Source: a virus. From it: a stretch of 64,000 bases of DNA. This document shows, piece after piece, positions 1-64,000 of this stretch. Both the position numbers and the translations under genes were made by a program. The notes under the pieces were generated by a model, which saw only the letters and a list, made by a program, of their open reading frames with translations, did not search any database and was not told where the DNA came from. The stretch covers positions 1 to 64,000 of IMG/VR virus record IMGVR_UViG_3300010403_000003, one strand, 5' to 3'. The first letter of the stretch is position 1, and the number at the start of each line of letters is the position of its first letter.

Positions 1-848
1 GGCATTTCCCGGCTCAACGGGTCGTGCTGTCGCCACTGGCTCGACGTATTTTCGTCGCCGCGCTTCCATACCCCCCAATCGCCGACGTTTTCGAAGCTCA
101 TGCTGCCGTGATGCAGGGTACGAATCTTGCTCGTGATGTAGGTTTTGGCTCCCAATTCCCAGAGTCGCCGCGAGAAATTCCAGTCTTCCGACTCCTGCAC
201 CCGCTGCCATTTACCAGCGCCGTCTCGGTAGACACGCTCCTCGAAGTTAAACATCGCCTTGAGACAGCCGCTCGCATCCGTTTCGCGCCACAACGGGGAT
301 TCCATGTTGAACAGGCAAAGCGCGTGATTGTGGAGCAGGAACTTATCGGCATACCCGATATCAGCGGCGCAAAAGGTTTCCGGAAATTTCTCGAACTCGT
401 TCGGGCAAAATCGTCGCCACGGGTTCCAGCGATTATTCGGGCTCCCAACGCCGCACGAGGTTGCGCCGGAAAAGGCGTCCTTGATAGCCATGGGGACGCT
501 GATAAAATCAGCGTTATACTTGTCCATCTCGTCGTTCAGCACATCGAGCCAACGCTCATAGACCTGAATGCCGCTATGATCGCACTGATCACACTTTTCC
601 CCATGGCAATCACGGCAAATCTCTTGCTTCTCGACGACATGCATGTCCGCGTGAATTTGCGCATGCCGGTCACAGAGTCCGTCGGCGGCGGCATTCAGAG
701 CGGCAACCAGGCAAGCGTTGTAATTTGGTCCGCTCAGGCAGGATGGCAGAATAGACACCTTGTGCTTGCGCGACGACAAAAAAGCAGCATGGGCCGATGT
801 CCATGACACGCTTCCGGAACTCGGCACACCGAGCAAAATGCGATGCAT
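1..848 (-). CDS. GT-A fold glycosyltransferase-like protein (runs off window end; missing from ORF track)
   Basis: Manual translation from ATG 848: MHRILLGVPSSG...AQIHADMHV (DxD-like)...CRDCHGEKCDQC insert...QESEDWNFSRRLWELGAKTYITSKIRTLHHG. Open to position 1. Confidence 0.7.
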   Translation of the reverse strand, partial: MHRILLGVPSSGSVSWTSAHAAFLSSRKHKVSILPSCLSGPNYNACLVAALNAAADGLCDRHAQIHADMHVVEKQEICRDCHGEKCDQCDHSGIQVYERWLDVLNDEMDKYNADFISVPMAIKDAFSGATSCGVGSPNNRWNPWRRFCPNEFEKFPETFCAADIGYADKFLLHNHALCLFNMESPLWRETDASGCLKAMFNFEERVYRDGAGKWQRVQESEDWNFSRRLWELGAKTYITSKIRTLHHGSMSFENVGDWGVWKRGDENTSSQWRQHDPLSREM

Positions 849-858
849 GTCGGCCCCT

Positions 859-1365
859 TCACTGTGGATAGAGATTGGCCTGCTTTAGCGTACGAACAAC
901 GTCGCTAAAGTTCATGAACGTACTGCCCAGATTGCCGTTTGAATTCATGTTGACCGCGTTGGCGTTCGTTGCTGCGTTCCCATTCATGCCGACAAGAAGC
1001 CCGCTGCTCGCGGGGGACACAACAGGCGTCACATAGGTGCTTGAGAATCTAACGGTCTGCGTAGCGTCCGCATCAGCAGACGCGCCAACAGTCACACCCA
1101 AAGGAAGACCGTCGCCGGAGCTGGTAGAGACAATTGACGACCCGGCATTCCAATAAACGCCAACGCCATCCGCAATCGCCGACCCGCCCGATGTTGACTT
1201 TGGAAAACTGACGACCCCTTCAACGCACAATTCGCCAGCGACGTTGGCCGGGATATCACGCATCGCGACACCGACGCGAGATGTGGTAACGATGACATCG
1301 CCTTTGGATTTCGCCGTACCCGGCGTGTGGGAGATGACAAGCGTGCATTGCAGGACGGTGGCCAT
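859..1365 (-). CDS. DUF2190-like capsid cement/decoration protein
   Basis: HTPGTAKSKGDVIV..VGVAMRDIPANVAGELCVEGVVSFPK..GVGVYWNA pattern; GAGGA before ATG 1365; downstream of MCP. Confidence 0.75.
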   Translation of the reverse strand: MATVLQCTLVISHTPGTAKSKGDVIVTTSRVGVAMRDIPANVAGELCVEGVVSFPKSTSGGSAIADGVGVYWNAGSSIVSTSSGDGLPLGVTVGASADADATQTVRFSSTYVTPVVSPASSGLLVGMNGNAATNANAVNMNSNGNLGSTFMNFSDVVRTLKQANLYPQ

Positions 1366-1397
1366 TGCCGTTTCCTCTGAGATTCTGCTGGACGGCG

Positions 1398-1817
1398 TTA
1401 GGCCGCATTGCTCACGAGCTTGATCTGATGCCGCGGCCGGTCGGCATCGATGCCGGTGATACCGGAGATTTTGTCGTAGCGCCCCTGGGCCTCTTCCGGG
1501 GACCGTGCGGGAATGAGCAGGCTCAAATGCCCCGGAACCTGGACCGAATAACGGTCTTTGGTGTCCTTGCCCCAAAGGCGCTCGGCAGCCTCCTGCGTTC
1601 GCTGTTGCGGCGGCTTCGAAAGCTCGGCCTTCCACCGTTCGAATTCCTCTTCCCGGTCCTGCTCGCGCCGAAGCGGCATGGCGACGGGGCGCTCCACGGA
1701 GATCGTCCGCTGGAGGTTATTGACTGTGGCGGTGAGATCGGCGACTTGCTGCATGAGGGCCGCGACGTCGGGCGACACCACTGCTGACGGTTCCTTGGTC
1801 TTGTTCGGTTCGGCCAT
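1398..1817 (-). CDS. hypothetical head-associated protein
   Basis: ORF with GGAG before ATG 1817, directly after the capsid gene. Confidence 0.6.
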   Translation of the reverse strand: MAEPNKTKEPSAVVSPDVAALMQQVADLTATVNNLQRTISVERPVAMPLRREQDREEEFERWKAELSKPPQQRTQEAAERLWGKDTKDRYSVQVPGHLSLLIPARSPEEAQGRYDKISGITGIDADRPRHQIKLVSNAA

Positions 1818-1830
1818 TGCGAAAGGCTCC

Positions 1831-1875
1831 AAAAGAAAACCCCCAGCCCGGCCGGTAGATAAGCCGAACCGGGGG
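1831..1875 (-). terminator. Rho-independent terminator after major capsid gene
   Basis: Minus strand CCCCCGGTTCGGCT-loop-GGCCGGGCTGGGGG followed by TTTTCTTTT. Confidence 0.7.
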
Positions 1876-1891
1876 AGCGAAGGATGGTCTG

Positions 1892-3070
1892 TTACGGCAA
1901 CGAGGAAGAAACGTACCGCGGCTCAATGACGCCCACCACGTCGCGCGTCGAAATCTTGGTCCGCGCCCAGATGTCGCGGTCGAACTTCATCTGGTTGTTG
2001 TCGGCCGCCTGCGTGATTTCCTTGTCCCAGTTGTAGTAGCGCCGGAAAGCCCGCTTGAAGTCGCCAAAGAACCACTTCGTGGCCGATCCGGTACGAGCCT
2101 TGACGTAAGCATTGCTCATCACGTTGTAGCGCGGCCCGCCATAAAACCCGGTCTCCATGGGGTTCGCACCGATGGTGCGAATCGTGGTGGCCGACGCCGT
2201 GTTATCGACGTGCTGGACTTCGCTGGCTTGGAGGATGCGGTTCGCGGTTCGCTTGAGCGCGGAAGGAACGATGAGGCTCGCGGCCCGCAGCATGACCGGC
2301 TCGCCCGTATTCGGGTCCGTAATGGCGTCGAACAGCAACTCGGCCGTCTGGACCGACGTCCAATCGGTGAGACCATTGCCGCTCGCCAAGGCGTTGATAT
2401 AACTGCCGGACGTCAGATAGGTATTGGTCGCCACGCCGTTCCGCTTGTAGCTATTCACGACTCCGAAGACGACATCAAGGCCGCGCTTTTCGAGTTCGAG
2501 GCCGTAGCTATACCCGAGGTCTTTGGCCTCGTCCAGCACCTTGCCCGTCATGTCGAATTCGACGGCCTCGCGCGTCACGTTGGTGATGAGCCCCTTCTTG
2601 GTCGTCGGTGCAATATCGATGTATTCTTCGTTCGGCCCGGCCGTCGGGTAGAGTTCGCCCTCGCCAACCGCGCCAATTTTGTCGCCGACCTTGCCGACAC
2701 CGGGGATGCGCTCGCCGTAGGGGAACGGCGATTGCCGCGAATCGACGAGATTTGGAAAGATGAACTCAGGGGAAGCCATCGCCTCCTTGATCTCGGTGAA
2801 CATAATCTGGCCGGTGATGTTCGCGAACGCCGAGAGGTCGGTGGCGTCGGCCGCTTCCAAGAGTGGGATTGACCGACCGCTCTTGCGGTAGTTGCTCGTC
2901 ACGCGAATGAATTCCGCGCCGCCGGGAACGAGCGACTCGAAGAGACCTTGAAACGAGAAGTCCCGCGGCTTGATCGCGCCGGATTCGATCGCCTCAACGA
3001 GCCGGACCTGGCAACCCTGCGGGTCTTGTTCGAACTCACGCTGGAGTTGCGGGTATTTCAGAACGCCCAT
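1892..3070 (-). CDS. major capsid protein (HK97 fold, Mu gpT-like)
   Basis: 392 aa; VGEGELYP..KKGLITNVTREAVEFD..LIVPSALKRTA..KWFFGDFK..VGVIEPRYV; AGGAGAGG RBS; position in head module. Confidence 0.9.
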   Translation of the reverse strand: MGVLKYPQLQREFEQDPQGCQVRLVEAIESGAIKPRDFSFQGLFESLVPGGAEFIRVTSNYRKSGRSIPLLEAADATDLSAFANITGQIMFTEIKEAMASPEFIFPNLVDSRQSPFPYGERIPGVGKVGDKIGAVGEGELYPTAGPNEEYIDIAPTTKKGLITNVTREAVEFDMTGKVLDEAKDLGYSYGLELEKRGLDVVFGVVNSYKRNGVATNTYLTSGSYINALASGNGLTDWTSVQTAELLFDAITDPNTGEPVMLRAASLIVPSALKRTANRILQASEVQHVDNTASATTIRTIGANPMETGFYGGPRYNVMSNAYVKARTGSATKWFFGDFKRAFRRYYNWDKEITQAADNNQMKFDRDIWARTKISTRDVVGVIEPRYVSSSLP

Positions 3071-3126
3071 GGTCGTTTCCTCTCCTGAACCGTGAATTCG
3101 TGAAACGTCTCTCGGTGCGAAATCTC

Positions 3127-3867
3127 TTAACGGGCCTGGTAGGCCGCAAGTCGGTCGATGAGCATAAGTTGCGTCGTCGCCGTTCCGCCGGCCTTGACGC
3201 CCGCGCCGACCATCATTTCGGTCGCGTTCGTGTAGGTGAAACTGATCTTGATTGGGACGTTGCGGGCCGTCTGGGCGGCGTCATAAAGCGGGACCATGCC
3301 GCTGCCCGAATCGGCGAAGAACGCGGCCTCGGCAATCGTGGCGTTGATGGGGCGAATTTCAATGCGGAGCGTCTGGTAAGCCGCGCCGCCCGCCGTGAGC
3401 GTGCTCGTAAGGATCGTCTGCGTGGTGCCGATCGACACCATGCACTTCCAGACGGTACTGCCGTCAACCTTGAAGATCGCGGCCCCGCTGAAAGAAGTCT
3501 TCACGCCCGCGCCGTTATCGACCATGAAGTCGGCCGCGATGGCGTCCGAGAAGGCGAAGAACACATTGGCCGTATTGTTCGCCCCGGTGACGGCCTCGGT
3601 GTATTGCAGCTTGCATTCGCCTTCAATCGGCTTGTTCGCGGCGATGAGGAAGATTTCCTTCGTCGTCGCGAGATAAACTTCGTTGTTGTCGGTCGCGCCC
3701 GTGGTGAGCGTGATGACGCCGCCGGCCGCATCGCCTGCCGCCGCGGTGCCGTCGCCGACGAGCGTCCAAAGGTGCGGGGAGATGTACCAAAGGAAGTCGT
3801 CATCGAGGCCGAAGGTGTGCTTGCCGACATGGAAGGACTGCGGCAGTTGCAACGTGCTCATTCCCAT
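3127..3867 (-). CDS. putative head decoration/auxiliary protein
   Basis: 246-aa beta-rich ORF between the protease-scaffold and MCP genes. Confidence 0.6.
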   Translation of the reverse strand: MGMSTLQLPQSFHVGKHTFGLDDDFLWYISPHLWTLVGDGTAAAGDAAGGVITLTTGATDNNEVYLATTKEIFLIAANKPIEGECKLQYTEAVTGANNTANVFFAFSDAIAADFMVDNGAGVKTSFSGAAIFKVDGSTVWKCMVSIGTTQTILTSTLTAGGAAYQTLRIEIRPINATIAEAAFFADSGSGMVPLYDAAQTARNVPIKISFTYTNATEMMVGAGVKAGGTATTQLMLIDRLAAYQAR

Positions 3868-3930
3868 GATCGTTTCCCCTTACCCTGTCTCTGTTTCGGT
3901 GACTTCGATGCCGGTGATTTCGGGCGGCGT

Positions 3931-5106
3931 TTAGCCGAAGATGCGGGACAGGAATTCCTTGCTGTCCTTCGCGGGGCCGGTCGGCTGGCCCTTCGATTCG
4001 AGCAGCGACGCGGACGAGTTCGAACGGGGGCCTTTGGCGGGAGCGGTGGGGACCGGTTTGGTCGCGGCCTTCTCCTCGGTGATGAACGCCTTCCGCTCGG
4101 CTTCGGGCAGATTCATCAGCGCCGTGAACTTGACCGGCGACGGACGGTATTCGAGCGATTCGCAAAGCGTGCGAACGGCGTCCTTATCGCGGAGTTTCTT
4201 GACTTCGGCTTCGAGGGATTCCATCTTGTCCTCTTTCTTTGGCTCAGCAGCCTCGCCGCCTTCCGCCGCGTCCTCCGGAGGGGTTTCCGTCGGCGGGGCC
4301 GCGTCGCTGGCGTCGTCGAGGATCGCCAAAATCTGATTGATCTTTTTCTTCTTCTTGGCCGCGTCGATTGTGTCGTCGGACATGAACGCGGTCACGGCGC
4401 GGGCCAGGTGCGTCGCGGCGTCCTCGTCTTCGGGGGCCACGACCGGGGCCGCCGTCTCGGCTGGGGCATCGCCACCCGCGAAGCCGTCCATTTCGAGCAG
4501 CGGCTTGGCCGCGCGGGCACTGATGCCGAGTTCTTCAAGCGTTTCGAGAAAGGTTTTTCCCGGCATGTGCGTCTCCCGCGATTCGTAAAGCCCCCGCGTC
4601 GTGGCAGGGTCGCACACGATGTCGATGGAGCGAACTTTGTCGATGGATTCGATGATCTGTTTGCGGCCCTTCATGCGGCCGGTGCCGAAAGCGTTCTGAC
4701 TGAGGCCGAAGGCGGTTGGATGGTGCTCGGCCCAATCGGCGACGAGTTGAAAGTTGGGTGATTGCGGCGGGCCTTGTAAATCTCCGTAGACTCCGTCCGG
4801 CTCTACGGTACAATTCGAATAGACGCCCGCGAGATCGCGCAGGGACCGTTCCGCTTTTGCGTTCCGGTTGGCCGGATGGTCGATGTAGGCTTTGCGGCCT
4901 TCCATCAGTTTGGCCGCGCTCTCAAGCGCCGTGTCGCTGTACTCGGTGCCGTCGCAGTCCTTCCGGCCGTGCTTGTTTGGGGATGATCGGCCCAGCATCT
5001 TGACGCGGCGGATAACGCCGGTCGCGCGGTCAACCTCGTGCGTTTTGCCGTCGATGACTGCTTCGCAGAGTTCGATGCGCGTCAAAGTCTTTGACCGTGT
5101 GGCCAT
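3931..5106 (-). CDS. prohead maturation protease-scaffold fusion (T4 gp21-like serine protease)
   Basis: YIDHP (His), FGLSQNAFG (Ser), SIDIVCDPAT (Asp) motifs, then an acidic Ala/Pro-rich scaffold region. Confidence 0.8.
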   Translation of the reverse strand: MATRSKTLTRIELCEAVIDGKTHEVDRATGVIRRVKMLGRSSPNKHGRKDCDGTEYSDTALESAAKLMEGRKAYIDHPANRNAKAERSLRDLAGVYSNCTVEPDGVYGDLQGPPQSPNFQLVADWAEHHPTAFGLSQNAFGTGRMKGRKQIIESIDKVRSIDIVCDPATTRGLYESRETHMPGKTFLETLEELGISARAAKPLLEMDGFAGGDAPAETAAPVVAPEDEDAATHLARAVTAFMSDDTIDAAKKKKKINQILAILDDASDAAPPTETPPEDAAEGGEAAEPKKEDKMESLEAEVKKLRDKDAVRTLCESLEYRPSPVKFTALMNLPEAERKAFITEEKAATKPVPTAPAKGPRSNSSASLLESKGQPTGPAKDSKEFLSRIFG

Positions 5107-5142
5107 AAGCCGAGCATAAAAATTGCTTGGTTGTTGATTCAA
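5107..5142 (-). promoter_or_regulatory. putative leaderless late promoter
   Basis: TTGAAT CAACAACC N10 TATGCT N6 ATG. Confidence 0.6.
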
Positions 5143-5163
5143 ACGAAGGGGAGCGAAGGACTG

Positions 5164-5523
5164 ATGGCTACGCGACTCGATCATTTCCCGCACGTCTGGA
5201 TTCCGGTCCCGCCCGAAGTGGAGGCGTATGTCGATTCCGCGCGATTCACCTATCACACCAGCACGCCGGATTGCCAAATCACGATCACGATGAACCCGGC
5301 CTTCGACATTCGCTGGTGCGGCGAAATGCGAGCCACGGAACAAGAACTGAAAGAGGCTCAGGTCGGCGGTGTCTGGAAAGGCTCGCGCCCAAAGTATTGG
5401 GACGAGACAGAAGAATGTTGGCGATTTGACGAACCCGGCAAATATGTGCCGTTGGGGGCCGTAGTCGTTAGGACGTTAGCTCAAAAGATACAAGCGAGGG
5501 GAGTTTCATGGACGCCGATATAA
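5164..5523 (+). CDS. hypothetical protein
   Basis: First gene of a coupled plus-strand cassette. Confidence 0.6.
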   Translation: MATRLDHFPHVWIPVPPEVEAYVDSARFTYHTSTPDCQITITMNPAFDIRWCGEMRATEQELKEAQVGGVWKGSRPKYWDETEECWRFDEPGKYVPLGAVVVRTLAQKIQARGVSWTPI

Positions 5524-5774
5524 ACGCCGACGAGTCGCCCGAAGAATGCGACAATTGCGGATACCAAACGAAACTTGAACGCTACGAAGAGGCTACATGG
5601 CGCGACAAGAGAGGTGTTTTTTGGTTTTGCGAAATCTGCGCCAACACGCACTTAAGTAAAGCGGCCCAGTATCCGGCGCAATGCAGCGACGTGATGCTCT
5701 ACAAATCAATCGGCTGGATAGCCAACCGGCTTCTCGACGAAATTAGAACGCTGGCCCACGCGAAGGAGATTTGA
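5508..5774 (+). CDS. small zinc-finger protein
   Basis: CDNC...CEIC; GAGGGGAG RBS. Confidence 0.65.
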   Translation: MDADINADESPEECDNCGYQTKLERYEEATWRDKRGVFWFCEICANTHLSKAAQYPAQCSDVMLYKSIGWIANRLLDEIRTLAHAKEI

Positions 5775-6112
5775 TGGACGCCGACACGCAGCGAAAAATG
5801 GACGAAAAGTTCTTAAGAGACAAATTCATTCGGTCGATCCAGCCTGTTCGAAGTGCTCAAATGGCCGAGATGATTCCCAGTCATCTCGCGTCGCTGGCTG
5901 GGCACATTGCGGCGGCGCTCATTGCCAATCCGGCCACCTTGTTAGGTAATCAGAACTGGGACTTCACCCAAATGAACGGGCATACTGGGAAGTTGGCGAC
6001 CACAACCAGGATTCTTTGCGACGCCATCGCCGAAGAGATGGAGAAGTCGAAGCTATTCGCCCCCGCAGTCGTTTTTCATCCGCCCCAAGAAATGGATTCG
6101 CCGAGCAAATGA
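5774..6112 (+). CDS. hypothetical protein
   Basis: AAGGAG RBS, TGATG overlap. Confidence 0.6.
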   Translation: MDADTQRKMDEKFLRDKFIRSIQPVRSAQMAEMIPSHLASLAGHIAAALIANPATLLGNQNWDFTQMNGHTGKLATTTRILCDAIAEEMEKSKLFAPAVVFHPPQEMDSPSK

Positions 6113-6882
6113 CGGATCTGCTCCGGGAGATTCGCGACAAAGCCAAAGACATCCGAGATTGCATCGCGTACGTCAGGTCTCTTTCCGATGCCGATCTCAA
6201 GTGGATTTACGAGCGCATCGGCATCGACAAACCGCCGAAGACGAACGGGAAGTTGATTCCGTTTGGTTCGAAGAAGAAGCGACGGCTGCGCGCGGCGCGG
6301 GTGCCGATCGAGATTCACGCCGCCATCATGTCGAAGCTCTGGCCGAAGATTTACGGGGAGCGGTGGCCGGCGAAGAAGCCATTCAAAGCGCGAACGGCAG
6401 CCGAAGCTGTGGCGGTCTATGAGAAGCGGGCCGCGTCGGGACTGTCGCTGTGGCTGAATGGCCGAGATGACGTCGAGATCACCGACCGCAAGCGACTATT
6501 TCACCGGCAAGGGCATCAGTTCGCGAAGGCGGATTCGAACCGGAAAAAGAATGGCAAGTGGAAGGTGCCGCTTTCGAAGACCGCTCTAAGCCCGCCGCGG
6601 CATCTCAATATTGACGACGATTGCCAAGACGAGGATACGGTGAGGCGGTTTATGAGCGGGCATCAGGCTCCGAAAGAGACGTTCATGAGGTTTATCTCGG
6701 CTGGCACTATGCAGGGCGAAGAACGTCGTTGGAATAGTCGTGGAGAGGTTAACTTCGTTCCGTATATAAGCATCGAAAAGAGCCTCTCACAGAAGGCGGG
6801 ACGCAAAATAAACCCGCGAAAAAAGCGAATGACGGGGGCGGAGCTGGCGGAGAAACTGAAAGGGATGAGGGCGGTTAAATGA
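6109..6882 (+). CDS. basic hypothetical protein
   Basis: ATGA overlap; Lys/Arg-rich, 257 aa. Confidence 0.6.
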   Translation: MTDLLREIRDKAKDIRDCIAYVRSLSDADLKWIYERIGIDKPPKTNGKLIPFGSKKKRRLRAARVPIEIHAAIMSKLWPKIYGERWPAKKPFKARTAAEAVAVYEKRAASGLSLWLNGRDDVEITDRKRLFHRQGHQFAKADSNRKKNGKWKVPLSKTALSPPRHLNIDDDCQDEDTVRRFMSGHQAPKETFMRFISAGTMQGEERRWNSRGEVNFVPYISIEKSLSQKAGRKINPRKKRMTGAELAEKLKGMRAVK

Positions 6883-7478
6883 ACGAACACGAATGGGGCG
6901 GGCGACGAGTTCTAAGCCCAAATGAAGGCTATATCAGCTTTATGGAAATGCCTCGCGCGAATACCGGCGAATTGATCGGTGACGCAATTTATGTAAAAAC
7001 TTCTATGTTCCATGTGAAGATTCCGGCCGATGTCGGTATCTTTAACGTGACTTCGGAATGCGGCAGGTTCAAAGGCGAGATGCGGATTGAACAATGCGGC
7101 ACACATCGGGTGCTGACTCACCTCTTTATGTCGGCCCCGATAGAAGAAGCGGCGGAGGATGGCTGGAGAAAGCTATCGCCCGCAAACAATGACAGTTTCA
7201 TTCGCTTCGACGGGGTAGTTTGCAATTGGAATCCGCGAACTGGGCAATCGGAATCCACTGGCGTTCGTTGGCTTGGGGGCTTGCCTACCTGTGACTGGAG
7301 AAATGGATTAGAAGATTCCGAAATCTCGTTTCTGTACAGGGTCGCGCACGCCAGGGGCGATAAGGAACCAACCATCGAGGACGTGAAGGGCATGCGCAGG
7401 CTTGAGGCGAAACTGGATGAAATCATTGCCGAACAACAATGCGATCAGCCCGCCATCGTGAAAGGGAACGAAAAATGA
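6879..7478 (+). CDS. hypothetical protein
   Basis: ATGA overlap with upstream gene. Confidence 0.6.
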   Translation: MNEHEWGGRRVLSPNEGYISFMEMPRANTGELIGDAIYVKTSMFHVKIPADVGIFNVTSECGRFKGEMRIEQCGTHRVLTHLFMSAPIEEAAEDGWRKLSPANNDSFIRFDGVVCNWNPRTGQSESTGVRWLGGLPTCDWRNGLEDSEISFLYRVAHARGDKEPTIEDVKGMRRLEAKLDEIIAEQQCDQPAIVKGNEK

Positions 7479-7587
7479 TTCCGCGTGAGGATTGCTTTAA
7501 TCCGGTGTGGATAACCTGTGTCATCATCGAACCCGGCTGCCCGGTCGGCTGGATCGTCGCGGCGGTTTACCCGTGGAGGATGCCGTG

Positions 7588-7950
7588 ATGGACGGTGAAC
7601 CTGCCGATTACTTTGAATGGGCTCCAAGCGAAGAAACCGTAGCCCATATGGCCAAAGGCAATTGGCTTGAAAAGATGACGAAGGACATCAAAGAGGAATT
7701 CGCGAACGGTCGCCGCGAAATGAACGTCGGCCGTTATTTATTCGACGGGCTTTTTCCAGACAACATTGCCGCGTTAAAATGGGCTAAACAAAATGGTTTC
7801 TGCTTGTCAGGTCAGGAAGTTGTGGGACGCGATGTAATCGTTAAACCGACCCAAACGCAAGCACCCGTCTTAACGCCGCCGCCCGCTGATCGATCAATCC
7901 ACGAACCTCCCCAATCCGCTTCGTGCGCGTCTCCGGATGCTCCCGGCTGA
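7588..7950 (+). CDS. hypothetical protein; 3' end overlaps the minor head gene antisense
   Basis: GGAGG RBS before ATG 7588. Confidence 0.5.
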   Translation: MDGEPADYFEWAPSEETVAHMAKGNWLEKMTKDIKEEFANGRREMNVGRYLFDGLFPDNIAALKWAKQNGFCLSGQEVVGRDVIVKPTQTQAPVLTPPPADRSIHEPPQSASCASPDAPG

Positions 7951-9232
7951 GTGTTTGCAATGGCAAGAGTGAACCGGTGTCCGGATCAAGGAACGATTCC
8001 CACGGCGGATTGTCGCCGAGTTTCGTCTTGATTGTATCGTACCGGCGACCACCCACGGCGAGGCGGCGGCGGCGCTCGTCGGCGGTGGCATACCAATCCC
8101 TATAAGAAACCGGATCGGGAGCGACTTCGCTTTGAGCGTTTCGAAAAACGGCGGTCAACGCCGGGTCGTTTTCGATGTAGTCGGCTGGAAAAAGCACCGG
8201 AGTTCGGTAACAGCGACACCCCCAAGCCATTATGCTTCCATCGCGAGGCGACTCCAATGGTGGGGCCGGACACTCATCCATACCCTTTTGGCCCGGTTTT
8301 GGGTCCAAGTAATAGATTTGGCCATTCCTGGCGGCGTGTGCGGGCCTAGTGTTTTCATCTAATACGCTGTGGATTTGCCATCCTTGAATCATGTCGCCTA
8401 AGCCGAGATGCGCCTCATGATTCGCTTCGTTGAACACTCTCAAGCTTTCGCTTCTCGCAATCCGCCGCGCAGTCGAACGCACCCCGTCAACCACCGGGAC
8501 CAAGTCCCGAGCAATCTGCGACGTCATCTTCCCTTGCGCCACGCCCTGCCCGACGATCTGCGCCAATTGCTGCGGCGTCGCCGAAGTCCGCGTGGCCCCC
8601 TCCAGCCGTTGCTCCCACGTCACCCCGGCCACGGGTGCGTAAACGATGCGGTTAACTTGCTCCTGCGACGGCGGCGGGAAGAGGAACCCGGCGAACGCCT
8701 CGCGCTTCTCTGCGGCGGACAATTCATCTTCGGTCGGTTCCGGTGCCGTGTATTCGGGCCGCACGCCGAAGCGAAAAGCCGGCTCGCCAGGCGATGTCAG
8801 TCCGAGCGCCCGCAAGACGATTTCGACGATGCCGGGTTTTTGCGGGCCGCTCGGCAAGACGCTGGGCCAGGTGTCGTCTTCGAGGAGCAGCGATTCTTGG
8901 GCCGGGGCGATACGCTGCAAGGCGGCGGCGCGGAGGTAATTCGTCGGGAGAATGCCGAGCGTTTCGAGGGCCGCACGATGACCGTGGCGCGTCATGCGGT
9001 CGAGCGAATGGGCGATGGATTGCTTAGCGACGGGAAGGATACCGGCGAGGGCCGTCTGGGCGTATTGCTGGGCACGGAAAGGAGATTGCTCCGAAATAGC
9101 GGCCATGAGGCGACGCCACTGGCTAATGATCTGGCGATCCACGGTGTTGGCGGCGCGGTCAGCCATCAGGACCGCGTCTATCTGGCGAGCCGTGGCGCGG
9201 GCGGCAATGCGGGAGGAAAGATGATTGCTCAA
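7841..9232 (-). CDS. minor head protein (SPP1 gp7/Mu gpF family)
   Basis: ARRIARSESLRVFN..WQIHSVLDENTRPAHAARNGQIY..PP..WGCRC; follows the portal gene. Confidence 0.85.
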   Translation of the reverse strand: MSNHLSSRIAARATARQIDAVLMADRAANTVDRQIISQWRRLMAAISEQSPFRAQQYAQTALAGILPVAKQSIAHSLDRMTRHGHRAALETLGILPTNYLRAAALQRIAPAQESLLLEDDTWPSVLPSGPQKPGIVEIVLRALGLTSPGEPAFRFGVRPEYTAPEPTEDELSAAEKREAFAGFLFPPPSQEQVNRIVYAPVAGVTWEQRLEGATRTSATPQQLAQIVGQGVAQGKMTSQIARDLVPVVDGVRSTARRIARSESLRVFNEANHEAHLGLGDMIQGWQIHSVLDENTRPAHAARNGQIYYLDPKPGQKGMDECPAPPLESPRDGSIMAWGCRCYRTPVLFPADYIENDPALTAVFRNAQSEVAPDPVSYRDWYATADERRRRLAVGGRRYDTIKTKLGDNPPWESFLDPDTGSLLPLQTLSREHPETRTKRIGEVRGLIDQRAAALRRVLAFGSV

Positions 9233-12200
9233 ATGTTCGCCCTAAATCCTGATCCGACTCGATGAGCGATTGTCTGTAAAATCGTCTTTTTCAACTCAGC
9301 AAGAGTGCCTCTCGGAGTTACGCCCAAAACACGCTGCGCCGCGTCTTTCACTTGCCCATTTGGTAATACATCGAGGGCGGACCGCACTTTGTTTTGCAAC
9401 TCGGCCCAATCCGCCTGGAACCGCTCCGAGTCCTTTCCTTTCTCGTCGGCACTGATCTTGCGAGCCAAGACGCCGGCCTCCTCATGAAGTTTGGCCAACC
9501 CATCAGCCGAAGCGAATTCGCTGCCTCCATCCTTCTTGGGCGCTGTTTCGCTCGCCGGCTTCGCTCGCTCATGCTGTTCGCGGCGTGATTTGATTTTCTC
9601 GCCGATGCGATCAACCAGTTCGCTCTTAGTCCCGCGAACGTCATTGATCCCAAACTTGCCGGCAAGCAGTTTGATCTGCGGTACACTCATCTCGTTCGAG
9701 ATCGACGCCATCGCCGCATCAACCTTCTCGAAAAGCTTGTCATCGGTCAGTGCCGAATCAAAAAGCTTCTTGACGTGCTCGTGCGCGGCGTCCAGCGTGG
9801 CGGCGTCTTCGGCCTTCTCGTGGGGCTTCGCCTTGACGACGTTTTCGGGGGCTGGCGCGGCGTTGGGAGCGGCCGGAAGTGGCTTCGGCATGTCCTTCGC
9901 TGAAGCCAATCTTTCCAATTCTTCCTTAATCATTTTAGCGACATCGTATTTCTCACGAAATGTTTTTTCAGCAACATCCTCCCAATGCTCATCGCCGATC
10001 ATGCCATTCTGGTCAGCCGTAGCCTCGACCTGATTGTACACCTTGTCGGCGGCTTTTTTGGCGGAAGGGAAGGCGGTTGAATAATCAAAGGCTCCGTCCA
10101 GAAAATCAGTTATCACGGCTTCGATGGTCGTTTTGCCGCTACGAACGTCGTTTGCGACTTCGCGGAACCAGCTTTTATTTGGTTTGAATGGCTGATTTGC
10201 GCTTTCCTCCTTCGCCGGCTCCCCAAACTCCTTCCCCAAGTCGAAATCGCCGATATCGTGATGCGTCGCCAATCCCGCCAGCGCCACCTTCGCCGCCATC
10301 GCCTTCCGTTGCGCCGCCGGGTCCGCATCGTCCGCGTGCTTCGCGATCGCCTCTTCGAGTTTCGCCTTCGCGTCCTTGCCCCAAAGTTTCACGGCCTGCT
10401 CGGCGAGGTCTTTCGCCTTCGGGTGGCTCGCGTGGCTGACGTCGATTGCCGTCGGGCCGGCGACGTGATGGCCGTCTTGGTAGTGTTGCTTGTGTCCGAG
10501 GCGGTCGGTGAGGACGCCGGTGAAGCCGGATTCGAGGAGGAAGGCTTCGAAATCTTCACTCTCGACGACCGGCTCCGACTCATCCGCCATCACCGCCACC
10601 ATGAACTCCTTGCCGAGTCGCGCGATCTCTTCGGGCGTCAGCGTCGCCTCTTCGCTCTCCATGGCCGGCGTTCCTTTGCCCTTGAACCATCGCACCAGTT
10701 CCGCGACCGCGACAATGGGCGCAGGCCCGATGATCGTCCCCCCAGGCAAGGGAAATGCCGCAATCCCAGCGCCAATAATCGCCAACGCCGTCGGCCGGCC
10801 ATAGCGCGCCTCGAGGCGATCATAATGCCCTTTCACTTTCACCTTGGCCGCTTGCATCACCTTCGCGGGAATCTTGCTGGCATAGCTGGCCCAGGTTTCG
10901 ACGTGCTTGTCTGGAGATGCCGGTGCGTCTTTCGGAGCGGCTACTTGCTTGCCGTTTTGCCAGTGGTGGCCATGGGCGTCTATGCCGGTGAAATTTTCGA
11001 GGACGTCGCGCGATTCCCTTAACGGCCCCTTAAGCTTCAAAATCATATTGAAATTGTCGTCGCCTCTTTTAATGCCATGATCGAGCATGGCTTGCAAGCG
11101 AGCGTTCTCTGCTTCTCGCCCTTTTCTTCCTAGTCGTGGGCGCTCATTCACCTGTTGCATCTCGATTTCGCCGCGATCCCACATCCCCTGCAATTGCTTG
11201 TGAAATTCGGGGAGAGTCAGCGGTGCATCGCCCGCTTTTTGCCGGTCATGATTTACTTGCGCGAAAGCCCGATGGATATCGATTAAGCCGTCTTGGAATT
11301 GCGGCATCCTTTTAAGCAAGTCCAAAGACTGATGAATCTGCTCATCGGCCGGCTTTCCGCTTCCAGATTTCTGCGTGGCATTGGCGGCAGGCGCAGCCGC
11401 TTGAGCCGTGTCGCCTTTTTCAAGCTCCATCTCGATACGGCCAAGGACTGTCGTGTAATCCATGTATTTACGTTTAGCTTCCTCGATCTTAGCCTTCGCC
11501 TTGTCTCCGTATTTCTGTATCAGTTGATCCGCATAGCCGCGTATTTTGTCTGGCGACGTTGCGTCCTTTGCCGCATCGCGCTGAACACCCGGCTTGTTAA
11601 GGTCGTCTCGCGCGACCTGCTTACCGTCGGACCATTTGTGCCCGTGGGAATCAATTCCGGTGAAACCAGCCTCCATCAGTTCCAACGATTCGAGACTGGC
11701 GAGCATCCCAGCCAACGGATCGCCGCCGCTCGGCTGTGGCCCACCCGATGGCCCCCCTCCTCCACCACCAAACGGATCGCCCCCATCCCCCGGCATCGGC
11801 AGCGCCCCGCCCTGTTGCCCAAACTTCGCGTCAAACTCCTCGTTGTTCGCCGCCTCATGGTCCGGGTCCAATCCCCGCTCGCCCTGCGCCGTCTTGACGC
11901 TTTTAATCTTCGTACCGATGAGAATCTGATCTTCCTGCGCCGTTTGCAGCGGATCGCGAACGCTGATCGTGGGGGCCGTCACTTGCAACTCGACGACGTC
12001 GAGTGTGTTTTCGGCAAGCAGGCCGCACTTCATGCCCCACTTGATGGCGCGGAGGACGATGATCATGAAAGCGGTCTTGAAATGGCCTTGCGTGACTTCG
12101 GACGCGATAACGAAGGGCGCGCCAGCTTCTTTTGAGGAGCTGTAATTTGCGTTCGAGGCATCGCCCGTCATGTACTCGGGCGCAGCGAACACGGCTCCGC

Positions 12201-13431
12201 ATTGCCGCAGATCGCCCTGCAAAACCTCCAAGTGCTCGCTCGCTCCCACCGCTTGCGGCCACACCGGCTTTTGCCCCATCGGAATCCGCCGCGTCGATCC
12301 CGGCCGCGTGCGTTCCTGCGTCTCGGTTTTCCCGCTGACCGGGTTCGTGAATTGCCGCTCGGATAAGCGCGTGGCCAGCGATTGCACCTGGGCCTCGCTC
12401 GCCACCTCATGCTGCCAGATTTCAGCCGTCGCCGCGCGGACGCCGCTCGACGTGCTCACGTTCCGCATAAGCTTGGACGCCCGCTCCAATGAATCGACCA
12501 TGTCGAGCGAGAACGCCGGCAGGCCCCGCTTCGTCGCCGCGTCCTCTTCGAGATTCTTGAGATGCACAATCTCCGACGCCGGCACATATTCGCCCTCTTG
12601 CCCGTCGTTGCGGGTGCCCTTGTACTTGACGTAGTATTCCTTGATGTCCTCTTCGTCTTCGAAAGGTTCCGTCTGGTGGCGCATGCCGTAAGACCAGCCC
12701 GTGCCGTCCCCGGATTGCGGCGGGTCCGTCACCTGCTCCGGTTCCACGAACCGCACAAAAGTCATGCCCCGAAGTTCACTTTCCTCGTCCTCCACGAAGA
12801 AAAGCCGAAAGATCGTCTCGCCATCGCGCCACACGCGGCGGCCCGATTCCCACTCGCGCGATGAACTAACAATCGACGCATCGGGGTCCGGGTTGACGCT
12901 CGCAGTGAAGCGATTCGTCATCAGGAATTTGTCAACGAATGCCTGGGTTTGCTTGACGATTTGTGTGTCTTGCGGGTTCGCCTGGACGCCGGGCGACTCG
13001 GGGGCGGCGTCCCGGTTTTCTTTCGGTTGGATTTCGTACGTGAAGCCTTTGCCGATGTTGTGCGTTAATAGGTTGAAGAGAAGGCTTCGCGCATAGGAAT
13101 TCTTGCGGGATATGATGCGCGAGCGTTGGCGATACTGGCCCAACTCAAATTCGTTCCGCCAAATCGGATAATTGTCCCCGCGCTTGCGATCGCTGACGAC
13201 CGAAACGGGCAGCCAATATCCGGAACCCGCATTGCCGTAGCGCTCTTGGAAGAGGTCGAATAGCGCGTCCGAGCCGCCGAACCCGTCGTACATTTGCGCC
13301 CACATGACGGATTCGACGAGTCGCCGCGCCCGCTCTTGGCTCTCCAAAAGCGACTGTTCTTGCGGCGGTTTTTGCTCGCCGTTTGGGGGTTTTCCGTTGG
13401 CCGGCTCGGGAGTGGCGGTGTCGGTTGGCAT
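9229..13431 (-). CDS. portal protein with ~800-aa multi-module C-terminal extension
   Basis: First ~540 aa portal-like (RDGETIFR, VEPEQV, YVPASEIVHLK..KRGLP, TGDASNANYSS); between TerL and the MuF gene; long tail with three repeated tags. Confidence 0.9.
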   Translation of the reverse strand: MPTDTATPEPANGKPPNGEQKPPQEQSLLESQERARRLVESVMWAQMYDGFGGSDALFDLFQERYGNAGSGYWLPVSVVSDRKRGDNYPIWRNEFELGQYRQRSRIISRKNSYARSLLFNLLTHNIGKGFTYEIQPKENRDAAPESPGVQANPQDTQIVKQTQAFVDKFLMTNRFTASVNPDPDASIVSSSREWESGRRVWRDGETIFRLFFVEDEESELRGMTFVRFVEPEQVTDPPQSGDGTGWSYGMRHQTEPFEDEEDIKEYYVKYKGTRNDGQEGEYVPASEIVHLKNLEEDAATKRGLPAFSLDMVDSLERASKLMRNVSTSSGVRAATAEIWQHEVASEAQVQSLATRLSERQFTNPVSGKTETQERTRPGSTRRIPMGQKPVWPQAVGASEHLEVLQGDLRQCGAVFAAPEYMTGDASNANYSSSKEAGAPFVIASEVTQGHFKTAFMIIVLRAIKWGMKCGLLAENTLDVVELQVTAPTISVRDPLQTAQEDQILIGTKIKSVKTAQGERGLDPDHEAANNEEFDAKFGQQGGALPMPGDGGDPFGGGGGGPSGGPQPSGGDPLAGMLASLESLELMEAGFTGIDSHGHKWSDGKQVARDDLNKPGVQRDAAKDATSPDKIRGYADQLIQKYGDKAKAKIEEAKRKYMDYTTVLGRIEMELEKGDTAQAAAPAANATQKSGSGKPADEQIHQSLDLLKRMPQFQDGLIDIHRAFAQVNHDRQKAGDAPLTLPEFHKQLQGMWDRGEIEMQQVNERPRLGRKGREAENARLQAMLDHGIKRGDDNFNMILKLKGPLRESRDVLENFTGIDAHGHHWQNGKQVAAPKDAPASPDKHVETWASYASKIPAKVMQAAKVKVKGHYDRLEARYGRPTALAIIGAGIAAFPLPGGTIIGPAPIVAVAELVRWFKGKGTPAMESEEATLTPEEIARLGKEFMVAVMADESEPVVESEDFEAFLLESGFTGVLTDRLGHKQHYQDGHHVAGPTAIDVSHASHPKAKDLAEQAVKLWGKDAKAKLEEAIAKHADDADPAAQRKAMAAKVALAGLATHHDIGDFDLGKEFGEPAKEESANQPFKPNKSWFREVANDVRSGKTTIEAVITDFLDGAFDYSTAFPSAKKAADKVYNQVEATADQNGMIGDEHWEDVAEKTFREKYDVAKMIKEELERLASAKDMPKPLPAAPNAAPAPENVVKAKPHEKAEDAATLDAAHEHVKKLFDSALTDDKLFEKVDAAMASISNEMSVPQIKLLAGKFGINDVRGTKSELVDRIGEKIKSRREQHERAKPASETAPKKDGGSEFASADGLAKLHEEAGVLARKISADEKGKDSERFQADWAELQNKVRSALDVLPNGQVKDAAQRVLGVTPRGTLAELKKTILQTIAHRVGSGFRANI

Positions 13432-13467
13432 ATTTGGAAGATATGCCAGAATGGGTTGTTCTCTCAA
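13432..13467 (-). promoter_or_regulatory. putative leaderless late promoter
   Basis: TTGAGA GAACAACC N10 TATCTT N6 ATG. Confidence 0.55.
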
Positions 13468-13536
13468 TTTGCTGGACTACTCATCGCGGGAACCATAACT
13501 GGCCAATCATTCGGCTTGGCTTCGGCAATTCCCAAC

Positions 13537-13731
13537 TTAACCATGAGATCGGCGTAAAACGTCGCGTAAATGTCCGCCTCGCATGGATGATCGATCCTGA
13601 TTCGACTCGCCGACGCCGACAAGTCGCCTTCCGTTTTGAAACGGGTAAAAATACCGGCTCGCCGATATGCTTGTGCTCGTTGGATAGCGAACAAACTCTA
13701 TCCCATTAAAAAAGACGACATCTTTTTCCAT
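13537..13731 (-). CDS. small ORF, possible HNH endonuclease N-terminal remnant
   Basis: VVFFNGIEFVRYP..RYFYP start, no HNH core; preceded by TTGACG-N16-TATAAT-N6-ATG. Confidence 0.4.
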   Translation of the reverse strand: MEKDVVFFNGIEFVRYPTSTSISASRYFYPFQNGRRLVGVGESNQDRSSMRGGHLRDVLRRSHG

Positions 13732-13753
13732 GGTGGTATTATACACGCTAACA

Positions 13754-15040
13754 TTACTGCGTCAACTCTTGGCTAGGTAGAAGTGATGCGAGGACGACGG
13801 CGTCGGCCTTATCGGGCGACCGATTGTTCGGCAGCCGCTTCTTGATATCGTCCTTCTTCTCAATGATAACGAGGCCCCCAGGCGATTTCCACGTCGGCGC
13901 ACAAAGCTCTTGCAAAAGCTCTCGGTCGGGCGGCAACGCCACTTCGAAGCCGTTCGCAGGGTCAAGCAATTCTCTAAAGGACCAATAAGCAAACGCTCTT
14001 ACGTTGCGAAAACTCAAGATGCCGGTGCGGTCCCGCGCCTTCGTCCGAACACCGAAGTCGATCCCAAAGGCATTCATGCCCGCCTGCCCGCAAGCCTCGG
14101 CGGCCGGCGCACCGTAACCGATGCAATCCACGAGCACCATCGCCCCCGGCCACACTCGCAACGCTTCCTTGATCTTGAGCGCCGCCATGGCCCCGCTCGG
14201 CGTCTGGCTCCCTTCGTAGCAAATTAACTCCCCGAACCAGTGCCGATGACGCGGGGCGAGAATAGTGCGATCGGCCCCACCGTGCGCGATGTCGCAGCCG
14301 AGCGCGTCCATCGGTTCGCCGCGGTGCCCGTCCGGCGTCCAGCGCTCTTGGGCAATGCGGACCCACGATTCGGGGATGACTTGGGAGCTGTCGTCCTCGG
14401 CAACGAACTCGCCACCGAGTTCCTGACGGGCGAAGTTGCCGGTGTAGACCTTGGCGAGATTCGAAGCGAAATCTTGATGGACGAACGGGTTATCGGATGT
14501 CTTGGCGTGGAAGATTTCTGTGTTGGGTTGCTGTGTGCCGAAGGCGTCGTATGTCCAGTGGGCTAACCCTTTTGGGGTCATTGTCGCTGTCAAGAATCCC
14601 AACTCGCCTTTCTCACGGAGCGAACCGAGTACGATCTCATAGGCTGCCTGGTCCATCAGCGAAGCTTCGTCGAGCCATGCGCCGGAGAGATTTGGTCCGC
14701 GAAGCGTCTCCGGGTTTTCCGTCGAGCGAAAGCGAATCACCTGCCCCTCGGTGAGCGTCACGTTAGGATGCGGCGTCATCCGTGCCGACCGCCATACGCC
14801 AATCTCTTGAGCAAGAGTGCGGAACGTCGGCAGCGTCGTATCTTCGAGAATGGTATAGGTAGGCGAACAGACGATATAGGTGCGGCCGGGGCGGGCGCGA
14901 ATAATCAAATCGTAAGCACCGACCCACGACTTGCCAGAACCGCGACCAGCGACGAAACCGCGCCGCAATGCCTTACTCTGCCGGAATCTCGCTTGCTCCC
15001 GGTAGAGTTTGATCCGCAGCGTCACCCTGTCCTGGCTCAA
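13754..15040 (-). CDS. terL: terminase large subunit
   Basis: Walker A AGRGSGKS, Walker B AWLDEAS, TMTPKG, nuclease LGCDIA..D, RSPDKADA. Confidence 0.95.
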   Translation of the reverse strand: MSQDRVTLRIKLYREQARFRQSKALRRGFVAGRGSGKSWVGAYDLIIRARPGRTYIVCSPTYTILEDTTLPTFRTLAQEIGVWRSARMTPHPNVTLTEGQVIRFRSTENPETLRGPNLSGAWLDEASLMDQAAYEIVLGSLREKGELGFLTATMTPKGLAHWTYDAFGTQQPNTEIFHAKTSDNPFVHQDFASNLAKVYTGNFARQELGGEFVAEDDSSQVIPESWVRIAQERWTPDGHRGEPMDALGCDIAHGGADRTILAPRHRHWFGELICYEGSQTPSGAMAALKIKEALRVWPGAMVLVDCIGYGAPAAEACGQAGMNAFGIDFGVRTKARDRTGILSFRNVRAFAYWSFRELLDPANGFEVALPPDRELLQELCAPTWKSPGGLVIIEKKDDIKKRLPNNRSPDKADAVVLASLLPSQELTQ

Positions 15041-15368
15041 CGACTTCCTCGATGATGGTCAGTTTCTTCGCTTCGTTGATGTCGAGTTCTTGTTTCTCGA
15101 AATACCCCCGGTCCTTGCCGAGTGTCATGAGCGTCCGGTTGATGGCCCACGGTTCGTTCCTCTTCACGGCCGCGATCAGCCGCAACTCGGCCTCATCGAC
15201 GAACTCGCCGCGCTGCATCTTTATTTCGGCTGCGACCTTCGGGCAAGACTTGGCCCTTAATGAAATCGTTTCATGGTTGCAGCCGAGATGTCGCGCCGCG
15301 AGGTAAACCATTCCCTTCGTGTGCTTTAGGGCGGCGAGTATTTCCTCGTTGGTGTAACGGCGCGCCAT
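14973..15368 (-). CDS. terS: terminase small subunit
   Basis: HTH N-terminus (EILAALKHTKGMVYLAARHLGC), LGKDRGY; immediately upstream of TerL. Confidence 0.75.
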   Translation of the reverse strand: MARRYTNEEILAALKHTKGMVYLAARHLGCNHETISLRAKSCPKVAAEIKMQRGEFVDEAELRLIAAVKRNEPWAINRTLMTLGKDRGYFEKQELDINEAKKLTIIEEVVEPGQGDAADQTLPGASEIPAE

Positions 15369-15414
15369 GGCTTCATAGTAGCGGAAGTAGCGGGATAGGG
15401 ATAGTAATGATTAA

Positions 15415-16297
15415 CTATTCGCTAGGCGATTCTTCAACATCACCCATTTCGACAGGCCCGCACGCCGCCGTCGCTTTCTTGGGGTCGCCCTTGACGAACA
15501 CAAGCACGTTTTGATGCGTCTTGCCAAGCTTCCGCCCGCTCTCGAATTGCCGCCCTACGCGAATCGGCAGGGAGCCAACGGACGTAATGAGGACAGCGTC
15601 ATTGTACAGTTTAGCCCCGGCATCTTGAAACGCCGCTATCGTGTCGCTGATGAAATTTCGGTACATGCCTTTCTTGTCGCGAACATCGCCGACGACGAAG
15701 CACGCGAAGCGGTCCTCGGCCAGCATGGCGACGCTCGCGGCGACGATTTCCCGGTAAGCGGCAAGGAACGCCGCGTAATCGAGCGTTGAAAGGTCCGCCG
15801 GGTCGTCGCTGTAAACCTCAAGATCGGCGTAGGGCGGGCATGAGAAAACGAGGTCGTATTGGCCGGGTGCGAGCGTCGCAACGTTGCGGCTGTCGCCCAC
15901 GATCCATCGCGGCGGGTTCTCGGGCGTGATCGTGGCCGCTTGCTGCTCGTTCGCGGCGATTTGCTCCGGGCGCAGATCGATCCCGGTGTATTTCCGCCCC
16001 AGCTTGGCGGCCACGATGCCGCGCACGGAGCCACCGGCGAATGGGTCGAGGACAGCGCCACCGGGCGGGCAGAACCATCGATAGGCTAACTCACAGAGAA
16101 CGGGGTCGAAGATTGATGTGCCTGATTGCTCAGCGCACATGCCCCCCCCCCCCGATATCTCCACTGGCGATTTTGTCGTTGACCCACTCTCGAGTGTTGA
16201 TGTTGAGGCTTCTTGGCACTTTGCCCCCCCCCTGTTTGAAGTTTGCGGCCAAATCACCAGGAGCTCCGCTGCCAAACGTCCGCGCGTTTTTTCCCAT
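15415..16297 (-). CDS. amino-type DNA methyltransferase catalytic half; frameshifted at a G12 tract
   Basis: GTSIFDPVLCE, VLDPFAGGS (SAM binding), SCPPY (catalytic). The ATG 16297 frame stops just after G12 (16142-16153); G11 would fuse it in frame. Alternative ATG at 16140. Confidence 0.85.
16142..16153 (-). repeat. poly-G12 homopolymer (further G9 tracts at 16224-16232 and 17449-17457; AG repeat at 17364-17376)
   Basis: Counted directly. Confidence 0.95.
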
Positions 16298-16340
16298 CTG
16301 GAGTTGCCCGCTTACGTCTAGGTGCTAAACTCTGGTCACC

Positions 16341-16547
16341 ATGAAACCGCACGAACGCCGCCAATGTGACGCCTATCCCTATTTTAAGCTGGCCGCCTGG
16401 GATGCCCGCTCATTTACGTTTCGCGATGGCAAGCAAGCCCACCCTAGCGAGTCCGCTGCCAAGCAAGAGGCCCGAAAGCCCGGCAAGTATCGCGTGAGCG
16501 TCGTCACCGCCGCAGGGCGAACTGATCTTGAGCCGTTCGCCATTTGA
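16341..16547 (+). CDS. hypothetical protein
   Basis: 68 aa, fills the gap between MTase and PLP genes; TAAACT upstream. Confidence 0.55.
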   Translation: MKPHERRQCDAYPYFKLAAWDARSFTFRDGKQAHPSESAAKQEARKPGKYRVSVVTAAGRTDLEPFAI

Positions 16548-16548
16548 A

Positions 16549-17229
16549 TCACTTCGCGACATTCCAGAACAGTGCCCCCGGCGATGCGTACTGGCGAATA
16601 AACCGCCACGCTTTCGCGTCATAATTCGCGCACGACGGAAATGGCGGCGGATGCTTTGCTGGGTCGTCAAACTTTTCTGGTGCGTTCCAGATTGCCGCCC
16701 GCCCAACATTCGGCATCGCTCCGATTCGCACGGCATGAAAGCGGGCATTCGGCCACGCTTTTTGCAAGCTGAGCGAGAGCGTTCCGCTACCCGCGACAGT
16801 CCAAACCTCGGCCGGCTCTTCGATTTGCTGCGCGAGCTCCGCGATTGCCAAGCGGATCGCCGGCGTATCCAAGCCGAACGGCAGCAACTTCGCCCCGCTG
16901 ACGCTACAATAATCCGCCGCACGCTTGCGGACGACGCTCATATAGCCGGCTGGCCCCACTTCGATGATTTTCGCGCCGGCCGCGATAGCTTCAAGCGTTC
17001 GCGGGTGCTTTGCCTTGCGTGCGGCACAAAAGATCGTTGCACGCTTGCCATAATCGCGGGCGCAATAAGCGAGGGCGACTTGGGCATAGCCTTGAACCGG
17101 CGAGGCATACACATATTCGGAATGCGAATCAAAGAGAATTGGAACGACGCGGGCCTTCGTGCCGCCCTCTACAACGTCGTCGCGAACTACGCGGATGCCG
17201 GCGATGTCGTCAATCCTGACCGGCAGCAT
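16549..17229 (-). CDS. PLP-dependent enzyme, fold type II (ACC deaminase/cysteine synthase-like)
   Basis: VRDDVVEGGTKAR (PLP Lys), VAGSGTL phosphate loop, NYDAKAW. Confidence 0.75.
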   Translation of the reverse strand: MLPVRIDDIAGIRVVRDDVVEGGTKARVVPILFDSHSEYVYASPVQGYAQVALAYCARDYGKRATIFCAARKAKHPRTLEAIAAGAKIIEVGPAGYMSVVRKRAADYCSVSGAKLLPFGLDTPAIRLAIAELAQQIEEPAEVWTVAGSGTLSLSLQKAWPNARFHAVRIGAMPNVGRAAIWNAPEKFDDPAKHPPPFPSCANYDAKAWRFIRQYASPGALFWNVAK

Positions 17230-18061
17230 TCAGCGGCCTACCTTTCCCGTCCCCGCGAACCGTTCGGCCGTCTTTGCCGAGTTTCATTGCCGGCCTTGCG
17301 CTGCCCCCTGGGCATACGCGGCCTTGCGCTGCATCGGGTCGTTGTGCATCGCCATCTTTACCGTCTCTCTCTCTCTGAATATCCGCCAGCGTGCCCGATT
17401 GTTCCGCCTTGTCGCTTGATTGTGGCGGCATCGCTGTAATCGTGGACGCCCCCCCCCGTCCTATTTCGCTTTGAATGCCCAAAGACAGCCACGCCCGCTT
17501 GCGATCCTGCCAATAGCCTTGGCGGGCGTCGAGCACGCTGAAAGGCGGCACAAGAAAGCGGTCAGCCAAAGTCTTTGCGGCCTCAGATGGGTCCATGCCG
17601 CCCCCGCCCTCTTGGCTTGCAAGGATTCCACTGTCCGCTGCCAATCCCGCCAGCATCGCGTTCAAGGCTTCATTGTCCGTCTGGAAGCTATCGAGCAGCG
17701 CTTTAAGCTTTTCAGCATCGGCGGTAGCAAGGGCTGCGAGCGGATCGACGGAGGCCAACATCAACTTCGCCTCCTCATCGTTCAAATCGAGCACTTCGAC
17801 GGTGACCTCCATATCTGGCGTCATCTCCTGCCGCAAATGCCCATCGACAAGCTTCAGCCGCCCATCGGGCAGTTCGTAAGCCAACAGCGACCTGGCAAAG
17901 CCGATCTCGTCGTAAAGCCCTTGGAGTGCGGCTCGTTGCTCGTCGGGATGGCGTCTGAAATTTTGCTCGTGCGGGACAAGATCGCCTGCCCGGATCGTGA
18001 CGTGCCTCTTGATGCGGTTGCGAATTGCGGGTTCTGGTTTCGCGGCTTTCTTGCGTGCCAT
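17210..18061 (-). CDS. ParB/Srx-like domain plus N-terminal portion of a phage DNA methyltransferase
   Basis: LVPHEQNFRRH..IGFA..LVDGHLR; TLADRFLVPPFSVLDARQGYWQDRKRAWLSLGIQSEIGR; TTGAAC-N17-TAGAGT-N7-ATG. Confidence 0.8.
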   Translation of the reverse strand: MARKKAAKPEPAIRNRIKRHVTIRAGDLVPHEQNFRRHPDEQRAALQGLYDEIGFARSLLAYELPDGRLKLVDGHLRQEMTPDMEVTVEVLDLNDEEAKLMLASVDPLAALATADAEKLKALLDSFQTDNEALNAMLAGLAADSGILASQEGGGGMDPSEAAKTLADRFLVPPFSVLDARQGYWQDRKRAWLSLGIQSEIGRGGASTITAMPPQSSDKAEQSGTLADIQRERDGKDGDAQRPDAAQGRVCPGGSARPAMKLGKDGRTVRGDGKGRPLNAAGQD

Positions 18062-18071
18062 AGCCTCAACT

Positions 18072-18443
18072 CTACCGCCCCGCGTCACCGGGTTCAAGTG
18101 GCGAGAGCGTTATGCGATTCCACGCCTGGACTGCTTCGAGCTTGGTTAGCCGGTGCGGCCCCACAAGGCACGGCTTGGGTTCAGCGCATTGCACGAGCCA
18201 ATGGCTCGAACCGTATGACGAAAGATGCGATCGGCCTCCGCAAAACGGACAAGCTTGCGGCGTCGGCTCGGCGTTGGGGTCGGTGGCGGTGAAGCCGTAG
18301 CTAATATGCCAGACTTCGTTTTCACCAAGATCGTCTTCCAGCCAAAGGTGTTCGCCATGCTGGGCAATGACTTTCTTGGGTTTTCCGCTCGCGTGTCCAT
18401 CGACCGTATGCCACACCGTCTGCCCAGGCTTGAACTCGCTCAT
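18072..18443 (-). CDS. Lar-family restriction alleviation-like zinc finger protein
   Basis: QACPFCGG..VQC..C..EAVQAWNR. Confidence 0.7.
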   Translation of the reverse strand: MSEFKPGQTVWHTVDGHASGKPKKVIAQHGEHLWLEDDLGENEVWHISYGFTATDPNAEPTPQACPFCGGRSHLSSYGSSHWLVQCAEPKPCLVGPHRLTKLEAVQAWNRITLSPLEPGDAGR

Positions 18444-18631
18444 ATTCTCTCGCTTTCTTTCGGAATAGCCCGCCCGCTCACAATCGCAACCTCGCGCGGC
18501 GTGAGTGTCTCCAGCCCGCGTTCGACGCGGCTGACGTGAACCGCGGAGCATTCCAGCTTGTCGGCCAGCATTTGCACGGTCATTCCGCGCGAGGTACGCC
18601 AATCGCGGAGGGAGGGCCAGTTGGGGATCAC
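18440..18631 (-). CDS. XRE-family HTH regulator
   Basis: LRDWRTSRGMTVQMLADKLECSAVHVSRVERG; upstream palindrome GTTAGC-acca-GCTAAC. Confidence 0.8.
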   Translation of the reverse strand: MIPNWPSLRDWRTSRGMTVQMLADKLECSAVHVSRVERGLETLTPREVAIVSGRAIPKESERI

Positions 18632-18737
18632 TCGAAGTTCTCCAACAAGTTAGCACCAGCTAACAAAACATTAAAACCGAACCAATTGCGGATAAATCGC
18701 GATCTCGTCCCGAATAGGAAGGGTTCACGGTCGCACA

Positions 18738-19745
18738 TCACTTGAACGCTTCCAATCGCTTAACCGGACACCCATCTTTGTGGCCCACCACAACGCCAGT
18801 CTCGTTCGGATAGCAAACCTTGCACGAGAAGCCCTTGTCAGTGATGAGATGCTCGGCGAGTTCGCGGGCAAGAAGCAACAACGAATGATGATCCTTGGTG
18901 AGTTTGGCGTACCCAAGGCAAACGTCTTCCGTGGCTTCCTTCACGGCGGCGTCGATGGCTTCGGTAATTAATCGGACTGCCGCTTCTTTGCCATCCTCGC
19001 TAGGATTAAGCATCGGCGCAAGGTCGTGATTAAAGACAAGACACTCGGCTCGCTCTTTCGCCGTCATCGTTTTCCCTCTTTCCTTCGCACGGCCTTCCCC
19101 AGCCGTTTATGCGGCCCCTGCCACCCGTGCGGCAGTTCGCTGGGCGGCAATTGCTTTCGCGGAATCTCGTAAGGCGGGACATCCACGATGCCGCGCAGTT
19201 GGCGAACGGCGGCGCGGGCGAACGCTTCGGCGGTGCTGTTGGTGTGGCTCATTTGCGCATCCCTCGCTTCGCCTTACGCTTCGCAACAATCTCCGCGTGC
19301 TTTCTCCCGGCCGCGGCGGTCTTAACGCGCTTCAGGTCGCGGCGAACGAGTCGCTCGACGTTGTTACCGTCAAGCGTGAGAATCAACGCGATCATTTCCA
19401 GGCCGAGACCACCACGCGCGCCCCGCGATTGCTCAATCCGCATCAGTTTCCCGAATTCGGGATGACGGTCGAGGCCGGCCGCGAACGAAACAACGTCGCC
19501 GATTTTCATGGCTTTCTCCTCCTCCAATACGCTTCTTCGTAATAGTCGAACCTCTCCCAACCATCACACCCTTTATCGACATTTCGTTCCCAGCCTTCGC
19601 CTTCCGGTGGCTCGTCTTCGTAATCCCAAGCCTTGCGAGGCCCTTTGGTCCGGTCATACTCAAAGTCGGGGTGCCATTCCCGATCGTGAAGTATCTTTTC
19701 GAGGCGAACTAGCCTCTCCATGTCGGTTTCTTTTTTGTCGCTCAT
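18738..19745 (-). other. run of four small coupled hypothetical genes
   Basis: 18738-19067, 19064-19252, 19249-19509, 19506-19745 with ATGA overlaps. Confidence 0.55.
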
Positions 19746-19825
19746 ATCGAACCCTTTCGCTTTGTCGTGTATCATTCCCTATATGGATGAATCGTTAATC
19801 CGCTGGCTACTCGCCGATCCGTGCA

Positions 19826-20299
19826 TCACGAATGCCGAAGCTGTCCGTTTTGCCGACATTTCCGACACCGCCGCGCCCCGCGTCCGTCCAGGTAAACGTT
19901 CGCCCCTTGGAGCGGATGCCCACGTGAACAATGTGTTTTCCGTGCGATCCACGCGGCACGCCGCTTTTTCGCGATCACCTTGCGATTATCGGCGTACCGC
20001 TGACGGTTGTAATTCGCCTCGCATGTCCGGCACTGGCGGAAGCCTCGCTTATCGAATTTGACGTTGTCGCCGGAATACTCGTGGCCGGACGGGCAGTGCG
20101 TCTTGGCGCGGTTGCCATTCGACGGGTTGGCAATGTCGTGGCCAGCCCGGATAATCTCAAGAAACATCGCCTCGGCGCGGTCGAGCGCGTTCAAGACCGG
20201 CAAATACTTGTCGCCTGATCGCTTCTCGGCGGCAACCATGACGTCAGCGAGGTCTTTCTGGATGCCGACCAGGTGGCGCTTGAGGATTTTGGTTCTCAT
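19826..20299 (-). CDS. protein with two KTHCxxGH zinc modules (HNH-associated DNA-binding domain)
   Basis: KTHCPSGHEY..RQCRTC and KTHCSRGHPL..RRCRKC. Confidence 0.7.
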   Translation of the reverse strand: MRTKILKRHLVGIQKDLADVMVAAEKRSGDKYLPVLNALDRAEAMFLEIIRAGHDIANPSNGNRAKTHCPSGHEYSGDNVKFDKRGFRQCRTCEANYNRQRYADNRKVIAKKRRAAWIARKTHCSRGHPLQGANVYLDGRGARRCRKCRQNGQLRHS

Positions 20300-21181
20300 A
20301 ATTCTCGATACATGCTCGCAAGGTCGTCGGGTTCCAGTTGCAGCGTCATTCTTTTCTTGAAGTCCTCAACGCTCTCGTTCCATTCGACCTGCAACTTGAG
20401 AAATTTAATAAAATGCGGGATTGCCAATTCGGTCAGTTCCGCGACGGTCGTTGTGGGCGGCAACCAAATTTCTACCGGGCCTGCCGCGAGCGGAATACGT
20501 GCCCAAAGCAAACATCCGGGCGATGGCCGAAGAACCCATCGCTCTTGATGCTCAAAAACCAGTTTGTCGGTCATTTGGTCCCCGCGATCCGTTTTTCTCC
20601 CAGGGCGATCGCGGCGTCGATTATGACACACACCGTGGCCTTCGCGATGTCGCGCTCGCACCCGCAATGATTGATGAAGAATTCTGCCTCTTTCAAAGCG
20701 TTCGACATGGCCGCAACGCGATCCGCATCCGGCGCGCACCCGTAAAGCTTCCGCTGCTCGGCGGCGCAACCGTCGGCGAATTCGCGCGGGCCGACTTTGC
20801 CGTGCAGGTCGTGGCATAAATTGTGGGCGGCGATGATGGCGCGGGCCTCGTCCCGCTCCCGCTCCGCGACGGCGAGCTTACAGCGGTCGGATTGGTGGAC
20901 GCCCATAAATGACAAGATTGAGCCACACACGAAAACACGGGAGACTCTGCCCTCTTGGGCTGCGTTGCATTTCGGGCAAGTTGGTTCGCTCATGGCGTTG
21001 ACTCCGTGCCGACAAGGCTCAAGCGAACCCCATCGACGATTGGCCGAATCATGAGTATGTCGAGCAGTTCGCCCACTTCGGCCATTGTTTTGCGGCAAAA
21101 TACGCATTCCGGGTTGTGGCACATATCGCCTTTCAAATCCAAGCAATCGTCGCAGATGCGAATTACAATCGGACGAATCAT
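20296..21181 (-). other. three small hypothetical genes
   Basis: 20296-20574, 20571-20993, 20990-21181, coupled. Confidence 0.5.
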
Positions 21182-21579
21182 GTGAAAAGTTCCTTAAGAA
21201 GCCCAAACACCTTCCCCGCTTTCACGTCGGCTGGCGTGCAATGGATTATTCGCCAGCCGAGAATCGTGGCCCTGTTCATTTTGTCTTGGTCCCTAATAAC
21301 GCCTGAGCCTCTCGTATGGCCTCCTCCCGTCCATATGCCACCGTCCACTTCGAGGGCAATTTTTCTTTCCGGCCACGCGAAATCAATGCGCCAGCGGCGA
21401 GCACAGAACATGAATTCCCGGCACGGAATCGGCAGTCCGTAAGCTCGCCACACGGCGTCAGCGATGACGGTGGCTTTCCTGGGGCCGCGCTTGCCGTTCG
21501 CCTTGGGCAACGTCAGCCCGAGCTTGGTGGCGGCGGATTTGGAGAGGCGAAGCATTCGGAACCTCGGGGTTATGGGCAA
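21178..21579 (-). CDS. PD-(D/E)xK endonuclease (Vsr/DUF559-like, possible resolvase)
   Basis: REFMF..RRWRIDFAWP..IALEVDGGIWTGGGHTRG..DKMNRA..GWRII. Confidence 0.8.
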   Translation of the reverse strand: MPITPRFRMLRLSKSAATKLGLTLPKANGKRGPRKATVIADAVWRAYGLPIPCREFMFCARRWRIDFAWPERKIALEVDGGIWTGGGHTRGSGVIRDQDKMNRATILGWRIIHCTPADVKAGKVFGLLKELFT

Positions 21580-23220
21580 TATCTTTTGATGGTTTCCCGA
21601 GCGGAAGCGACGGACGGCCCGTCAGCCTTGCGGTCAATTAAACTAATGATCGCTGCGCACAAATCCACCACGGCGAGATCGTAGCTGCCTATAGCCTCAG
21701 CGTAAGGCACGAATCGTCCTTCCGGGTTCTCTTCGAGGCTAGCACCGGGGCCGGCAAAATCTAGTCGCGTCATCTGGTATCCTCGCGCACCAGTGTGGGG
21801 GTCACTGTCTCGCTACCATGACGACGTTTCCGCTCCGATACCTTTCGAGACGTCGCACGGCTTCGGCGTGTTCTTTCATGCGAATCTCGTACTGGCCCAT
21901 CACTTCCAGCATAGCTAGTCGCGTCAATCGCTCATGTTTTTCAAGTTCCTTGCCGCGAGGGTGGGCATCGCACTTTGGATCATCGCAAATCAAGTCAACG
22001 TCGCCGCATTCTGGACACCATGACACTGGGCCGTGGCATTTGAAGCGTCCAGGGCAAATAGGAGTTTCGCTCATGGTTTTCTCGCTCTGTCTTCGTCCCA
22101 AGCTGGTCGGCCATCACTGTGATTTGAACAACACTGGCTTGGGTCATGTTTGAAACCGAATTCATTGCATTCCCCGCACCGGGGACATCCGGATTCAACG
22201 CCTCAGCCGTCCCAATTGTGGCCGCACTTCCAGCACGACCAGCTAACCCACGGAAAACTCATTTAAGATTCCTCGTCGGCCTCTTCGATCGAAAAATGCT
22301 CGCATGACGGATCACAGTCAAACATCAGTCGTGCCTGATCTTCGGCCGCTTCGGGCGTCTCGGCTAGGATTTGCCCAAGGTAATCGACATTGCCGGCTCG
22401 CGGGCCTTCCTGGCATCGAAATACATCGAACGTCGTCATCTCGTTCCCCCTAAGTGTGCAAAGCTGGTGGTCACTGGCAGCGTACAAGATTCTTGATTTG
22501 CTCAACTTGGCATCTCGTGGACTGGTACGCGAGTCTCGCATGTTTGCTGGTCCAGCAAACCAAGGCGTTTTCCTCGCCGTCGTAAATGGTTTGCACGGTC
22601 CCTCGTCGCTCGCTAAATTTCCCGTTTGCCAATCTCCGCTTGACTCGGTCGCCGGATTTCAGGTTGCACACGTCGATTCTCCTAGTGGTCAAGCGCACCA
22701 GTATGGCAGGCTGGCGGTCATCGCCCTTCCCGAAAAATCACTAATTGCTTTCATCATTAAAAGTAAATGGTTCCATACTAGCTTCTAAAACTTTTCCGCC
22801 GGTCTTTTCAAGAGCTTTCCTTATCGACGAAAGTGTCGATTCGGCAATTAGTTTTTCCCAGGCTTTGCGAATACCCGGTTCGTCTTCAAGACGATGAAAC
22901 AAAAATGCTATCTCTTTCGTGGTCCCATTTCCTTGAACCAAAACAGCGTGAACGCCGTCGCGTTTATCGATGAATTTGATGCCCACTTCGATTTTTTTCT
23001 GTGCCATTAGGGCATACTCCTTTTAGGCGCGGGCAACGAGACGAGAATTTTGCTTTATTTCATCCCGCAATTGCCGCTCGAACTCTTCCAAGTTGCGGAA
23101 CTTCGCGTCCAGAGACGCCGCTAAAATCGTCTCGCCGTTGTCCGCGGCAGTCTCGAATCGCTCCCAAACGTCCTGCATTTGGTCGCGAAGTCGCTCCAAT
23201 CGCTTGCTTGGGTCGGGCAT
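21570..23220 (-). other. series of small hypothetical genes
   Basis: 21570-21773, 21802-22074, 22263-22440, 22741-23007, 23023-23220. Confidence 0.5.
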
Positions 23221-23222
23221 TT

Positions 23223-23816
23223 TTAACTCACCTTTTTCATTTTTCCGCGCGAGTTGTCGGCCAGTCGCGCTTGGTTTTGAAGCTCGGCGCGACCCTTGTC
23301 CTCTTTGTTTTTCTCGTCAATCATGTCCTGCCAGCCGGTTGTCACAGTCGTTTCGTAGGTGTGAAGCGACATTGGACGACGCTTTGCTTGGTCAAAACTT
23401 TGCAATTTAGACGCGCCGCGATGGCAAGAACATGTGACCGCAGCCGTCGCTTTGTAGCCTCCCGGCCCTTGAATATACTCGCCGTCTTTCACGCATTGCG
23501 GATGCGGAACGAGCACATATCCGAGATTTTGGCAGAGTGAGCAACGCAGGCCGGTAAACTCGTCGTCGCGCTGCGCGGCGAACGCTTTTGTTTGCTGGGC
23601 GCGTTTAACGCCCAGGATGCGGAAAAGGCCGGAAACATGCTCGTTTCTGAACGTTGGGGCTAGTTTTAGGAGTTCGATCGAGGCGGCTTTCAACTCGGCC
23701 AACGAATAAGAATCGAGAGCGTTCCGCCACGACACGACCATAGCAATGTCGGCCTCATTCATGCCAAACATGGTCGTGTGCAAAGTGACCCAGGCAGCAA
23801 AATCATCCTTACTCAA
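23223..23816 (-). CDS. putative helicase loader/replication accessory protein
   Basis: W..AL..Y...E...A helical N-terminus plus CSLC..CSC; follows the initiator gene. Confidence 0.5.
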   Translation of the reverse strand: MSKDDFAAWVTLHTTMFGMNEADIAMVVSWRNALDSYSLAELKAASIELLKLAPTFRNEHVSGLFRILGVKRAQQTKAFAAQRDDEFTGLRCSLCQNLGYVLVPHPQCVKDGEYIQGPGGYKATAAVTCSCHRGASKLQSFDQAKRRPMSLHTYETTVTTGWQDMIDEKNKEDKGRAELQNQARLADNSRGKMKKVS

Positions 23817-24355
23817 GATCGCGTCCTTTCCTGCTTTTCAAGTTCCGCTTCCAGAAACGCCTCACGTTTCGTTTTTTTTCTAGGCGAAGCCGATGGGTTA
23901 GGTTTTCCGTCCGCTCCGTCCGTTAGTCCGTTAGTTCCGCCCGGGAGAGCATTGCTCGTTGCATCGCTTTGCAATGCTTCAAGCATACTTGAAGCAGATT
24001 GCTTGGCTTTAGCCCAACGCGCTTTTGCCCCGGCTTTTCCGCGGATACTAAACGATTCGATATGTCCTTGATGGTCAAGGAAGTCGTGGACGTTGTAATT
24101 TCCGTCACCGACTGGCTCTAAGAACCCGACAGACACTAGGAGTTCGATAGCTTTGCCCTTCTTACCATGCCAATTAAGATGAACCTCAAGTAACTTCATT
24201 GAACGGGCAGATATCACTCCGGTCTCTGGATGATACCTGGCGGTAAACCGCCATAACCTGATCGGTAGTATTTCCGCCCAGTTTCCAAGTTCAGCTACGA
24301 GGCTCATCACTTTGGGATGTTCAAAGTAGTCGAGATCGATGTTTAGTGCTGGCAT
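23813..24355 (-). CDS. putative phage replication initiation protein
   Basis: IDLDYFEHPKV..LVSVGFLE..YNVHDF..H..GKAGAKARW. Confidence 0.65.
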   Translation of the reverse strand: MPALNIDLDYFEHPKVMSLVAELGNWAEILPIRLWRFTARYHPETGVISARSMKLLEVHLNWHGKKGKAIELLVSVGFLEPVGDGNYNVHDFLDHQGHIESFSIRGKAGAKARWAKAKQSASSMLEALQSDATSNALPGGTNGLTDGADGKPNPSASPRKKTKREAFLEAELEKQERTRS

Positions 24356-24753
24356 TCGTTCGACTCCAATATTTCGATTGGAGCGGAAGGGAGACGCCCA
24401 CCCTTCCAAGAATTGCAACTTTGACAGATTGGCTGAAAGTTGCAAATATCATTCGTCCCACCCCAACAAATAGGGAGGACGTGGTCTATGAGAGTTGCCG
24501 GGTTGCCTTTGCAAATAAGGCATTGGTCGCCGAATTTGGCGAAAACTAAAGGAAAAAGTTTCAGGCGTATTTTCCTGAATCGATTACGCAGATAAATGCA
24601 AGTTGATTCGTTTGCGGTTATTCGACGCCGGACAAACTGTGGGTGAGATCGCGATTTCGGAGCGGGGGAATTAATCGGCCACTTTCCAGCCCAGACTTTT
24701 TGAAAGTCCGGGTCGGCCCAAATACGAGGATCTATAATGTGCGTCGCTGGCAT
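24343..24753 (-). CDS. HNH endonuclease
   Basis: CLIC..IDHVLP..GGTN..NFQPICQSCNSWKG. Confidence 0.9.
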   Translation of the reverse strand: MPATHIIDPRIWADPDFQKVWAGKWPINSPAPKSRSHPQFVRRRITANESTCIYLRNRFRKIRLKLFPLVFAKFGDQCLICKGNPATLIDHVLPICWGGTNDICNFQPICQSCNSWKGGRLPSAPIEILESNECQH

Positions 24754-24835
24754 TCCTTACCAATCCTTTCCCCACTCGCAACTTTCGCCCCGCTAACGAC
24801 TTTCGCAATCTGTGAACTATCGGCGCACAAAAAAA

Positions 24836-25327
24836 CTACACAAGCCGAATGAACCCGACGCTCGCGTTCCAGGTCGCCTTCTGCACCGCCTGAATCGCCT
24901 CGCTCATGCGCTGGGCAACATCCCCGTCCACGAGCGGCGTATTCTGCGACGCCGCCTCGGCCCGGTTCTCGAACTCCGCAATCAGCCGATGACACTTTTC
25001 CACGGTCCCGCGGATCGGCGTCACGGTCGTCTGATCGAACATTGCCGCCTGCTCGCAGGCTCCCACAGCGTCCTTGACGGCGTCGCGGAGTTCCTTGAGA
25101 CTCTCGCCGTCGATTGCCTTTTCGCGAAGCCGAGCGGATTGCTGGTCGAGCAGATCAGCGGCGGACTCGCGAGCGCCTTTGTTCGCCTTCTGGAAGGCGC
25201 AGTACATCTGCTGCCAGCCATCGGTTGCCGTGGTCTCGGCGGCGCGGCGGACTTCGACGAGGGCGTCCTCGTAAGCCTCTTGGAATTCCTCGACCAAATC
25301 CTCTTTCTTCGAGCGGTTCGTTTTCAT
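24836..25327 (-). CDS. helical hypothetical protein
   Basis: TAAGGAG RBS, 163 aa. Confidence 0.6.
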   Translation of the reverse strand: MKTNRSKKEDLVEEFQEAYEDALVEVRRAAETTATDGWQQMYCAFQKANKGARESAADLLDQQSARLREKAIDGESLKELRDAVKDAVGACEQAAMFDQTTVTPIRGTVEKCHRLIAEFENRAEAASQNTPLVDGDVAQRMSEAIQAVQKATWNASVGFIRLV

Positions 25328-25528
25328 GCAATTTCTCCTTAAGTGCCGGTACTCTCCCGGCTTGTCACGCCACTTTTCATTTCGCAGGTGTCGCGCGGTG
25401 ACCGATTAACGTGGCTTCCCCCACACGGCGGCTTGGCCTTTTTGTTTAACCCCGGTCATGCAAGCCGCAACGTCGCGACCGGAGGTTCCTCGTGCTTCAC
25501 TCCAAAACATACACCGCAAAAAACTCGC

Positions 25529-26386
25529 TCACGCTGGCAAGAGCGATCCGCGTTTCTCTGGGCACTCCCGCACGCGGAACTGTTCCGGCCATTCTTCCCA
25601 ATTGCCGCCATGGCTGTCGTCGCAATGCCACGGTTCACCGTTCCAAACAACACGCGAACCGAACTGCTTGACAAAACACGGCACGCCGAACAGCGCGCAC
25701 GATTGCAAAGCCTGCTCGACCCAAGCGATATCAAATTTCCGTGGCTCTCCCTTGCCTTGCTTCGACTCGCCGCCGACGATCACCCAATCGATCTCGCCCG
25801 TCGAAAGAAGCTGATCGAGGTCAACCGGGCCGATCTGCGGCTCAAGAGAAAGGAACAGGAAGCGGGCGAATGGGCGGCAATGGCGAATAAGACGTTGGCC
25901 CCAAATGTCCGCCGTGTCCTGGTCAGATATGGACGTTCCAATCCAAACGTTCCTGCGACGGAATTCCCGCCGCGTCAACTCGGTTTTGCCGAAGCCGCCT
26001 TGCTCCTGCGAATACCACATATCGGGGACGTTCTCGGGGCGCTTTGTGAGCATCAGGTAATCGAGAGACGGCGTCTTGTCGATTAATTGGAACAGTTCGC
26101 GCCGCCATTCTTGAAGTTCTGGTCGTTTCTCGAAGATGTCGGCCAGCGACGCGCAGAAGACTTTCGCGCGGTGGCCGCTCGCTTCCGCTTCACGTTGCCA
26201 GCGCGGCGGGTCGTTCCATGTCTTTGTTTTCGAGCGAGTGCCGCCCGGCCCCCATTTAACGCGATGATAGCGATGGTCCATCATCTCTTCGGCGTAGCAG
26301 AATTTGCAGCCGGTGTGGACTTTTTCGCAACCGACCCACGGATTAAACGTGTGGTCGGTCCATTGGATTTTTGAATTCTCAGCCAT
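25529..26386 (-). CDS. phage gp37/gp68 (DUF5131) radical-SAM-like protein
   Basis: SKIQWTDHTFNPWVGCEKVHTGCKFCYAE, LTKRP, DWVIVGGES. Confidence 0.9.
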   Translation of the reverse strand: MAENSKIQWTDHTFNPWVGCEKVHTGCKFCYAEEMMDHRYHRVKWGPGGTRSKTKTWNDPPRWQREAEASGHRAKVFCASLADIFEKRPELQEWRRELFQLIDKTPSLDYLMLTKRPENVPDMWYSQEQGGFGKTELTRREFRRRNVWIGTSISDQDTADIWGQRLIRHCRPFARFLFLSLEPQIGPVDLDQLLSTGEIDWVIVGGESKQGKGEPRKFDIAWVEQALQSCALFGVPCFVKQFGSRVVWNGEPWHCDDSHGGNWEEWPEQFRVRECPEKRGSLLPA

Positions 26387-26727
26387 TAGATATCCTCGCT
26401 TAATTTTGGCCACCAAACCGCCGCCTTGAACCCCGTCACGCCGCAAACCCTCACCCCATCCCGATACGCCAATCCGGCCCGCTCAAGTTCGGGAAGCCGT
26501 TTCCTGACGTCGCCACGGGGCGTCCCCGCGATCTTGTCCAATTCGTTCGACGTTCGCCCCGGATTCGCCCGGAGGATGCCCAGCGCCCATTCCTGAGCCT
26601 CGCCGAGCCTTGTTGCCATGTGCGCCGCGGCTTCGTGACTCGTCGCCGGGTCGGAGGCGCGTGCGATGGGCTTTGGCCGGAAATCCGGCAAATCTCCAAA
26701 AAGCGGGTAATTGGCGGATGCCGTCAC
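26386..26727 (-). CDS. winged-helix DNA-binding protein
   Basis: ARASDPATSHEAA..RKRLPELERAGL. Confidence 0.7.
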   Translation of the reverse strand: MTASANYPLFGDLPDFRPKPIARASDPATSHEAAAHMATRLGEAQEWALGILRANPGRTSNELDKIAGTPRGDVRKRLPELERAGLAYRDGVRVCGVTGFKAAVWWPKLSEDI

Positions 26728-27320
26728 GTTGCCACCGCCTTTTGGCGACGCCATGTACTCCTGGAGTGCATGGCATGGCAAATTCTGCACATGCGATGTC
26801 CAAGTTTTGTTATGTGGGTATTTGCTTCCGAGAATTCATGCCCGCGCTTGCAGACTTTTTTGATGCTATTAATGGCTGATAGCGATACGCTGTTTTCAAG
26901 ACAATTAGTTCGCGCATCGACGAGGCGTAGGTGGAGGATATTAATGCAGCGTCGATTTCTGCAAATGTGATCAACAAACATGGCACTCGGGATATCGCCT
27001 CTCAACAATTGCCACACAAACCTATGCGCGCCTTCCATTCGCTTGTTTACCCATATTCTCCCGTAGCCGGTTTTCTCAATTATGCCAACAAACTCCAGGC
27101 AGCCATTTGCAGCCTGCTTAAAACGAATGATCGGCACATCATCTTTATGACGAATTTGCCGCACCGCCTTAAGTTCACAACCACGGGACCATTGTCGCCA
27201 ATGGCTCGCACAAAGGCCGCGACAGAAAAGCCGGCGTCCGCAATCGGCAAATGCGCATATCCTGGTTGGCTTGTCCATTTGAAATTCGCCGAACAGGCTG
27301 TTGGGGGTGGTGTCGGGCAT
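26724..27320 (-). CDS. HNH homing endonuclease
   Basis: GYGRI..AHRFVW..VDHICRNRRCINILHL, C-terminal CKRGH. Confidence 0.9.
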   Translation of the reverse strand: MPDTTPNSLFGEFQMDKPTRICAFADCGRRLFCRGLCASHWRQWSRGCELKAVRQIRHKDDVPIIRFKQAANGCLEFVGIIEKTGYGRIWVNKRMEGAHRFVWQLLRGDIPSAMFVDHICRNRRCINILHLRLVDARTNCLENSVSLSAINSIKKVCKRGHEFSEANTHITKLGHRMCRICHAMHSRSTWRRQKAVAT

Positions 27321-27321
27321 T

Positions 27322-27801
27322 TCACCAATCCTGCGGGACGCAATCGCCGCGCAAATACAGTGGATGCTTCGGTTGTCCGCCCGATGTCAGTCCAAGCGTC
27401 TTCGTCTCCACCATATGCTTCACCATAAACCCACGGCTTTTCAGATTTCCATGTGCGCCCCACGCCGCGATCATCAGGGGCACCGTATGCCGGACATTGG
27501 CTATATGGGCGTCATTGTCCGGCCCAATTGGGTCGCTGTGCTTGTAGAGCACTAATGGGTCCGTGGATCGCAGCGCGAAGATATTCACGACGACCAAGCC
27601 GCCATAGCCCCATGCCTTAGCGAACCCGATACAGCGGCGAATCGTGGGGTCTTCAATCTCGGCGGTCGCCGTGCTCGGGTTCAACATGCAGAACGCTATG
27701 GTAGGCTCGACTTCGGACCAAATGCGCCAGAGGCGATAGCGGTACGCGCCGTCGTCGCTGAATATTGCGCCAGTATCAAGCCACTTTGCCATTTCGGTCA
27801 C
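27322..27801 (-). CDS. DUF1643 family protein
   Basis: YRYRLWRIW..MLNPSTA..DPTIRRC..AAWG..PKHPLY. Confidence 0.9.
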   Translation of the reverse strand: MTEMAKWLDTGAIFSDDGAYRYRLWRIWSEVEPTIAFCMLNPSTATAEIEDPTIRRCIGFAKAWGYGGLVVVNIFALRSTDPLVLYKHSDPIGPDNDAHIANVRHTVPLMIAAWGAHGNLKSRGFMVKHMVETKTLGLTSGGQPKHPLYLRGDCVPQDW

Positions 27802-28844
27802 TTCCCCTTGTTCGCCGCCAGCAGTTCCGCCGACTTCGCCTGTCGCAGCCCAGTCAGTTCGGCGTAGTATTTCTCGCCGAGCACTTTCCGGCGCTGCTCG
27901 ATTTCTTCGCCGACCTTGTACATGGCCGGCATGGCCGCGACTTCATGGAGCGCGTCGGCGAGATTCATGTACCATTGTTTGGCGACTTCTTCGTCGAAGT
28001 CCGGGTCGTTCGGCACTTCCCCGCCAGCGGTATCGAGATTCTCTTGGGGCAGTTCAGCCGGCACGGCTGCTGCCGGCTTGCCGTTCGGAATCTTCGAGCG
28101 GCCCGTTGGAATTGGGGCGGCCTCGGCCCCTTCCTTCGGCTCCGGGTCGTCGCTCTCGGTGATCTTCGTCCCCGTGAGTTCCTCATAAGCCGCCTTGAGG
28201 GCCTTGCGCGCCGCCTTGCCAAGTATGGCGTCCGGCCCCATGCCAGCGTTGACGCGGATGGTAAACTTGCGGCCCGGTTCGCCCTTCTCGTTTTTCAGGA
28301 ACCATTCCTTGCCGTTGATCTTGCAGCGGACAATGAACCGCACCGACGTATTGCCGTTCTCGGCGACGGGGCTGCCGGGGATTTCTTCCAGGTCCGTCAG
28401 GCCGGGAATCTCCCGCACGAGGCGGCGGTAGCCGTTCTGTGCGCCGTAGAATCGGCCGCTGATGACGTTCATCTCGTTGCCGGCGATGTTGAAACCGCGG
28501 ATGAGGGCCTCAACGACAGGCTCAACGAGGTCGCCGGGGCGATAGAGGTCGGTGTTGCCCTTAGCCCCCGTCTTGTCCGTCATGAAGCCGAGCGGGCTAT
28601 TCATTAGCGGCATCACGTAATCGTCGAGGAACTTCTGCGTCACCAGCTTGCGGGCACGCTGGAGCGCCGTCGATGTCGCCACGGCCCGCGAGAGGCCGGG
28701 GTGAGAATCGTCGATGCGGGCGCGGAGCGCCGCTAGGTCTTCCTCGGTCTGAATCAGCACCCTTTCCAGTTCGGCCGCCGATTGCGGGGCGTCTTGGGTC
28801 CGGGCCTGTGCTTGTGTTCGTACTGGTTGCGTTGCAACTGCCAT
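27798..28844 (-). CDS. putative single-strand annealing protein (RecT/Bet-like)
   Basis: Near a PD-(D/E)xK exonuclease gene; MPLMNSPLGFMTDK..GNEMNVISGRFY..GKAARKA core with acidic tail. Confidence 0.55.
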   Translation of the reverse strand: MAVATQPVRTQAQARTQDAPQSAAELERVLIQTEEDLAALRARIDDSHPGLSRAVATSTALQRARKLVTQKFLDDYVMPLMNSPLGFMTDKTGAKGNTDLYRPGDLVEPVVEALIRGFNIAGNEMNVISGRFYGAQNGYRRLVREIPGLTDLEEIPGSPVAENGNTSVRFIVRCKINGKEWFLKNEKGEPGRKFTIRVNAGMGPDAILGKAARKALKAAYEELTGTKITESDDPEPKEGAEAAPIPTGRSKIPNGKPAAAVPAELPQENLDTAGGEVPNDPDFDEEVAKQWYMNLADALHEVAAMPAMYKVGEEIEQRRKVLGEKYYAELTGLRQAKSAELLAANKGK

Positions 28845-28857
28845 CTCTATTCCCCCT

Positions 28858-29196
28858 TTAGTTAGGCTTTATCACGGAATCCCATCTTAATTTGAGCGCC
28901 GCAAAAACACGCATTACGTCGGCCTTGTTGGCATTCGCTAATAGGCGGATGCGGCTTGCCTTGTAATCTTCGCACCGATGCGGCAACAGTTCGGTAAGTA
29001 TGTCGCACGTGCCGTGGGCTTCGGGCGTCTCTGGGTCGTCTTCAAAGTCGAGAACGAGGCAAAACTCGCCAGAGAAACCGTCAAACACTAACTTCCTTGG
29101 TTCACTGCGGCGAACCCGGCAAAACTTTTTAGCCCATTCGTACAATTCGTCGGTGCTTGCGATCATGTGGAATGCCCTGCTAAACAGCCTGCTCAA
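28858..29196 (-). CDS. hypothetical protein
   Basis: ORF between exonuclease and SSAP genes. Confidence 0.45.
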   Translation of the reverse strand: MSRLFSRAFHMIASTDELYEWAKKFCRVRRSEPRKLVFDGFSGEFCLVLDFEDDPETPEAHGTCDILTELLPHRCEDYKASRIRLLANANKADVMRVFAALKLRWDSVIKPN

Positions 29197-30316
29197 TCAA
29201 TTTCGGTTCTTCCTGCGTCACCGGCTTCGGAGCCTTCCGCAATTCGAGTTTCTCGATAAACGTTTCGCTCACGGCCCCGGCGGCGCGAAGATTTTCCATC
29301 AATAATTCGGCCGCTTCCTTTTTCTTGCCGTGCGGAGCATTCTTCCGAACCACGTCGAGTATCTTCGTCTTGCCGATGGTGCAGGCGTCCAGAGTATTGG
29401 TGACGCCAACAGTTTGGACCATGGACACCCAGCCATTTTGGGCGTCAATCTTCTCCCGCTTCTCGCGTTTGAGCCGCAGCATATTCCCGGCCGCGTCTTT
29501 GAGTTCGCCATCGTTCTGGGCCGCCAGCGTCCGGCACTGCTCGATGATGTCTTCGCATCTTTTTTTCACAAAACTGGCGCGTTCATAGGCGTTAATGGCC
29601 ATGTCCGTGAGGATGGCAGTTTTTGTGTCCGCAACGATGGCGATTTCCTGCCGCGACAAGTCTTCACCAGCGGGGCATTCGTTGTGCCTGTGGCAAAACC
29701 GGCACGATTCGTAGCTCGGCCCGTAGACCTCACGGCCGGCGTCAATGCGTGCGGCCATCTGATGCCACCATTCGGCCAACTCGTCCACCGTCCAGACGAA
29801 TTTTTCCATTTCGCCCAGGCGGATATTCAGGTGCAAGGCTTCCACCGTCCGCACCGGGAATTCTTGGGCGATGAGCCATGCGTAGCCGCGGAGCTGGGGT
29901 TCGCAATTACTCCAGAGGAATCCGCTTTTCCAGTCGGCAACGATCGCCGTGTCGCCATCGACCGAGAAAACGTCGGGATGCCCGCTGAGGCCGATCTGGA
30001 AGTCCTCGTCGATCCAGGCGAATTCTTCCTCGCAACGTGGCGTGGGGAAGTGGCCTTTAATTGAATCCCAGGCGCGACGGACTGCACCGCAAAGGTAGCC
30101 GAGTTCGTCGGCGTCCACGCGGTATTCTTGGGCAAGAGCGCCTACAGGAACCACCACGCCGTCGATGACGTACCCCTTCGCTGCGATGTGCGTCCCGTCT
30201 CCAAGCCGTGCCGGCTCGCCGCTGGGCGGAACGATTCGCAACGACGCCGGATACGCTGACGCCGCGCACAAGTCGATTTGATTCAGGGAACTGCAACGAA
30301 CTCGGAACATTATCAC
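29180..30316 (-). CDS. PD-(D/E)xK exonuclease (DUF2800/Cas4-like)
   Basis: SSL..C..G...H, SGHPD..VADWKSG..QLRGYA, CRFC...C. Confidence 0.8.
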   Translation of the reverse strand: MIMFRVRCSSLNQIDLCAASAYPASLRIVPPSGEPARLGDGTHIAAKGYVIDGVVVPVGALAQEYRVDADELGYLCGAVRRAWDSIKGHFPTPRCEEEFAWIDEDFQIGLSGHPDVFSVDGDTAIVADWKSGFLWSNCEPQLRGYAWLIAQEFPVRTVEALHLNIRLGEMEKFVWTVDELAEWWHQMAARIDAGREVYGPSYESCRFCHRHNECPAGEDLSRQEIAIVADTKTAILTDMAINAYERASFVKKRCEDIIEQCRTLAAQNDGELKDAAGNMLRLKREKREKIDAQNGWVSMVQTVGVTNTLDACTIGKTKILDVVRKNAPHGKKKEAAELLMENLRAAGAVSETFIEKLELRKAPKPVTQEEPKLIEQAV

Positions 30317-30392
30317 TTCCCCTTAAATACCACCGATTTCGCACACCGCTCGGTGGCCACACGGCATACTTCGGCCAGCGCCTAGTGCTTCG

Positions 30393-32656
30393 CTACTGCC
30401 CCTCTTCCCATTTCATCGCTATCGCCTCGTCCAACGTCTCAAACGCCTCGACAACTTCCTGCCAATCGACACGCGCCGCCTGGAATTCGCGAGCGAGTTT
30501 GGCGGTATCCTCGCGGGGTCGCTTGAGGAGGCGCAGGCGCAGGGTGTTGTCGGGGTCTTTGAGGTCGGTCATGATCCATCTCCTTCGGACAGCACTCTCG
30601 CCACGCAATCGGCGGCCGACTCGTAAGTGAACGTATCGACAAGTTCATCCGTCATCGCTTTGCCGTGGCGGAACGTCCAGCAGCGGACTTCGTATCGTTC
30701 GCCGCGCTTCACCACCGCATAGACATCACCGTCAAGCCTCGGCTCCGAATAATGCCGCGAGGATGGTGCGATCTCGCGGGTTCCATTACCTAGAATCTGC
30801 AACATCTCAAAACCTCCGTGTTAAGATTCGTATTCAATCAAGTCCTGCAACTCTCGCTTGAGTCTTTCGGCAGCGTCCATCGCTTGCGGCCAATTGCCGG
30901 CTTCGAGCGTCCATTGCAATCGCCGCATAAGCCGAGCAATCGCCTCTCGGTATTCGAGCATGTCTTGCTCGCGTGTGAAGTCGTATTGGCCGATCATGAC
31001 GCCGTCTCCAGCTCACATCTCGCCGTTTTCGCTTCCAAACGCGCCGCCTCGCGAAACAGCTTGGCGGCGAATTCCATAAGCCGCGCCGGCGTCCCGAACT
31101 GAATCGACACTGCCGGCCCGTCCCCGTCGATGCCGATTTCCAGCGTGCGGCCATGGCAGGCAACTTCGGGCAGGGGTTCGTGGTCGTAGCAGTGGAGGCG
31201 CGTTATTTCGGCGTGCATGATTGATCCTCAACAACTCGCCGAAGCGAGTAGCGGAATAAGCCAGACGAAACAACGACGATTTCATTCCTAAATTCATCCA
31301 CGCATCGCAGATAAAACCGCCTTGCCCCTTTGCGTAGAGATTCTTCAACGGCGACGACCCGCATGGGGTCCGTTCCGCGAGACGGCGACGTGTAAATCGC
31401 TCGCCCTAGCAAAGCGTCTGCCTCTCGTCGCGTAAAATAAACGTTTTTTGCACGCATGGTTCACCTTCTGCTTGCAACCTCGGCCACCATCTCGTCGCGG
31501 CTGAGCGGTTGCTGGCTCTTGAGCAATTCAAGCCCACGGCCAACCGATTCGCACGTCGCCAGAGTCGCGTCCACAAAATTGGCCGCGTCTTCGAGCAGGC
31601 CGGGAACGTCCCAGTTATCGGGAGACTTCGCGGCGGAACGGAGTTTTTCGGATAAATTCATGGTGTCCTCGTGGTGATTACCCTGCCTTGCGTACCTTGA
31701 ACGCCGAGCCAATCCCGCGCAGCCACTTGCGATACTGCCGCGCGGTCGGCTTAACGTCGGCCTTCTGGCAAGCGTCGATGAATTTCTGGTCTTGGCCGTT
31801 GAACATCTTGACTGTCATCGCTTCGCCCTCTTTGAAAAAGCCCGTCGCCCCCCTCGTAAGTTGCCGTGACGAGCGGCAGGGGGCGACGGAAGGAGAGTCA
31901 CATCGCCGGGACAGACAGAATCCGCTTCTGGATGGCATCTTTGCGGGCCGCGTTGCAATCCATCCGGTGAAGCATTTGCGCGGCCAATTCAACGTGGAAG
32001 TAGGCGGCGCAGGAGTCGCACATATTCGCCGGGTCGTAAGCGAAAAACGGGCGTCGGCACCAGTCTTTTGCTTTCTCTTCTTTCGTTAGCTTCCGATTCT
32101 CTTCCCGCGTGATGCAGGAATCGGCGTCTTGGCCATGAATCCGGTGATTAACGCACGGGCAATCGCTGCCGAACAAATCATTGGCAAGCGTTCGTGCTGT
32201 TGCGGACATCTCTTGCAATGTCTTCGCCATCGTCATTCTCCTTTTGGCCGTGTCACCGGCCTTTGATTCCGCCCCGGCCGCGAAATTGCGGACGCGGGGC
32301 ACTCGGTTGGTGATTCACGGATCGCAGCATTCCGGGCAAGGAACGTCGCATCGTAAAATGCTGTTTGCGGGGGCGGTTTTGTCGCCTTCCAAGACGCCGG
32401 TTCCTTTGCAGGCCGGACATGGAGCCGCCTTTATTGTCCCTGGCGGATAAAGCCTCGGGGTTCCGCCGCTCGCCCTCGTTTCGCACCAATTTTCGATCCG
32501 TTGTACGCCGCATTTTTTGCATGTCTCATAGCTGCCGTAAACGACACCGAATGTCTGTTCTTTGATCTGGACAGGTGGACCGAACTCGTGTTCGCAAGTG
32601 GCAGATTTTTTCATTGGAGGGTTATGCCTTCTCGATAATGAACGCGGCCTTTTCAC
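30393..32656 (-). other. cluster of small early genes
   Basis: Contiguous short ORFs with RBSs (e.g. 30569-30805, 30994-31218, 31203-31457, 31898-32236, 32315-32656). Confidence 0.5.
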
Positions 32657-33152
32657 CGGCTCCGTTATCCAAGCACCAATTCACGTAATCGAGCAAAGTC
32701 TTGCCCTGCGCTGCGAGGTAAGAGTTCGGATGTTTCTTTTCGGAAAGCGTTCCGCAAACCGTCGGTAACTTCTCGCGGGCAGCGGCAACCCGAACAGCAA
32801 TCCGAGCCTTCCTGCTCGCCTTCGCGGCAGCGTTCTTTTTGTCGCGGAGATCGCGTTCCGCTTGGGCGATTTGCTTGATGAGGCCGGCATCGTCCGTCTT
32901 GTGAATGCAATCGCAGCCAACCTTGAATTCCTTGCCGCAAGCCGACCGCACCCAAAACTCGTACCGGATGCACGTCCCGCAGAAATCGCAAGTGCTGCCG
33001 GCCTGAACCGGGGCACCGTGGCAAGCCTGGTACGTCTTCTCGGTGACTGCCCCGGTGAAAGCGAAAGGGGCCACTCCTAGGCCGGCCCGCTCGAAGCGAT
33101 GAATCGTCGAGGTTTCGCCAGCTTTCAGGTTCTCGTTTACGATGGCTAGCAT
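32622..33152 (-). CDS. zinc-binding early protein
   Basis: CDFCGTCIRYEF..FKVGCDC. Confidence 0.65.
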   Translation of the reverse strand: MLAIVNENLKAGETSTIHRFERAGLGVAPFAFTGAVTEKTYQACHGAPVQAGSTCDFCGTCIRYEFWVRSACGKEFKVGCDCIHKTDDAGLIKQIAQAERDLRDKKNAAAKASRKARIAVRVAAAREKLPTVCGTLSEKKHPNSYLAAQGKTLLDYVNWCLDNGAGEKAAFIIEKA

Positions 33153-33223
33153 TTCGTTTCCCCTCGTCGATTCGCCCCGGCCCTTGAGAACGCCTCAAGG
33201 GTCGCGGGGCGATAAAAATGCCA

Positions 33224-33442
33224 CTAAACAGTCTTGAGGAAACACCGAGCGGCCTTGCGGGCGTCGTTAACCATCGTCTTCACGGTCCAATGGCAAACCG
33301 GAGCGCCGTAGAGGACTTTCGACCGCATTGTCGCCCGTGGAAAATCAATCGTCCTTTTCGTTCCTTCGCAGTCAGTCACGGACGTTTCCACGCAAATGTA
33401 ACCGATCGTTTCCGTTACTTTGCCGGTCAATGTCGCGTTCAT
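33224..33442 (-). CDS. hypothetical protein, first gene after leftward promoter
   Basis: AAGGGG RBS. Confidence 0.55.
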   Translation of the reverse strand: MNATLTGKVTETIGYICVETSVTDCEGTKRTIDFPRATMRSKVLYGAPVCHWTVKTMVNDARKAARCFLKTV

Positions 33443-33622
33443 CGTTTCCCCTTGTTCGTGGCCTTCATGTCATTCAATAACACCATTGTACCCCGATGGA
33501 AACCAGAGTCAACAGAAAAATCCAAATAAAACCAAATTGCTTTTTGGTGGTATCGTGGGTATACTTTAATTGGCCAGTAACATTTCCTTGAGGTTTGGGA
33601 GGAACCATTTACAATGCTCGCC
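33443..33622. promoter_or_regulatory. AT-rich divergent promoter region
   Basis: Leftward TTGACT(33512-33507)-N16-TACAAT; rightward TACAAT(33610-33615)-N7-ATG; recurring AACCA/TGGT. Confidence 0.65.
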
Positions 33623-33853
33623 ATGGCACGCAAAAAGAACCATGAGTCGGCAGCTGACGAATCGCCCAAGCGCGACAGGCAAACCGTACAATTGCCGGGC
33701 AATTGGCACCGCGCCCTGCTTCGGTTGTCCGCTCACTGGCGGCAACAAAAAGTCTGGGCAATGTGCCGATTGATCGGCGAAGCCTGCGAAAAAGAGGGGC
33801 TTGAGCATCCGCCATTCCCCTGGGAACAACTCGAAGACGAAGAACAAATCTAA
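33623..33853 (+). CDS. putative ribbon-helix-helix repressor
   Basis: RQTVQLPGNWHRALLRLS strand-helix-helix; lone plus-strand gene at a divergent promoter. Confidence 0.55.
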   Translation: MARKKNHESAADESPKRDRQTVQLPGNWHRALLRLSAHWRQQKVWAMCRLIGEACEKEGLEHPPFPWEQLEDEEQI

Positions 33854-34231
33854 AATCCGCCGAGCACGCTTCCGCCGCGAACCCCCATCCGAAACGTCCA
33901 CGGCTCGGCGAATATCCAAGAAACCCCGCGAAGAATAAACCGTTGACCCTCGACTCTCGCTTGCCGCAATCGTGTCGGGCCAAACGGTGGGTTCACCATT
34001 TCTCGCTCATCAAAAGTCGGAACGCCATGCCCGGTGCGCCGGTGTCTCGAAGGATTTCGGCCCGCCTTTCGACGCCCAAATCGTGCATGAGCGATATCCA
34101 AAACGCCGTTGCCCGGCGAGACTCTTTGGTATGCTCGACGCGGTCGAGGGCCTTGTTTTTCTTGCCTTCGGAGTAGGCTGACGCTCTTGGCGTATCGATG
34201 GCCTTCACGATTTTCCTGGCGAGTCGGAGTT

Positions 34232-34870
34232 TCATGAGCCAACCCCCGCCACTTCCGCCGGCAACAACTCGCGTAGCGTCCGCCCGTCTTGGTTCGTCAT
34301 GCCGACCAAGAACGCTGTCCAATCCGCCGCGCGGAGAACAAACGTCGCGGCGAAGAGTTTGCCGGCCGTTATTTTTTCGTTCTGCACGATGCCGACCGCG
34401 ATTTCTTTCTGCGGCGGCAAGTGAGCGAAAAGGTATTGCAGCAGCGTTGCGTCAACCGGATGCCCGAGAAGCAAGACGGGGTCCTGGTCGGGGAATGTCC
34501 GTCCTGTGCCGAAGCATTCGCGGCAATTCTCTTCTTCTGCGTCGCAGAGGTCGCACCCGCAAACGTGGGGCACAACCCCACTGGCCCAGCATTCTCCACA
34601 CTGCTCATCGCCGGGAAACGCGCCCACGATTGCCGCGAACTCGTCCCACGGAAAGCTGCGTTCGATTTTCGTATCGTTTACCAGCAACCGAGCGAGGGCC
34701 GATGAGCGGGTAGGATGCGGCTTCATGTCCCCAGCAGGCTCGTTCGCGATGACCGCGTAACGGCCGTTTGTCGCCGCGATCTTGCCGTCAGACTCGAATG
34801 GCGTCGGTGAGATATGCTCGGCCACGAACCATTCCACCCAGTGCGATACTTTTGTGTCGTTAGGTCGCAT
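34232..34870 (-). CDS. hypothetical protein with DnaJ-type zinc finger
   Basis: CGECWASG..CRECFGTG. Confidence 0.6.
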   Translation of the reverse strand: MRPNDTKVSHWVEWFVAEHISPTPFESDGKIAATNGRYAVIANEPAGDMKPHPTRSSALARLLVNDTKIERSFPWDEFAAIVGAFPGDEQCGECWASGVVPHVCGCDLCDAEEENCRECFGTGRTFPDQDPVLLLGHPVDATLLQYLFAHLPPQKEIAVGIVQNEKITAGKLFAATFVLRAADWTAFLVGMTNQDGRTLRELLPAEVAGVGS

Positions 34871-35150
34871 TATTCGCTTCCTCCAATCCCAAAAACCTCG
34901 CGCAGCCAGTCGAAAAAGTCGATGGCTAGGTCGTAGAGTCCGTCCATGTTCAGCCTCCCTTGCGCCGCTTCCCCTTCGTCAACTTCGGCATCGGCTCCCG
35001 AAACGCTGGCGGCGTCATGTCGCTCGGAACCTTCGACTTTTCCGCCGCGTCCTTGCATCGCTTGTGGTGCGGCGCGTAGGCACATGGCTTGTGGCAAAAA
35101 CAACAGAGGCGGGCAGCGTCGTCTCCGTGGGATCGCATCAGTCCTCCGAT

Positions 35151-35567
35151 TCACCAACTCCGCTTTGCGACAATCCTTTGGATCGCCGCCTTTGCTTTTC
35201 GTCCCGGCCTAGCGATCGCTCTTAACCCGTGTCGCATAGCCGCGACTCCTGAGCGAAACAGGCCAACCGTAGGCTTCGCCAGCGCCACGCCACTAACTTG
35301 TTTCACGTCCAGTTTTGGATGATTCAGCCGCAACGCCAAAAGATCGACATCGTGTGGCCGATTCGCGTGACTTTGAAGCCATCCCGTGCATAATCCGCCC
35401 GTGTTCTGATGGCACATGAACAGCGCCGCCGGCTGCTCCCACGTAGGCCGGTCATACGCTGCCAATTTTCGATACTCTTCTTCCGCCCAAACCCCGGACG
35501 GCACATCACGCCGATAAGGGCACGTCGTGCATGGAACGGGAGAGCATCCGATTTTTTCTTGACTCAT
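35151..35567 (-). CDS. DUF6283-like protein
   Basis: PCTTCPYRRDVPSGVWAEEEYRKL..LFMCHQ..CTGW. Confidence 0.75.
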   Translation of the reverse strand: MSQEKIGCSPVPCTTCPYRRDVPSGVWAEEEYRKLAAYDRPTWEQPAALFMCHQNTGGLCTGWLQSHANRPHDVDLLALRLNHPKLDVKQVSGVALAKPTVGLFRSGVAAMRHGLRAIARPGRKAKAAIQRIVAKRSW

Positions 35568-35602
35568 CGCCTCAATCCTCTCCCAGCATCGCCGCAGCCC
35601 GG

Positions 35603-36094
35603 CTAAATCATCCCTTCCGGGTTCTGCACAATTGGCACGCCCATCGCCACCAAGATTCGCTCAGCCTTGAGCAGATGAATCTTCGCCGCCGACGCCCGGA
35701 CGCGGCACCTCTTGAGCGAAGGCGTTGCGATGGCTACGAACGAGCATTCGCGAACCGCTTCGTCGATCATGTTGGCGACTTCCATCAGGTCGTCGCGTTC
35801 GTCTTGGGTCATCGTTAGTTCCTATTGCCGCCCCACGCCGATTTCGGATGCTTCCCGAATTCTCACGTCGTCGCGATTGATCCACACGGAGCCTTCCGGG
35901 TGGTGGCAATTGAGCGTTTTTTGTGGACGCCACGAATACGGCGGATTTTGCCAGATGCCGACCATTGTGCGTTCGACCGGCTTCGCTTTCTCAAGCATCC
36001 AGCACTCGCCGCCAAGAGCGATATTGGAGCCTTGATGGTTGTAAAAGTCGTCTCGGCAACCGCGGCAGAGCTTTTTCTTTTCGTGTTTTTCCAT
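35603..36094 (-). other. two small hypothetical genes
   Basis: 35603-35812, 35822-36094. Confidence 0.55.
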
Positions 36095-36306
36095 TTGTTA
36101 ATTTCCCTAATAGCCTTTCACCAGTCCGAAATATTTCAAAAAAGATATTGAATTCGCGATTATCGCTGTTTAATATTCGTCCACCCCAAATTACTCCAAA
36201 AGCCTTGCTAATCAGCTGCAAACAGGTATCTCAAAGAGGCCCGCTCGCGCGCCACGCGAGTCGGGCCGATGGGCTTCCTGCCAGCATGTCTTTAGGGAGC
36301 CCGCCC

Positions 36307-37353
36307 ATGCCAGCTCTCCGCATTTTCACCGGGGACGACGACGACCAAAAGCCGGCCGCTTCGCCCCCATCGCCCGCGTCCTCGCCCGCATTGACCGGCG
36401 GCGCGGTCATTCGGCGATACCTGGACGATCTCGCGTATCGATGCCAGACCGGCAAAGTCACGCACGAGCATTACGGCAATTACCGGCGTTCGCTGAGCGC
36501 TTGCACCAGCGGCCGTTACGTCGGCTTCATCGAGGTCATCGGCGAGCGTCCCGTCTCGGAACTGATTCAATTCGATTTGACGGAATGGCTGCGGCGCAAC
36601 CCGCAATGGAAGCGGGCCGATACGCGGCTCAACAACATCGCGGCTGTTTTGGCGTGCTTCCATTGGGCCGATAGCGAGGGAATCCTGCGGCCGTGCCCGT
36701 ACACGAAGACGCGGCAATTGCAGGAGCAAAGAGCCGAGCGCCGGGATGCCACGGACGAAGAGGCCGACAAGGTTTGGGCGGCGGCGAGCGAATCGCTTCG
36801 CCGAATCATTTGGTTCATTGACACGGCTGGCGTCCGCACGAAAGAGGCCCGTGATCTTTTGTGGGAGCAAGTGTTCTTCGACAGGCAGATAATTCTCATC
36901 AAGATTCACAAGACGGTTCACATGACGACCGAACCAGAGCCGCGAATCGTCGGCCTCGACGCCGACGGCTGGGCCGAGTTGCGGTGCTGGTACGACTTGC
37001 GACGACCGGGGCAGACGCACGTTTTTTTGACCCCGCGGGGCCGGACGTGGACCAAAAATAATCTTTGCCAGACGTTCGAGCGGTTGAGTGCGAAGTGCGG
37101 ACTGGCGGACGATCTTTCTCCGTACTGCTTTCGGCATCGCTACGGCACCCAAGCTATCCTCGCCGGGGCGACGGAGCGCGAGGCCGGCGACGGGCTTGGG
37201 CACCGGGATTCGAGATCGACGCGGCGATATAGCCATACGGCGAACAAGGTCGAGCACATCAAGAGCATCGCGGACAAGGTCGGCTCGGCGAGGAAGGCAC
37301 GGACCACGGCTAAGAAGGACTCGGCTGAGTTTCCGCTGTTTGGGGATGATTAG
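36307..37353 (+). CDS. int: tyrosine integrase
   Basis: AGVRTKE (Arg), HKT (Lys), YCFRH, GLGH, TRRY (Tyr); N-terminal core-binding domain. Confidence 0.92.
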   Translation: MPALRIFTGDDDDQKPAASPPSPASSPALTGGAVIRRYLDDLAYRCQTGKVTHEHYGNYRRSLSACTSGRYVGFIEVIGERPVSELIQFDLTEWLRRNPQWKRADTRLNNIAAVLACFHWADSEGILRPCPYTKTRQLQEQRAERRDATDEEADKVWAAASESLRRIIWFIDTAGVRTKEARDLLWEQVFFDRQIILIKIHKTVHMTTEPEPRIVGLDADGWAELRCWYDLRRPGQTHVFLTPRGRTWTKNNLCQTFERLSAKCGLADDLSPYCFRHRYGTQAILAGATEREAGDGLGHRDSRSTRRYSHTANKVEHIKSIADKVGSARKARTTAKKDSAEFPLFGDD

Positions 37354-37366
37354 GTGTCGCATCTGG

Positions 37367-38883
37367 TCATGCCCTGTGTTCACTGTTGACCCAACAATGT
37401 TCGGTTGTACGTAGCGCGAAAGCTGCGAATTGAAGAAGATGGTGCTTTACTATTTCGGCGTCTTCTCTGCGTAGGAAACGGATCGCTTCATTCGGCTTCC
37501 GCGTGAAGCCGCGACTGTCTGGGAACCGTCCGTCCCAATAGCATTCGTCGCCTTCGATAAGCCAAGCGAACTGTTCCATCACATCGTTTCGCTTGCAAGT
37601 GTCACATTGCTTCATGGTTGGTGCGTCCTCACGATCTCGCGAAGCTCACCGATTTCTTTGAGGTACTTCGTTAACTCGGCCGCAAACTCATCGGCACGAT
37701 TTTCCATAGCTTCAGCGCGAGCGTTGGCGATGAAAAGTTGCTTGCGCGTCTTCTTTAAAGCCGCCGCGATTTGCATTTGCTCATTGTTGGTGCAACGGTT
37801 CGCCGGGTCGGTCGCATAGGCCACGATCCTCTGTATTTCCTCCTCCGACACTGGCACGGCCTCAGCTTCGTCGTAAGCCCTTTGAGCCTCTTCCGGCGTC
37901 AGCGGCCTCCACAATGCGAGGTCGGCCTCAAGTTTTTCGATTCGCTCGATAGCCCACAAGAAGCCGCCAGAAAGATCGTCGGCAACCGCTTTTTCGGTGG
38001 CCGCGTAAACGCAGGTCGCCATCCTCTTCAATCGCCCGATTGAGTGTTCGATTGTGCAAGGCTCCATATCTTTGCGTCGCATTGCGTTTAAGGGCGTCGT
38101 CGTCATTTTGCCTGTTACCTTTCGTGATTTTGCCCACTTAGTTATTGAGGCCGTGAACTAGTCTCCCACCCCCGGATATGTACTAGCTGACGTAGCTAGC
38201 ACTCATTCTCCGGCACGTTCGGCCTTGATTATTTTCTTCACGTCTTGCCTCGCCTGCTCAATCTTGTTTGCGACGTCACGCTGCTCGGCCGTTATCTCGC
38301 TGCGCTTACTTGGTTCATCAATTCCCAAAAGACGGCGCATTTCACTTTGCACGCCTTGGACGGCTCGTTTGCATTCCGCGTCCATTAGCTGATGGACCCA
38401 GTAGGGTGCCGACAGAACTTTCCGCGTGGTCTTGTTCCTGAAGTACCATCCGCCTTCGTTGCTTTCGATCACCCATCCGGCATTCGCGAGGTCGTCGATC
38501 GTTGTGTGACACCCATAGAATCCGTGGTAATCCTTTTCTTCTGGCGCAACTATTGGAGGTTCGTCACCCATCCTGAACGTTTTCATTTGGTCCCTTCATG
38601 CGTCTCCGCAACATTCGGGGCAAGGAACATCTTGTCGCCGAATACTTCCGGGAGGCGATTTTTGGTCTCCTGCCATGACGCCGGTCCCGCCACATTTGAC
38701 ACATGCTCCGATCAAGCATTTCGCTTTGATGATCGGGCAATTACTCACATGCTTAAAGTTAGGGCGAAAACTTACTGGTTTGCCGGTGCAATATTGACAT
38801 CGCCAATCATCGCGGCCGACGAGCGCGTCCCATCGTTCCTGAAAGATTCGGAGCAATTCGACTGCTGAGTAATCGCTCATCAT
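37367..38883 (-). other. four hypothetical genes convergent with int
   Basis: 37367-37615, 37612-38106, 38203-38586, 38596-38883. Confidence 0.55.
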
Positions 38884-39108
38884 TCACTCATTCCGTGCAA
38901 TCGCCGCATTAAACAAAAACATCGCCTCATCGAGCGCGTTGAGTGCCCGCGTCTGTTCCGGCGAGCATGGCGTTTGGTCAACGCCAATTTTCGCCGCCCC
39001 CAGGATGACGGCGCGAATCGTTTCGTAACGCTTCGCCTGGTCGCCCTTGGGGGCGTGGTAGGTGTAACGCTGGGACAGTTGCTCGAAGGTTGGTTTGTCG
39101 AATGGCAT
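38884..39108 (-). CDS. Acb2/Tad1-like hairpin protein (candidate anti-defence nucleotide sponge)
   Basis: RYTYHAP..Q..RYETIR..PCSPEQTRALNALDEAMFLFNAAIARNE. Confidence 0.65.
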   Translation of the reverse strand: MPFDKPTFEQLSQRYTYHAPKGDQAKRYETIRAVILGAAKIGVDQTPCSPEQTRALNALDEAMFLFNAAIARNE

Positions 39109-39602
39109 GAGATTCTCCTAACGAGGCGAATGACTCAACATTCGCCAACATCGTGGCCCACGATCAGGAAATGCTGTCCGCCGCAACTCCTTCACGGCCG
39201 CGTAAAAGATGTCTTCGCCATCGGCGTCATCGTCCACGCAGATATCGACATGGCCTTCGTAGAATTCAAGGCCCGGCGAAGGCGACGTTTGCATTTCAAC
39301 GCGAAGCTTCATTTCGCACAGCCTTTCAACGCGGTCTTCGTTTTCGGTTCTTTTTTTTCTCTCAGCGTCACTCGTCCGCCATGGAAAAGGCATAAATACA
39401 GCTTCGACAAGAAAGCCTCATCCCTTTCGCTCTCCGCTGTTAGGCGCAACCATTTGCATCGGTCGCGCACGTCAACCATTTTTGCGGGCGATGTCGCGTT
39501 GCACCTCATGCCGCACCTCCAGACGAGCGGAGACTAGCCCACATCGAAAACAAGCGTCGGCCAGTTTCAAGAGAATTGTGTACTAGCTTAAGGCTAGGTG
39601 AA

Positions 39603-39649
39603 TTAGCTTCCCAAGCTGGACGTCGTCGGTTCGAATCCGATCGCCCGCT
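39603..39649 (+). other. tRNA-Gly(CCC) 3' half no.1, candidate attP core
   Basis: ttagc TTCCCAA gctgg acgtc gtcgg TTCGAAT ccgat cgcccgc t; no 5' half. Confidence 0.85.
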
Positions 39650-39696
39650 CTGCAAAAGACTTGCGAAGTTTTTCGATGAGGAAAACATTCGAGACC

Positions 39697-40230
39697 CTAA
39701 TGAGAAAGACCGCTCAATTCATTGAATTTCGCCTGGAACGCCGCCGCGGCATCTTCCTTGCTGGCAAAGGAGCCAAGATGGAATTTTTGTTTGTTGGACT
39801 CGATGTCCGCTCGCCAAGAACCTTTGGTCCACCGAACGCCGCGGATACCGCTCGAACTGTTTGCCGGAGCGGATTTCCGATTCAGCATGTTCACGTGATG
39901 AGGCACCGACCGAAGATTAGTTCGTCGATTGTCGAGCGTGTTGTGGTTGATGTGGTCAATGTCCATCCCGGCCGGGAAGCCCATGATAAGCCGGTGCATT
40001 CCGAGCATGCTCTTTTCTGTCGGGGACGGTCTCCCGATCGCATAAAAGGATTTGGTGCAAGGGTTCCATTGGGCGTGCCAGCGCGAGCCGTTGGAAAGGA
40101 CGCGGCTCAAATCGGAAATATCGATGAGGCATTCGAGAATCAGCTTTTCGCATTGGCGTTTCAGAAAAACGACAGCAAAGCCGTCTCGAATCTCAACGGG
40201 GTTACTTCGCTTCGGAAATTGCATCAGCAA
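39697..40230 (-). CDS. HNH-AP2 homing endonuclease
   Basis: MHRLIMG..IDHINHNTLDNRRTNLR, SSGIRGVRW..WRA..HLGSF..AAAA. Confidence 0.9.
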   Translation of the reverse strand: MLMQFPKRSNPVEIRDGFAVVFLKRQCEKLILECLIDISDLSRVLSNGSRWHAQWNPCTKSFYAIGRPSPTEKSMLGMHRLIMGFPAGMDIDHINHNTLDNRRTNLRSVPHHVNMLNRKSAPANSSSGIRGVRWTKGSWRADIESNKQKFHLGSFASKEDAAAAFQAKFNELSGLSH

Positions 40231-40244
40231 ATCCTCTTAGAGCC

Positions 40245-40291
40245 TCGCGTTCCCAACGCGGTGGTCGCCGGTTCAAATCCGGTCGCCCGCT
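40245..40291 (+). other. tRNA-Gly(CCC) 3' half no.2, candidate attP core
   Basis: tcgcg TTCCCAA cgcgg tggtc gccgg TTCAAAT ccggt cgcccgc t. Confidence 0.85.
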
Positions 40292-40341
40292 TTTTCTTTC
40301 AATTGGCTTCGAGCAAATTCGCCGTGAAGTTCCTTCACTTC

Positions 40342-40387
40342 CAACTTTCCCAAAGTCGCTACGAGGGTTCGATTCCCTTCGCCCGCT
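40342..40387 (+). other. tRNA-Gly(CCC) 3' half no.3, candidate attP core
   Basis: caact TTCCCAA agtcg ctac gaggg TTCGATT ccctt cgcccgc t. Confidence 0.85.
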
Positions 40388-40738
40388 TTTTCTCCGCCCG
40401 CTCTTTCTCCAATTGCAGACGCCCAACGATTTCGGCCAGCGTCATAACGGACGCCATCAGGGCTCCAATGATCTCGGCGACTCGTTCGCTGTGCGGGGCC
40501 GCGGCATCGTTTCGCCGAAGACGCCGGATATCTGCGGCGATGTCCCAACAGATTTCGAGGTCCGTCATGTTTCACCGCAAGAAAAATTTTGGATCAAAAA
40601 TCCCGGCGACTCCGACACAACATGAACGGACGAAGCCGCCGGGGCGACGGAATGCGGCGAATAGATAAAACCGCGTTCCATAAGTGCTCGGCGATGACTC
40701 CTCAGCTTTCGCCGGGCGGGAGCGGCAACGAGCCGCAA

Positions 40739-40810
40739 TTACGGGGGCAGGATTCGCACCTGCGACCTCCAGGTTATGAGCCTGGCGAGCTGCTGCTGCT
40801 CTACCCCGTA
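40739..40810 (-). tRNA. tRNA-Met(CAT), initiator-like, non-canonical
   Basis: TACGGGG TA GAGC AGCAGCA GCTC G CCAGG CTCATAA CCTGG AGGTC GCAGG TGCGAAT CCTGC CCCCGTA A. All four stems pair; no CCA. Confidence 0.8.
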
Positions 40811-40934
40811 CCATTCGATCCCCGGAACCACCCGCAGAGAAAAGGCTGCGGGGCCTTTTGTTGACCGTAAAGGCGAACCGCCAGGAGCGAGAACTACTAA
40901 CGATCCGCCCGGCAAAGATGCCCTCACGGAGAGG

Positions 40935-41018
40935 ATGATAAAAAGTTCTCCCGAAGAAAGCAAGTGCAAAGTTTACATTTTTTTTGCACTTGCAAAAAGA
41001 CTTTGGCCTGTATACGCT
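40935..41018. promoter_or_regulatory. divergent promoters with an 11-bp inverted-repeat operator
   Basis: GCAAGTGCAAA(40960-40970)-N12-TTTGCACTTGC(40983-40993); rightward TTGCAA-N17-TACGCT; leftward TTGCTT-N17-TATCAT. Confidence 0.75.
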
Positions 41019-41030
41019 TAGGAGAAGAAA

Positions 41031-41252
41031 ATGAGCGAGAAAATCGGAGAGTATCCGAAAATGAATGTGGTCAATGTAAAGATGTCTCCGGAGCTTAAAT
41101 CGCTCGTAGGCAAAGAAGCCGACAAAGAAAACATCTCCATGTACGAGTGGATCGTGAACGTCGTCGCGGAACGGCTTGGCCGGCCAGAATTGGCAAAGGT
41201 CCAGAAGCGACGCGCGGGGCGTCCACGGCAGGAGTTAGCGGAGGCGGTATGA
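41031..41252 (+). CDS. Arc/HicB-like ribbon-helix-helix regulator
   Basis: VVNVKMSPELKSLVGKEADKENISMYEWIV plus GRPR tail; AGGAG RBS. Confidence 0.75.
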   Translation: MSEKIGEYPKMNVVNVKMSPELKSLVGKEADKENISMYEWIVNVVAERLGRPELAKVQKRRAGRPRQELAEAV

Positions 41253-41963
41253 AATACGGATGGCCACCAAAGACGCTTTTGCCGCCGCAAAGCGAAGAGG
41301 AGCGGCTGATGGGCCGAATCGAGGCCGAAGATCAGCTTGAATGGATCGACGGCAAGCTCAAAGAATTTCGCAAACTCCGGCGACTTTGGAACACGCGGCT
41401 TGGGCTTTGTTTGAAGCGGCGCGATTCCAACGGCCACGCGAAAGAAAAGGTGAGCGCGTGAGTGACGATCCCCGAATCGAAAAGGCCCTCGACTTCGCCG
41501 TTCGTTTCGGCGGCATCGACGGCGACAACCATAAAGCATGGGTCATCGACCAAATGGTTCGCGCGCTGACTGGTTGCCCGATACTCCAACGCCAAGCGAT
41601 TGATTGCAAAGGCCAGCTTTACGAATTCAAGGATCAAGGGGAATCGGACGAGTATTTGAAGATCGTCGCGGACGCGAAAGCCGGCGAAGACGGGCCGGAA
41701 ACTTACGAATGGAAAGTGGGGATTCCGCCGTGACGATTCCTCCTCCCCCGGAATGCTGCTCCCCTTGTCCCGATCGCCTCACCATCCAGGGACCAAACGG
41801 CGAACTCGGCTACCTCGTCCCCGGCGACGGCCCGGCGGGGTGGATTTGGGGGCAAAAGCCGAGCGATGATGCCGCGTGGGCCGTAAACGCTTGTCTGCGG
41901 CAGTTGGGATTTGTGCTTAGAACTGATATAACGGAGTTGATGCTTGAAGAGTCCACGCCTTAA
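41249..41963 (+). other. three small coupled genes
   Basis: 41249-41461, 41458-41733 (IDGDNHKAWVIDQMVRAL), 41730-41963. Confidence 0.55.
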
Positions 41964-42641
41964 AACGCCACCGTGCATTCAGCCCCATCGCTGGTCGTCA
42001 TCCCCGAAAAACATCGTCGAGCCGTTTCATCTGCTCCGGCGTCCATTCGGTTGCGATCGGCTGTTCGGCGGGTTCCGGTTTTGATTCTGGCACTGGCTTG
42101 CGCGAGCGGGTGATTTGTTTGCTCAGAGCGAGCAAGCTGGTCCCAAGCTCGTCGAGTTCGCAGTCGGTCATGGCGAGGCTCCTAAGTGACGGGCCGGGGC
42201 GGCGGAGGGATTTGTTGCTATCATACGCTATAGCTTTAATTTGTCAACGAGAATTGCCCGCCCAAATCGTCCCGCTGAGCGGATTTGAAATCGTCGCGCT
42301 TTGGCCCACCGAACTTCCGCAATAGGGGCATATCCGCGATTTCTCAAACTCCCCGACAACCCGCTCCGCGTCCTCGTAGTCGAGGAATTCTTGCTCCATC
42401 AGCGCGGCTACAAAGTGGTCGTGCAATTCGCGGCGGCGAGTGTCGTCCATGATGCCCCTCGAAGAAAAACACCGGCCGCGGCTCTCTTGTTCCGCGACCG
42501 GCGATCCGCCGCACCACGGCTTGCCCAAACCCTCTTTGCGGACGGAATAAACTTCCAGCGATGCGACCCCTTGCCCGCTCGCCAAAAAAAATAAGTGCCG
42601 TGGGCCAGGCTCTTCCCCTGGTGCGCGATGGGGCCTCACGG

Positions 42642-43232
42642 CTACGGCACGGCGCTTGGTTTAACGTGCCGGTGCGGGCATATGCCGCACAGATGCTTGG
42701 CGTGATTGCAATTAAAGCACAACGTTTGAAATCCGTCTGGAAAACCTTCTCGACGAAGCCAAGAATAAAAGTCTCCAGACGACTCCGATGCTAACGTCTT
42801 TCGGTGCCGATTGCCTCCGCCGTTTATATGGTCTATCGTGAGAAACTCCGAAATCGATTCCCCGCAGCATGCACACGATTGTCCGTATGCTGCCAATACC
42901 TCCATTCGTAATTTTTTTCGATAGCTATTACGTTTTTCCTTGCATTTACGACACACTTGGCTTTCGCAACTTTCTCCGCAATTGGTACACAATCGCCTTT
43001 CGCGCCTATCATGCTTCAATGCCTTCTTCTTCTCTTTCAATGATTTGCTGCATATTGAGCACCTGGAGGCATTATTCGATAGAAGATTATTGCAGACACA
43101 TCGCCCAATAGAAAGAAGTCGATCGCGGCGTTTTTTGGATGCGACCCTCTGCCTATCAAGGCAAGATGGGCACTTTCTTTTACCTAACTGGCAAAATAAT
43201 CCGCAACGGCATTTGTGATCTGCAATCATCAT
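42642..43232 (-). CDS. HNH endonuclease, Cys-rich, lower GC
   Basis: YGQSCACCGE..FLTIDHINGGG..FQTLCFNCN. Confidence 0.9.
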   Translation of the reverse strand: MMIADHKCRCGLFCQLGKRKCPSCLDRQRVASKKRRDRLLSIGRCVCNNLLSNNASRCSICSKSLKEKKKALKHDRRERRLCTNCGESCESQVCRKCKEKRNSYRKKLRMEVLAAYGQSCACCGESISEFLTIDHINGGGNRHRKTLASESSGDFYSWLRREGFPDGFQTLCFNCNHAKHLCGICPHRHVKPSAVP

Positions 43233-43276
43233 GAAAGGAATCTCAAGGGTCTTGCACGGCGCTTGGTTTAACGTGC
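42647..43276. repeat. 23-bp perfect direct repeat flanking the HNH gene
   Basis: GCACGGCGCTTGGTTTAACGTGC at 42647-42669 and 43254-43276. Confidence 0.95.
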
Positions 43277-43308
43277 TAGCTTTCGCCGCCGCATCGCCGG
43301 AATATCGT

Positions 43309-43590
43309 TCACCGCCGAAACAGCCGCACCCGCTGGCGCACTTGCACCGTCTCGGTCGTCGAACTCGTCTGCACCGGCGCAGCTTGTACGACGACGCGCG
43401 GAGCGGCTTGCGTCACGGTTTGCGTGCGAACGGTTATCGACGTGCGCTGGGCGTTTCGTGTCGTCTCACGGACGGTGAGGCCGTTCAAAAGCTGGCAATT
43501 GCCACCGGCGCACTGAGCATCGGCAGCTCCGGCGAACAAGACGAGGGCCGCGAGAGAGGCTAGGTAACGCATGGGGAGAAATCCTTTCAA
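43309..43590 (-). CDS. small secreted protein
   Basis: Signal peptide ending ADA, then QCAGGNC. Confidence 0.65.
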   Translation of the reverse strand: MKGFLPMRYLASLAALVLFAGAADAQCAGGNCQLLNGLTVRETTRNAQRTSITVRTQTVTQAAPRVVVQAAPVQTSSTTETVQVRQRVRLFRR

Positions 43591-43855
43591 GTAAAAGACT
43601 CAAACTGACGAAGTTGGCTCGTATCCACGGCCACAATTTGGCCCTTTTCCATGTACGGCACGTGGCGCACTTCGACGCCGGGAAGGAACTTGGCGATGTC
43701 GGCGTCTTCGATGCCTGGACCGACGTAGACGACGCCTTCGCGCTTTGCGAGTTCGACCGTCTTGCGAATCTGGTCGCGGCGTTTGAACTCGTCGATAACC
43801 TTCATGATGCTTTCGACGGTCGGCATTGGCATGGTCGAAGCGTTGGCGTATGTGT

Positions 43856-44089
43856 TCATTCGGGATCGTAACCTTTCGAGCCTTTGAAGACGGCGTCGGC
43901 GATGGAGTAAAAATGTTCGCCATCGCCTTCATCAACGATCCATTCGCCAGGATGCACTTGCACAATCGTCCCTTGAATTGTTGTCACATACAAAATGCCG
44001 AGTCTATTTTCTTTGACGCCGCGTGGCAGCGGGCTGCCAAGGAGTTGCTCGGCATGTATGCGTTCCGGTTTGCTTTTGAACCACGGCAT
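43856..44089 (-). CDS. PGDYG-like small phage protein
   Basis: FKSKP..IHAEQ..TTIQG..PGEWIV..GEHFYSI..VF. Confidence 0.6.
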   Translation of the reverse strand: MPWFKSKPERIHAEQLLGSPLPRGVKENRLGILYVTTIQGTIVQVHPGEWIVDEGDGEHFYSIADAVFKGSKGYDPE

Positions 44090-44092
44090 CGT

Positions 44093-44587
44093 TTACCTCA
44101 CGAAAAGATGAGAATATCTGCGCCCGTCTCGTCCAATCACCCACGCCGCGCCCGCATAAGTCCATCGCTCGAATTGAGCGCACGCCTGGAATCCCCATGA
44201 CGGCTCAAGAGCGGCGCACCCAGCCGCCGCGGCACTCGTCCCCGCCGGCAGGAATTGGAAGTCCCCGCGTCCGCTCATGACGTGGCCCGCGAGCAACACC
44301 GACGCCCGGTAGCGTGCCGCCGCCAATGCCGCGGCCGTGAGATTCGGATCGCGAGCATAGGGCGGCAAGCCACGCGCGGCGCGAGCCTGGTTGACCTCGT
44401 CGAGCGCATCGGGCGACTCGGAAAAAGAAACGGGCGTAGACGCCGGCGCGACAGCGATTGCTGGCTTACTAGGTGGGACCGTCATTCGCGCCGGTGCCAG
44501 ATTGGCGACTCGCCTACGCCCGGCCGCCGAAACATCTTGTGGGGAAAATGCCAAGGCGGCAAATGAAGCAACCAGAAAGAAACGCAT
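44093..44587 (-). CDS. secreted CAP (SCP) domain protein
   Basis: Signal peptide; LDEVNQARAARGLPP..DPNLTAAA. Confidence 0.75.
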   Translation of the reverse strand: MRFFLVASFAALAFSPQDVSAAGRRRVANLAPARMTVPPSKPAIAVAPASTPVSFSESPDALDEVNQARAARGLPPYARDPNLTAAALAAARYRASVLLAGHVMSGRGDFQFLPAGTSAAAAGCAALEPSWGFQACAQFERWTYAGAAWVIGRDGRRYSHLFVR

Positions 44588-45140
44588 TCGGGGAATCCTC
44601 CGTGTCCAAAAGAAAAAGAAACCTCGTGTCAGCCATATTCACTCTGCCGTTGCGCCGGTCGCCGCTTTCGCAGAATTCTTCGCGCTGGCGGCAAACGGAC
44701 CAAGCCAAAACAATGCTCGCGTTCCTCTTCGGGTTCTTCCTTGCACGATGGCGAATCGTCGTAAACGCACGTCGCGGCCGAAGTCGTTTCGTCGGTCGCG
44801 TTAGTTGTGGCATCGCTCGAATCAACCCAAGCGATCATTTAGCCGCCCCGAAAGGTTAAACGGTCGTCACGGTATGATGTTTCCGCGAAAGCCTGTCCTC
44901 TTCAACCCGCTCGTAAACCTCTGTGACCATCCATTTTCTTGAATCGTCGCGAAACGTCAGGGCGTTGCCCAGAATGGCGAGTTTTTCCGGCAGCCAACTC
45001 ACGGTGACGTGGTTGTCGGCTCTTAGTTCGCATTGACGGATATAGTTCGGCATTGCGCTAATCCATCTTGCTTATCCGATACACCGCCACCGCAATCGCG
45101 AAAAAGACGCCGACGAACAACAGGGCGAGGAGTGCGGCGG

Positions 45141-45317
45141 TCATTGGATGACGAAGCCAAAAGCCTTCCATCCGAGAATGAAAAGCAGCACGAATAGAAG
45201 CAAGTTGCCGCCAATGACCCCGAATCCCTTGGGGCCTGGCTCGTTTGGCCAGTTCCAATAAAGTCCGAAGAGAAACCACAGTATCATCAGCATCCAAAAG
45301 ATCATCCCGGCCGGCAT
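45141..45317 (-). CDS. small two-TM membrane protein
   Basis: IFWMLMILWFLFGLYW..LLLFVLLFILGW. Confidence 0.7.
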   Translation of the reverse strand: MPAGMIFWMLMILWFLFGLYWNWPNEPGPKGFGVIGGNLLLFVLLFILGWKAFGFVIQ

Positions 45318-45331
45318 GACGCACCGCCCTT

Positions 45332-45490
45332 TCAAAAGCGATATCCGAGCAAGAGCAAAATCACAAGAATCAATAAGAGCAGGCCGACACCGCCAGCCGG
45401 TGCCGGTCCCCAATCAGCGCTATGGCCCCATGTGGGCAACGCTCCAATGAGCAGCAAGATCAACAGAATCAAAAGGACCGTGCCGAGCAT
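45332..45490 (-). CDS. DUF3309-like small membrane protein (not in ORF track)
   Basis: MLGTVLLILLILLLIGALPTWGHSADWGPAPAGGVGLLLLILVILLLLGYRF. Confidence 0.8.
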   Translation of the reverse strand: MLGTVLLILLILLLIGALPTWGHSADWGPAPAGGVGLLLLILVILLLLGYRF

Positions 45491-45849
45491 CGTTATTCCT
45501 CAGGCCACTCCCGCATCTGTCCCGGCGGCTGATCTATCTCGCGAAGGCGAATCCAAATCAAGCACGCAGTAGCGCCGACCATACAGCCGAACAAGAACCA
45601 GATTACAAAATCGACGTTCACGTTCATTCTCCAACCGGAGCGTAGTCCGCCAAATCTGTCACCATCGCATTAATGGGGCCGATGGCTTCCTTGCCGCCTT
45701 GACTGCCGTAGACCGTCTCCAAGATTAGATTGCACTCGTCGGCGGCGGTGATCGTGCAGAGGATCACCACCTTGTCGCCGATTTTGAGCGGCCTTCCAAT
45801 TCGATCGCACATGAAAAACACCTCGAAGATTTTGCCGTGCATGGGGAAC

Positions 45850-46200
45850 TCAGATCAAAAGCTTGAGGATGAACGGCAATATTGTCGAGATCAGGTTTTT
45901 CCAGTCGATCCTGCCGGCCTGCATTCCCTTCTTCGGCTCGGCGCTGGCGACGACAGCTTCGAGAGCCGCCACGCACTCTTCCTTGGTGCATGTGGCCGCG
46001 GGGCCAGCCGCCGTTGCAGCATGGAACATTACGTGATCGCTCGGCAGAAATTGCCCCATGGCGTAGGACTCGGCGTTATTCCACGCTAGGCCAACCTCTC
46101 TTGCCGACACTGGCTGGCCGATCTTAACGAGTGACAGCAGGGTCTTGAAGTCCTCCAGCGGGAGGACATCGACGAATTCGGTTCTACGTTCAACGTGCAT
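45850..46200 (-). CDS. protein with C-terminal amphipathic helix
   Basis: IDWKNLISTILPFILKLLI. Confidence 0.65.
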   Translation of the reverse strand: MHVERRTEFVDVLPLEDFKTLLSLVKIGQPVSAREVGLAWNNAESYAMGQFLPSDHVMFHAATAAGPAATCTKEECVAALEAVVASAEPKKGMQAGRIDWKNLISTILPFILKLLI

Positions 46201-46475
46201 GACTGTCTCCTTAGAAACGTTCTACCAGAAGAAATTAATAACCTGACTGCCGCAATGGTTGACCTTAGCGAACCAGAAATCGATCACGAGCGGGAGCCAG
46301 TAGTTTTGCGTGAGAAACCCGAAAGCTTGGTCAGGGCGAATAACGTACCACCTGCCGAAAACTTCGATGGCAACGATCTCCCAAAAAAAGAGCCTATACA
46401 AGTGGTGGAGCATCCATCTCATCTCCTTCGGAATAAGCCGATCAAAATGCCGAACTGGCATTAACGTCTTTGGGT

Positions 46476-46850
46476 TCAGCCACTCGGCGGACAACCCTGA
46501 TAGGCCAAGGCAGAGCGTTGCAACGTCGCCAAAGGAGCGGCCGGCCTGGGTGCGGCACTTTGGACTGGAATCGTTCGCAGAATCGTCGTCGGCCGGTTCG
46601 ATTGGACGTATTGAGCGGCCCCGCAATGCGGGCAATTATGCCCCGGCTGCATGGCGTGGCTCCAAACGTATGGTTCGCCATAGGTTCGGCGAAACGAGCA
46701 ATTGGGGTTCGGGCATACGTGCGTATGGCCAGTGAAATAGCCGTGATCGAGGACTGTGCGCGTCGCGATCGGAACGGTCGCTTTGACAGCCGGCGGCGAT
46801 GGTTCGCCACCAAACACGAAAGCCAGGATCAAAGCGGTTTCGACATTCAT
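46476..46850 (-). CDS. putative exported zinc-binding protein
   Basis: Hydrophobic N-terminus, HTHVC..C..HNCPHC. Confidence 0.55.
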   Translation of the reverse strand: MNVETALILAFVFGGEPSPPAVKATVPIATRTVLDHGYFTGHTHVCPNPNCSFRRTYGEPYVWSHAMQPGHNCPHCGAAQYVQSNRPTTILRTIPVQSAAPRPAAPLATLQRSALAYQGCPPSG

Positions 46851-46857
46851 GCCTGCC

Positions 46858-47823
46858 TCAGTACACGTAGTCGAGCAACTTGTCTTGCTGGGCGGGAAAC
46901 CAATTCAGATGCGAATAGAGAAAACCTTCGTTGCGTCCGCCAAGCTGATTTATCATTCGCGTCACTTCCGATTCCGGTATCCACACGCTGCACGGGGACG
47001 CTTCGCCGTTCGGGTCCGGTGGATAAACGCTGGCAGGCCAGTTGTTTTGGTAAAGATAAAGCGTCCCGTCGTTGGGATGCTCCCAGACGCCGAGAATGGA
47101 TGTCGCATGGCCGCCGCGAGAATCGAACCGGCCGGCGACATAGGCGTCTTTTCCACTCCCCTTAATTGACCCGTGGCCAACGAAGAGATCGCACCCGTAA
47201 TGGTACGGATAGCCGTTGACGATCCCTTGATAGATCGTTTCGGCATCATTGGCGGGAGCGACGGTCCCAATGGGATGCTCTTTGGCAACGCCGACGTATT
47301 GCTCGCTCGTCCTGCCATCCGAGAATGACATTTCTGTGGCCGAAGACACTACGAGGCCGTCTTGATTCTGGAAGTCGGGCATTGCCGACCCTTGGTCAAT
47401 AAGAACCCCCTCCGTGGCGGCTTGGCGTCCCTGTGCGGACACAATCGAGCCTTCCCCGCGTCCGCGGAAGCCGGCCAGCAATCGCCCTCTGCCGTAATTG
47501 AATAGCCAATACGGCAAGAATACTTTCGTCGCCCCTTCGGTGAGTTTTCGCTGAATACAGACGAGCGTAAAACACGAATTGCCGAAGGATGCGCCGACGC
47601 AACTCCCGGTGAGTTGATGGAACCGAGCGAACGTAAAGCCAAGTTCTTGGACAATGAGCGGGTCGCGCCACAGCGCGGAAAGAATCAGCTTTTCGCCTTT
47701 GCCGAGCCTCTTGAACGGCTCCGACATCGCGAATTGCGGCATTTGAGCGAGAGCCGCCTCATGGGCCAATTCTTGCTCTTTGGTTCGATCAGCGGGACTC
47801 ACCCACCCAGTTGGATAATTCAT
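46858..47823 (-). CDS. papain-like (C1) cysteine peptidase, candidate lysin
   Basis: HQLTGSCVG (Cys), GGHATSILG (His), YQNNW (Asn). Confidence 0.85.
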   Translation of the reverse strand: MNYPTGWVSPADRTKEQELAHEAALAQMPQFAMSEPFKRLGKGEKLILSALWRDPLIVQELGFTFARFHQLTGSCVGASFGNSCFTLVCIQRKLTEGATKVFLPYWLFNYGRGRLLAGFRGRGEGSIVSAQGRQAATEGVLIDQGSAMPDFQNQDGLVVSSATEMSFSDGRTSEQYVGVAKEHPIGTVAPANDAETIYQGIVNGYPYHYGCDLFVGHGSIKGSGKDAYVAGRFDSRGGHATSILGVWEHPNDGTLYLYQNNWPASVYPPDPNGEASPCSVWIPESEVTRMINQLGGRNEGFLYSHLNWFPAQQDKLLDYVY

Positions 47824-48551
47824 TTAAGCCCCCTTAACGCCAGTGCGACGTAACCGTGCTCTGACGCGACTTTGGCGAAGTAAGCGTCATTCGCGGGCGT
47901 ATTGGCTTCACGTGGCAAAACAGTCTGTAGGTAATTGCCGACCGATTTGCGGATGCCGGGAATAGCCGCGGCCCCGATGGCCAAATCCGTCGCCTGTTTC
48001 GTGAGCGTGACAAAATCCCCGGCCGTCTTGACTCGTCCGCCCGCCTTGGCGGCGGCGACTGAGCCTTCAAGGATGTCGGCGAATTTGAGGACATTTGTCG
48101 CTTTCGCTTGGTCGGCCTCAACATCGTAGGCGACTTGCAAAACTTTTTGCAACGGCGACGGCGTCGGTGGAGGAGGCGGCGGCGGACTGACGCCCCCAAC
48201 CAGTAGCGTGAACGTGTCAAAATCTTCCGTGATATCCAGCGTCTTTTTGTCGAGAACCGCCCAATCCGCCGAGATTTTCAACTCACCTTTCGGGGCGGCC
48301 GTGATCTCGATCAGCCGGCCCTTGCGCGTCCATGTTACGCCTGCCGGCACGGTCCACGAGGGCCGGATTGCCCCGACTGGCGCTTCGAGCGTAAAGGGGA
48401 ATTCCTTGAGCGAAAGGCGGTCATCCCAGACGCGGACGATCCGTTCGACTTTGATAATCTCCGTCTTACCCTTGAATTCGAGCTTACTGGCCTCTTGCCC
48501 CCACGCCGGCGCGGCGAGCACGATCAACAGAAGGATTGCGAATCGTTTCAT
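47820..48551 (-). CDS. secreted protein with poly-Pro linker (lysis module)
   Basis: Signal peptide, beta domain, SPPPPPPPTPSP, helical C-terminus. Confidence 0.7.
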   Translation of the reverse strand: MKRFAILLLIVLAAPAWGQEASKLEFKGKTEIIKVERIVRVWDDRLSLKEFPFTLEAPVGAIRPSWTVPAGVTWTRKGRLIEITAAPKGELKISADWAVLDKKTLDITEDFDTFTLLVGGVSPPPPPPPTPSPLQKVLQVAYDVEADQAKATNVLKFADILEGSVAAAKAGGRVKTAGDFVTLTKQATDLAIGAAAIPGIRKSVGNYLQTVLPREANTPANDAYFAKVASEHGYVALALRGLK

Positions 48552-48951
48552 TTTCTACACCTTGACCGATGGCGGAATCCGCACATGGAGAATCAAGTCA
48601 TCATGCGGCGCGATGGCGTTTATCTCGACGCTTTGCAACAGCCACGGGGCTGGTTCGCTTGCGGAGATGAGGCGAAAAGCGGCGAATCCCCACCACGCCA
48701 GCGCGGCCACGGACGGGACGGCTAGGGCGATAATGACGACGATTGCGATGGCGTCGAAATCGGTCATCGTTAGTTCCATTGCTCCTCGTCGCCGTTGTAT
48801 CCGACTACGATAACTTCGCTGAACCGTGCCGAAGCCTCCAATATCCTCTTAATCTCCTCGGCGGCGGCTACCGAAGTCAGGCCGCTAGCCTCTGTTCTCC
48901 AGTCTGGGGCGTGTTCGTCATCAGACTTGTTGGCTTCCACTCGGTATGGCA

Positions 48952-50551
48952 TTATCTCGATTCCCCCCGCACCTGCGTCCGCTCCCCGTTGTTCGCCCGG
49001 ACCAATTCGAGGATCGTCCCCACCTTGGAATCGACTTCCCCTAACTTCGTTTCGACGTTGGCAATGCGATGCCCGTGCTCCTCGACCGTTTTCCCGATCT
49101 GATCGCTGACGCCCATCGCGTAGCCGGATTTCGACGCTTCTTGAAGCCGCTGCGTCAAGTAGCCGTTGACAAACTCCTTGAGCTGGCGAACATCAACCGA
49201 GAGGTTTTCGATGGCGGTCGTCGTCGTCCCTGCCGTAATTTTCGCATCCATCGCGGTTTCTTTGGCGTCCTTCGCGGCTACCTTGGCGATGCTTGCCGCG
49301 GCCTGGGCCGTGCTCGCTTGGTTCCTGGTCGCTGAATCGACTTTGTCGGCGGTCTCCTTAATCTTGTCGGCCGTCTCAGTAACGACTTTTACCGAGGTCA
49401 CGGCGGCGATTCGGCTCGCTTCTGTTTTTTCGGTGTTGTCGGCGATGCTCCACATTTGTCGTTTATGCAAGAGCCACGCTGCGAAAATGATCGGGGCGGC
49501 AGTCCAAAAGCCCTGCCAGAATGAATCGGACATTGTCTCAATCTCCGTCAGGTCCGGTTTTCCTCTGAATCTGGTAATCTTTACGGTTAAAAACTCAATG
49601 TCTTACAACGATTGCGACCACAATGGCGGTCAGGGCGACTAGAAAAGCCAATCCAGAGAAAGCGATCGAGACACCGGCCGGGTTCCGCCCCTCAAGACGG
49701 GTCAGTCGCTCTTTTATGTCTCCGATCTGCTCTCCGACATTACTGATCCCCTGCCGAAGCAAATCCGCAATCTGTTGAATCTGCTTCGTGGTCGTGGCCT
49801 CGCTCTTGTCGGTCGCGGCCCCGAACGCTTCCTGTTGTTTGCCGACCGCTTTTTCCGCCGCTTGCAAGGCCGCGTCCACGGCAACTTTCGTATCCTTTGC
49901 ATTCTGTTCGCTTCTCGTATCGCGCTCCTTGAACTGCGTTTGAATGCTGGCGAACTTCTCCTCGTGGACTTCGCGGAGCGCTTTTATTTTCTCGTCCGTG
50001 CTGATAACCATGTGCTCGGCGGCGATCCTGACGAGGCCGATCGCGATGTCCATTCCGTTGAAGCGCGTTTCAAGGTTCTTTATCCCCAGATGGATAACGT
50101 CCTTGAGCGCCTCATTCTTCGCATCAAAAAACTCGCGGACGCCAGCGATTTCGCGCTGGGTCATCTGGGTTGTCAAGACGGTCGGATCGACCATATTCGA
50201 CATCGTCGGCGTCAATCCGGGTGGCGTTGCTACTTTCTGGTCAGGCACGGCTCGCCCTCAATGAAACGGCGTCGGCGGGCTTTGCTTTTCTTCGACCGCC
50301 GCCCGCCGCCCGGCCGCGAACGCCGCGAGACGATCGGCTTCCTTCAAAATCGCTTCCATCTCGTCCGGGCTTTTCTCGATCACAGCGCCCAAAACTTGCT
50401 TGACCGCGCCCAGTTCGCCCTTGTTGGCGTCGGCCTGCACTTTGGCCTTGGCCGCATAGAAGATCGCATAGCCCCCGAATATCGCGCCGATGATGCCAGC
50501 GATCGCACCGCCTATTGCCGTTACGAGGACTGCCACGTCTTTCAGGTCCAC
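48952..50551 (-). other. three single-TM coiled-coil proteins (holin/spanin-like)
   Basis: 48952-49533 (N-terminal TM), 49595-50248 (C-terminal TM), 50258-50551 (N-terminal TM). Confidence 0.6.
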
Positions 50552-50560
50552 GGACGGCCC

Positions 50561-50928
50561 TCACACATTTGGGTGATTGCCAGCCGCTTTTATCACAGTT
50601 TTCAGGTCGTCGGTTTGCTTTTCGATGGCCATTTTGATGCTTTCCGTTCGCACATCGAACGCGGCGCGATCTTTTTCCTGAGATTTATCGTGTTGGTCCT
50701 GCATATAGCGGACCTCCTCTTTCTGCGAACCAACAACCTCTTTGAGCGACTCTTTCTGCGTCAGAATGACATCGCTCAAAGCGCTTGTGAACTTGGTCGC
50801 GAGTTCTTGGCGGCGTTCGGCGTCTTCTTTGCGCTCCGCACAGCCCCAAGTAGTCCCGCGCCGACCCAGCCCGCGCCGCCGCTCAAAGACTCCACGGCCT
50901 GCGCGAGAATGATGGCGCTCAAGAGCAT
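50561..50928 (-). pseudogene. frameshifted holin-like gene
   Basis: GGAGG-ATG 50928 MLLSAIILAQAVESLSGGAGWVGAGLLGAV; the coiled-coil continuation is in the -1 frame. Confidence 0.5.
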
Positions 50929-50991
50929 CGTCGCCCTCCGTCAGCGGCGGCGTGGCCATTTGGTAGGCCACTCGCCGCGAATCTTGCGTTC

Positions 50992-51252
50992 TTAAGCAGT
51001 CGGCGGCGCGGGCGGGGGCGTCAGCGCGTCGAGGGCCTCGATCTTGGTCCCGGCCGCGTTGCCGCGCGCCTCGATCTGGTCGAGCAACGCTTGGTCTTCG
51101 GGGGTCAGTTGTCCCTGAGTCGCCTGCAATTGGGCGATGAGTTCGTTCAGTTTGGTGATGTCGCCAGAGACGCCATCGATGCCCTTGTCGATTTTGTCCA
51201 AGTAGGCTGTCGTCTGGTCGAAATGTTTCTGGACTGCGGGGGAAACTGCCAT
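50992..51252 (-). CDS. small coiled-coil protein
   Basis: TAAGGAG RBS; LTPEDQALLDQIE. Confidence 0.7.
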   Translation of the reverse strand: MAVSPAVQKHFDQTTAYLDKIDKGIDGVSGDITKLNELIAQLQATQGQLTPEDQALLDQIEARGNAAGTKIEALDALTPPPAPPTA

Positions 51253-52058
51253 GGCAACAACTCCTTAAGTGGAAACAAAACAAGCGGTTCATTGGGCCGG
51301 GTTCTTGTCGTCGAGCGCCTTGAGCCGCGCCGCGCTCCGCTTCAATCGCGATTCGAGATGGGTCAAAAGGATGATGTCGTCCGCGGAAACGCCTTGCTCC
51401 ATGTGGATATGGACCGGCCCGGTTATGGTAAGGCGATGCTCGTAGCCTTGGAAAATCTTCGGCATTCGCTCGGCTTCGTCGTGCATGTTGGGCCTCGCTC
51501 GCTTGATTCTAGCCGCTTATCGCTCTCGTGTCTATGAACGTCTACGAAAGAGCGTTCAGGCATTATTTTCTGACGTTTTGTACACATCTCTGCATCTTTC
51601 TGCGCCGCAATTCCCTCATCGCCGCTTGCTGCAAATCCAGCGGCCGAAACCCGGAGCGCCAAGTCAGTTCGCAAATCGCTATCAGGGCATCGGCAAGGTC
51701 ATTCAATGTCGCGGGCTGTTTGTCCAGATGCCGCTCCCCATGTAAATCGCGTCCTAGGTATTTCGCCGCGGCATAGATCGCCCAAAACTCCGGTATCGCC
51801 ATCGAATTATTTTCGCTGCCGAACATCCGGTTTTCTCGATTCGTCTCGGGGACGGGATTTCGCGGCGTGTTTTTGTTCGGTGGCATCTGATCGCCCCATT
51901 CGTTCAAACGCCCCCGACCGATTGAAGGTCAGCGATTGGCGTGGTGATGACGAACGAAATATCCGCGACCGGCGTGACGCCGATGTGGGACGTATTCACC
52001 GGCCCGCTACCGCCGCCACCCCCCGAACTCGTCAGTAGCAACAAGAGCATAAATCACC

Positions 52059-52706
52059 TCACGAACACAAATTCATCATCGGGCACCAATCGACGGTTGC
52101 CCCGCCCGCGGCTCCGTTGCCGCCAGCCTGATCGGTACTAGTGCCAGCCCGAGCGCCAGAGCCGCCGCCGCCGAACGTGGCCCCGGTCCCGCCTGCCACA
52201 TTGCCCGACGTCTTGCCCGCCGCCCCATTGCCGCCAGGGGAGGCCGCCGTCCCGCCCGTGGTCCCGCTCGCGTTGCCGCCACCCCCGCCACCGCCGCCGC
52301 CAGAATTGCCAACGTCCACGGCGTTCGCCCCGTTGCCCCCGGCCGTCACCGTGTCGCCGACGCCCCCCGTGGTCGAGCCAGTCGCCCCGGTCCCGGTTGT
52401 CGTCGTCGTTGCTCCTCCGATGCCGCCTTTTGCGACGACATCGGTGGAATTGAACGTCGTGTCGTTGCCGTTGACAGTCGCGGTTGTCGAGCCTGTTGCC
52501 GCCCCGCCAATGACGACGTTATAACTCGTGCCCGGCACGAGGTTCCGGATAGATTGCGCCTTTTGGCCACCCGACCCGCCGCCGCCCGCCGATCCGGTTC
52601 CGGTAGCGCCGCCACCGCAACCGCCGCCGCCCCAAAGGATCACGCGGTTGCTGCGTACCTTGGCCACCAAGGCTGTCGTTCCAGAGGTATAGGTAATGAC
52701 GCCCAT
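52059..52706 (-). CDS. glycine-rich tail-associated protein
   Basis: LWGGGGCGG..VPGTSYNVVIG..VVAKGG. Confidence 0.8.
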   Translation of the reverse strand: MGVITYTSGTTALVAKVRSNRVILWGGGGCGGGATGTGSAGGGGSGGQKAQSIRNLVPGTSYNVVIGGAATGSTTATVNGNDTTFNSTDVVAKGGIGGATTTTTGTGATGSTTGGVGDTVTAGGNGANAVDVGNSGGGGGGGGGNASGTTGGTAASPGGNGAAGKTSGNVAGGTGATFGGGGSGARAGTSTDQAGGNGAAGGATVDWCPMMNLCS

Positions 52707-54010
52707 TACGATGGCACCAAAAAATACGTAATCACCACCTGTAGGCCATTTCCCGTAGCATTCCCCGTCGTCGTAATCCGCAAATCTTCCGCGTCCGCGC
52801 CAACTCCTAAGATGCCAGACCCGTCGCCAACGGTCGCTTGTCCGCCAGCTGGAAAACCGCCGTGAGCGAACAGCACCCCGGTCGTCGTCGGCGTGTTGGC
52901 CGCTCCGAAGCCTATCAGCACCGTCGGAAACACCGTCGAGGCATTGTCGAGCGAGACGCTGATTCGCGTGACTACGATTTTGTTCGGAGTCGTTACCGTG
53001 ACGATAGCTATATCGGTGACTGCCGTGGTGATGGTCGTGTGCTTAACCGTGATGACGCCGGGGTCGCCGCCAATTACGAACGGAACCCGCGTCCGGGTCG
53101 CGACAGGATTGACCGCCGCGTCTACGGCTGCGGAATCCGGTGCTGCCCCGCAGACGACGCTGTGCAAGCCGATCGTGTGGACCTTGCTTGAAGCTACGGT
53201 AAATGCGGCCTCGTCGGCGAAAACCGCATCGTCGATCAGTTGCAGCGACGTCAGCGCGGCCCCGTCCACCTGCACGGCGAACGTCCCGGCGTTGGTGACA
53301 GCGTGCGAACCGACCGTGACCGTGTTGGTAATCGGGATGCCCGTGGCCGCGATGAACCGCAACTTGGCGGAAATACTCCCCGTCGCTGAGGCCGCATCCG
53401 CGTTCGCTCCGAATGGGTCCGCGGGCACGGTGAGGACATCGACGTCGCCGATATTGTTGGTGCCGGCCGGGATGGCGCTAGTGATTGGGATTCCGGTCGC
53501 GGCGATGAATCGGAGCTTCGCCGAAATCGAGCCAGTGGCAGACGCAGCGTCCGCGTTGACGCCGAAGGGATCGGCCGGAACAGTGAGAACGTCAACGTCG
53601 CCGATGTTATTGGTCCCCGCTGCGATACTCGTGACCTGCACGGCGAACGTTCCGGAGTTGGTCACGGCCTGTGAAGGCGGGGCCTGAACGCTTGCGGATA
53701 TTTGCTTAAGAACGGACATCGCCGAAATCGCCGTTGTATCTGTCGCCGTATTCTTCGCGTCGGCCTTGGCCCCGAACGTCACATCTGCCCCGTCTGCCAC
53801 GGTGCAAGCCGCTTGCGTGGCAAACGTTCCCGCGTTCGTGACGTTCCATGTTCCTTGCTGAGCCACGGGCAGCCCATTCGACGACGAAGCGAGCGTTACC
53901 GAGTCAAGGACGCCGAAGCCGACCTTGATAATCTGGTAGTGGACGCCGCCGATGTCGTCCGAGGCGATTGTGGTGCCTGAGCCGGCCGTGATTGCTACAT
54001 TATCCGCCAT
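52706..54010 (-). CDS. beta-repeat virion fibre protein
   Basis: Tandem ~44-aa repeat AGTNNIGDVDVLTVPADPFG.NADAASATGSISAKLRFIAATGIPIT. Confidence 0.75.
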   Translation of the reverse strand: MADNVAITAGSGTTIASDDIGGVHYQIIKVGFGVLDSVTLASSSNGLPVAQQGTWNVTNAGTFATQAACTVADGADVTFGAKADAKNTATDTTAISAMSVLKQISASVQAPPSQAVTNSGTFAVQVTSIAAGTNNIGDVDVLTVPADPFGVNADAASATGSISAKLRFIAATGIPITSAIPAGTNNIGDVDVLTVPADPFGANADAASATGSISAKLRFIAATGIPITNTVTVGSHAVTNAGTFAVQVDGAALTSLQLIDDAVFADEAAFTVASSKVHTIGLHSVVCGAAPDSAAVDAAVNPVATRTRVPFVIGGDPGVITVKHTTITTAVTDIAIVTVTTPNKIVVTRISVSLDNASTVFPTVLIGFGAANTPTTTGVLFAHGGFPAGGQATVGDGSGILGVGADAEDLRITTTGNATGNGLQVVITYFLVPS

Positions 54011-54017
54011 TTGTCAC

Positions 54018-57000
54018 CTACGCATGTACTGAGTAAGTTCGTTCGGGCGCGAAGTAAATACGGTCCGCATGAGAAGCCTTGCCGAGAACCTGGATAACCT
54101 CCCCTGTCCCGCTCGGCGCGGTCTGCGTGATCGTCCCCGTCGTCGAGAGGTAGAGCAGTCCGCCGACCGTCCAGGCCCACGCATCGTTGCGCGCCCAGCC
54201 CCGCATCAGGAATATCCCGGCCTCGTCTCCCGCAATCGTCGCCGCGGCCATCGCGTCCGCCGGATAGGTACTACTGCCGTTCGCGTCCGCTTTCCACATC
54301 TTGCCGTCGGATTTGATGTAGACGGGATCGCCAAACGCAAGAAGTTCGCCAGCCGTCAACATCGCCGTTTCGCCGCTGACCGCCAGATCGGTCGAAGGCG
54401 ACGCCTGGAAAAAGCCGTGCGTGACCCAACTTGTCACGCCGTTACCGTCTGTCCGCAAAAACTGATCGGCATTGCCGTCATTCGTCGGCAGCGTCAGCGT
54501 CCACGAACCGGCAGCGGCGGCGGGCTGAATTTGGACGTAGCCAGACATGTTCCCGTAGAGCTTAAGGACGCCCAGCAAAGTCGCATTAAAGCCTACGCTG
54601 AGGATTCCCGTCCCTGACATCCGCATCAATTCGACGGACGTTGTCGAACTTGTCGCCGCGTACCAAACGTGATCCGACGTCGTTGCCCCCACCTGATAGC
54701 GCATCGCGTTCGTGTTGACGCCAAAACCATAGAACTCATGATCGTTGCTCGATATGACGACCGTGATGACTCGATTGATATTGCTCACATTGTTTGACAG
54801 CAGTTGCCGCGAGTCGTTTATCGTCCAGGCGACGTTGTTGCCAACATTGAGCGTGAGCGCCTGGCCGGCAGAGGCGTTAAGCAGCGTCGCACCGGCACCG
54901 GTCTGTATGACCGCGTAATTCGTCGATACTGTCGTCTGGTCCAGGTTGGCATTGCCCAGGAGCAGCATGGAGGGGTCGAGTGCGAACGAGCCGACGAGTG
55001 CCTTGCCGATCCGGGTCTGCCCGATCGCCGCATTGAATGTCCAATTCGACGCCGTCGTCTTCGCGCCTTGAATGCCTGTCGCGCTTGTAAAAAAGCACGG
55101 AAAGCACGTCGCGTCGCCGGATTCATCAACAACGTTGCCCGCACCGTTCGCCACCACATACGCCGTCGTCGCAATCAGCGTCGAATTGTTCCCAAGCGCC
55201 TGCGTCGGTGCCATCGGCTCGCCGGCGTTATTCCCTTGCGAGTCGTAGTTGCCGGCGAAATTTACGACTGTGTGGCCTGAGTCTCTATTCAGGTTCGCCG
55301 GCCCCCAGGTCGCCCCATGTGCGGAAATCGCCGCCTTGCGGTGATTCACGTTCGAGCCGTCGCCCCAATCGATGACGGCCCCATACAGTCCGCCGATGAT
55401 AGTGATGGTCCCCTTTCCCTGAAAGTCGAGCGACTTGGTCAATCCGGACGTGTGTTCCTCGCAATTTTCGAGCAAGATGTATGCGGCTATCCCGCTGTCC
55501 TGTTCGATCCACTTCATCCCAACGTCATCCGCGTCCCAGTGCGTACAGTCACGAAGTGTCACCACCGTTTCAAAAATACACTCCGCGCTTATTTTGATGT
55601 GGGCATCGACGCCGATGTCGCCGGTACTGCTCTCGAAAATGCAGCCGTCGAAAACCCAGCTATTGCCGGGATTGACGACGCTGTAGTCGCAGATGCCCTG
55701 GAAAAGGCAGTCCTGAAACCTAGCGGTATTGGCCCAGGTCTCGACGCCGGTGCCGGAAAATCCAAGGATATAAGTGTGGAACCCTTGCCAGCCGCACGAC
55801 TCGAAGACGATCGCGATCGCACGGCCCAAATCGAAACAGCGGGTCGCTGCGGTGATCATCTCGACGGTGCTGAGCCGGTACGAGAAGTGGCATCGTATAA
55901 ATGACGCCTTGACAGCGCGCCGAGCGTCGATCATCGTGCCGGTGTAGCTATCTGACGTGTATATCCACGCGATATCGGTCGCAACAAACCCGTAATAACT
56001 TAGGTTGTCGTTGTTGCTATTGAGCGTCATCGCGATCGTGTTGCCGACGCCCTCCCAGAGCAATCGCGTATAGCCGGTCCCGGTCAGTGGTGGATACCAG
56101 TTGTAGCCGGCCGCGCCTTCAAAAAATATGCCGTCGTGGAGGCAACTAAGTGTAGTGCTGTAGGGATAATTGAAAGGTCCGAATATGAAATGGCGGGTTC
56201 CCGCTGCGATAGCCGTGTTGAGGATCGGCCCCCAGTCGGTAACGGCGCGGGGATCGTCTGACAGCGAATCGACGCTGGTGAAAACGCCACCGCCGCCAGC
56301 ATCCGCCCAGGTTGTAACGCCGCTGCCGTTCGTTTGAAGGAATTGACTTGGCGATCCGTCAGTTGTCGGAAGCGTGAGCGTCCATGTACCGGCCGAGACT
56401 ATCGTGGTGGTTCCTATGACCAAGCCAGGAACCGTCAAAACCCCCGTGGCTGCGTTTGCCGTGCATCCGTTAATCGTCGCTGGCGACTGCGGCCCGGTCT
56501 GCGTGTTCGCGAACAACGACCAGACGGTTGTATCCGCTCCCGCGTCGATGACGCTGACCGTGGCCGCGTTGCCGCTGATGTTCGTCTGATCGCCGGTGTT
56601 GACGCCTTGAATCGAGGATATGCCCGTAACAGTAAGCGTTGGCGATGCCGAACCGGAGAAAACGACGCCGTTCACAGACGTCGGCGTAATCGCGTCGAGA
56701 GACAGAGAAATTTCTGGCGCTGTCGTTGGGAAAAGAACCGTGCCGCTGATTCCGTTCGCGGGCGTGATAGAAACGGATGTCACACTCCCGGTGCCCGTGC
56801 TTCCGTCCGTTATTCCGTATCCGGCCAAAGTCGTCGGCGTGTCCGTGATTCTTCGCCACGGCACAAGACTGCTCGCGGGATCAACGATACCGCCAGCGCC
56901 GCCCGGCGCGACATTGACGATAACAAACGGCCCGTAGCTAATCGGCACATTACTGCCGACGACGACCAGCCGATACCGATGGACGCCGAGAGCAAAGTCC

Positions 57001-57227
57001 GCCGTCTCCGTCGTCGTGAAAACGACTTCGACGACGCCCGACGGATCGACCACGGAAATGCCCGACGTCTTGTTGAGTTCCGGCGTCTTGGTGACTGCGT
57101 TGGCGAAGGACTGAAATGCGAACGTCAGCCCGGCAATGCCGCCCGCTAGTGGATCGTCGATGATGATGCGAAACGTCTTCGCCTCGTCGAAGGCTTTCGT
57201 CAGCGGATTGTAGCCGGGCGTGCTCAT
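54018..57227 (-). CDS. tail fibre/spike with putative beta-helix domain
   Basis: PTTLAGYGITD, two TLTLPTxDGxxxQFLxTxGxGVTxW joints, central pectin-lyase-like region, DUF2190-like C-terminus. Confidence 0.8.
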   Translation of the reverse strand: MSTPGYNPLTKAFDEAKTFRIIIDDPLAGGIAGLTFAFQSFANAVTKTPELNKTSGISVVDPSGVVEVVFTTTETADFALGVHRYRLVVVGSNVPISYGPFVIVNVAPGGAGGIVDPASSLVPWRRITDTPTTLAGYGITDGSTGTGSVTSVSITPANGISGTVLFPTTAPEISLSLDAITPTSVNGVVFSGSASPTLTVTGISSIQGVNTGDQTNISGNAATVSVIDAGADTTVWSLFANTQTGPQSPATINGCTANAATGVLTVPGLVIGTTTIVSAGTWTLTLPTTDGSPSQFLQTNGSGVTTWADAGGGGVFTSVDSLSDDPRAVTDWGPILNTAIAAGTRHFIFGPFNYPYSTTLSCLHDGIFFEGAAGYNWYPPLTGTGYTRLLWEGVGNTIAMTLNSNNDNLSYYGFVATDIAWIYTSDSYTGTMIDARRAVKASFIRCHFSYRLSTVEMITAATRCFDLGRAIAIVFESCGWQGFHTYILGFSGTGVETWANTARFQDCLFQGICDYSVVNPGNSWVFDGCIFESSTGDIGVDAHIKISAECIFETVVTLRDCTHWDADDVGMKWIEQDSGIAAYILLENCEEHTSGLTKSLDFQGKGTITIIGGLYGAVIDWGDGSNVNHRKAAISAHGATWGPANLNRDSGHTVVNFAGNYDSQGNNAGEPMAPTQALGNNSTLIATTAYVVANGAGNVVDESGDATCFPCFFTSATGIQGAKTTASNWTFNAAIGQTRIGKALVGSFALDPSMLLLGNANLDQTTVSTNYAVIQTGAGATLLNASAGQALTLNVGNNVAWTINDSRQLLSNNVSNINRVITVVISSNDHEFYGFGVNTNAMRYQVGATTSDHVWYAATSSTTSVELMRMSGTGILSVGFNATLLGVLKLYGNMSGYVQIQPAAAAGSWTLTLPTNDGNADQFLRTDGNGVTSWVTHGFFQASPSTDLAVSGETAMLTAGELLAFGDPVYIKSDGKMWKADANGSSTYPADAMAAATIAGDEAGIFLMRGWARNDAWAWTVGGLLYLSTTGTITQTAPSGTGEVIQVLGKASHADRIYFAPERTYSVHA

Positions 57228-57553
57228 GGAGCCCCTCCCGGCGCGACGCTGGTGATGATGAGCGGCCCAAATGCCACGCGCTCACGAGTGCCGGTCATCA
57301 CGCGGTAATAATGGACGCCTAAAGCGAGGTCGGCGGTCTCGTCGGCCGTGAAGGCAACCTCGATGACGGGGGCGGACGAATCGACGACCGCGATGCCGTC
57401 TTCTTTCGTGACTTCGGGCGTCTTCGTTGTCAAGTTCGCGAAAATGTCGAGCGTGAAGACGCTACTTGCAGGCGCTCGATCGAGCGTGACGCGAAACGTC
57501 TTGGCTTCGTCGTAACCCTTCGTCAAAGCGTTATAGCCGGGACTTGCTGTCAT
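57224..57553 (-). CDS. stand-alone fibre anchor (BppU-like) domain
   Basis: Paralogous to the N-terminal ~110 aa of 54018-57227. Confidence 0.7.
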   Translation of the reverse strand: MTASPGYNALTKGYDEAKTFRVTLDRAPASSVFTLDIFANLTTKTPEVTKEDGIAVVDSSAPVIEVAFTADETADLALGVHYYRVMTGTRERVAFGPLIITSVAPGGAP

Positions 57554-57589
57554 AAGGCCAAAATAACGCTATCCCGGTTGATCATTCCA
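57554..57589 (-). promoter_or_regulatory. putative leaderless late promoter
   Basis: TGGAAT GATCAACC N10 TATTTT N6 ATG. Confidence 0.55.
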
Positions 57590-57596
57590 TTTCGAT

Positions 57597-58520
57597 TCAA
57601 GGCGTCACCGCGTCAAATGCGCCGCTGACGCCAACGCCGGTTGGATAATCAACGCCGCCACACGAAACCGTGCTTGGCGATCCTACGGCTGACGTGCTAA
57701 CCGCATTCAAGCTGGCATGAAATGGCGATATTGATACTGCCAAGTCTGCGGAAACCTCGCCGGGAGTCGCAAAATAAGTCCACTGGGCGTCTTTAAGTAT
57801 ATTTCCAGTGGCCACGACCCTTTGCTGGACGCCAAAATCAAACCTCCAAACGCAAACAGCCACTTCACATCGTATCGTGGCGAACCTTGCAACCACTGTG
57901 CCGTCCCCGAGGTCGCAGATCGTTTCAAATTTGAAATATTTGTCGGTAACTTTGTCAAGGTTCATGGTCGCCGGGGGCAATGAGCCAATTGAATAAGTCA
58001 AGGTCGCGGTCGTCGGCATCGAACTCCAGTCTGGGCACACGGATACAACGTCGCAATCGCCAATCGCGAAGTAGAAATCTCCCGATCCGCAGCCGGTGAA
58101 CGAGAACCCAGGCGCAGTTGTTGTGACGCAAAGCGGGTCCGTGCTGACGACGACAACGGACGTCATGCCGCTGATGGTGTTGACCACATCCTGTGTGCCA
58201 TTATTCGTATAGGTGAATTCCGCCGCCCACGAGCCGCCGTCGCACCACAAAACGAAGTCGCGGAATTCTATGTCCCCGCAAATTGCGACGTCATCGCCCA
58301 CATACGCCCAACCTGGCGATACGCCGCCCTTGGCCGTCGGGCTATAGGTGAGCGTGAGCGTCAATTGGACGCAGAGGAATGTCAGCGTAAACGGCAATTC
58401 ACGAGGGACCGCTGTCGGGTTGCACGGCGTTGAAACGGTATCGCAGCAATTGCAATTCGTGGCGAACTTGCCGTCCTTCATAATCCAATCGCTGCCAGAG
58501 CGTGCGAGCGTCAGCGTCAT
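57597..58520 (-). CDS. Cys-rich tail protein
   Basis: CNCC..PC..P..L..T, two similar halves. Confidence 0.65.
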   Translation of the reverse strand: MTLTLARSGSDWIMKDGKFATNCNCCDTVSTPCNPTAVPRELPFTLTFLCVQLTLTLTYSPTAKGGVSPGWAYVGDDVAICGDIEFRDFVLWCDGGSWAAEFTYTNNGTQDVVNTISGMTSVVVVSTDPLCVTTTAPGFSFTGCGSGDFYFAIGDCDVVSVCPDWSSMPTTATLTYSIGSLPPATMNLDKVTDKYFKFETICDLGDGTVVARFATIRCEVAVCVWRFDFGVQQRVVATGNILKDAQWTYFATPGEVSADLAVSISPFHASLNAVSTSAVGSPSTVSCGGVDYPTGVGVSGAFDAVTP

Positions 58521-61500
58521 TAGCAGGCAATCGTTCCGCCGAGTTTGATCGTATCATCGGCTGCCAAGTAAATTGGCTGGTCGGTACTCGACACGCGGGT
58601 TCCGTGCGCGACCAGCAGCGTCGCTAAAAGCGCCAATAGGGACTGAAAACTCGGCAACGCGCTTGAGCCATTGCTCGTAAAGACCCGGTTGTTCGTGCTC
58701 ATGCCGGTTGAGGCCGATTGATAGGCCCCCGTCGTCGTCGTGCCGCCGCAAATTGGTGCGTAGATTGTGGCCGACGTTAGCCCTGTGCCGCCGAAAGGAA
58801 CGGTGACGGCCGCGGTGATGTCGGCTGAACCATTGAAGGAGTTGCCGTAAATGCTCCTGGCCGTTTGTAGCGTCGTCGCCGTCGAGGCGTTGCCGACGAG
58901 GTTCCCGATAAACGTGACTGCCGAAAGAGAATACGCGCTTTGCAAAGTGAGCGTGCCAGCGCCGGCCGTGATTGAGACTGTCTGGCTATTCGCGGCATCC
59001 CACCACTTAATCACGCCGTTTGTCGTTGTGCCTGCCTGGATTGCTCCCGTCGTCGTCACGGATGTCGGCGTAATGTTGCCGAGGCCCAAGGTTATGGTGC
59101 CTGCGGTCGTAATTGGCGAACCCGACACGATTGTGATGCCGTTGTTTCCGGCGATCGCTACGCTCGTCACCGTTCCGGCCGTCTTCCACGTCCCGTCGCC
59201 GAACCATGCCGTGCTTGCCGACGCCCCCGTGCCGCTGTTGAGGTAGCTCACCGGCAGGTTGCCGACTAGGTTCGTGGTGACGTACCCCGAAGCGGCAGTC
59301 AATACTCCGCCCGTAACTGTGCCTAGGTTAGTGTTCTGCAAGACGAACGTCGGCGTGTTGCCGGCCGTCAGCGTCGCGAACGTGCGGTAGACGCTGTCAT
59401 TAGTGTCGTAAGCTTCGAATGCAGTAGTGTCACCGGCGATAACTCCCGGCCTGACGCTGGCTGTGGTGACCGAACCGGTGATGACACCCCCGTTGAACAC
59501 GCCTGCGCCAGTGTTTGATATAGATGCCAGCGTATTGGTGTCAGTGACGTCCCTGACGAGGAGCGCGAGTGCTCCGCTCCCGCCGGTCGTGTTCGCGAGG
59601 ATCGCCGCTCTGGTGCTCAGCACGCCCGTGGAACTGATCGTAGTCGGGGCGTCCTTGATCAGCTTGCCCGTCGTGCCGTCGAATATCGCGACGCGGGTGT
59701 CCGTGGTGCTGCTGATCGAGCTAAAGACGTCGCCGCCACCAGGCGTCGTAGCCCAGACGCCGTCCCCGCGCCAGAACGTAGACGATGAGGCAGATGTGCC
59801 ATTGTTGAGGTTCGCGACGGGTAAATTCCCCGAGATGGTCGAGGCCCCGAGATTGATCGTGAAGCCGGCCCCCGTCGCGCCGCCCGTAAGTGTGCTAACA
59901 CTGGTGAGCGAGGACGCCGTCACTGCGGAATTGAGCGTTGTCCCTGTCAGCGTGCCGGCAGGGGCAATGACGGCGTTGGTCGAGATCGCCGTCACAAGGC
60001 CCTTGGCATTCGCGGTGATCGTCGGAATTGCGGTGGACGAACCAAAACTGCCGACGTTGGAATTGACCGTGGCCAACGTCGTCACGATGGACGACGTCCC
60101 CGAACCCGAAACATCGCCCGACAGGGTAATTGTCGCGTTGACGACCGCTTGGAATGTCGGCAGCGTTGCTGCGCCGTTCGAGGTCAATACTTGGCCGGCC
60201 GTCCCAACCGACGCCACCGATTGCAGCGGGCCGGTAGAAGTCGTACCACCACAGATGACCGCGTAAGGTGTGAAAGCCGAGGCCCCGGACCCGCCGTGGC
60301 CCACGTCGATTGTCGTTGCAAGCCAAGTGCCTGTCGAAACTGATCCGAGGGTCACGAGCGACGTGTTGCCGGCCTTGACGCTGTAGATCGCGGAGAGGTC
60401 CGGGATGTCCGCGACCACGAGAGCGTTCCACGCTGGTGCAGCCGAGACCGAGCCATTTCCCGTCTGCGACAGGAACTTGTTCGTGGTCGTCGTATTGCCG
60501 GCCAGCTTCGAAAGCGTATTCGCCGCCGATGAATAGAGAATATCACCTAGCGTGTAATTTGATTGGTTCGTGCCGCCGTATAGCTCGGCGATTTTCGTGC
60601 CTTGCCATATGCCTGTCGCAATGGTGCCTACCGAGGTCAGCGAGGACGTGACGACATTCCCGGCCAAAGTCGTGCCGGTCAGCGTGCCGGCCGGCGCGAT
60701 AACGGCTGCGGTCGTAATGTTGGTGACGCGACCCTTGACGTCTTTGGTGATGACCGGGATAGCCGTCGAACCGCCCGTCGTGTCGGCGGTCGTCACCGTC
60801 GCGAGCGTCAGGGCCAGATTGCTCGTCGAACCTGGGGCCGTCGCGTCGCCGCTTGCCGTGAATGTCTGATCTCCGCTGTTGACATTGCTGATCGTCGCGT
60901 TCCCGGCCATCGTCAGCGTGCGGTTGCTATCGCCCATAATGATGGACAGCGTCCGGTCTACCGTCAACGCTTCCGAGGTCGCAAAAATCAAATCGTTGGA
61001 AGTCGTGGAGCGGATCGATAGACCGGTCAATTCGATCGCCGTACCGCCCGTGATGTTGGGCGCTGTGATTGTCGGCGTCGTAATCGTCGGCGAGGCGTTG
61101 AAGACGACGAGGCCGGAACCGGTGTTGTCGGAAATGACCGAGTTGAATTCCAGCGACGTCGTCGGCGCGAAGAAAGAGAGCTTGTCGGTCGCGTAGGCGA
61201 CTGTGCCACCGCCGCTGAACTGGATCGTCGCTCCATCGGTGGCGTTGATGGTGATCGTATTGTTGACGTCGAGAGTTTTGCCGCTGAGGATATCGAGCGT
61301 GCCCGTCGTCGGCGTGATCGTGAGGCCGTTGACCGTCACGGGTGTCACGCCGCCGATGTTGCCGATCGTCAAGGCTATGGTGCCCGCCGATGTGATTGGC
61401 GAACCCGAGACGACCGTCAAGCCATTCGCGCCAGAGATCGCTACCGATGTCACGGTCCCGCCAGCCGCCCCGCTGACCGCCGCCCATGTCCCGTCCCCGC

Positions 61501-62881
61501 GCCAAAACGTCGAGGACGACGCGGACGTCCCGTTATTGAGATTGGCGACCGGCAAATTGCCGCTGATCGTCGATGCGCCGAGGTTGATGGTAAAACCGGT
61601 GCCCGTGGCCCCTGCCGTCAGCGTCCCCGTCGTGACGATCGACGTCTGGCCCGCGTAGGTCGCCGCAATGTTGATGGTCGGATTGCCACCGACGCCGTTT
61701 CCATCAGCGACGCTGACCCTGTCAGTCGTGCCTGTGATCGTGCGGCCCGTGAACGTGTCGGCCGCCGTCTGCGTCAAAAGGCCGTTGGTGTTGTACGCGG
61801 CAAGCGCGACGAGCGTGGCGTCAAGACTGGCCGTAATCGTGCCGCTCGAAATAACCGGGCCGCCGCTGAACGATATGCCGGCCGTACCATTGGTGACATC
61901 GACGCTCGTGACTGTGCCGCCGCCCGAAAACGTTTGAAACGTGGGCAATGCCCCCGCCCCGTTGCTCGTCAGAACTTGGCCGGCCGTTCCCACGGAAACG
62001 ATTGATTGCAATGCCGCCGTGGAGGTCGTGCCGCCGCAGATAACGGCATACGCGGTCGCTGACGAGCGCCCGGTGCCACCGTCGCTAACGATGACGTCAG
62101 TGCCGGTCGTGTAATAAACGGCGTTCGTGTTGACCGTCGGCGCGTTACTAAATTCGCCATCCGTCGCCCAAATCTTTGTGACGCGAGACCCCGTCGCGGC
62201 GATGCTGCCCGTGAGCGTGAGATTATTCGAGCCGAGGGCAAGATCGCCGCCGCCAACCGTCAGTAGGTTCGCGCTGTGCGTGAGCGTCACGTCGCCAGCG
62301 TTGAAACTGATGACGCCGCCAGATGTCAGCAAAATTGAGGTCGTGAATGTGGGAGATGTCGAACGCACCAGCCCGCCGGTCCCGGTCGAGGTCGCCCCAC
62401 CGAGCGTATTGACCGCGTCCGCGACCGTAGCATCATCCAGATAGGTGCGCGCGGCGGTCGTGACCACGGTTGGATCGAAATTGATCGCGGTCCCGGAGCC
62501 GCTGACGATGTTGTCGCCATAATCCCCATCTGCGAGCGTCGCGCCGCCCGTAGTCGCCGAGGCGAACGTGACCTTCTTAGGGTTGCTGGTGTTGTCCAGC
62601 GTGATCGTCATGTTCGCGCCGGCGACGTATTCCAGCGCGGTCGTTATTGAATCGACGGTGACGGTCGTTTGCCCAGTCACCGCGATCGAAGTGAAGACAT
62701 TCTGTTCGCAAAAGTAAGGAAGCGAATTGTAGGCCGTCGAGCCGTCGCCAACCTTAAGCCGGTGCGTATCGAGTTCGAGAACGAGTTCCTGCACCAACGG
62801 CGTCGCATTTTCCGACGCGAGCGCCGCAGCCGTACCTCCCCACGGCCTGATGAACGCATTCTCGCCCGACCGCACCGCCAT
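58520..62881 (-). CDS. long tail fibre with Mtd-N-like anchor and internal repeats
   Basis: LELDTHRLKVGDGSTAYNSLPY; repeated GTSASSSTFWRGDG, VICGGTTST, GTVTSVAI modules. Confidence 0.85.
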   Translation of the reverse strand: MAVRSGENAFIRPWGGTAAALASENATPLVQELVLELDTHRLKVGDGSTAYNSLPYFCEQNVFTSIAVTGQTTVTVDSITTALEYVAGANMTITLDNTSNPKKVTFASATTGGATLADGDYGDNIVSGSGTAINFDPTVVTTAARTYLDDATVADAVNTLGGATSTGTGGLVRSTSPTFTTSILLTSGGVISFNAGDVTLTHSANLLTVGGGDLALGSNNLTLTGSIAATGSRVTKIWATDGEFSNAPTVNTNAVYYTTGTDVIVSDGGTGRSSATAYAVICGGTTSTAALQSIVSVGTAGQVLTSNGAGALPTFQTFSGGGTVTSVDVTNGTAGISFSGGPVISSGTITASLDATLVALAAYNTNGLLTQTAADTFTGRTITGTTDRVSVADGNGVGGNPTINIAATYAGQTSIVTTGTLTAGATGTGFTINLGASTISGNLPVANLNNGTSASSSTFWRGDGTWAAVSGAAGGTVTSVAISGANGLTVVSGSPITSAGTIALTIGNIGGVTPVTVNGLTITPTTGTLDILSGKTLDVNNTITINATDGATIQFSGGGTVAYATDKLSFFAPTTSLEFNSVISDNTGSGLVVFNASPTITTPTITAPNITGGTAIELTGLSIRSTTSNDLIFATSEALTVDRTLSIIMGDSNRTLTMAGNATISNVNSGDQTFTASGDATAPGSTSNLALTLATVTTADTTGGSTAIPVITKDVKGRVTNITTAAVIAPAGTLTGTTLAGNVVTSSLTSVGTIATGIWQGTKIAELYGGTNQSNYTLGDILYSSAANTLSKLAGNTTTTNKFLSQTGNGSVSAAPAWNALVVADIPDLSAIYSVKAGNTSLVTLGSVSTGTWLATTIDVGHGGSGASAFTPYAVICGGTTSTGPLQSVASVGTAGQVLTSNGAATLPTFQAVVNATITLSGDVSGSGTSSIVTTLATVNSNVGSFGSSTAIPTITANAKGLVTAISTNAVIAPAGTLTGTTLNSAVTASSLTSVSTLTGGATGAGFTINLGASTISGNLPVANLNNGTSASSSTFWRGDGVWATTPGGGDVFSSISSTTDTRVAIFDGTTGKLIKDAPTTISSTGVLSTRAAILANTTGGSGALALLVRDVTDTNTLASISNTGAGVFNGGVITGSVTTASVRPGVIAGDTTAFEAYDTNDSVYRTFATLTAGNTPTFVLQNTNLGTVTGGVLTAASGYVTTNLVGNLPVSYLNSGTGASASTAWFGDGTWKTAGTVTSVAIAGNNGITIVSGSPITTAGTITLGLGNITPTSVTTTGAIQAGTTTNGVIKWWDAANSQTVSITAGAGTLTLQSAYSLSAVTFIGNLVGNASTATTLQTARSIYGNSFNGSADITAAVTVPFGGTGLTSATIYAPICGGTTTTGAYQSASTGMSTNNRVFTSNGSSALPSFQSLLALLATLLVAHGTRVSSTDQPIYLAADDTIKLGGTIAC

Positions 62882-62884
62882 CAG

Positions 62885-63250
62885 TTAGCTCGCATTTACG
62901 GTTTCGGTGACATTATCGGTCGCGTGCTTGGCCGGTTCCTTGGCGACGTCGGACTTTTCGCCGCACTCATTAAGCAGCGTCGTACAAGTGCCGATGATCC
63001 ATGGCGTCCATTGCGACTTGAGCAAGCGCGACTTGATGAGCTTCATTTCGGTCTTGTCGATATCGCCGCCGGACTTGATCCGCATTTGCAATTCCCAGCG
63101 ATCTAACTTCTCGTCGTCTTTGAGTTCTTTGTCTTGGTCGAGAGCGGAGAAAATGATCGAGCGGAGCGTGATGGCTTTGCCCGTCGCCTGGTCCCTGAAC
63201 TCTTCACCGTCGAAAGACAAAAGCTTCGCGTCCAAATTACTGATCTTCAT
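62885..63250 (-). CDS. putative tail fibre assembly/accessory protein
   Basis: MKISNLDAKLLSFDGE..; lies between fibre genes. Confidence 0.55.
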   Translation of the reverse strand: MKISNLDAKLLSFDGEEFRDQATGKAITLRSIIFSALDQDKELKDDEKLDRWELQMRIKSGGDIDKTEMKLIKSRLLKSQWTPWIIGTCTTLLNECGEKSDVAKEPAKHATDNVTETVNAS

Positions 63251-63341
63251 ATGCGTAACCCTCGAAACCAAACTTCTCCGCCAAGCAAGATAGGCCACAA
63301 AGCCTGTTGCCAAGAGGCGGATGGTAAATTCCTGTAATCGC

Positions 63342-63998
63342 TCATTCGTCGCATTGGATGTGCCCGACAATGACGGTCGTCGGCTCATAAAAACCCTCCA
63401 CGGCAATGAAGCAGCCGTCGGAAATCCGGGCGATGATCTCCGGAACGCCAGCGCCGGCCCTCGCATCGCCCGGACGCATTGCAATCGTGGCAACCGCCAC
63501 CATCGCCGCTTGCCCGGCCCCCAGATTCGCTCCATAGCCTGCGGCAACGATCGTCGCGCTCGCGGAAGGACTGCCGCCGCTTCCTAAGCCGCCCGCGACC
63601 GGAGCGGCGTCTCCCGGCCTCGCGGCGATGAGGCCCGCGGCGACAATGGCCGGCTGGCCTGCGAATGTACCGGCATCGCCGGGGCGAGCGAGCACCGCCG
63701 CCGTGACGGATGCCGCCCCACGTCCGGCGTCAGCGCCGGCGTCCCCCGGTCGTGCCGTCAGCGTGACGCCGATCGACAAACCGGCCGGGTGAGAATCGAA
63801 CGACGAATCACCCGGCCGCCCAGAGACGACCGCCGCTCCTGAGATCGCTGGGCCTCCGTTGCCCGTGGCCGCATCGCCGGGGGCCTGCATGACGGTGACG
63901 GCCGTGATCGCCGTGCCGCGCCCGGCGTCCGGGGCAGAGTCGCCCGCCTGTGCCGTTATGACCGCCGTGCCCGTGAGCGTTGCCGCGCCACGCGCCGG
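63342..63998 (-). CDS. Ala/Gly-rich repeat virion protein (5' truncated by window)
   Basis: ~22-aa repeats containing RPGDA. Confidence 0.7.
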   Translation of the reverse strand, partial: PARGAATLTGTAVITAQAGDSAPDAGRGTAITAVTVMQAPGDAATGNGGPAISGAAVVSGRPGDSSFDSHPAGLSIGVTLTARPGDAGADAGRGAASVTAAVLARPGDAGTFAGQPAIVAAGLIAARPGDAAPVAGGLGSGGSPSASATIVAAGYGANLGAGQAAMVAVATIAMRPGDARAGAGVPEIIARISDGCFIAVEGFYEPTTVIVGHIQCDE

Positions 63999-64000
63999 GG

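What the first reader, a model, noticed from the sequence alone, without database searches (positions are those of the whole stretch)
16120..16297. Poly-G frameshift switch at the start of the methyltransferase catalytic gene
Seen: ATG 16297 gives MGKNARTFGSGAPGDLAANFKQGGGKVPRSLNINTREWVNDKIASGDIGGGG-HVR-stop. ATG to MTase stop spans 883 nt (3n+1), so losing one G from G12 (or from the upstream G9) restores the frame into ..AEQSGTSIFDPV. Known: poly-G tracts of this length drive phase variation of bacterial methyltransferases. Inference: a phase-variable phage MTase, assembled here in the OFF state, producing mixed epigenotypes. Caveats: homopolymer sequencing error, or initiation at ATG 16140.
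Basis: partly seen in the sequence, partly recalled or inferred. Interest (0 to 1): 0.72.

Follow-up and report, generated by a model that had tools for sequence, protein, structure and literature searches.

The report
Poly-G switch tracts in phage methyltransferase
A run of twelve G's really does break the reading frame between a soil phage's DNA methyltransferase and its conserved N-terminal extension; related phages carry similar slippage-prone G runs at the same linker joints, about half of them out of frame, so this is a known kind of hypermutable switch, here in a multi-tract form, and switching in this phage itself could not be shown.

Summary
On the minus strand, G12 (16142-16153) and G9 (16224-16232) lie in a 55-aa ORF (16297-16130). 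That ORF is homologous to the N-terminal extension of related methyltransferases. It is out of frame with the catalytic core (ATG 16140 to stop 15415). G8, G11 or G14 would be in frame.

A third G9 (17449-17457) lies in the upstream ParB-like ORF. These are the only G/C runs longer than 6 in the 74-kb genome.

In 78 related viral loci, G runs of 7 or more are about 65 times denser in the ParB-to-methyltransferase linker than elsewhere. They are always G on the coding strand, and about half are out of frame. Tract lengths differ between close relatives. The tracts are often followed by an in-frame ATG/GTG.

The predicted fold lies wholly downstream of ATG 16140, so "OFF" may mean core-only rather than no enzyme.

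Only assembled contigs were available, not raw reads. They break at G12. An independent soil run shows G8 at the third tract.

Verdict: a hypermutable, contingency-type tract system at module joints. An assembly miscount (true G11) is not excluded. This scan has found similar tracts before on other phage DNA.

The parts
16142..16153 (-). G12 homopolymer at the joint between the N-terminal extension module and the catalytic core. Out of frame as assembled; 8, 11 or 14 G would be in frame.
   Evidence: Relatives have GAG GGC GGC here, in frame. Logan contigs of the source run end at 16153 and 16139.
16224..16232 (-). G9 homopolymer (codes QGGGK), in frame. It lies at the joint between the ARTFGSG.PGDL module and the SLNINT..EWVN module.
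   Evidence: Bridged without variation by the source-run contig.
17449..17457 (-). G9 homopolymer just after the conserved LGIQSEIGR motif of the ParB-like ORF; in frame as assembled.
   Evidence: Homologous site carries G8-G11 in L019, L020, L022-L025, L074-L076. An independent soil run (X3) has a 151-nt contig, otherwise identical, with one G fewer, at depth 3.
16130..16297 (-). 55-aa ORF encoding the N-terminal extension of the methyltransferase (modules ARTFGSG.PGDL and SLNINT.EWVN.KI..GDI); ends 3 codons after G12.
   Evidence: Homology to N-terminal extensions of P0012, P0034, P0101, P0043, P0058 and L028-L060. The equivalent region in P0012 is predicted disordered.
15415..16140 (-). Methyltransferase catalytic core (241 aa from ATG 16140) with motif I DPFAGGS and motif IV SCPPY.
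   Evidence: PF01555 at 47.2 bits against a cutoff of 26.7. phrog_12517 and phrog_498. PDB relatives 2zie and CcrM. More than 8000 homologs, best about 80% identity.
16116..16140 (-). Local RNA hairpin (6+4 bp) that encloses AUG 16140 and the ORF1 stop UGA (16132-16130).
   Evidence: present in the MFE and centroid structures, but the region's z-score of -0.29 is not significant. Any function is inference only.
16549..17229 (-). PLP fold-type II (PALP) enzyme gene lying between the ParB-like ORF and the methyltransferase ORFs.
   Evidence: PF00291 weak hit at 23.4 bits, below cutoff. phrog_7093 at 1.4e-36. Homologs adjacent in 32 of 78 related loci. Fused inside the methyltransferase in phages ZS04, R6L and Pam4.
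17210..18097 (-). ParB-like N-terminal domain ORF with a linker tail (..RPAMKLGKDGRTVRGDGKGRPL).
   Evidence: phrog_498 profile positions 32-205 and phrog_15396. tblastn to ZS04, Pam4 and Mae-JY30 ParB parts. The tail matches linker peptides of P0056, P0087 and P0025.

Best explanation
G12 is one of three slippage-prone poly-G tracts placed at the joints between peptide modules of a phage ParB-linked N6_N4 DNA methyltransferase system. Tract length decides whether the conserved, probably disordered N-terminal extension (ORF 16297-16130) is fused to the catalytic core. At G12, the assembled state, the extension ORF stops 3 codons after the tract. The core can then be made only from ATG 16140, which sits 1 nt after the G run. 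That could happen by initiation on the G-rich, Shine-Dalgarno-like tract or by termination-reinitiation. At G11, G8 or G14 a single 292-294 aa enzyme is made. DNA-polymerase slippage during phage replication would give mixed populations: extended, core-only, or none if ATG 16140 is not used. Shown: the frame break, the homology on both sides, the non-random tracts, and the family-wide length polymorphism and frame states. Inferred: switching within this phage, use of ATG 16140, and any effect on methylation.
For: Frame break at a conserved module. These are the only three G/C runs longer than 6 in 74 kb, all in this module and all G on the coding strand. Family-wide: 57 G>=7 tracts in 29.7 kb of linker against 14 in 476 kb elsewhere, and 34 of 64 tracts are out of frame. 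One homologous site (GEHVV-Gn-CA[A/G]GGTGA) carries G7 (L004, L005, L037; shifted), G8 (L008 read by eye from the junction codons although one search's ORF heuristic flags it as shifted, L031; in frame) and G9 (L167; shifted). Close relatives differ only in tract length: L011 and L012 are 99.8% identical over 3.6 kb and their sole indel is G9 versus G7; L022-L025 show G11/G9 and G7/G8 within a nearly identical 230-nt stretch. An ATG/GTG in the downstream frame lies within 15 nt of 24 of 55 distinct tract contexts, against 15% for control positions, p=3e-7. Homologs that start just before GTSIFDPV exist (P0010, P0088). The AlphaFold model of P0012 has residues 1-84 below pLDDT 55 and the core above 90. 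Source-run Logan contigs end at the tract, and X3 shows G8 at the third tract. Precedents: phage contingency loci, Fletchervirus polyG tracts, and a polyG tract in the BPP-1 methylase gene, as summarised in 10.1101/2025.10.21.683753.
Against: There are no raw reads, so no tract-length distribution exists for this phage; contig breaks can come from poly-G sequencing errors. The X3 variant rests on one contig at depth 3. No near-identical copy of this phage was found in the viral or metagenome contig collections. Relatives that carry the same SLNINT module have no homopolymer at this joint, so this particular tract is lineage-specific. SD-like motifs are not frequent upstream of this genome's ORFs in a crude census, which weakens the reading of the G run as a ribosome-binding site. 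Related loci are not phylogenetically independent, so the p-values are indicative only.
Confidence: 0.55

Rival explanations
1. Homopolymer miscount in the assembly: the true tract is G11 (or G14), and the gene is an ordinary intact 293-aa methyltransferase with a Gly-rich linker.
For: Illumina-type assemblies are unreliable at G12. Independent Logan contigs of the source run fail to bridge this tract alone while bridging both G9 tracts. All relatives with this module are in frame here.
Against: Out-of-frame states are common at shorter, reliably sequenced G7 tracts in relatives. The two Logan contig ends both carry 12 C's, as aligned. Even if the count is wrong, an 11-12 nt homopolymer remains a hypermutable site.
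Confidence: 0.2
2. Stable gene fission with translational coupling: the extension peptide and the catalytic core are two fixed overlapping genes (AUG 16140, UGA 16132-16130). The G run serves as ribosome-binding sequence and no switching is involved.
For: G tracts followed by in-frame ATG/GTG are enriched. Two-gene ParB/methyltransferase forms with ATGA-type overlaps exist in isolate prophages without long homopolymers (L036, L041, L044). Core-only homologs exist. A hairpin encloses the AUG and the stop.
Against: The break falls inside a module that is continuous in every relative that carries it, not at a usual fission point. A 12-nt homopolymer is far longer than any ribosome-binding site needs. 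Tract lengths vary between near-identical relatives.
Confidence: 0.15
3. Programmed recoding: +1 ribosomal frameshifting on GGG codons, or RNA-polymerase slippage on the G12/C12 template, makes the full-length enzyme from a fixed G12 genome.
For: tRNA-Gly can re-pair perfectly in any frame on a G run. Long homopolymers give measurable transcriptional slippage (general knowledge; review PMC5009743 listed). A hairpin follows the tract.
Against: The out-of-frame state is not conserved. Homologous sites are in frame or out of frame in different relatives, and relatives with this module lack the tract. No Rfam element was found. The downstream fold is not more stable than shuffles.
Confidence: 0.07
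4. Decay: the extension ORF is a dying remnant and the locus is drifting toward a pseudogene or a minimal methyltransferase.
For: The frameshift itself. Minimal 236-241 aa homologs exist.
Against: Both sides of the break keep conserved residues with no other lesions. Three long tracts sit at module joints on one strand in an otherwise tract-free genome, which points to selection rather than decay.
Confidence: 0.03

Closest known systems
Phage contingency loci / hypermutable polyG tracts: Fletchervirus receptor-binding genes, T2/T4 homopolymers, and the polyG tract in the methylase gene bpm of Bordetella phage BPP-1 (as summarised in bioRxiv 10.1101/2025.10.21.683753)
   Same: A G homopolymer inside a phage coding region whose length sets the reading frame. 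Slippage is expected to give mixed phage populations.
   Different: BPP-1 Bpm is a beta-class enzyme without a ParB partner. It has a G8 tract in the middle of the gene and shares only motif I with this protein. Here there are three tracts at module joints of a ParB-linker-methyltransferase system. The out-of-frame state leaves a complete catalytic ORF with its own ATG. No switching has been measured.
Phase-variable bacterial DNA methyltransferases (Type III mod phasevarions; homopolymer-containing Type I/II genes of Neisseria, Haemophilus, Helicobacter, Campylobacter)
   Same: A simple-sequence repeat in the 5' part of a methyltransferase gene toggles translation of the enzyme (established knowledge; e.g. 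PMC6902483 and PMC9577141, listed).
   Different: Those are host genes of restriction-modification systems that control regulons. This is an orphan phage enzyme next to the terminase genes, and the repeat separates a disordered extension from the core rather than truncating the enzyme.
ParB-CTPase-fold + N6_N4 methyltransferase fusions of phages and plasmids (PHROG 498; survey PMC12704722; ParB-methyltransferases M.EcoGIX/M.BceJIII in PMC7736820)
   Same: A ParB-like N-terminal domain, a variable linker and a PF01555 catalytic domain. phrog_498 matches both window ORFs.
   Different: Here the unit is split into at least three ORFs with a PLP-enzyme gene inserted between them. The survey text does not mention frameshifts or homopolymers (term 'frameshift' 0 occurrences).

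Membership tests
N6_N4 DNA methyltransferase (PF01555) / PHROG 498 ParB-methyltransferase | Profile match above the curated cutoff | tested here: met
   PF01555 at 47.2 bits against a cutoff of 26.7. phrog_498 at 5.4e-83 over profile positions 357-613.
N6_N4 DNA methyltransferase (PF01555) / PHROG 498 ParB-methyltransferase | AdoMet motif I (FxGxG) and catalytic motif IV (D/N/S)PP(Y/F/W) | tested here: inconclusive
   Motif I DPFAGGS is present. Motif IV reads SCPPY: PPY is invariant in 101 homologs, but Cys occupies the usual D/N/S position. Motif order is I before IV.
N6_N4 DNA methyltransferase (PF01555) / PHROG 498 ParB-methyltransferase | ParB-like N-terminal domain in the same protein | tested here: not met
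   The ParB-like part is a separate ORF (18097-17210), with a PLP-enzyme gene in between. Pfam PF02195 gave no hit at E<=0.01, but phrog_498 positions 32-205 and phrog_15396 match.
N6_N4 DNA methyltransferase (PF01555) / PHROG 498 ParB-methyltransferase | DNA methylation activity and target base | not testable with these tools
   Needs expression plus SMRT or Nanopore methylome analysis.
Contingency locus (simple-sequence-repeat phase variation) | Long homopolymer inside or at the 5' end of a coding region, over-represented against the genome background | tested here: met
   G12, G9 and G9 are the only G/C runs longer than 6 in 74 kb. Enrichment in the linker of relatives is 65-fold.
Contingency locus (simple-sequence-repeat phase variation) | Length changes move the gene in and out of frame | tested here: met
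   In silico lengths 8-15. Natural relatives occur in both states.
Contingency locus (simple-sequence-repeat phase variation) | Tract length differs between otherwise near-identical genomes | tested here: met
   L011 G9 versus L012 G7, 99.8% identical. L022-L025. Window G9 versus X3 contig G8 at 17449, at depth 3 only. Not shown for the G12 tract itself.
Contingency locus (simple-sequence-repeat phase variation) | Length heterogeneity within one population, with high and reversible switching rate | tested here: inconclusive
   Only assembled Logan contigs were available. They break at G12.
Programmed ribosomal frameshift / transcriptional slippage site | Out-of-frame arrangement conserved among relatives | tested here: not met
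   Homologous sites are in frame or shifted in different relatives. Relatives with the same module lack the tract and are in frame.
Programmed ribosomal frameshift / transcriptional slippage site | Stimulatory RNA structure beyond chance | tested here: inconclusive
   A 10-bp hairpin starts 1 nt after the tract, but the region's z-score is -0.29. No Rfam match.

The most novel reading that the evidence does not exclude
The poly-G tracts are not simple on/off switches. They are joints of a combinatorial system in which each tract serves as Gly linker, slippage site and ribosome-binding or restart signal, and also as microhomology for gain and loss of short peptide cassettes. In L022/L024 a cassette is bounded by Gn-CG repeats and is absent from L023/L025. 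Phages of this family could then rapidly re-wire which linker modules are fused to the ParB domain or to the methyltransferase core. Together with the frequently associated PLP enzyme, this could change how or where their DNA is modified.
Probability: 0.25. Interest if true: 0.65.

Novelty: new variant of a known kind. Interest (0 to 1): 0.45.

Why it matters
If the tracts do switch, a temperate soil phage and many relatives hedge their bets on the form of their self-protective DNA methyltransferase: tethered or extended, core-only, or absent. That would create epigenetically mixed virions and affect which restriction systems they survive. The multi-tract, module-joint arrangement with a restart codon after the tract goes beyond the single-tract examples reported for phages. 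It offers many natural alleles for testing how homopolymers mediate gene fusion and fission. It also bears on annotation: gene callers report these enzymes as truncated or split proteins.

Tried and rejected
1. A pattern scan for the G12 flanks with a variable gap found nothing in viral contigs. In metagenome contigs it gave 27 hits, all chance matches in unrelated genes. No second copy of this phage was obtained.

2. The look-up of sequencing runs and read laying gave only Logan contigs, not raw reads. Small-share runs X2 and X4 do not cover the tracts and say nothing about them.

3. BPP-1 bpm was tested as a homolog and rejected. It shares only the motif I region (E 7e-8 over 30 residues) and belongs to a different class.

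4. The original BPP-1 paper (PMC344406) is not held, so its claim is cited only through the preprint.

5. The promoter and terminator scan of 15200-18400 found nothing above shuffles. The one 'terminator' at 17444-17461 is the C9 tract itself, on the non-coding strand.

6. The Rfam search found no match.

7. Literature searches for a described ParB-methyltransferase poly-G linker or a ParB/methyltransferase/PLP trio found nothing specific.

8. The small antisense ORF at 16341-16547(+) has no PHROG hit and was not pursued.

Full report
**The sequence**

The window belongs to a 74,016-bp, 58% GC contig whose ends overlap by 124 bp. This looks like a complete soil-metagenome phage genome.

On the minus strand the region contains, in order:
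- a ParB-like ORF (18097-17210);
- a PLP fold-II enzyme gene (17229-16549);
- a 55-aa ORF (16297-16130);
- a PF01555 methyltransferase core (ATG 16140 to stop 15415);
- a 131-aa ORF and the large terminase.

**Is the frameshift real?**

Yes, relative to homologs. Many relatives of the core (up to about 80% identity) carry N-terminal extensions. Several of these (P0012, P0034, P0101, P0043, P0058, and loci L028, L036, L041 and L060) read ..SLNINT.EWVN.KI..GDIEGGM(S/C)A.Q(S/T)GTSIFDPV in a single frame. In the window the same module is encoded by the 55-aa ORF. It is cut off from the core exactly at the tract.

Relatives have GAG GGC GGC (9 nt) where the window has G12 plus C (13 nt). Lengths of 8, 11 or 14 G would therefore be in frame. 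Shortening the upstream G9 also opens a full ORF, but it replaces the conserved module with unrelated residues.

**Is the tract more than chance?**

The genome has only three G/C runs longer than 6. They are G12, G9 and a further G9 at 17449-17457, just after the LGIQSEIGR motif of the ParB-like ORF. All three lie within 1.3 kb and all are G on the coding strand. GGG is only 21% of Gly codons elsewhere in the genome. Each tract sits at a joint between recognisable peptide modules.

**Relatives**

Figures for the 78 IMG/VR loci and the prophage/MAG loci:
- G runs of 7 or more occur at 1.9 per kb in the ParB-to-core linker (57 tracts in 29.7 kb). Elsewhere the rate is 0.03 per kb (14 in 476 kb). 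In the linker they are always G on the coding strand.
- By an ORF-continuity test, 34 of 64 tracts are out of frame.
- At one homologous site (GEHVV-Gn-CA[A/G]GGTGA), G7, G8 and G9 all occur and only G8 is in frame. For L008 the in-frame reading was made by eye from the junction codons, because one search's ORF heuristic flags that tract as shifted (its contig starts just upstream).
- L011 and L012 are 99.8% identical over 3.6 kb. Their only indel is G9 versus G7.
- In L022-L025 a nearly identical 230-nt stretch is bounded by tracts of G11/G9/G9/G9 and G7/G7/G8/G8. A short cassette bounded by Gn-CG repeats is present in two of the four loci and absent in the other two.
- In 51 prophage or MAG loci from bacterial genomes, tracts are rarer (5). 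They sit at the same site and 4 are out of frame.

Length polymorphism and both frame states are therefore natural in this family. They include G7 tracts, which short reads sequence reliably.

**A design feature**

An ATG or GTG in the downstream coding frame lies within 15 nt of 24 of 55 distinct tract contexts. Control positions give 15% (p=3e-7; the loci are related, so this is indicative only).

In the window, ATG 16140 lies 1 nt after G12. The 55-aa ORF stops 8 nt downstream of that ATG. A small hairpin encloses both, although the region does not fold better than shuffled sequence.

Homologs that begin just before GTSIFDPV exist (P0010, P0088). An AlphaFold model of homolog P0012, built from a 101-sequence alignment, has residues 1-84 below pLDDT 55. 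The core from GTSIFDPV onward is mostly above 90, except a 266-270 loop and the C-terminal tail.

The out-of-frame state therefore still encodes a complete catalytic domain with its own start. Whether that start is used is inference. SD-like motifs are not frequent in a crude census of this genome's ORFs.

**Read-level evidence**

Only Logan contigs were available. In the probable source run, two contigs (depth 15-16) end at 16153 and 16139. They fail to bridge G12 while bridging both G9 tracts. An independent 2025 soil run has a 151-nt contig, otherwise identical, with G8 instead of G9 at 17449, at depth 3. This fits length heterogeneity, but it fits poly-G sequencing trouble equally well. 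No second copy of the phage was found in the contig collections.

**Interpretation**

The best-supported reading (about 0.55) is a contingency-type set of hypermutable tracts at module joints. The G12 tract toggles the enzyme between an extended form and a core-only form, or no enzyme. As assembled, it is out of frame.

The rivals are:
- an assembly miscount with a true G11 (0.2);
- fixed gene fission with translational coupling (0.15);
- programmed recoding (0.07), disfavoured because the out-of-frame state is not conserved and no RNA element was found;
- decay (0.03).

**Comparison with what is known**

Homopolymer phase variation of bacterial methyltransferases is established. For phages, polyG tracts in Fletchervirus receptor-binding genes, contingency loci in T2/T4, and a polyG tract in the BPP-1 methylase gene are on record (10.1101/2025.10.21.683753). 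BPP-1 Bpm is not homologous beyond motif I.

ParB-fold fusions to N6_N4 methyltransferases are known to be common in phages (PMC12704722), and phrog_498 spans both window ORFs. I found no paper describing poly-G joints in this linker. That is absence of a hit, not proof of novelty.

Earlier notes of this scan report similar poly-G or poly-C tracts in ParB-methyltransferase linkers on other phage DNA. I treated them as leads only, and the counts here are my own. I rate this a new variant of a known kind, of moderate interest.

Noticed in passing
window 16549-17229 (-); L002 2059-4497; L003 2038-4527; L001 2145-4463: A PLP fold-II enzyme (phrog_7093, 'threonine dehydratase'-like) travels with the ParB/methyltransferase pair. 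It is adjacent in 32 of 78 related viral loci, in varying positions (between ParB and methyltransferase as here, or downstream). In Erythrobacter phages ZS04/R6L and Pseudanabaena phage Pam4 it is fused in frame inside the methyltransferase, between the motif I region and motif IV. Combined with the unusual motif IV (SCPPY), this hints at chemistry beyond plain methylation. No literature was found.
   Followed up: partly
L022 3798-3900 vs L023 1237-1265 (alignment): A cassette of about 50 nt in the linker is bounded on both sides by Gn-CG and is present in L022/L024 but absent from L023/L025. The poly-G tracts may also act as microhomology for cassette gain and loss. This would explain the mosaic order of linker peptide modules seen among homologs.
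   Followed up: partly
L018 pos 5, L049 pos 1, L054 pos 1; window 16139-16153 in run X1: Several independent assemblies end exactly at a poly-G tract of this linker. The tracts are systematic assembly breakpoints, through heterogeneity or read errors.
   Followed up: no
window 16341-16547 (+): A 68-aa ORF lies antisense in the 250-nt gap between the PLP gene and the methyltransferase ORF. It has no PHROG hit, so whether it is a real gene is unknown.
   Followed up: partly
window 17444-17461: The third tract is flanked by a 5-nt inverted repeat (GGACG..CGTCC) and scores as a terminator-like hairpin on the non-coding strand. This is probably incidental.
   Followed up: no
window 39605-40387 and 40739-40810: ARAGORN finds a single tRNA-Met gene at 40739-40810. 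tRNA-Gly(CCC) reads the GGG codons of the tracts, so a link is conceivable but was not examined.
   Followed up: no
genome ends (C1:1-124 = 73893-74016): The contig's first 100+ bases recur at its end (124-bp overlap). This indicates a circular or terminally redundant complete assembly.
   Followed up: partly

Follow-up and report, generated by a model that had tools for sequence, protein, structure and literature searches.

A locus in the genome of a soil phage (complete genome, 74 kb) is interpreted here, tentatively and at slightly less than an even chance, as the three-gene version of a widespread phage module that combines a ParB-linked enzyme of the amino-methyltransferase fold with a PLP enzyme of the M6 gp52 / ViI gp226 family in a two-step DNA modification. 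That both enzymes belong to one DNA-modification pathway appears probable, while an acp/aminopropyl-type base as the product is a possibility that we hold at well under even chances. The recurrence of the pairing in many phages, often as one fused protein, points to a DNA base modification not yet described. The window, meaning the whole stretch of DNA analysed, is 64 kb long.

Layout of the split methyltransferase locus

A ParB-methyltransferase gene split in two, with a PLP gene between the halves, had been proposed from a first reading of the sequence, and every element of this layout was found at its coordinates. On the minus strand the order is N-half, PLP gene, methyltransferase core, putative terS and terL, with a 68-codon ORF on the opposite strand:

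13754-15040 (-): terL, large terminase subunit (Terminase_6N 1.2e-12, phrog_2 5.7e-43)
14973-15368 (-): putative terS, 131 aa, named by position only, between the methyltransferase and terL
15415-16275 (-): C-half ORF, matching phrog_498 positions 355-613 and Pfam N6_N4_Mtase
15415-16140 (-): methyltransferase core, 241 aa from the ATG at 16140, with motif X (GTSIFDPVLCE), motif I (DPFAGGS) and motif IV (SCPPY, then DLEVYSDD)
16142-16153 (-): G12 tract; the catalytic gene is frameshifted as assembled, and G11 or G8 would be in frame
16145-16297 (-): conserved N-terminal part of the catalytic gene, MGKNARTFGSGAPGDL...RSLNINTREWVNDKIASGDIGGG, whose frame differs from that of the core
16224-16232 (-): G9 tract lying within this conserved N-terminal part
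16341-16547 (+): putative gene, 68-codon ORF, separated by 43 nt from the C-half start, from which it diverges
16549-17229 (-): PLP fold-type-II enzyme, 226 aa, M6 gp52 family; Lys25 (in GGTK) is the predicted Schiff-base residue and G147-S148-G149 the predicted phosphate loop
17210-18097 (-): N-half, 295 aa, with a ParB-like domain, the conserved block PPFSVLDARQGYWQDRKRAWLSLGIQSEIGRG of the methyltransferase N-terminus and a linker tail that closes with the conserved PGGSARPAMKLGKDGRTVRGDGKGRPL module
17364-17375 (-): (AG)6 tract within the linker of the N-half; no other dinucleotide repeat in the window reaches 5 units
17449-17457 (-): G9 tract directly after the conserved GRG of the N-half
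18072-18656 (-): ORF upstream of the N-half and overlapping its start, with a weak match to the Lar-like (restriction alleviation) zinc ribbon

The stated vicinity of the terminase genes was borne out by terL, which starts downstream of the C-half, 375 nt after its stop codon, and a single small ORF lies in between; the terS label is positional, and a family search with that ORF returned a weak HTH match and nothing else. The ORF upstream of the N-half matched PF14354 with 23.1 bits, under the cut-off of 28.6, and phrog_599 with 1e-4. The opposite-strand ORF has a gene-like composition (GC1/2/3 = 0.64/0.52/0.64), and no homologue of it was found in phages, Pfam or PHROGs, its Atlas matches being sub-threshold (below 0.9). 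Scans for promoters and terminators yielded none above chance. The closest relatives share 60-82% identity, and single-protein scans of viral and metagenome contigs retrieved matches of at most 53% identity only.

The N-half and the C-half are two genes lying 934 nt apart and not one polypeptide. The expectation that the two blocks normally form a single protein was confirmed, as both match separate parts of phrog_498, a ParB-DNA methyltransferase profile of 633 positions (the N-half at positions 32-205); they are therefore two parts of one polypeptide in the unsplit relatives Listeria phage B054 gp77, Enterococcus phage phiFL3A gp36, halovirus HCTV-2 gp11 and Erythrobacter phage R6L gp1. The ParB-like domain of the N-half was recognized by phrog_15396 (1.6e-15), by phrog_620 and by BLAST matches to the ParB parts of fused homologues; Pfam gave nothing at E 0.1 or better for this protein, and its tail module aligned with the linkers of the unsplit homologues P0162, P0190, P0155 and P0225.

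The C-half scored 47 bits against N6_N4_Mtase (cut-off 26.7; 3.4e-12) and 3e-108 against phrog_12517. Its motifs X, I and IV are present in unpermuted order, with a Cys in motif IV in place of the usual D/N/S, as throughout the family, and none of the 72 methyltransferase columns with 95% or more conservation in the fusions is changed. Its PDB neighbours are beta-class amino-methyltransferases such as 2zie, CcrM and M.PvuII, 2zie matching in permuted order. Methyl transfer to an exocyclic amine of DNA would be the activity expected of an ordinary ParB-fused amino-methyltransferase. Among the matches listed, 101 of the 119 close homologues are core-only proteins and 21 of 119 start at the conserved N-terminal motif; a three-gene version is found in Mae-JY30, where the methyltransferase gene begins MAKGKARTFG. 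Judged from these sequences, the split is natural and recurrent, and no one-off insertion. Nesting inside a split gene, initially put forward as a special structure, lost that standing: the same parts occur in at least five arrangements, and split cores are common among the relatives.

The PLP enzyme and its linkage to the methyltransferase family

The PLP gene overlaps the N-half stop by 20 nt in a different frame and has its own start, with stops just upstream in frame. Readings of it as a mobile element, an intron or an intein were rejected, given that no flanking direct or inverted repeats were found around the gene and a Rfam search of the locus gave no match. The encoded protein matched phrog_7093 (1.4e-36) over profile positions 17-278 of 279, the same PHROG that is matched by gp52 of Pseudomonas phage M6 (2.2e-159), in line with the earlier mention of PLP enzymes that tailor amino-acid-modified bases. 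In hhalign comparisons the profile of the PLP family aligned with M6 gp52 along its full length (98.6% probability, E 7e-16, 220 columns), and a C-terminal PFPS..YDxKAW..FWN motif is common to both. The match to the ViI gp226 orthologue of Dickeya phage LIMEstone1 was weak (28% probability), so that it is Vincenzo gp2 (94%), together with PHROG membership, that ties the family to the ViI branch.

Against Pfam PALP (PF00291) the protein scored 23.4 bits, under the gathering cut-off of 35, while relatives in its family reached 42-46 bits. A direct sequence search of the PDB with the protein as query gave no match, whereas profile and fold searches did find neighbours: the AF2 model (pLDDT 97) adopts a tryptophan-synthase-beta-like two-domain fold whose top Foldseek matches were 4d9e and 1j0a (TM 0.83), followed by threonine deaminase and CysK, all with probability 1.0, and it is about 100 residues shorter than these structures. 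Across 96 sequences, conservation of K25 and of the GSG loop is 90% or higher, and the K25/GSG region aligns with the lysine region of TrpB. By sequence, the PLP protein is thus a full-length, seemingly catalytically intact homologue of a proven DNA-linked amino-acid decarboxylase, and action as such a decarboxylase is predicted for it from its family.

The two families were found fused or adjacent in many lineages, and the proposal that they would co-occur in other phages held. Fusion to the methyltransferase was observed in 18 of the top 150 PLP-family clusters, in four layouts; the PLP domain may lie inside the methyltransferase, be fused at either end or be encoded by a separate adjacent gene. 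Both Pfam domains were present in about 95 of the 120 best matches to a fused form, many of them on contigs of 58-72 kb, and stand-alone PLP and stand-alone core proteins were located on contigs equal in length. Cultured examples include Erythrobacter R6L/ZS04, Pseudanabaena Pam4, Microcystis Mae-JY30 and mycobacteriophage Vincenzo, the last with the order ParB-methyltransferase, ViI gp226-family PLP gene, terS and terL. On marine viral contigs, distant members of this methyltransferase family lie 2 kb from the PLP gene, and on one such contig the PLP gene adjoins genes for a SAM lyase and a dUTPase. The PLP lysine, the GSG loop, motifs X and I and CPPY are all invariant in 97 fusions. An AF2 model of a natural fusion had low-confidence junctions (pTM 0.64), left the domain orientation unfixed and showed no composite active site. 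In the literature, a PLP-methyltransferase fusion was not found described; such loci may already be mentioned by Iyer et al. 2013 (NAR 41:7635).

The PLP-less relatives B054 gp77, phiFL3A gp36 and HCTV-2 gp11 are about 50% identical and keep 65-67 of the 72 methyltransferase columns conserved in the fusions, motifs X, I and IV included. With these three sequences compared, no catalytic-motif residue separated PLP-linked from PLP-less methyltransferases, so that the sequence marks no chemical difference of the PLP-linked members.

Partner domains of the known hypermodification pathway were searched for, namely an amino-acid:DNA transferase (AADT), a 5-hmdU DNA kinase and a dUMP hydroxymethylase (thymidylate synthase homologue), using M6 as a positive control. 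PF18724, PF18748 and PF00303 were all absent from the complete 74-kb genome, which extends to the whole phage the earlier remark that the window holds no 5hmU kinase or amino-acid transferase; PF18724 and PF18748 were also absent from R6L, Pam4, Mae-JY30 and Vincenzo. With the canonical partners absent and an amino-methyltransferase-fold enzyme in their place, the substrate cannot be a 5-hmdU-derived conjugate.

Simple-repeat tracts and the reading frame of the catalytic gene

All G/C runs of at least 7 and all dinucleotide repeats of at least 5 units in the 64 kb fall within the methyltransferase-PLP locus. The conserved start of the C-half is an ATG at 16297 (MGKNARTFG...), whose frame departs from that of the core at G12: in tblastn searches the N-termini of P0198 (2e-15), P0161 (5e-15), P0124 (4e-14) and P0160 (3e-14) matched the segment 16145-16297, and these homologues go on in the core frame past the tract. 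The change of frame between the conserved N-terminus and the core is +1 and falls exactly at G12. The stand-alone homologues P0134, P0210 and P0240 resemble the 241-aa core that starts at the ATG after the tract. The frameshift in the catalytic gene had been overlooked in the original prediction. The 25 codons after the G9 tract at 17449-17457 show homology in another frame (P0213, E 6e-6; P0224, E 1e-3), and (AG)6 is the point where the homology frame rejoins the annotated one.

Logan contigs of the source run stop at 16153 and resume at 16139, so that this independent assembly breaks at G12 and the length of the tract is not securely fixed. A 151-nt contig of depth 3 from another soil run, which could be an error, reads G8 at the 17449 tract; runs X2-X4 contributed short, mostly diverged pieces only. 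The output of full-length catalytic subunit would depend on the length of the G12 tract, as the frames on its two sides suggest.

Proposed modification, alternatives and known systems

Processing of a SAM-dependent transfer product by the PLP enzyme appears to be the most economical reading, given that the PLP protein falls in the PHROG of M6 gp52. In the proposed mechanism, the N-half, with its ParB domain and DNA-recognition block, and the catalytic C-half would come together on phage DNA after its replication, close to the packaging machinery, where the methyltransferase fold would flip a base and transfer to it a SAM-derived group with a free alpha-amino acid. This group would be 3-amino-3-carboxypropyl, the sole such group that SAM offers, and its decarboxylation by the PLP enzyme would yield an aminopropyl base, a cationic amine hindering host nucleases. 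The same product might be reached if the PLP enzyme decarboxylated SAM first and the fold then transferred the aminopropyl. We consider it somewhat doubtful that many phages (soil and marine phages, cyanophages and actinophages) modify an exocyclic amine with the aminocarboxypropyl of SAM and then decarboxylate it to aminopropyl, with a poly-G switch in the present phage. Of the packaging-coupled modification with PLP processing that was originally suggested, the processing gained from the co-occurrence of the families and the kinship to M6 gp52. The coupling to packaging did not gain likewise, its sole basis being the terminase-adjacent position, already described as the ParB-terminase locus (PMC4738411).

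Several observations weigh against the two-step modification: PLP-less relatives about 50% identical share the catalytic motifs, a family that merely methylated would leave the PLP enzyme with no obvious DNA substrate, the model of the natural fusion shows no composite active site, fold type II is unusual for decarboxylases, with precedent solely in M6 gp52 and ViI gp226, and, in the source phage itself, the catalytic gene is frameshifted as assembled. The identity of catalytic motifs in PLP-less and PLP-linked members, together with the ordinary beta-class amino-methyltransferases found as PDB neighbours and the marine contig with the PLP gene beside metabolite-directed genes (SAM lyase, dUTPase), would also suit an ordinary m6A/m4C methyltransferase of the ParB-terminase locus accompanied by a PLP enzyme whose substrate would be a small molecule, such as SAM, S-adenosylhomocysteine or an amino acid, and not DNA, and which would tune or protect methylation or starve SAM-dependent defences of the host. 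We regard this as unlikely: the nearest characterised PLP relatives act on DNA-bound amino acids and not on metabolites, the destruction of SAM would starve the phage's own enzyme, and a PLP domain that has been inserted in frame into the methyltransferase more than once, each active site staying invariant, is easier to explain by two enzymes acting in turn on a single substrate than by a loose metabolic link. It is highly improbable that the PLP gene entered as selfish or hitch-hiking DNA (a mobile cassette, intron- or intein-like) and is functionally unrelated to the methyltransferase; its place between the halves and the opposite-strand ORF alongside would agree with such an origin, but it has its own start, with in-frame stops directly upstream, and the linkage recurs in five layouts across distant phages.

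The repeat tracts bear on two further explanations. The +1 shift in frame at G12, where the conserved N-terminus meets the core, and a linker segment homologous in a non-annotated frame, could indicate a module decaying in the source phage, with a methyltransferase in pieces, a frameshifted catalytic gene and DNA no longer modified. This seems improbable, as all conserved blocks, the catalytic motifs and the PLP lysine are intact (0 changes in 72 conserved columns), the same split is present in Mae-JY30 and about 100 close homologues, the ATG just after G12 would yield a 241-aa core like the stand-alone P0134, P0210 and P0240, and the length of G12 is insecure where the independent assembly breaks. 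The confinement of such repeats to the locus, the frame change exactly at G12, the contig breaks there and the G8 variant of the 17449 tract in another soil sample would be expected if G12, both G9 tracts and (AG)6 formed a contingency (phase-variable) switch, in which slippage would toggle the full-length catalytic subunit or alter the linker, and progeny differing in modification state would hedge between classical and modification-dependent (type IV) restriction. A switch of this kind, compatible with the two-step modification as an addition to it, is conceivable but rather doubtful, since the evidence comes from contigs, the G8 contig has depth 3 and may be an error, and G runs arise naturally in glycine-rich linkers.

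By hypermodifying their DNA, phages defeat restriction enzymes and CRISPR nucleases; such modifications are also a source of DNA-labelling enzymes. To our knowledge, all known amino-acid-derived hypermodifications begin from 5-hydroxymethyl-dU; here, a tailoring enzyme of the 5-hmdU pathway is tied to another installer, the amino-methyltransferase fold, in many phage lineages, and at least six cultured phages carry the genes, annotated as 'methylase', 'ParB' or 'carboxylate deaminase'. If the proposal were true, no acp/aminopropyl modification of DNA would have preceded it, nor any hypermodification route that sets out from a methyltransferase fold and not from 5-hydroxymethylpyrimidines or 7-deazaguanine; should the product be a new base, DNA chemistry would gain another branch, and SAM-group transfer to DNA a new class. 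Were methylation alone involved, a conserved PLP domain inside a methyltransferase would still need explaining.

SAM-binding folds, the class I methyltransferase fold among them, can transfer the amino-acid or aminopropyl part of SAM and not its methyl, as do the 3-amino-3-carboxypropyl transferases of RNA (TYW2/Taw2, Tsr3 and TapT) and spermidine synthase, an aminopropyl transferase. Unlike the enzyme proposed here, these act on RNA or small molecules and are not known to have a specific kinship to the methyltransferase family of this locus; we know of no example of acp or aminopropyl transfer to DNA. Phase-variable methyltransferases (phasevarions) and the poly-G contingency tracts of Campylobacter phages likewise have a long G tract in the reading frame, here that of a DNA-modification gene, whose frame is set by tract length, whereas the evidence from the window consists of a contig break and one low-depth variant.

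The carboxymethylcytosine pathway of Synechococcus phage S-B43 (CmoX/CmoA; Nat Commun 2025, PMC12783734) resembles the present proposal in that a homologue of DNA methyltransferases, encoded by a phage and frequently accompanied by ParB-domain proteins, installs a non-methyl handle for tailoring; it differs in that CmoX is a C5-cytosine enzyme using carboxy-SAM from CmoA, followed by an AMP-forming ligase and with no PLP enzyme (PMC12783734). The ParB-terminase (ParB-Tls) locus of phages and prophages (Iyer, Zhang and Aravind, BioEssays 2016, PMC4738411, citing Iyer et al. 2013) shares with the window a ParB domain linked to an unpermuted amino-methyltransferase adjoining terS and terL; in the parts of that account considered here it is described as methylating, with no mention of a PLP enzyme, whereas the window enzyme is split in two genes and has a PLP partner. 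The closest functional parallel is offered by M6 gp52 and ViI gp226, PLP-dependent enzymes that decarboxylate C-alpha-glycinyl- and O-seryl-thymidine in DNA (Lee et al., NAR 2021, PMC8989533). The window protein shares about 24% identity with them, its clade is separate on the tree (98% support), and its system has an amino-methyltransferase-fold enzyme instead of the dUMP hydroxymethylase, 5-hmdU kinase and amino-acid:DNA transferase. Like them, however, it is phage-encoded and would presumably act after replication, it has an N-terminal Schiff-base lysine in a fold-type-II structure resembling 1j0a, the structural template of ViI gp226 (PMC8989533), and it shares with M6 gp52 the full-length match to phrog_7093 and the C-terminal motif.

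Locus layout and the split methyltransferase

The genome of the window's record is complete (74,016 bp), has direct terminal repeats and is of soil metagenome origin. All of the genes discussed here are on the minus strand, with the Lar-like ORF first and terL last, and a 68-codon ORF lies on the opposite strand.

Features of the locus
18072-18656, minus: weak Lar-like ORF (zinc-ribbon match of 23 bits, below cut-off), overlapping the N-half start
17210-18097, minus: N-half (ParB plus methyltransferase N-terminal block), 295 aa
16549-17229, minus: PLP-type gene, 226 aa; its ATG is 20 nt ahead of the N-half stop, in another frame
16341-16547, plus: 68-codon ORF within the 251-nt spacer between the PLP gene and the catalytic gene
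15415-16275 as listed, minus: methyltransferase core (C-half)
14973-15368, minus: 131-aa ORF, putative terS by position only, with no family match
13754-15040, minus: terL, secure (Terminase_6N, phrog_2)

The blocks carried by the two halves had been predicted to form normally one polypeptide, and this was borne out: the N-half matched positions 32-205 and the C-half positions 355-613 of the same ParB-DNA methyltransferase profile (phrog_498, 633 positions), phrog_12517 spanned both halves with about 11 profile positions between the two matches, and unsplit family proteins exist in Listeria phage B054 (gp77), Enterococcus phage phiFL3A (gp36), halovirus HCTV-2 (gp11) and Erythrobacter phage R6L (gp1). 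The split around the PLP gene is also real, with both halves present, but it is not an unusual structure, since relatives are commonly split. Core-only proteins made up 101 of the 119 closest core homologues (66-82% identity) and unsplit proteins seven, in a search limited to 157-501 aa, which disfavoured long unsplit forms and biased this ratio; 21 of the 119 shared the (K/R)xFG start motif of the window. In the Microcystis phage Mae-JY30, ParB, methyltransferase and PLP are three genes, the split is at the same linker, and the methyltransferase gene product begins with MAKGKARTFG. Judging from these homologues, the split form is clearly common in the family, the search bias notwithstanding.

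A mobile insertion was considered for the PLP gene and rejected, as neither flanking repeats nor intron-like RNA were found around it, and its own frame has stops just 5' of its ATG. The PLP gene is a separate gene.

The 68-codon ORF and the catalytic gene start only 43 nt apart (16298-16340). Such a divergent layout with a short gap is what a small regulator and its target typically show; a promoter-like site and a homologue of the ORF were searched for, and neither was found. terL starts inside the putative terS ORF, with an overlap of 68 nt (14973-15040). If the Lar-like restriction-alleviation match is real, the locus would amount to an anti-restriction cluster. The placement adjoining terS and terL matches that of the ParB-terminase locus as described (PMC4738411), from which a mechanistic coupling to packaging does not follow.

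Reading frame of the catalytic gene

Three-frame translation showed that the ATG at 16297 opens a frame running from MGKNARTFGSGAPGDL to RSLNINTREWVNDKIASGDIGGGG and stopping three codons past a G12 tract (16142-16153), and that the core resumes past the tract in another frame, as GGGMCAEQSGTSIFDPV. Five homologues (P0124, P0161, P0198, P0160 and P0169) matched the first frame up to the tract and the second beyond it (E 1e-11 to 1e-15), and a tract of G11 or G8 would restore a single frame. Apart from G12, the 64-kb window has just two G/C runs of at least 7, both G9 (16224-16232 and 17449-17457), and all three read as G on the coding strand. Its sole dinucleotide repeat of at least five units is (AG)6, located at 17364-17375. 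The four tracts all fall in the linker of the methyltransferase enzyme. Between the 17449 G9 and (AG)6, a frame other than the annotated one gives a 25-residue stretch similar to homologues (P0213, E 6e-6), and the conserved tail module after (AG)6 is in the annotated frame.

The G12 frameshift may represent a sequencing error, a dead gene or a phase switch. Independent Logan contigs from the probable source run stop at 16153 and resume at 16139, thus breaking at G12, and at 17449 a 151-nt contig of another soil sample has G8 in place of G9, with a depth of 3; the recorded tract length is therefore insecure. With the tract as recorded, an ATG right after G12 could still give a 241-aa core, resembling some stand-alone homologues.

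The PLP protein and its linkage to the methyltransferase family

The window PLP protein scored 23.4 bits with Pfam PALP (cut-off 35). K25 (in GGTK), G22, G23 and G147-S148-G149 were at least 90% conserved in a 96-sequence alignment, and a PDB search with the family profile retrieved TrpB and CysK (about 1e-5). The AF2 model (pLDDT 97) had as top PDB structural neighbours D-cysteine desulfhydrase, the ACC-deaminase homologue 1j0a (TM 0.83), threonine deaminase and CysK. The decisive link, at the level of profile similarity, is phrog_7093, matched by the window protein over nearly the whole profile (1.4e-36) and by gp52 of Pseudomonas phage M6 (2.2e-159). Direct profile alignment of the family with M6 gp52 (hhalign) gave 98.6% probability (E 7e-16, 220 columns) and took in the C-terminal PFPS..YDxKAW..FWN motif. 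In the tree, the window protein fell in a 98%-supported clade of mixed stand-alone and fused forms, with M6 gp52 outside it; this interspersion of layouts points to repeated fusion and fission. The family was also observed fused to YunG-like (PF24585) and DUF3102 domains (P0272, P0283, P0301 and P0266).

Co-occurrence of the two families in other phages, the lack of which would have told against the original prediction, was confirmed: the PLP family is fused to, or lies beside, the methyltransferase family in five layouts, and the latter is its conserved partner.

Layouts of the PLP-methyltransferase linkage
PLP inserted between motifs I-II and III-IV: R6L gp1, Erythrobacter phage ZS04 and Pam4_70 of Pseudanabaena phage Pam4; 12 of the 150 top family clusters
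C-terminal fusion: P0276 and P0381
N-terminal fusion: P0380
PLP gene just downstream: Mae-JY30
PLP gene between the methyltransferase halves: the window

When one inserted fusion was used as query, about 95 of the 120 best matches carried both Pfam domains, many of them on contigs of 58-72 kb. Two clusters were ParB-PLP fusions, and stand-alone PLP and core proteins appeared on same-sized contigs (3336, 3751, 8269, 12654 and 39932 nt) in two top-120 lists. Across 97 fusions there was no variation in motifs X, I and IV, nor in the lysine and the GSG loop of the PLP domain. R6L ORF 1 (L001, 3032-5443) was published as a single-domain CcrM-like methylase with predicted GANTC recognition (R6L paper); a 226-residue PLP domain is inserted in its methyltransferase core. 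No description of the pairing was found in the searchable literature, which does not cover Iyer et al. 2013.

Marine viral contigs show the PLP gene at a distance of about 2 kb from remote members of this methyltransferase family (phrog_12517 matches), with other neighbours that include a TET-associated glycosyltransferase, an HD protein, a dUTPase, a SAM lyase and a 2OG-dioxygenase. These contigs look like further hypermodification clusters. Large unknown ORFs and an HNH gene were also observed there (L004, 337-8483; L011, 694-8688; L013, 2841-8721), and the match of the distant methyltransferase-like gene runs out at the ORF end.

No 5hmU kinase or amino-acid transferase had been seen in the window, and this holds across the complete 74,016-bp genome, where amino-acid:DNA transferase (PF18724), 5-hmdU DNA kinase (PF18748) and a thymidylate-synthase homologue (PF00303) were all absent. 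The first two were likewise missing in R6L, Pam4, Mae-JY30 and Vincenzo, and both were detected in M6, the positive control.

Proposed chemistry and comparison with characterised systems

The core aligned with PDB 2zie in swapped order (motif I part with residues 222-273, motif IV part with residues 23-104) which makes it an unpermuted counterpart of the beta-class enzymes; their permutation joint is where the PLP domain is inserted in the fusions. In an AF2 model of P0254, a natural fusion, both domains were confident and the two junctions uncertain (pTM 0.64).

PLP enzymes require a free primary alpha-amine and, to our knowledge, 3-amino-3-carboxypropyl (acp) is the sole SAM-donatable group that has one. 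This group would be transferred from SAM to the exocyclic amine of a flipped base, and the PLP enzyme would then decarboxylate it, leaving an aminopropyl base; SAM might instead be decarboxylated first and the aminopropyl transferred afterwards, with the same product. Given the amine requirement, the single candidate group and the precedent for on-DNA decarboxylation, we infer that acp transfer followed by decarboxylation would be the most economical model.

The main counter-argument to the two-step model is that the catalytic motifs are identical in PLP-less relatives, which allows for plain methylation by the family and a different role for the PLP enzyme. Of 72 columns with at least 95% conservation in the fusions, the PLP-less B054 gp77, phiFL3A gp36 and HCTV-2 gp11 kept 65-67, and none of the differences in these three sequences fell within motifs X, I or IV. 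Motif IV is CPPY followed by DLE.YSDD family-wide, PLP-less members included (15700-15720 region in the window). At this motif IV site, Cys stands throughout the ParB-methyltransferase family in place of the Asp, Asn or Ser usual in amino-methyltransferases.

In the mycobacteriophages Vincenzo (L038, 1-3152) and AlanGrant, gene 1 encodes the ParB-methyltransferase and gene 2 a phrog_3650 protein, followed by terS and terL; gene 2 is annotated as 'carboxylate deaminase' in Vincenzo and 'nucleoside deaminase' in AlanGrant. As the ViI gp226 orthologue belongs to phrog_3650 (2.7e-106), Vincenzo gene 2 is assigned by profile to the ViI gp226 family of PLP enzymes. Together with the linkage of the M6 gp52 branch, this gene pair indicates that both characterised decarboxylase branches pair with this methyltransferase. 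Purified M6 gp52 and ViI gp226 both decarboxylate amino-acid:thymine conjugates in polymeric DNA, and ViI gp226 was modelled on 1j0a (Lee et al., PMC8989533), the same structure that is a PDB neighbour of the window PLP model.
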